Shown here in pieces: positions 1 through 28,342 of a DNA stretch of 28,342 bases (position 1 is the stretch's first letter; every line of letters begins with the position of its first letter). Source of the stretch: Catajapyx aquilonaris (taxonomy: Eukaryota); contig JYFJ02001119.1 of NCBI GenBank assembly GCA_000934665.2, forward strand, positions 62,001 to 90,342, read 5' to 3'. A program made the position numbers and the translations under genes. The notes beneath the pieces are model-generated. The model was not told the origin of the DNA. It ran no database searches and was given only the letters and a program-made list of their open reading frames with translations.

Positions 1-608
1 ATTTAGCACTTACGCACTTTACCGAGGAAGTGCACACTAGGCCAAGGCCAGGGAGTGATGACAATATGGTTAGATTAATATTCGAACCTGGACGTTGGAG
101 GAGTAATTCCTCTCTCTACGTGCAATTAATTACGAGGTCTTGTCACATGTCACTCAGACAGGGGGCCCCAAAAATGGTGCCAGGGTTAAATGACAAAGTC
201 GGCCGCGTCTTAATTTCCTCAAGAGGAGGATAGATCTGAAAACGTGTCTGGTACGCCCTTGAGGAGGGGGGGGAAAAAAAATGTGGTTGGTATTACTGGT
301 AATGGGCTCTTCCTGCCTGGTGATAATAACGACTGTTTGATGGCCTAAAATCATAGTGTTTTTCTGGAAACTACTGAGGTCAAAGTGTGTTGCATACTCA
401 CCCACTCCTGTGAAGTGCACAAGACGCCGAAACTGTTTAAGCATGCAATCCAGCGCAACATGGTGGCTTTCGAGCAATTTAATATGTTGTTGCGTTATGA
501 TCATGTCATGTTTCCTCAGTGGATTAAAAACAATATGGGCTGAAAGTGACCCAGTTCCCACAATTAGTTTATAAACAACTTCTAAAAGAAGAAACCAGCA
601 ACTCCACA

Positions 609-614
609 TTTATT
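609..614 (-). other. Probable PPWD1 polyadenylation signal (AATAAA)
   Basis: tttatt at 609-614 on + reads AATAAA on minus, ~115 nt after the PPWD1 stop codon. Confidence 0.5.
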
Positions 615-729
615 TATCCCTCACTTCACATGTGGCATCTGATTGTTGAAAATACTTTTGACTTCAGAAGATGAACACCACTATGTTTCCCTTGGAACCA
701 TCCAACGAACAGTCTGATTCACATTCACC

Positions 730-3700
730 TCACTTCACAGTTATGCTGAGAATCTGTATGTCATCATACGGCTTGTCTGTCTTTGGATTGGTTTTCACAT
801 TGCTGATGTTTTGTACCACTTCCATTCCTTTAACAACACGACCGAAAACAGTGTGCTTGTTATCCAACCATGGCTGAAATGAATAAAAAAACATGTACTA
901 TAAATAAATAAACAAGCTCGATGAATGAAAGTGAATCGCCATGTCATAGGGGCCGTGCAGACGAGCCAAGCTTAGCCGCGGCTGGCTGCCGCCGCGACGG
1001 TTCACACCTAGCGGCCCCCTAGCAACGCCACAGCCAGGCCACGGGCCAACTTCCTGGAAGTTGGCCAGGGCCGTGGCCAGCCGCGGCCAAGCTTGGCCCG
1101 TCTGCACGGCCCCATACTCTCCACCAGAACTTAGAATCATTAAGTTTGTAGTCCTGCAAGAATTACAAAAATTGTGTGTTGTTGTCTTGCAAGTAACTTT
1201 TATGTGAAATTACTCAAGTAGATCTGAACAAAATTCACAAAATTGAAAATTTAACTTACTGTAGGAATGACAGTGACAAAGAATTGGCTGCCATTTGTGT
1301 TGGGACCAGCGTTTGCCATGCTGAGGGTGTATGGCCGATCATGGCGAAGGTTAGGGTGAAATTCATCTTCAAATTCCCCTCCCCATATGCTCTCACCACC
1401 TGTTCCTGTACCTGTGGAGATAATTACATCAAGCTGAAACATTTTCACTCCATAACGACATAATCACAATGACATTATTCGTTCACATTTTAATGTGACA
1501 AGCACAACAATTACGCATGTAAAATATTGGCATGATTCTACCAAATACAGTCATTTTAAAAAAAACGACTAAATACATGGCTTCTGCCCAAACTGTAATC
1601 ATGCACATCCATACATGATGCCAAATGCAGTTACAAAATCCAGGTTGGTGAAATCTTCTTACCTGAGGGATCCCCAGTCTGAATCATGAAACCTTTGATG
1701 ATTCGGTGGAAGATGTGGCCATTGTAATATCCTGCCTTGCTATGCACGCAGAAGTTTTCCACACTCCTGGGACACTCCTTCAAGAAGAGCTTGACACCAA
1801 CATCACCCATCGTAGTGTGTATTGTTGCATTGTCATACAAACGCTGGGCACCTGTGAATATACAGAAGGTAATATGATTGCCTTTTCTTACGTAACAGAA
1901 TCTTATGAACATGGATGGGGTTGTTAAACAGAGTTACTTCATTCATGGGCTTTATGCAAATATTGTGCCATGAGGGACTTGAGAAAACAAGATTTACCCG
2001 ATGATTCGGTGGCAGATATGATGTCTTCTTTAGATGGTTTTTCATTGAAGACATCTCTTTCAGTATCCACACTTTTGGTGTCTTCTGGCTCTCTTCGAGT
2101 AAACAGATAAACCCGATTTTTCTTGTAAGCAGTGCAGAAGAGGGTGGGATCAACACTGACTGATTCCAGGGTGGGGTTCTCAGAGGCCTCCATCTCCACA
2201 GTAACAGCAGCTTTGGTCTTCTTGACCTTCCCCTGGAAGAGGGCAATCTGCAGGAGGCGCAGGTTCTCCGCCTTCCCCAGCATCCGCATGCATCGGTTTG
2301 TATGCAGGTTCACCAGCTTCACTCCCAACATGGTGGAGTAGAGGACAAAATTGCCTGATTCATCAAACACTATGTTTCCAAGGTTCAAGGCCTCTGACTT
2401 TTCCAAGTCTCGTTCACCTGCCATTCTAAACAAAAAAAAAAATAAATGCAAAAAAATTGGGAGATTAGTTTTGGGTGCAAAAATATATACCATACTATAG
2501 CAAAAGTGGGAGCAATTCATGCCCACTGCTTCCGGGGACCCCATAACAGAAAATAAAGATTACATGATCCATGTAACATGCAATGCCTGTATACCTTCGC
2601 CCAAACTCCATGTTTGGAAGGACCTGCTTCATCTGCTGCACTTCAGTTGAGTGTTGAAGCGATTCATCAAACACCCGGCTGAGTTTGCCTGTCTCGAAGT
2701 TGAAAATTCGCACCTGAAACAAAACTCCTTTCAGTTTACTCAAGAAGACGAACAGGTCATATTACTTTACCTTTCTGTCTGAGCTCAGAGCAGCAAATTT
2801 TTTTCCATCGTGTGAAAAACTGAGGCTAGTTGGATTGACTTTCTTCTTGGCAAACTCAAATAAGTCACTGTCCAGCTTTGAGTCAAACCTAATATTTTTG
2901 GGGAACCGGTAATCATATTTGGGGCCTGACCAGTATTCCAGCATTCTAGCCTTGTCCACAGAGACCATCACTTCATATACAGGATTGTACTGAAATATAA
3001 GAGAAACAATATAACATCAGGAAGTCACATATTTGGACAATTTTTTTTTTGTTTACTCCCACATAATAATGAGCAGGTGCCAATTGACTGCAATAGTTTC
3101 TTGTGGAATAATTAGGTGAAATTACAAGTAATTGTAATCAGATGAACACATGCAAAAGCTATGTCCAAGCCCTTTTATAAATCCATCCAGAGCATAGGCC
3201 GATTTTCTAGTCGATGTTAGAAGCCTACCTTCATCATAGTTACAGGCTTTGTATGCAACCTCTCCAAAGTGTCCATTGGTTGATTAGTGCCCTGTCCGTC
3301 ATAAACATGGATTTTGTTAGAGTCTGCTTCTGATCTGAAATTATTAAGATGTCGTTAGAAATTTGAGATGGCATGTAATATTTCACATGCGTCAGAATAC
3401 ATACACAGCTAGAGCTCTGATTGGGTCCCCAGGTGAATGTATCCATTCGCAACATTGTGGAACATAAGACACTTTCATCATGTTGATCATGTCTGGAATT
3501 ATTAAAAATTATTATCAATCTCTACAATGAAGATTCTCAATGTAATCAGTTTAGGTATTAAAACTGCTTGTTGACTGCAGTGAATTAGTAACTAACCGAA
3601 GTTAACAATGTCAAACACTTTCATGGATTTGTCATTTGAAATAGTGCAGAGGAGGGTCCCAGACGAGTTGACGCTAATATCCTGAATGTTTCCAAGGTGG

Positions 3701-5919
3701 CTGCGGAAATGCTTTACAAATTCAATTCCTTCCTCTTGCTTTTTCCAGAACTTCACGTGTCCATCGCAACTTGCTGTGATGATGAAATCAGTTCTGAAAA
3801 GAGTTTCAATGTATTAAACCAATGCAAACTCCACAAAATGAGATTGACACTCCTGCATTTCTATGCAATATGTTAACGGACAATAATTTAGTGGCAGGAA
3901 ATCTAATCATACACCAGATCCCATTAACTGCTAGAATGCAAATCATAATAATGCAACAAAAATTTCCAAACTTTTACATTCATTATGTTCTTCATAAACC
4001 CACCACAAAAATGAGAACTGCTTACTTTGTGACTGCAATATGTGTGATGACATCTCGATGCATGTAGCTCTTCTCATAGTACTCAGCCTGAGGGAGGTTG
4101 TCTAGGTAAACTTGCTCATACTGGAGTACTGGAAGAGATCGAAAAAGTAAGTTACATTAAAATCCTTCAAATCATATGCTCTGTCTATAGTGTGATAAGA
4201 AGGTAGTAACGACAAATTAAAAAGATGCAGACAAATCACAGACATGTTCTACAGCTCCACTCTCACTTATTCTCTACTTGCTAACTATTGCATGCATGAA
4301 TTAAAATCCGTAAGGTCCTGTCACACTGAGGTGTGGTGTGATATGGTGTGATACATTTTTTCACCACCTGGTATTCCTCACAAATCACCAGCCAGTCACA
4401 GTCATGAAAATGCCCAAGCTAATTGCTCATGTTTTGCTGTTTACTGGCTGATAATACCCAGATAAATTCGTCGGATTCATGCATAAGTCTGTAATCACAT
4501 TTCGTGAACTGATGGCATTAGCCGACCTTCCCTGAAGCATAAACATGAACTGGCAGCGGAGGATGGCTGACACCTTGCAGTGAATATTTACACGTATTTG
4601 CATTTGCCTTCTCTTTATTAAGAGTCATACCAGCCTACATTTTGCCTCCAGAAGTTCTGGAGTCCTCTGGGTACAATGCTTCATACATAAGTTGCGATAT
4701 TTCTATTTTCAGTTTGGCTTTCCTCTGGGGCGGTATAGTACGCATGGATGGGACAAATGATAACAGGAATTGCTCATCTGCATCCACACTTGCAGACACT
4801 GGTAGGGGTTGAGTCACCTTCTCTTTTAAAATAAGGAGCAACTGCTCTTGAAATGAGTCCATATGGGACTTGGTCCCATTCAGGGTCTGTTGGGAACTGG
4901 AAGGAGTGGTGAATGAGGTGTCAGACAAAGCTGATGATGGGACAGTCTCAATATTATGTAAATCCAACTGCCCTACTACATTCTCCACTTTATCTGGTTC
5001 ATCACTGCTGTCTTGAGAATAAACACTGTCATAGTCATCAAGTAGGTTTGAATGGCGACTCTGTGGCATCAGCTGACTTCCACCTTCCCTGAAAGTGTTA
5101 ATCGACACATGTTATCACCAACGAACAGGCTTTGAATGCAAAGTAATGATCCCAGTACATGCATATGCTTACTCCTTAATTTGCAGGCTAGGCAGCAAAA
5201 AATTAAGCATGTCGCTATAGACATATGCTGTCTTGTGCTTCTTGGCACCAGTTCCTGATTTGACGTCTTTATCCTTTTCTTTCTGATCTTTCTTGTAAGC
5301 GTCTCTGATGTTTTTCCATCTCCTCTTGCACTCACCAACTGTGCATAAAGAGAGCGTATTGTTTTAAACATGTAGTTAATTCACTTGACGTACGACATGC
5401 GGCACCCACCTGATTCGTTAAGGATTTTCGCCACCTCCTTCCACGATTTCTCCCTTTTATTCCTGTTGTCATACACCTGACCCCGAATGCCATACAGCAC
5501 TGGCCGCTTCTCCACTTCCAAAATCAACTTCTCCACATCCATTTTTCCTAAGAAAATTGAGGAGGAAGTGGGAATCCTGCCACTGCAGCCACTCCCCCTT
5601 CCATATTCCATGCTTTTTTTTAAATAAAAAAAACCGCACCACTATTTCACCACCTCAATGTGACAGAACCAAGGCTCTCAGGATATCAGCCCTGCTTTTC
5701 ATTTTCTGTCCTATTCTTTTGGAACTATCCCTTCTTATAATGAATACAGCGTCAATAAGAAATGTGTTTGTCCGGCACCTCCTTACCCTTCCGCTTCTTC
5801 GGCTTGGCGGCCTCCGATGGCAGCGGTCCAACCCATCCATCGTCCTCTTCTTCTGCGGAATTGGCCGCCTCAGAAGAACTCTCTGCAGTTCTTTTCGTCG
5901 TTCCAATGCTTTCCGCCAT
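730..5919 (-). CDS. PPWD1: Peptidylprolyl isomerase domain and WD repeat-containing protein 1 (spliceosome-associated cyclophilin), 11 coding exons, ~625 aa
   Basis: Exons (minus strand, all GT-AG, phases consistent): 5787-5919, 4026-4128, 3597-3793, 3405-3492, 3229-3334, 2771-2989, 2595-2713, 1998-2425, 1663-1851, 1260-1411, 730-873; 1878 nt total. Translation contains PPWD1 hallmarks: [86 protein letters not shown], and the cyclophilin domain [62 protein letters not shown]. Confidence 0.97.
949..1113. mobile_element. 165-bp GC-rich MITE, PIF/Harbinger-like, in PPWD1 intron 10
   Basis: 38-bp TIRs GGGGCCGTGCAGACGAGCCAAGCTTAGCCGCGGCTGGC (949-986) and 1076-1113 with 2 mismatches. Flanked by a 3-bp direct repeat ATA (946-948 and 1114-1116). 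Internal palindrome at 1044-1066. Sharply higher GC than the AT-rich intron around it. Confidence 0.85.
4455..4583 (+). pseudogene. Degenerate N-terminal fragment of a Harbinger transposase
   Basis: + strand reads [41 protein letters not shown], resembling the Harbinger transposase N-terminal pattern (P-x-K-F-x-x-Y/F-x-R-M-S-x-x-T-F-x-E-L ... R-L-A-V-T-L-R). It has in-frame stops, no DDE core, and lies inside the TIRs convergent to the MADF gene. Confidence 0.55.
4614..4619 (-). other. Candidate polyadenylation signal of the MADF-BESS gene (intronic polyA site within PPWD1)
   Basis: tttatt at 4614-4619 reads AATAAA on minus, 15 nt downstream of the MADF TAG stop. Confidence 0.5.
4635..5542 (-). 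CDS. MADF (Myb/SANT-like) and BESS domain DNA-binding protein, Harbinger-derived, 3 exons, ~250 aa, nested in PPWD1 intron 1
   Basis: Exons 5410-5542, 5173-5338, 4635-5088 with GT-AG introns of 71 and 84 nt give a 753-nt open frame. [87 protein letters not shown]-terminal BESS motif: [36 protein letters not shown]. Confidence 0.88.
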
Positions 5920-6170
5920 CTTTGCCGCTTCTTTGCAACAAAGTTTACACGTCCCAAGCGTCTCCCCCACCCAGCATACAACAACCAATCACAAGCAAGA
6001 AAATATTCATACAACCCAATCAGAACGTCGCACAAAAGATGCGCGCGCAATCATAGATAGTGTAAATGCAACTGAAGGGTGCGTTTACATATTACACTAT
6101 CCAATCCTGTGACGTATTCAACAAGTTTCTGAACGCGGGCGGGGTAATGATGGCGGCCTGTTTGAATTTT
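5920..6170 (-). promoter_or_regulatory. PPWD1 5' UTR/promoter region
   Basis: CpG-containing stretch directly upstream of the ATG. YY1-like AAGATGGCGG overlaps the start codon, GC-box GGGCGGGG at ~6137, TGACGT half-site at ~6110. Confidence 0.45.
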
Positions 6171-7717
6171 CAAAAGTACTCAACATTTTATTATGCAAAG
6201 TAATTGTTACGCGTGTTCAACTGATATAATGCAGTTTTATTGGACAAACTAGAGAGTTACATAATATTCACATACATAGCATTTTGAAAGGTCCAGTCTG
6301 AGAGGGGGAAAAAATAGGTCATTAGTTCTGAATATTGGCATACACTGGAATGAAATGGTAAAGTGAATAAAAAGTGGTCGTAAATCTTACTCGGCTGCAC
6401 TTAAACACAGCGGATAGCATCCCTGTTAAGTACGAGGGACTCTTTTTTTTAACTATACGACAACACATGAAACAAAGCTATATAAGCACCATGCAGCTGC
6501 TTTAAAGCATGTAATATCATTATAAAGAAAGTACAGTACATAACTGAGTGTCTTATAATGTAATGTGAATACAATATGTAATAAATAAACACGCACACAC
6601 CCATTCAAACTGCCTCGTCACCGTGGTATGGTACAGTACATTGCTTTTATTCGACTACGGAAAACATATATTCAGCGCAGCTTGTAAGGTCTAATTATGA
6701 CTTGCTTCAAGCATAACATATCTTGTAATTCAGGCTGGTGCACTGCTCAAGCCCACACTTCCTTAAAGGGTGGTGCGAGGTTAAGTCATAAATTGTTTAC
6801 TTCTTAATAAATTTTTGTTGCTTGTAACAATCAGGATTACATTCACTGTAAGCAATTATTCATAATTACTCCTCCCCTCATGTACTGTGGGGTTGGTGGG
6901 CAGTGCATCAATAGGCAAAAAAAAAGAGGATTGTGAATATGTTTCATAAAATTCCTTTCCCAAAAATGATATGGTTTGACTATAAAAAATTGTAGTCTTC
7001 CATATAGTTACAGTCAAACCTGCCTCGAATATATTCGTCCCCTTATGTCATGTACAAAATATTATTTTACTATTATAGTTGCAAGTTTGGTTAAGTATAA
7101 AGACTGACGGCACCGTTTTAAAATGTGTGCGTATTAATTCTGTAATTATGTGAGTTGTTGATATACTGCTCATACGCCACAAATTATTAAAAGAATTGAA
7201 GAAATTACTCGATACACAGAAATAATATCTCCCAAAAATTAATCAGAACTTTATCATATTTTTTGTCATTCCTATTTTTTTTAAAAAAAAAGGTCGTTAC
7301 TATACGAACAAAAATCAGTATTATTACACAAAACTGAACAGAAGATTAATCTTTAAATGAACCAAAAAAATTACTTGGGTTATATTATTAAAATGGGAAG
7401 ACTTGTCTAAAACATATTGCTTCTCTTGATGAAGGCACTAAAAATATGGTCTGTATATCCTGCCTAAAAGGGGCGGACAAACTGTCTCGCAATAAAGAGA
7501 CAGCAATTAGGAAGAAGGTGGCATTGGAGCCATCAGCAAACCTTGGGAAAGTGGTGTCAAACTTCCCAATTTAAGTACTCTCCGGCCATTTGGGGGGGAT
7601 GAACCCGAGTCGCCCCAAAAACAAACCGCTGTTTTAAATCCTCAGCTCAAATCCTCAAAAGGACAACTGCGGAGAAAAAATCTCGAAAAGAACGCCCAAA
7701 AAATACAATGAAGATCT

Positions 7718-10700
7718 TCACTTCTTTTTCTTGAGCTCCTTCACTTCCTTGTTCAAATAGTGCAGCACGTAGTGCAGGACAACGTCGTAGCAATACTTGT
7801 ACTCCGTCTGGTTGGAAGCAGAAACAAAATCATTTTGATCATTGTTATAGATGGACACGAGCGCAACCGAGTGCGCACCACAGTTCGCGCAGCGTACACG
7901 GTTGGAATTATCAAATGATATCTGGTTGCATGTATTGGTAAATTAGCGATGCACTTATTTCCAACGCTAGGCTTAAAGGGGAACAAAATGGCTGAAATTT
8001 GCGACGTTGCCAAGGCTTTGGAATAAACTCTGGCAACGTTGTTGTTATAACAAAGGAGCTGCGCGAGTGTGGGTGCGCACTCGGTTCATTTCTGGTGTGT
8101 TTTTTTACCAAAGACTTCTGCTATAATATACTGTCATCAGCTTTATTACAGCAGAACTCTTTGGCTTTTATTTACAAAGCTATGGTCATTGTTGCCTTCA
8201 ACAATGCTTACCATGTTTTCCACAAGATGAGGTCTGTTCCTTCTGACTGTTTTCACTGCCTGGAAGACGTCTACTTCGCCATGCTGTATCACTTGCTCTA
8301 TGCAGGCGTTGGAAGCGCAGTACACTCCACATCGTGACCGACCATCACTGTAATTATTGCAATAATTGTTGTATACTGTTGCTAAGTTCACTGTGCCAAT
8401 AAAATGCTTACGGAGAGACAACAAGGATAGTCCCGTGTCCGGTCCTTGTCCTCCATCGCTCCACCATGTTCATCAGCTCAACCAGAGAGTTGGTGGAGGT
8501 GGGCACCTTGAGACCAATGGGCCAGCAGGTCAACTGGAAGATCTGGCAGGTCTTGGAAGGAGCCTTCACTCCGGCCATCAGCTCAGTCAGAGAAATGATC
8601 TGGAGAAAAATGCACGAAAATTTGCAACAACAATCGTTTTCAAAGCCGCTAATTAAACGTGCACCAATTTTAAAAATAATAAAAAACAAACCTCGTTGCC
8701 CTGCTTCTCGTCTACTTGGATAGCAATAGTCTTCCTATGAGGTGCAATGTCCTACGCACACAACGACACACAGAGCAAAAACCATGCAGTTAGCACCAAA
8801 CTATAAAAATAAATGTGGCCAAACTGAAACACTCAACTACAACAAAATAATTAATAATTACGGAAATTATCGCGGAATTTGAGTTTGTACGTCATAAATA
8901 ATATTGTAATTGAACATTTGTTAGATTGACAATAAAAACACCACATATTCCTTTATTAGATATTGCTGATTTTTTTTTGCACAAGTTGAGTTCTTGGCAG
9001 CGTCTCATTTTCATTTGATTATGACGTCAATACTCAAGTTCCATCGCCGCGACAATACAACCAGCAACAACAAAAAAAACACTGCGAAAAACTGCATGCG
9101 AATTCCTGAAAATCCCTCCTTGCCTTTTTGTTGATGCGGAATATCCAGCTTTTAATGTTCGCGTACTTGTTGTGTGATATGGGATCTATTGTGAACACCT
9201 TTCCGTACACTTTGGATCGGCTGGATTCAGGCCATGGAGCCGGATACAACTGGAATAATTTAAGAAGAAAAAAAATGCAATCTCCATCAAGATATCGCTC
9301 AGCCAAAAAAAGAGCTGATCAAATATTTTTGCGAATATTTTTATGATCGGTCACGTACTGGGCTGTGAGGTGGATTTGCCAATACCACGACCGAATGGCA
9401 GTCGTGATCGTATATCAAGGACCAGAAATCCGAAGTGGTGTGGGGCAGAGGCCACTCGGTCACGATGTACTCTCGAGGCCTTAGGTATCCCTAAAAATAA
9501 AATGGAGAGAAAAAAAAGAAGCTTTAGGCTCGAGTTCGCATAACTATGTTTACACGTGTGTTCGGTGCATGTTCTTACGTCCACAAATACAGCGTTGATG
9601 TAATCCGTGCACAAGTTCCCTTGAAATGACGTCATGTACGGACGGTAGTTGTCAGCTGGAAGGATTTATATTGTCAACATGTGGCCCCACTTCATTGAAC
9701 CCGGATTCTCAAAGATTAATATCATGCTATTTTAGGAATATCGTCGCTCATATTTGAAGAGCAACAAATCGTCTAATTATTAAATAGTACTCGTATATAA
9801 CTAAAGTAACCATTGAAATGAGCAACATTCACTGTGAATATGATTTGTGAAGAAAATTAGCTCATACTGAACAGTAATCTTACAATCAGATTGATTTTTC
9901 AAAAGTAGGATGACACATTGACACTTACGTGGTACAATTAGGACGTCTCTGTTCTTTTCTCTGTTTCCAGGACGATGGCCACCAGCACAGTCTCCTATTG
10001 TAAACCTGGTGTTGCTCTTACTTATTTGCTGCAGCAAAAAATTCCCAATTAATATAGGCCATATCATTCTCATATGAAGTTGAACAAACACTAACCACAA
10101 ATTCTCTCTGATATTCGTTAATCTTGTTGTTTCCAGTCTTGGCAGACTTCTTCTTCAGCTTCTCTGATAGCTCGGCCACAGGAAACCACGACTGGCCGCA
10201 AGTGATGTATTCCTCCAGAGTGTCATACACAAACTTGTATTGGTCCTGCACATAAACGCAACGGTTAATAAAATATCAGAAAATTCGTGGTGCATATAAA
10301 CAGTACCTTGGATTCCACAAGTCCTTTCCTGGACTGCCGCATCTTCTTCATGTATCCATAGACGTCGAAGATGTCTTCTTCTTCGCCCAACTCCAGGTTG
10401 GCATCCACTGCTATGTACACACCGGACCGTCCTGCACCATCACTGTTGAGAAATAAATTATTCAAAATGTATGTCATACACATAATATTACACGTCTCTT
10501 ATTATATACCTGCAGTGCACTACTACTGGTCCGTCATGAATGTCCGGCTGGCTGTCCATCATTGTCCGAACCCGTCTCCTAAACTCCAGGAGAGAGCTGG
10601 AGTGAGGATTGCTGTGGCAGTACCACTCAGTATATTGAAACTGTATAATCTTCCTCTCTTCGTCTGGCTGCGGATCAGAAAAAGGCAAGCATCAGACACC

Positions 10701-13700
10701 GAAAAAAAAAAATCCGAACGTCGAGTGTGCCAACTGACCTTCTCTTCTTTCCGGAGTCGGATGGTCCTGATCATAAAGTTGGCCAACTGTTCCTCAGACA
10801 AGACGGTCACCATTATGCCTCCGTAAGTGTCTTCCTTACCTTTCTTGCCACCTGGCCAGTACTGGACACACATCACCTGCAAACATGACACGTACAGATC
10901 CAATTGCTTGATGTGCATGATGCAAAAGCAATATTTACCTTAATAAAATCAAACGTCTTTGTAAGCATGACGATGCACTTTGCATTCTTCTGCCACACCA
11001 GCCTCCAAAAATCGCCAATCGTCCGCTCATTTGGACCCTGGGTTACGATGTACGCATTGGGCTTCAACTGGCTCTGCAATTAGTTTCATTTTATAGACTT
11101 GATTATACGCATCTTAATATTAAAACAAAACTAGACTTACGTCCACATAAGACGCGTTGATATAATCCGAATCCGGCATATCCGGATCAGCTTCCAGGAC
11201 CACCCGGTTGTAATCATCTGAAAGGTTAAAAAGTTCCAATAATGTAACAAGTTCTACAGCATGGTTTGCAACACGATATACTCACATGGAATGACCTTTT
11301 GGTTCTGGTTCTTCTCCTTATTGGCCGGCTTTGACCCATGCCTACAGGAATGCCCATCTACCTTGCAGGCGGTCTGTAATCAAGACGGACAGTTTCCTCA
11401 GAAAACAATTCTTTTTATCTTCTGCTATACTTTGGGGGGGGGGGGGGGGGGGAAANGGGGGGGGGGGAAAGAAACAATGATCCGAGGCATCCCATCTATT
11501 TGGATTAGAAGTGCGCCATTCCTTTTACGAAGAATGAAAGAGGGTCGAGGTCGATTTCAGGCGAAGTGGGCCACTCTGTAGATTTAGGACCTCAGCATCA
11601 TCATGATTAATCCGTGTGTATTTATATACCTTGCCCCTCTTGTTACTATCGCTCGTGGGAAATTAGGCTAAAAGGGGGTGCCGATTTAATTTCGGGTATG
11701 CCAGGTATGTCATTTAAAATGTGGCTACACTCAGTTCAACTTGACAGCCACCTACGTCATCTTCATCAGAGAAAAATTGATAAAAATTAAGCTGTTTACA
11801 TAAACACATCGAAATAACGGATTCACTATAGTTTTGATATTAGCAGCACAACAATTTTTGCAGATAGGCTAAGGTCACGTGCTTCTTTTTCGGAAGCGCA
11901 TTGACCTAATCTCACAAACCAGAGAGATGCCACGATGGCCAAGAAGTTTTGCCAGAAATTTCTGTCATTCCTCTCTCTCTCTCTGCTCCTATATCTTTTT
12001 ATCACCGCTGCCGCCCCCTCGCCCTCAAGTTCGTATCAAGTATAAGATACTGTCGGGTTGGCAAGAAAAAGAAGAAGAAGAAGAAAGAGAGCGACATCAT
12101 ACCTGGTATTCCACCTTGAGAAGGACAGGAAACTTGCGCCTCTGCTCGCAATGCTTTTGAAAATTTTTCTTCAGGACCGGCTTGTCAACGATGCTTGATA
12201 TCACGCCTGCTTCTTCCGCTGCAACGAAAAATAGAAGTGCAGAAAAAAAATTATTCGCAAATTGAATCATGAGCCTTGCAAAATATTTGAATCCAATACA
12301 GGGGGACAAAAAGTGTTGCGCAACCTGTCATGATTCTTCACTCGTCTTTTTTTTTCTTGACGAATTAAGAGATTTATTGCGAGTCTATGCTTTGCCGAGT
12401 CTCAGTTCTGGAAAAGCAAACATTTTAGGCAAATCCTCATCGATTCCTTCGCAACTTGCACTAATCCGATTATATGTCATATAAAAAAAAAAATTCTCTT
12501 GAAAATCCCTCCCAGACATTGTCGCCTCTATATGGAAAATTCAATATAATAGCATAAAGGATCTCTCTCCATAACCAGTTCGGAATCGATATTTACGCGC
12601 CAGTATAGACGACGAAATTGAGGCTGTACATGATATGAAAAGCGCGAAGAGCTCATTATGTTGCATAATTGGGAACATTGCTTGGTCCATGAATATTCAA
12701 CGGAACACAATATAGAACAACACGAGCCATATGTTCGACTCCAATAACACTCAAGCCCCCCCCCCCCTGAGGGCCTTTAAATTAAATATGATATCCCTAT
12801 CTAAACAGCTTCCTGGCTTTACTTATAAATACTACAAGAAACACGCTCCTAAAATTAGCCCCAAAGTTCATATGCCTACAAGATGCCATAGCGTTTATTA
12901 TAACATATTATTACAGCCGTGTTTATTCCTGATTCTATCCATTAATAAGGCATTTTTTCACTTGCATAATAATTTGAATGGCGGAACGCATTGTCCCACA
13001 GTATTTATGTAATAAGCAGGTTTGAATTAATTACTGGCACGTACCATTTTTTTTACGATAATATATGGCTACAATATTGTTGGAAATAATGCAATAGGCA
13101 AAATGTTGGCTGCATAAATTCCAATCACATTTAGAGCACTTCCGGACGGTTGCACTGCATTGCAGGCACAATATTTATTATTTATTCAGTCGTGCGATAA
13201 TGCAGATATCTGTCATTATTTGTTGTTTCCAGGTGTCATGTGGATATCAATTATTTGCAGTGAAATTCGGTGCGACTTTTTTTTGCGTGAAGAAGTGCGA
13301 GGAATTGCCTCACGTCTCGGTTTTTTTGTGTTAGAAATTTATTTTGAACTTTATTATCACAGTTTTGATAACTAAAATAAGTGAAGTGTGACGATTTCTG
13401 AGAATGTGGTGGACATTTTTAAAAATGTGTAAATCGACAATAAATTGGTTTATTTTTCTTAAAAACAGTTGGTGGAGAGAACAATCTCCGCAATGTTTCT
13501 CCCTTGCAGTCTGTACAGTGTATACCTACAGTGTATCACATTATTTCGCGACAATGACGGCGAATATGCCCAGTGGCCCTCCTGGGTATATATGAAATGC
13601 TGGGAAGCAGCACGGTCCATGTTTTGCTGTGTGAGGGTTGGAAGGGGGTAGGGGGAAAAAAAAACTATGAGTCAAATTGAGCTAATGGAATTAACCTGGA

Positions 13701-16700
13701 CATGAAACGAAGACTAATTCGGGCGACCTTGGCTGGCCATAACGAATCCCCCTTTCATCCAGCGTCACTTCTATCGCACGAGCGCTATATAATAATGTGC
13801 AGTATCATTCCTCGATTCCAAACATGGAACCCTGCTATTTCACCGTCATAATTGCGGCCCTTAATATCCCCCAGCCAATTGTTTGCTTGCGCTTGATGAA
13901 CTCCGCTCGTTTCAATTTTGCTGCAAGAAAAATACGTAGTTTGCTTAGTCTAATTGAGACCCCATGTGACGATGAAAGGTCGAAAAATTGCGTCCAACTT
14001 TTTTATTATTTGCAAAAAAAAAGGACTAGCCATAGAGGCATTAAATTAACCTCATTGACAGTAACGGCCTTAGTTGAGACATGTCGCCATGTCGTTTTAA
14101 TAGTCCATTTACATGACAATGGCTGAAATCAAGGAGTCTTTAGGTGCTGAAGAGAACAAAAAAAAAAGTCCCCAAAGTTTTATCTCCGAATTGGGAGCAG
14201 GAACCAATTCGATTTTTTCCGATCGACCACAGAAGCACAGTATCCCCTAGTTCCCAGCAACCGGACCAGAAACGCAGATGAAGTCCCATGCACCCAGCCA
14301 AGCATTGGTTACATACAGGAGGGAAGATCAGTCGCAAATGTTTTGTGTTTAATCCGGGCCCACTTCAGCAGAACTGATTCCAGTACTTTCTTTTAATGAG
14401 AGGGTCTTACATAACGATGACTGTTGCGTACTCAATGCCCTTCCATCCGTCCCCACTTGAATGTTCAAACGAAACTAAGTATTTCCAACTTTTATAACAA
14501 AGGGAATCTGTGTATTGTTAGGAGAATCGTGTAAAGAGAGTTATCATCTCATTGTAGATCTAGCTCACTTTCTTATGTCCGAATATTTTTAAAACACGAA
14601 TATTTTTGCGAATTGTCATTTCTACACCGTCATCCATGCAAATTCGGACATTATTGGTACGTCCAATCAGCTAGAGTCAATAAAACCATTTGCAGTGCAG
14701 TTTAAACAGTGATTAATGGACTAATAATAATAATAATAGCTGGCAGTGATGAAATGAATGACCTAAAATTCGGGTTGATTGACCTCAGGTATAGAGTTCA
14801 AACACCAGCAGAATTTATTGTTAATAAATTTGACGATTAAGTCGTAGTTATATTAAATAAATGTTTGATTTTCCTTTGAGACTATAGTTAGTTGCAATGT
14901 ACGTACAGGCGTCCTTGGGATTTGCAAGGTATATACTTCTTTAGAAGGCAATGGCCCTTAATAAGACTAAATTGTCGGGTGCATCAACCGGCTAACTTAG
15001 TTTAGGGGGCACTTAACGGACCAAAATCTACTACCTAAGCGTGTTTAAATTAGATTCAGAACTTAACCAGTGTTGATCACTCTCTAAGACAGACCTACTT
15101 GACTCTCTCACAGTGTATGCATTCCATTACCTGCATTATATAAAGTTATAATAAGTTAAGCTGCGACAAAGTAGAACCAATTTGGCCTTCTTCATACGAG
15201 TATACTTTGTATATTCAGCACAATTAAGATCTCTTATATTTGTGCATTGTTGATTGTAATGACTACCCTCATTTTTTCCACTTTGCTTCATCACAATCAA
15301 TGTGAAATTTTAAATATCATTAGGTCTGCTTATTCATGCAAAATATTGTATGTCATATTCTTACGGCGTAATTTATGCGTACATTCAAGTACATGCATTA
15401 AGTCCAAGCAGGTTATATCAAAGGTTTTACTGTGTAAACTCTAGAAAGCAACATGTTCCTCATTTGGCTTTATAAAACAGTACCTTGCCCTCAAGAGACG
15501 CACGAGTTGTTTGTAATCAACTGGGACGTCATGCAATTAATTCCTAAAGCCTTTGTACTCCGTCACTTCATAATAAATTCCCAGCTCCATATCTTATCAT
15601 TTGGTGACAATAAAGGTCGCAATTTTGACGTCGACACTTTTTAATTCCTCCCGAGCAGAAGCTCAAACTCCGCCAAAAAAAACACCCTTCCAGGTAATCA
15701 ATCTTGTTTGCTTTGACACTCTAGATGACATTCCGGATATTCACCCCGAAGTTAAAACATCCTCAAATGAAGTCTCCAGTTAGCAAAGTACAGGGGAGCC
15801 GGAAATTGCCAACGAAATCGTTTCCTGTTGCCCAATTTGAACCGTCTCCCAAAGTGCGTAACCAACACTTGCATTTCCGATGACAACATTTTGCAAAAGT
15901 GCCAATATTCGCGGTCACTGATTTTTTTTTGCAACCTTATTTTTTTCTTTTCTTCCAGAAGGTTCAACGTTACAGCACTTGACCTTGTAACATTGACCGC
16001 GCACAACCTCCCTTGACCCTAGGTGTCATATCCTCAATCTCTCTTTTTCCCACTCTTCAAGAATCGCATCCAACTGAGAGTCAGATCAGAAGAGAACAGA
16101 AAAGAAGAAGACGACGAGAGCATCCGGGACTTGACAAAAATAGCTGGATCCCTGCTGCAGGACCAAAATAGTTGGCCCGACATACACCATACCTCCCGGA
16201 CTCTCTGGAATTCGCCAAATTCACCCCCCCCCCTCTCTCCTGAAGTTTTGCACTATCAAAAACCCATCATTATGATGTATATATACCAAAAATGTGTCCT
16301 CATTCTGTTCAGGTTCATTGAATCGAAGTTGCCACGTCGGACTTTAAATGAGGGGATTAGGACCTTCCCTTATTAGTTTTTAATTAATCTAGGGTATGAT
16401 CAATTTTTGCGGGGGGGTATAAAAATAGGCGAGCTTGACGTCAATCAGAGTTTGCTTTAAAAAAAATTAAAGCAAACACGTATATAGTCCGCAAAAAAAA
16501 AATTTCGGAGCGTTCCTCAAAATTTCAAGGCGTTTTATTTTCTCAGCGAGCCCTTGTTTGTTGTGAGTCTAGACTTGGATTTGTACTGGAAAAAAAACAA
16601 CATTGTCTCGACTGTAACCTATCCTACAACATACTTCCAGTTATGTAAACACGGGTCTTACTCGTAGGCAACAATTGCTGTAAGAACAACTGTAACATTA

Positions 16701-19700
16701 CCATTTTTTTGGCTCGGTTCTTGCAGTGCCACAAATAAACCCAATTGAATGGATATAATACAGAGGACCATAGGTTGTTGTTTTTTTCGCGCGCAAAAGC
16801 AGTCTTGGAAATGCAGAGATTTCCCACGCACATTTATCATATCTGGCCGATTACACAAAAAAGGTGACTCCTAATGGTAAATGTACTACGTGTAAGGATA
16901 TAAATAGGTTTTGGCGGGCTAGTTTGCCAGGTTTATCAATGAAACTTCCGCCAGACTCCGGCTTCCTATGACGTCTTTCGAAGGAGGGCTCTCATCTCAA
17001 ACACACTCACACAAACACATTCCCCGAATGCATCTCCACACACATCTCCTTTTAAGGTGCCCGCACTTTGGAAACCATCTCCAATGAAGCACCTGCTCAC
17101 GTCTCTCTCCAAACTCAGGAATGCATGCTGCTGGAGGGTGGGGTCATAGCCTAAAAATGTCATAAAGATTTCTATAATATAGGGCATTGGCCTCAAAACC
17201 TGGGGGTATCTGAAGGGCATGAAAATATAAACAATGACCTATATATATGTACAAACTCGGCTTGAACGTGTCAGCAACTGTTCTGATTGGAAGCCACAAG
17301 CAGCTTCACAATTATTTGTTTTCGCAAAAAAAAAAAGTTGTGAACATTTGCACAATGAGAGAACGTAACGAGCATGAACTTAAACCAACACAAAGCATTT
17401 TCGAGTGAACTTGGTGTGACCTACGTTAATTTCCGGAACAACCGGAGTGTATAATTCTTCTTTGCAATATTTCCACAATAGTTTTCAGCTGCGGCACCAT
17501 ATTATTATGAGGGGGCAAAGTTAATCGCATTGAAAGCCCCCACAGCAATTTAAAGGGATTTTAGTACGCAATATTACCCCGTTCAACCCTGTAAGGCATA
17601 ATCTCCAGGGAGAAAACAAACGGTTGACTACTCTCATTCATCACGCCTCTAATTACTTTCAAAATTAATTAAGGTTAATCAGTTTACCCCCTAGGCGATT
17701 CATGAGAGATATAAACGGATATAAATCACCCAATAAGATCATCTCCGGATCCTCTTTCGCGCCCAGCTTCGGGTTAAACCTTCAACTGCTAGGAGTTAGT
17801 ATACTATAGGTATAGTTCCTATAGAATTGAATTAGTCTGTCGGCGGCAGGAAATGAAGGTATGCAAATGAGGACGTGGATATTATGTCTGAGAGCAACCG
17901 CAAAGAGAAAGGGTGAAGTCAGGCTAAATCCGGGATTTTCCTGGACATTTAAACGCGATTCGATCCTGCAATGTTCCGAACTTCCAGGCCACTTTATCAC
18001 AACTGGTTTTAAAAAGTGATACGAAATTAGACTTTAAATAATGCTGTTAAATCACCGCATCATGAAAATCCCGTTAGGTTAAATAACATGTCACTTCGAA
18101 TCAATAAAATAATAATTAGCATTGCGTTTAAAAAATTTATTTACAACGCAAATGAAGCCTGCAGGTGTATATATGAACAGCCAAAAGCAATGCCCCTGAA
18201 CAGTAATTACTTTGATGTAGTAATTTTATGCAAGCAGAAATCAGGTGACTGTATGCAAATATTGCAGTGGTTCTACGTAGAACCTCTGCACGCAACAAAG
18301 ACACAGGCCAAAAAAAACCAATAAACAATTTGTCGTTCAGCAATATATAAACTAGAACGTTAGTTGCTACAGTATATCTACTGTCACCAAGAGCAAAGTG
18401 TCGTGTGTCATAACACATAACAAGCATCGAACCTTATCTCGGTTAATTTCCTGTCCAAATTGATTTTTATATCAGAGGAGAAACTTTTTCATATCGTGGT
18501 AGCAATAAGAGTTCCACTTTCATCCTCAGATTCTTCAGGAGATGTTTTGATTCCCCTGTAGACCCTCCCCAAGATATTTCTGATATTTTTTGTGCCCTGT
18601 CACTCACGCCACTGTCAATTTTCAGCTCTTTTAAACTCCTTCACGACCAACTGGCTGCTTTCGTGTGTCTCTTTCCGATAGATTAGACACTCCCCAAAAA
18701 TTATCAAAGGGGAAGCTAAAACTATCTTTGAAACTCATTAAGCACTTTAATATACTTTCAGACTTTTCTCTCTCTCTCTCACGATTGGCAAAAGGACTCG
18801 CGTCAAAGAAAACACTTCCCAGAAATTCCTCTCCAACTGACAAAACCATGTCTCAGAAAAGCGACCTCAAAAAAAGTGCAGCCAACTTTATTCTCTCTTT
18901 ATATTTTCCACCCCCCTCTCTTTTGAAGCCCATTCTAACGCCTTCAAAGTTGGCATCTGCACAATATGTCCCTCTTGAGCAGGGGGTATTTGGAATCAAA
19001 AGCCATCATACGTCATCTGCATTCCACATCAGGATCAAAAAACCCTTCCCTTTTTTTTGGGAAATGGCCTGAGGCGTTTATTGATTGGGACCGATTGAAC
19101 TAGTGCAGACCTTTTACGCACAAAAAAAAGGGGAAAAGGGGGGGTATTTTGCTGCCGAAAGGAAAAATAAATCAAAAGGCGACGAGGATGCATTATGCAT
19201 GGGGGCCATCTCCGTTTAAAATGCTTCCCGACTGTTAATTCTCCAGATCAATTCCAGTGGTTATATCCACAGTAGTTCTGATGCGAGTGGCCTCAAAATG
19301 TTTAATGGACTGAATTTTATTGTCAGCCTCAATTTTAAACAGATAGTTAAGCAGCAAACTGTAATGCATGAAATAGTAATAACTATTTTAATATTTACGA
19401 TCTATAGGACTTGTATGTTAGCTATAACCAGTAGTGATGAATATTTCAGAATCTGCACAATGCTTTTAGCAAAAGAAAAACAGTTTTTTTGTGTGTGAGT
19501 CATGTCTGTACAGTATAGGCACCATGGTAATGTCTGCTGAGCGGCAAATTGCTTTTAGTCCAGTGCATGTTTGCTAAAAACTGTGATAAGGCACCTGCAG
19601 CATACTAGTTATTAGAATTTTACAGTATATTTTTAATGCAAATTTTGCGTTCCAATTAACTTTTTTGTTTCTCACGCTCTACTTTTGAAGCGGCCTTGGC

Positions 19701-22700
19701 GTTTCATTTGATCGGTAATGCAAGCAGGTTTCATCCGAACACCTCATTTTTAATCACTTTAAGGGGCCGGAAACATTACGCAAGAGCAGACACGTGGGAG
19801 AAATAACCGCGAAATAACATGGAATTTATCTCCAGCCATGAAAAATGCAGCTTGGGCGAGCAGGACTTGATTTATATCCAAGTCAGACGAATAGCATTGG
19901 TCGAATAGCGAAAAAAAACCTTGCGAGATATCTCGTATACATCCATATAAAAAAAAGTGCTAGACTCCTCCTGGAGAACATTAATCCCACAGATAGAGCC
20001 TTCGGTGTACAGTATTATATAGACGGAGAAGCCTCAAAACCTTATCTCAGACGTCACACCCCCTCACACAGACTGTTATGGGATTTTAAAGGATTCGCAG
20101 CCTGGATCCTGGGGATACCTACACCCAGCTGCTTTTATCCCCGATCCCCCCTCCAAAAGTCAACTGATGGAGAGAGGCTGTATAGGAATTCAATACTGAT
20201 GCAAAAACTTGGGTCATCTCACTTGGGACTATAGGGTATCGGTTATTGACCAGAATATCACACGTGTGGGGGTAGTGGGAATAAAAGGATCCCAATCATT
20301 TATGAAGGACTTGGCATATAAGAAAAGGTTCCTCTTTCAAATGAGGTTATGCACACACAGAGAGAAGATTGAAATATAAAACTTTCACCGCACATCAATA
20401 TGCGATCAATAATTAAGCTCGTGTCTCATTACAAGGCATGAATTCACCATTATACCTAAACATTTTCTAGAAGTATATGCTTTATAGGTAATTGCATTGT
20501 AGACCATTAACTTGTGTCTACTTATGCCAATTAAAATGGAATTGAGTTTATTTTAGAGGGAGGTGCACTTCAGAAGTCATCAGTTCAAAAGTTATGGATC
20601 ATTTAATCTATAGCAACTACTTTAAAGAGAAGCAATCTGTTAGAAGTAACGATTCACTTGCCCTGATTGTTGCTTCTGATTAAAATGGACGCTGAAATGA
20701 GCAATTCCTAGTTTTCACTCATCTCCCTATTTAACTGGGAACATGCACGCCCACATGCCCCAATAATTGTTGACACATCTGTCAATGAGTAGTTTTACTA
20801 CAATCACCACATTAATAATGTGAAATAAAATCACATGAAATCCTTACGTTACGTAGCCTTGGCATTTCTTCAATTTGTAATACATAAGGTACCGCAATAC
20901 TCAAAACAAGCACGCTTGGAATGGGCACGTTTCGACCTCTGAGAGGACATCAAGAAAATAAGGTAACCTCTTATGGACCTTCAGAACACATTCGACAACA
21001 CTTATAAAACCCATTCTCTTAAAAGCCTGTTTTTTTCAAAATGCAACTTGCGTATATCGTGTCAGAGAGCAATCTCCAAAATGACTGCATAAATGTATTG
21101 GCAATATTCCCACATAAATAATTCATAAGGAAAGACCACCCATTTCTTCCAAAACTCTTCTCCTGGAACCGAGGTGACGAAAAAGACACCAAGAAAATAT
21201 GTCACACCCGGCGGACATGATCGATACAACTATAAAATCCCGTTTGATACGCTCTGCCGGAGCCCAAAAACCGCGGTTTGGCTCCATGCATGGCAAGGAC
21301 ATCATATAAATAATTCATCCCGGACATAACCACAGCATCTTCATCTGTCCCTTAAATGCTTCTTCTGGTCCTCTCAGCCGATGAAGAAGACACCCCCCCC
21401 CCCCCCAAAAAAAAAGGACAAGAAAATGTGCGTTGTTGATATCGATTCAGATTCCTTGGCCTGTGTTCTGCTATTTGGGCTCCCCTGGGCTTAATGCCCA
21501 ACATTTCCTGGCATTCGTCCCCACGCTTAAAAGACCTCAGAGGGTGTCCCACACACAGACACATACACCCCCAGAAGGGGACAGGAAAAAAAGAGGTCTG
21601 AATTGACTGGTCCACACCTTCATTTAAAGCCTTCCCCTGACATATTCTCGCTCGGGTGGTCTCGAATGGAGCTGATTCCTTCTTTTCATGGCTTATCAGT
21701 GGGGTTCCATCATCAAACCGGGTTATGGTATAGTACCAGGATATGAGCACCATTACGAGGCAGTAGGAATATATTAAATTTTTGCAGGTTGTAAAGCCAC
21801 GAGGAGAGAAACATATCCGTATCTCATTATACTGAACGATCAATCGTAGTTTGGTCGAAATTGAGTTCAAGAGTAAGAAAAAAATAGTGAAAATGCAAAA
21901 AGAATTACATGGAGCATCAATATATGGAGCATAATTTGATGTACGGCAAATGCAACGCGATGAATACATTTATTTATTATTTATTTACATACCCAGAGGA
22001 GGTCGAGGTCATTTACAAAAGAAAATGGGGAAAGAAGGAGCAAAGGAATCGATATATTTCTATATATTATATATCGTGTTATTACGTCAATGTAAAAGAT
22101 GATGAAAGTGAAATAACTTTAGGATAGAAGAAAACATACTGTTAATGATTGCACTACTTAAAATGCCAAAAAGTTGCGGCCTCTTTATCATATACAGCGA
22201 ATATGACAATATTCCAAAAATAAGTTTCAGACCTGGGCCCTCTTGTTACTTTGCACATGTTTGCCTATTTTTTGTGCTGGTATATAGGAACAGACATTTA
22301 GACAAGAATGATTAGAATCATCGATGCGTACATCCAAGCCAATTTGTACTTAAAGAAGTGGAAGAAGAGCCTCTTCTCTGCTCATAATTACTGCTTTTTC
22401 CGCTTCCTATTCCATATTAATCGCATTTTGAATGTGAAATGGCGCAATATTTTTATACAAGTTTTCCATATAAAATGATCACAAATTACGCGGGGGGAAA
22501 TGTTGAGCAGAAAAAAAGTGGCAAAGAAGGAAAAAATTGAGGCGGTAATAGCACAGAGATGGTAAATGAAAATTTATCCAAATTTTCTCTCATGACCTCA
22601 AGATTCATTGTTCACGATTTATTTCCGGATAAAGTAAGCAAGCCCTTGTTACAATGACGCATTCAATTTTTCAAAAAATAGTTCTGAACCAACTCTTTTG

Positions 22701-24512
22701 CTCTTTCCCCATTTTCCAGCTATGGTAGTAAAGACTTCCGGCTAAGAAATTGTGGCGAAAATGCCAAAAATGCAAAAACCTTTCAAATCCATAATTTGAA
22801 TGAAATGCTACTAGATAATTTCTCGTTCGTACAGTTATTGCAATCTTCATTTTTCATCTGCATATTTCCAATTATTTTTCTGAACAATTGAAAGGACTTT
22901 TTCCAGCGACATTTACGGCCTCCAGCATCAATCCCACACCATGCCTTTTTTTTCTTCCCAAGAAAAAGTGGGTTTATCAGTATTTGCCGAACACCCTGCG
23001 CTAAATCCGGGGTCATTTTGAGACGCATAAAACTGGTTTTACTACTCCTAGGAAAACGCAAGACGCAGTTGCAACTTCACATCCGTTTCGGTCCATCGGA
23101 CTAGTGTAAATTCCTTCAAAAGCTCTGCATTTTTTTTAAAAAAAAAACAGAAACGCTCTTCTTGGTTAATAAAAATCACCTGCTTTGATAACCGGTTGTG
23201 CAATAATTCCTCCCCAGTGGTGAAACCGCAAAAAAAGGCCGTTTGATCCCATATTTGATCGCGTTTTAAACCAACACGTGTGCACCCCTAATAAGCTGCA
23301 TGGCCGTAATTTTTTTCCTTTTTTGCTCACCGCTTCATTTGGGACCCATTTCGTTGGGTCCCTTTGGATGAAGTGAAAAAAAAAAAAAATCGGGGCCATC
23401 CCTTTGATTAGTTTACACCGCCGATGCAATGGAGCCATCAAGGGGAGATTTGGCTTTGATCCCAGTGGCAAAATCCGGCTTGCGAAGTCCCCCACCCATC
23501 ATTCGCGTTGCCAAAATACGAAAAAGAAAAAGTGTCGGTTACCTAACGTCGTCGGGGTTCACACTTTGGGTCGTTGGTTTACTGTAGGAGTCGAGACAAC
23601 TTACGAACACAACCGAGTGCGCACCACAGTCTGCGCAGAGTGCACGGTTGGAATCAATGATATCTGGTAAGCTCTCATCTCACTAAAAAGTTTCGAGCGA
23701 AAATTTCATTCAAAAAAGGAGCAATTTCGCCCAGTGCTCATTTTGAGTGAATTTCACTGTAGTGCAAAGATTTAGCCTACATTAACTCACATCGAATGGA
23801 AAATTACTCGATTTCTTAAAGAATGTACATAGTTGGTGCACTGCACTACACTTATTTCCAACGCTACGCTTGCGGGAACAAAATGGTCGACGTTGCGACG
23901 TTGTCAGAACCCATAACAACGAAGCTGCGCGAGAATGGGTGCGCCGCACTCGGTAGTCACGTGTTAGTTGTCCCATCAGAGACAAGCAACTTTTTACGAA
24001 CGCAAGCGAGTGCGCACAACAGTATGCGCATAGTGCACGGTTGGAATTATCAATGATATATGGTATTATAGTTGGTGTACTGGTAGATACACATTGCACT
24101 TATTTCCAACGCTACGATTGGGGGGGGGGGGGGGNNNNNNNNGGGGGGGGGGGAGGGAACAAAATGGCCGACGTTTGTCAGCTGCGCGAGAGTGGGTGCG
24201 CCGCACTCGGTAGTCACATGTCAGTTGTCCAATCAGAGACATGCTGATTTGTTGGTCCCAACAACAACCGCAACGACTGTCGTGTGAACACGAGCCAATA
24301 AACTCACCCAGCGAGAAGAGCCCACTGTTGAGCATGGACAACTTGATGGTGTTGGGAATGGACACGAGCGAGGTGCTGGCCGATGCCAAGTACTTGGTCT
24401 TCTTCTTCGGCTTCTCCAGGTCCGAGTACCTGGTGCTGGACCTGGACCTGTGCTTGTGTCTCCTCTCGCTGTGCTGGCTGCTGGTGCCACCCTGCCTCTC
24501 GCTGTGACCCAT
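7718..24512 (-). CDS. Ptp36E: Cytoplasmic tandem-domain (D1+D2) protein tyrosine phosphatase-family protein, Ptp36E-like, probably a pseudophosphatase; 16 coding exons, ~683 aa
   Basis: Exons: 24308-24512, 12103-12218, 11286-11373, 11141-11217, 10939-11073, 10739-10876, 10510-10667, 10307-10442, 10096-10245, 9929-10028, 9579-9655, 9359-9490, 9124-9249 (GC donor), 8412-8599, 8212-8347, 7718-7807; 2052 nt, phases consistent. D1 motifs: DYINASYVD, YIVTQGP, DFWRLVW, IVMLT, CVQYWP, VVVHCSDGAGRSG, QYKFVY. D2 motifs: KNRD, DYINAVFVD, DFWSLIYDH, VVSPDGRSRCG, EYKYCY. No signal peptide or TM helix. The PTP family call is firm. The Ptp36E orthology is from recall and needs a reciprocal BLAST, and the exon 1-2 link across 12 kb is inferred from phase. 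Confidence 0.9.
7856..8086. mobile_element. Non-autonomous repeat with subterminal inverted repeats (Helentron/DINE-1-like), copy A, in the last PTP intron
   Basis: Perfect 15-bp inverted repeat AACCGAGTGCGCACC (7865-7879) / GGTGCGCACTCGGTT (8072-8086). Internal blocks CACGGTTGGAATTATCAA, CACTTATTTCCAACGCTA and GGGAACAAAATGG are shared with the copies at 23.6-24.2 kb. Confidence 0.7.
12063..12086 (+). repeat. Short (GAA)n purine microsatellite
   Basis: aagaaaaagaagaagaagaagaaa in PTP intron 2, close to the exon 2 donor. Confidence 0.5.
23601..23990. mobile_element. Same repeat family, copy B, carrying an extra ~160-bp insertion
   Basis: Starts TTACGAACACAACCGAGTGCGCACCACAGT, contains CACTTATTTCCAACGCTACG and GGGAACAAAATGG, ends CGCACTCGGTAGTCACGTGTTAGTTGTCCCATCAGAGACAAGCAAC. 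The segment ~23670-23828 is absent from copies A and C. Confidence 0.7.
23991..24245. mobile_element. Same repeat family, copy C, head-to-tail with copy B, with a central poly-G tract
   Basis: Begins TTTTTACGAACGCAAGCGAGTGCGCACAACAGT immediately after copy B, has the same conserved blocks, and ends CGCACTCGGTAGTCACATGTCAGTTGTCCAATCAGAGACA. Poly-G with N gap at ~24120-24153. Confidence 0.7.
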
Positions 24513-24900
24513 CTTTTCAGGATGACCTAAGCTATTCCCGCTGCTGCTTTTTCCCGCGCCTATGGTTGATTTTCTTGCGAATTGTTTTGGCGTCTATTCG
24601 CACCCGATTTTTTAAATAATATATGTAATAAAAAGTATACACTTGGTTTCTTTTGCACTGGTATGATCCGGTCGGATGGGAGGATCTGGTGCGACTGATG
24701 TTGGCGTGTCGGGCGCTCTTGTCAAAACGTGCTGCTCCAGCCCAAGCCACGCCCCCGTGACGCCATCGACGCCTTGCCTTGCCAATCTACACACTACTAA
24801 CAAAAGTGCACGGTTTGGGAAAACAATTGCTTATTTTGAGTGGATCCTTACTATCCAGAGCCACACGTCAGTCTCTCTTGCCCGAAGGAGATGTCTAATT
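24513..24900 (-). promoter_or_regulatory. Putative 5' UTR/promoter of the PTP gene
   Basis: CpG-enriched stretch upstream of the ATG with GCCACGCCCC (KLF/SP-like, ~24746), TGACG half-site and CCAAT (~24782). TSS and any non-coding exon cannot be determined. Confidence 0.3.
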
Positions 24901-25452
24901 TACAGGCGTAAATGGCAACAATAAGTAAAAAAACCCGATAATAAAGTGCACCCATTTCGGTTGTGTGTGTGTTGGACTAATTGGATTGTAATTAGCTTGT
25001 TAGTCGGGCTGTTTACCAAATCAAACGGGCCAAATTTCCGGTCGCGTGCCAATTAATGTTAGTATAGTTAGATGACATAATTACAGCTCAGTGCGGAATA
25101 TGTGACACCCACTTGTAACGCCAGTTTTAATATCATTAGTCTATATAAATTTTTAAAAAATGACAATTATGTAATAGCTACACTAATTATTCATTTTCGG
25201 CGGTTAACCCATAGGACAAGAGAACAACGAAGATCAGAAAGGTTAATGTGTACATTTATTTCTCGCACAGAATTATGTGATTGTGTGAGTATTGATTCAA
25301 GTTCATTCTCTCGTGGTATGACCTACAGTGTAAGACAACCTGTAATTAAATCCAGTCGAATACTGTCTATCCTCAGTAGACCAATATAGTGAAGGTAAAA
25401 ATTATACTTCTCCGGGAATAGTATGCCGCCCAATATTGTATCAATGGGAGGA

Positions 25453-25551
25453 ATTTTCGTCCCACTGCTATAGTTACTGCTAACTTAGCAGTGCCAGTGC
25501 TGGGAATGGTTACTGCTAAGTTATAGCAGTAAATAGCAGTGGGACGAAAAT
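25453..25551. repeat. ~100-bp foldback/MITE-like inverted repeat
   Basis: Perfect 19-bp arms ATTTTCGTCCCACTGCTAT (25453-25471) / ATAGCAGTGGGACGAAAAT (25533-25551), with inner imperfect arms TTACTGCTAACTTAGCAGT / ACTGCTAAGTTATAGCAGTAA. Confidence 0.75.
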
Positions 25552-28084
25552 ATTCCATCTAATATCTGCAAAGTGACCGACATTTATTTCATTCCTGTTT
25601 TCCTCGATGAGCGCTTACCAAAATAATTAAACATTAACAATGAAATGCATGTCGTCAATCTTTGTAAACCACCTTGATACAGTTCGGCATTACTAGAATT
25701 ACACAATTGAATTGATGGTAGAAGGAGTTCTCATTTTGCAAACAATCGGCATTGTGTCATTCGTTTCTATATTTATTTCACCTACTAACAATGCATGATG
25801 TAGCTCACTCTGCTGTTAACGAGTTCCTTCGTTATGCTATGCCCAGGGGCAGACTCAACAATTTTGCAAAACCAAAATCCACTCTCCTCCACAACGCAAA
25901 AAGCATGGAATGACATCATCACATGCAGATGCTCTTAAAATACCATTAACACAACTATAATATGCTTTAATGTAATTAGCGACTAGGAATATTAAACTGA
26001 CACCAGTATATGCAAAGCACCGTGGAATTTTGTGTCCCGACCAAAAACTGCGCATTCACAAAGTGGAGTCAAATTGATAAAAGCATACCGGGCAATTGCA
26101 CTTAATTTGAGCCGTGATTATGCAACAAACCTTGCTGATTGCACTCACTCGCCAATTTGCTTCATACCATCAGAGAAGAGCCTACTCTGATGACTCAGCA
26201 TATGGAAACACCCATAGTAAATGCGTATGTAGCACTCATGTACTTCACTATGGATAATACTAAAATAAAGATCAAGGCATGTTTCCTCTACTTTGTCTCG
26301 GTCTGAAAACAGCCATTAAATATTCACCTGTTGAAGTTTACTCGCATTCAGAGCACCATCTCGGCAAACAGTAGGTTACGTACAGGTTAAGGCACACATT
26401 CTCAGTTTAAATAGAATAATTTGCAACTAGTTTACTTTGCGACTTTGCTTGTTGAACTGTTTTTCGCCAAAATTACAAATTCGCAATAAGTGTTGATGAC
26501 GAAAGTGTTTACATTACCTCTTAAGAATTCTTCTTTGGCTTGCTGCTGTCTCTGGATTATTTCCGGGCTTCGGTACCACTTGCTGCAAAAAAAATAACAT
26601 GTGGAAAATGTACAACCACCACCTTCCGGATATTATTTGTTACATGTACAGTACCTGAGGTAATTGAGTGTAGCGATGGCAAGGAAGAAGACAGTGACCA
26701 AAATGCAACCGAACCAGGTCCACCCTCCTTCTGAGATTCCACAGCACTCTGGATCTTCGAATGCTCCTGGAAAAAAGGTCCGCACACTTTTTGGATAATG
26801 TCAGATGTATACAGACGTTGTATGTACTACCCAGGCTCAGGTAGTACCTGTCAGGTTCTGCAGGACGGACAAATGCGAGTCGTTAATGGCCATGGCAACA
26901 TCCTTGTCCGCTGCAACCGATCCCATCCGAAGTGAATGCCCAACTTATCCCCATACCCAGGAAGTGACTTGTATACATATGTGCCTGCCACCGACGATTA
27001 CACTCGGGTGTTACTCAAGCGGCATTGAAAACATAGAGCTACTGTAACTATCATTGTTCGTGGGCAGGGCTTAAAAAAAACCCCTCAGCACGTGACGAGG
27101 ACATGCAAACTAATAGATTCATGGCCACAGACACTTGACAATGCAGAGACACTTTGCAATAATATTGAATGTCAAGGAACTGCGGTAGTTACGTGCAAAT
27201 AAAACGCGTGTTTCCGCTCACAGATTGATATGATTGAGTACGTTGATCAGGCCAGACGCATATTAAGTTAATGAAAGTGAATTGTGCCATGCAGCCTGTG
27301 TACATTCAATGTGCACGCGTCATGTGTATACTGTACAGTGTACAGCACGTCATTGACAGGCATCCGGAAACTTTGTTGCGTTTTATAAGCGCGAGTCGAC
27401 GGGGGAAAAAAATGTCGCCACCACAGGGCACAGCACAGGCAACTAAAGTGTCACGAGTGTGGTGTGGGTGACATAATTCCGAAATTTTATTGCAATAATA
27501 TTACTGGCTAGTTAATGGTCGGTTGAATGTAAAGTTAAGCAAAGTTAATTCTTCGACGTATTTTTTCCCCCCTCCATTCGTTAGCGTTCATTCATACAAC
27601 CGGACGCTATTTAATATGTGTTTGAGGTCGTCCTTTCAACAGTCAAAATTCAGTTTCTCATTGCAGCGCAATCAAAATTAATTTTCTCATTACGTACAGC
27701 ACTTAAACAAAGCTACAACGTAGGCTACTGCTTTTTTTTTTGTCCGAGTAGATTAAACAGCTTGTTTGACTTGTGGAAAACATGTGGTAGTTTTTTTCTG
27801 TGCATGTCCATGTGTCCAAATAATGCAGGACCTACATAAAGCAAGCTTGTGTGTATGCACATTGCCTCTAGGCACAACCTTTTGTTGACGGTGGGACAAT
27901 AAACGAGCCAAAAAAAACAGCGCAATATGGACCAGCTGGATATGTATATCTCAAAAACAAGTCGATATGTTAGCTGTACTAAACATGACCTTGTACTAAC
28001 ACCGAATAATGAGAATAATTCACATTACAGCAGCAGTTCATGTTGATTCATACTTCCGCGCCATCTGTTGAGATTAGCTTCAAT

Positions 28085-28223
28085 CAGTGTTGCCATCGTA
28101 CGTCATTTTTAATTAATTTAAGATATTACGTCACGATTATTTTTGTTAATTATTGTTAAATTATATTGTTAATGATTTAAGTTGGAATCAATTCACTTTT
28201 CGTTCGATCACCTGGCAACACTT
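28085..28223. mobile_element. AT-rich hAT-like MITE
   Basis: Ends CAGTGTTGCCA (28085-28095) and TGGCAACACT (28213-28222), a 10-bp perfect inverted repeat of the CAGTGTTGCC hAT-type terminus. No 8-bp TSD visible. Confidence 0.5.
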
Positions 28224-28245
28224 GATAGTTCTGCTGGCTCACTGC

Positions 28246-28342
28246 CAGTGTTACCAGATGTACCATAATTATGGTATTCATACCATAATTTCGGGTTCCG
28301 TACCATGTACCATAATGGTACGCAAAAAGTACCATTATTTTG
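28246..28342. mobile_element. Left end of a second hAT-like element, running off the window
   Basis: CAGTGTTACCAGATG terminus followed by repeated TACCAT/ATGGTA subterminal motifs in both orientations. Confidence 0.5.

Follow-up and report, generated by a model that had tools for sequence, protein, structure and literature searches.

The first intron of the PPWD1 gene of Catajapyx aquilonaris contains a real, intact and expressed MADF-BESS gene of three exons, which is nested in the sense orientation of its host. The MADF exons are transcribed and internally spliced, and that the gene has a start of its own is the reading we favor, at roughly even probability. The window, i.e., the whole stretch of DNA analyzed, comprises 28,342 nt; all positions given below refer to it, and all features described lie on its minus strand. 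An earlier sequence-only reading had proposed that exon 1 of PPWD1 can be spliced in frame into the nested gene, and every coordinate on which this proposal was built proved right when re-read and recomputed on the minus strand.

PPWD1 is a spliceosomal cyclophilin and splicing-factor gene with a housekeeping promoter. The coding part of its exon 1 (5787..5919) has 133 nt and consists of 44 codons plus 1 base, starting at the ATG at 5919-5917 and ending in phase 1. It is followed by the donor AGG/GTAAGG (GT at 5786-5785). To exon 2 (4026..4128; 103 nt) and exon 3 (3597..3793), the latter carrying the first WD repeat, human PPWD1 (5yzg_2) was the best or only match in the PDB search: the exon 2 peptide aligned with its residues 67-98 (E 5.8e-11) and the exon 3 peptide with its residues 100-165 (E 7.6e-30). 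The PPWD1 identity assigned by the sequence-only reading thus held, and the flanking exons are confirmed as orthologous to PPWD1 as far as sequence similarity can establish it. The cyclophilin exons were seen downstream of these exons in the same window. In a contig of X1, the one public sequencing run in which the stretch was found, the exon 1 sequence was aligned in three blocks (5920-5787, 4128-4026, and 3793-3703), which corresponded to normal exon 1-2-3 splicing; its joints, 5787 to 4128 and 4026 to 3793, proved the exon 1 donor and bounded exon 2. Intron 1 of PPWD1, which harbors the nested gene, is 1658 nt long.

A second X1 contig, of 685 nt, represented the nested gene and was aligned in the blocks 5510-5410, 5338-5172, and 5087-4671. 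Both MADF introns were skipped in it, with CT..AC ends on the plus strand, equivalent to GT..AG on the minus strand. The junctions from 5410 to 5338 and from 5173 to 5088, which had been predicted from the sequence, were therefore both observed. The kind of run is unrecorded; X1 was taken as RNA, given that its contigs skip four introns belonging to two genes. The run contained 0.82 of the sampled window words, a value that is not a measure of expression level. The contig depths were 7.57 for MADF and 2.64 for PPWD1 exons 1-3, and such depths cannot rank the genes.

Exon 1 of the nested gene (5410..5547; 138 nt) is composed of a 5-nt leader, the ATG at 5542-5540, and 44 codons plus 1 base in total; it encodes the first half of MADF and is followed by the donor CAG/GTGGGT after 5410, the donor of the first observed joint. 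Exon 2 (5173..5338; 166 nt), which encodes the second half of MADF, has both of its flanking joints in the X1 contig. The coding part of exon 3 (4635..5088) carries the BESS motif and ends with the TAG at 4637-4635; the contig covers 5087..4671 of it. A candidate poly(A) signal, AATAAA (4619-4614), lies 15 nt past the stop codon, as the sequence-only reading had noted. When the frame over the three exons was recomputed, 753 nt were obtained, i.e., 250 codons and a stop, without any internal stop codon.

The MADF and BESS gene model was borne out by the Pfam scan. The exon 1 peptide matched PF10545 with 30.9 bits (residues 6-42; profile positions 1-37), the exon 2 peptide matched the same profile with 27.1 bits (positions 44-84), and the exon 3 peptide matched BESS (PF02944) with 43.4 bits (residues 102-135); the curated Pfam cut-offs are 22 bits for MADF and 21 bits for BESS. 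The MADF domain is thus split by the intron 5409-5339, the removal of which was seen in the X1 contig. MADF is a Myb/SANT-like DNA-binding domain, and BESS is a protein-interaction motif. Between the contig and the window only two differences were found (5220 and 5265), and both were synonymous changes at third positions, which provides a very weak hint of constraint on the MADF frame.

The position of the MADF match was used to examine the N-terminus. Counted from the ATG at 5542, the match begins at residue 6. Among 19 library proteins scanned by Pfam, the four with a complete N-terminal MADF (P0009, P0012, P0018, and P0022), in which the match starts at profile position 1-2, all begin the domain at residue 6 as well. 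The alignment with P0018 runs from Met-1 of that protein, with 18 of 41 identities to the exon 1 peptide. The family-typical N-terminus therefore falls on the ATG at 5542, so that the MADF-BESS frame makes up a complete gene by itself. In addition, this ATG has an A at -3 and a G at +4, i.e., a strong context.

A gap of 239 nt (5548..5786) separates PPWD1 exon 1 from the MADF leader and could serve either as the promoter and 5′ UTR of the MADF gene or as the intron of the proposed fusion. Within it are a TATA-like tract, TATTTAAAAAAAA (~5626-5614), and an ATG at 5611 that is in frame, as well as the motif ACTTCCT. The MADF messages would most likely start within this gap, where the TATA-like tract at ~5626 is found, and translation would most likely begin at the gene's own ATG at 5542. 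The resulting protein of ~250 residues would bind DNA through its N-terminal MADF and contact other proteins through its C-terminal BESS, as in the layout of a stand-alone MADF-BESS regulator. We infer both the own start site and the function of the gene. The PPWD1 pre-mRNA has to be spliced over the whole nested gene (5787 to 4128), its transcription passing the poly(A) signal of that gene. The CpG-poor stretch upstream of the MADF ATG counts weakly against a promoter at this site: the observed/expected ratio was 0.24 in 5500-5699 vs 0.96-1.38 across the windows of 5700-6299, all of these windows being small. The promoter of PPWD1 may be the only CpG-island-like one nearby, as these values weakly suggest.

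According to the sequence-only reading, a second message could arise from the PPWD1 promoter, with exon 1 joined to 5547 and followed by the three MADF exons and an intronic poly(A) site. We consider such a message, whether as a minor or a major isoform, possible but doubtful. Its product, equally tentative, would have 296 residues, with the first 44 of PPWD1, including KPKKRK, placed before the complete MADF-BESS protein. The arithmetic behind it was reproduced, as joining 5787 to 5547 leaves the frame open over 296 codons, although an in-frame phase alone has a 1-in-3 chance. The predicted 3′ splice site, TTCCTCCTCAATTTTCTTAG (5548..5568; AG at 5549-5548, next base G), lies 5 nt before the MADF ATG. 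Of the 3091 AG sites on the two strands of the window, it is one of only 11 (5 of them on the minus strand) that passed a strict filter (at least 16 pyrimidines in the 18 upstream positions, a pyrimidine at -3, and no nearby AG). The four RNA-confirmed acceptors nearby are poorer, with 11 to 15 pyrimidines out of 18. The chance that such an acceptor lies on the right strand and no more than 30 nt before a given ATG is ~0.5% by a rough, post hoc estimate. Likewise, the proven donor at 5787 scored 6.5 with a crude consensus score and was the sole donor above 4.5 within 5548-6100, so that PPWD1 exon 1 would be the obvious partner if the acceptor were used. The downstream MADF splice sites have been proven functional and are therefore present in every PPWD1 pre-mRNA, and the contrast between the CpG-poor leader and the CpG-rich PPWD1 promoter also favors the fusion. 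A model with an own promoter leaves the acceptor-like quality of the leader, among the top 11 of the window, unexplained.

Against the fusion, the sole contig with PPWD1 exon 1 continues into exon 2. No X1 contig joins 5787 to 5547 and none covers 5511-5786 or 4595-4670, the MADF contig breaking off at 5510, 37 nt before the candidate acceptor is reached; as a rare isoform could escape so small a set of contigs, these gaps speak neither against the fusion nor for or against use of the poly(A) site. Since the MADF frame has its own family-typical start in a strong context, its expression needs no fusion, and the host part would bring no recognized domain, as no Pfam domain was detected by the scan of the 44 residues. 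An own start for the MADF-BESS gene was thus preferred; nevertheless, some chimeras with PPWD1 exon 1 may arise as a by-product or minor isoform, given the working splice sites of the nested gene and its strong acceptor-like leader. Two other routes to a fusion were rejected: with retention of the intron the frame ends 11 codons into it (first stop at codon 55), and joining PPWD1 exon 1 to 5088 shifts the frame, which then meets a stop at codon 50.

The message might also have a different 5′ structure, which we judge improbable. A short non-coding first exon within the 239 nt could be spliced to 5547 from one of the weak donors at ~5640-5654; the GTs at 5640, 5651, and 5654 scored 3.5-4.5 with the crude consensus score, comparable with the 4.5 of the confirmed donor at 5173. 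PPWD1 exon 1 could be joined to 5338, giving a chimera of the PPWD1 N-terminus, half of MADF, and BESS; this frame is open for 250 codons because MADF exon 1 ends in the same phase as PPWD1 exon 1 (phase 1), but half a MADF domain would leave a protein without obvious function. Finally, MADF exon 1 (5547..5410) could be included between PPWD1 exon 1 and 4128 as a cassette, which preserves the phase and is open through PPWD1 exon 3. None of the joints required was found in the X1 contigs, in which only the four canonical ones occurred (5787 to 4128, 4026 to 3793, 5410 to 5338, and 5173 to 5088). It is similarly unlikely that the locus is a decaying transposon relic, the exons of which are spliced as noise from PPWD1 pre-mRNA or from spurious transcription without yielding a functional protein. 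Its intronic position, shared by many dead transposon fragments, and the lack of a close relative in any protein search would agree with a relic, but the frame of 250 codons is intact over three exons, both domains score above the Pfam cut-offs, a precisely spliced contig is present, and the two differences between contig and window are both synonymous; nor were terminal repeats (in 3900-6300) or transposase remnants (in 24 ORFs of the window) found that would mark a recent insertion.

The absence of such remnants also bears on the label "transposon-derived", which the sequence-only reading had given to the gene and which could not be substantiated at this locus. No terminal inverted repeats with a 3-bp target duplication were found around the MADF gene (four short inverted pairs of 12-16 nt occur in 3900-6300, none of them sensibly flanking it), and no transposase domain was detected in 24 ORFs chosen from the 103 window ORFs of at least 70 aa. 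The intron holds no companion DDE transposase gene, for which its 1658 nt leave no room. A transposon origin of this MADF-BESS copy may still be supposed, and the label rests on the literature that ties MADF proteins to PIF/Harbinger elements (PMC9710019, PMC11893794). Gene 2 of PIF/Harbinger is described as encoding a Myb-like/MADF protein, for which repeated domestication is reported (PMC9710019).

Searches for relatives yielded distant matches. In a set of 5.8 billion proteins, no close relative of the MADF exon 3 peptide was found among 47 candidates of near length or 619 longer ones; with the PPWD1 exon 1 peptide, none of the 10 candidates among longer proteins was a match either, and the collection is evidently without this taxon. 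A phmmer search of 1.84 billion representatives gave 19 weak matches (best E 1.2e-6; identities 24-48%), none of them at or below 1e-10. None of 184 pattern matches among metagenome loci was confirmed. Family-level leads were obtained from the ESM Atlas, with BESS clusters at 0.92-0.93 and a MADF+BESS cluster at 0.84. A search of the literature revealed no report connecting PPWD1 with MADF.

Genes nested in introns in the sense orientation must coexist with the splicing of their host, which makes them natural birthplaces of chimeric genes. Structurally, nothing that an exon-trap fusion needs is missing at this locus: the candidate acceptor is strong and lies in frame, the splice sites downstream have been proven, and the nested gene brings a poly(A) signal with it. 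The nested gene is also expressed. It is conceivable, albeit with considerable doubt, that an early host-transposon fusion is present here, in which the PPWD1 promoter yields either the spliceosomal cyclophilin or, through the junction of 5787 with 5547, a basic-tagged DNA-binding protein. In that case, the output of PPWD1 would, speculatively, also fall whenever the intronic terminal exon is used, and "transposase capture" would be extended to a Myb-like accessory protein of the PIF/Harbinger type, with a core splicing factor as host. Should junction reads exist, the locus would be a clean example of a fusion at birth in a spliceosomal gene. Otherwise, the MADF-BESS gene is an ordinary one, specific to its lineage, and the acceptor-like tract is simply a part of its leader.

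There is precedent for such fusions. In the report of Cosby et al. (bioRxiv 10.1101/2020.05.07.082677), at least 94 host-transposase fusions of tetrapods are described, which arose mainly by alternative splicing and use acceptors within the transposon. The locus resembles KRABINER, SETMAR, and PGBD3-CSB in that a DNA-binding module of a transposon-linked type lies in sense in a host intron, with an acceptor-like site just upstream of its frame, a terminal exon and a poly(A) signal that belong to it, and a phase that fits the host exon. It differs from the same three in that the module is of the MADF/Myb-like accessory type and not a transposase, and that the fusion is only a candidate. PPWD1 would contribute 44 residues without a Pfam domain in place of a regulatory domain such as KRAB, and a transposon origin of the MADF-BESS copy is only supposed, neither terminal repeats around it nor a transposase among the 24 ORFs checked having been found.

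Lineage-specific MADF-BESS genes, to which the nested gene would belong, have commonly resulted from the domestication of PIF/Harbinger elements. Members of the MADF-BESS family include Adf-1 and Stonewall of Drosophila. Although the similarity of the library relatives is distant (identities and best E value as given above), the nested gene shares the family layout of MADF from residue 6, a low-complexity linker, and a C-terminal BESS, as do P0012, P0018, and P0022. NAIF1 is a vertebrate domesticated Harbinger gene paired with HARBI1, and it is not known to carry a BESS motif. As with NAIF1/HARBI1, a Myb-like accessory protein of the PIF/Harbinger type may have been retained as a host gene; unlike that pair, no transposase-derived partner was found in the window among the 24 ORFs checked. 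HARBI1 is also mentioned in the report on PIF/Harbinger cited above (PMC9710019). A further parallel is ADF-1L of the teleost fish Miichthys miiuy, a stand-alone MADF gene described as derived from Harbinger3_DR; unlike the gene nested within PPWD1, it adjoins a 7SL gene, but, as the favored reading has it for the nested gene, it is expressed from its own transcript, and it has been put forward as a Myb-like gene domesticated from PIF/Harbinger that acts as a DNA-binding regulator (PMC11893794).

The MADF-BESS frame is located within intron 1 of PPWD1 on the minus strand, and it comprises 250 codons in three exons (ATG at 5542, exon 1 to 5410, then 5338..5173 and 5088..4635), with its stop at 4637-4635 and an AATAAA at 4619-4614. 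The Pfam MADF_DNA_bdg domain was recognized in the peptides of exon 1 (30.9 bits) and exon 2 (27.1 bits) and the BESS domain in that of exon 3 (43.4 bits), all above the curated cut-offs. Within exon 1, a 14-nt direct repeat (5507-5520 and 5528-5541, 93% identical, 21 nt apart) encodes a repeated VEK motif. The coding part of PPWD1 exon 1 extends from the ATG at 5919 to 5787 (133 nt, phase 1; minus strand) and ends at the donor AGG/GTAAGG. The peptides of PPWD1 exons 2 and 3 had human PPWD1 (chain 5yzg_2) as their only or best match (E 5.8e-11 and 7.6e-30), and exons of the cyclophilin domain follow downstream. The sequence-only reading, which had proposed that PPWD1 exon 1 may splice in frame into the MADF-BESS gene, was correct in all its statements of fact.

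X1, the sole public sequencing run found to contain the stretch, is of unrecorded kind and available as contigs, which were placed on positions 3500-6300. Three contigs with four joints were obtained; the ends at every joint are CT..AC on the plus strand and hence GT..AG on the minus. X1 is probably RNA-derived, since its contigs skip four introns belonging to two genes. A contig of 328 nt (5920-5787 / 4128-4026 / 3793-3703) represents the canonical PPWD1 exons 1-2-3, and in the X1 contigs PPWD1 exon 1 was joined to its normal exon 2. A contig of 685 nt (5510-5410 / 5338-5172 / 5087-4671) lacks both internal MADF introns exactly where they had been predicted from sequence; the nested gene is therefore transcribed and precisely spliced. 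Relative to the window, this contig carries two differences, at 5220 and 5265 (G>A on the plus strand); both are synonymous changes at third positions of the MADF frame, and X1 therefore comes from another haplotype, another individual or a close relative.

No close relative of the nested gene was found in the collections searched; word-based searches confirmed none of 47, 619 and 10 candidates, and none of 184 pattern matches. The exon 3 peptide, searched exhaustively with phmmer, returned 19 weak matches (best E 1.2e-6, identities 24-48%), among which BESS was present in 18 and MADF in seven. In the four whose match begins at profile position 1-2 (P0009, P0012, P0018 and P0022), MADF starts at residue 6, as it does in the peptide read from ATG 5542, and the alignment of P0018 with the exon 1 peptide begins at Met-1 (18/41 identities). 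Given this agreement among relatives, ATG 5542 is the start native to the family, and the frame is complete as a stand-alone MADF-BESS gene. The gene needs no host exon for its expression. In the available text of PMC9710019, genes of this type are linked to PIF/Harbinger transposons, namely to their second gene, which is Myb-like/MADF and has been repeatedly domesticated; that of PMC11893794 describes one case in the teleost fish Miichthys miiuy. No inverted repeats were found flanking the nested gene, and a scan of 24 window ORFs, chosen from 103 with 70 aa or more, found no transposase domain. With no transposon hallmarks found in the nested copy, 'transposon-derived' is for it an inference drawn at the level of the family.

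The candidate acceptor of the fusion, TTCCTCCTCAATTTTCTTAG/G (AG at 5549-5548, minus strand), lies 239 nt beyond PPWD1 exon 1 and 5 nt ahead of the MADF-BESS ATG. By a crude measure that asked for 16 or more pyrimidines among the 18 nt at -20..-3, with -3 itself a pyrimidine and the preceding 14 nt free of AG, just 11 AG sites out of 3091 on both strands of the window qualified, five of them on the minus strand, the candidate included; the four transcript-confirmed acceptors nearby have 11, 12, 13 and 15 of 18 pyrimidines. By a rough, post-hoc estimate, a given ATG has a chance of about 0.5% of such an acceptor in the 30 nt before it, and the phase of PPWD1 exon 1 would match the MADF frame by chance in one case in three. 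The join 5787>5547 gives an open frame of 296 codons. Joining PPWD1 exon 1 to 5338 would also keep the frame (250 codons), as each of the two first exons ends in phase 1; their coding parts, 5787-5919 in PPWD1 and 5410-5542 in MADF, are both exactly 133 nt long. As a cassette in the PPWD1 mRNA, MADF exon 1 together with the 5-nt leader (138 nt in all) would likewise preserve the frame. The frame is broken when PPWD1 exon 1 is joined to 5088, or when the intron is retained.

The 685-nt contig stops at 5510, so that the first 32 nt of the MADF coding sequence, and 37 nt in all up to the candidate acceptor, lie beyond its end. We give about an even chance to the reading that PPWD1 intron 1 harbours a lineage-specific MADF-BESS gene that is expressed and relies mainly on a start of its own. 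Consistent with its own promoter, the native start codon has been kept, and ATG 5542 is preceded by A at -3 and followed by G at +4. A TATA-like tract, TATTTAAAAAAAA, at about 5626-5614 (minus strand) could direct a start near 5595, which would be downstream of the ATGs at 5611 and 5604 and 50-odd nt ahead of ATG 5542. The ATG at 5611 (5609-5611, minus strand) shares its frame with the MADF ATG and no stop intervenes, the frame being open from 5641, and a message starting above it could lengthen the protein by 23 residues. It seems improbable that the gene is a non-functional relic.

Fusion of PPWD1 exon 1 to MADF-BESS, as a minor or major isoform, is rather unlikely but carries real weight. 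The MADF leader is an unusually good acceptor, and the PPWD1 donor at 5787 is the sole one above 4.5 in 5548-6100 (6.5 by a crude consensus score that gives confirmed donors 4.5-7.0 and the weak candidates at 5640-5654 3.5-4.5). Moreover, CpG observed/expected was 0.24 in 5500-5699, immediately ahead of the MADF ATG, and 0.96-1.38 in windows spanning 5700-6299, which take in PPWD1 exon 1 and its promoter; that promoter is the only CpG-island-like one nearby. The windows are small and the argument correspondingly weak. As the MADF splice sites are functional and sense-oriented in PPWD1 intron 1, every PPWD1 pre-mRNA presents them to the spliceosome, and PPWD1-MADF chimeras at a low level would come as no surprise; to postulate a fusion protein with a function goes further. 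A different 5' structure or another chimera has a slight probability.

ATTGG, the reverse of CCAAT, occurs three times in the PPWD1 promoter, at about 6017, 5989 and 6102. Upstream of this promoter and on the same strand (8149-10939, minus), the next gene is represented by its 3' part; it encodes a protein-tyrosine phosphatase, and three of its ORF pieces match the Y_phosphatase family. As the pieces at 10268-10498 and 8149-8469 both align to one and the same C-terminal stretch of the profile (about 170-230 of 234), two phosphatase domains in tandem are indicated. N runs at 11456 (1 base) and 24135-24142 (8 bases) are assembly gaps or masked bases.

No paper was found on PPWD1 together with MADF, and PPWD1 was not mentioned in any of the 10 papers listed for PPWD1, a nested gene, Adf-1 or a read-through transcript. 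If the fusion is false, the locus adds one more domesticated or orphan MADF-BESS gene. The proposed mechanism corresponds to the known route of transposase capture by alternative splicing, for which the available text of Cosby et al. (bioRxiv 10.1101/2020.05.07.082677) gives at least 94 cases in tetrapods, KRABINER, SETMAR and PGBD3-CSB among them. A true fusion would be a new case of this type with three twists: an accessory Myb-like protein would be used instead of a transposase, the host part would contribute no domain, and the host gene, PPWD1, would be spliceosomal.
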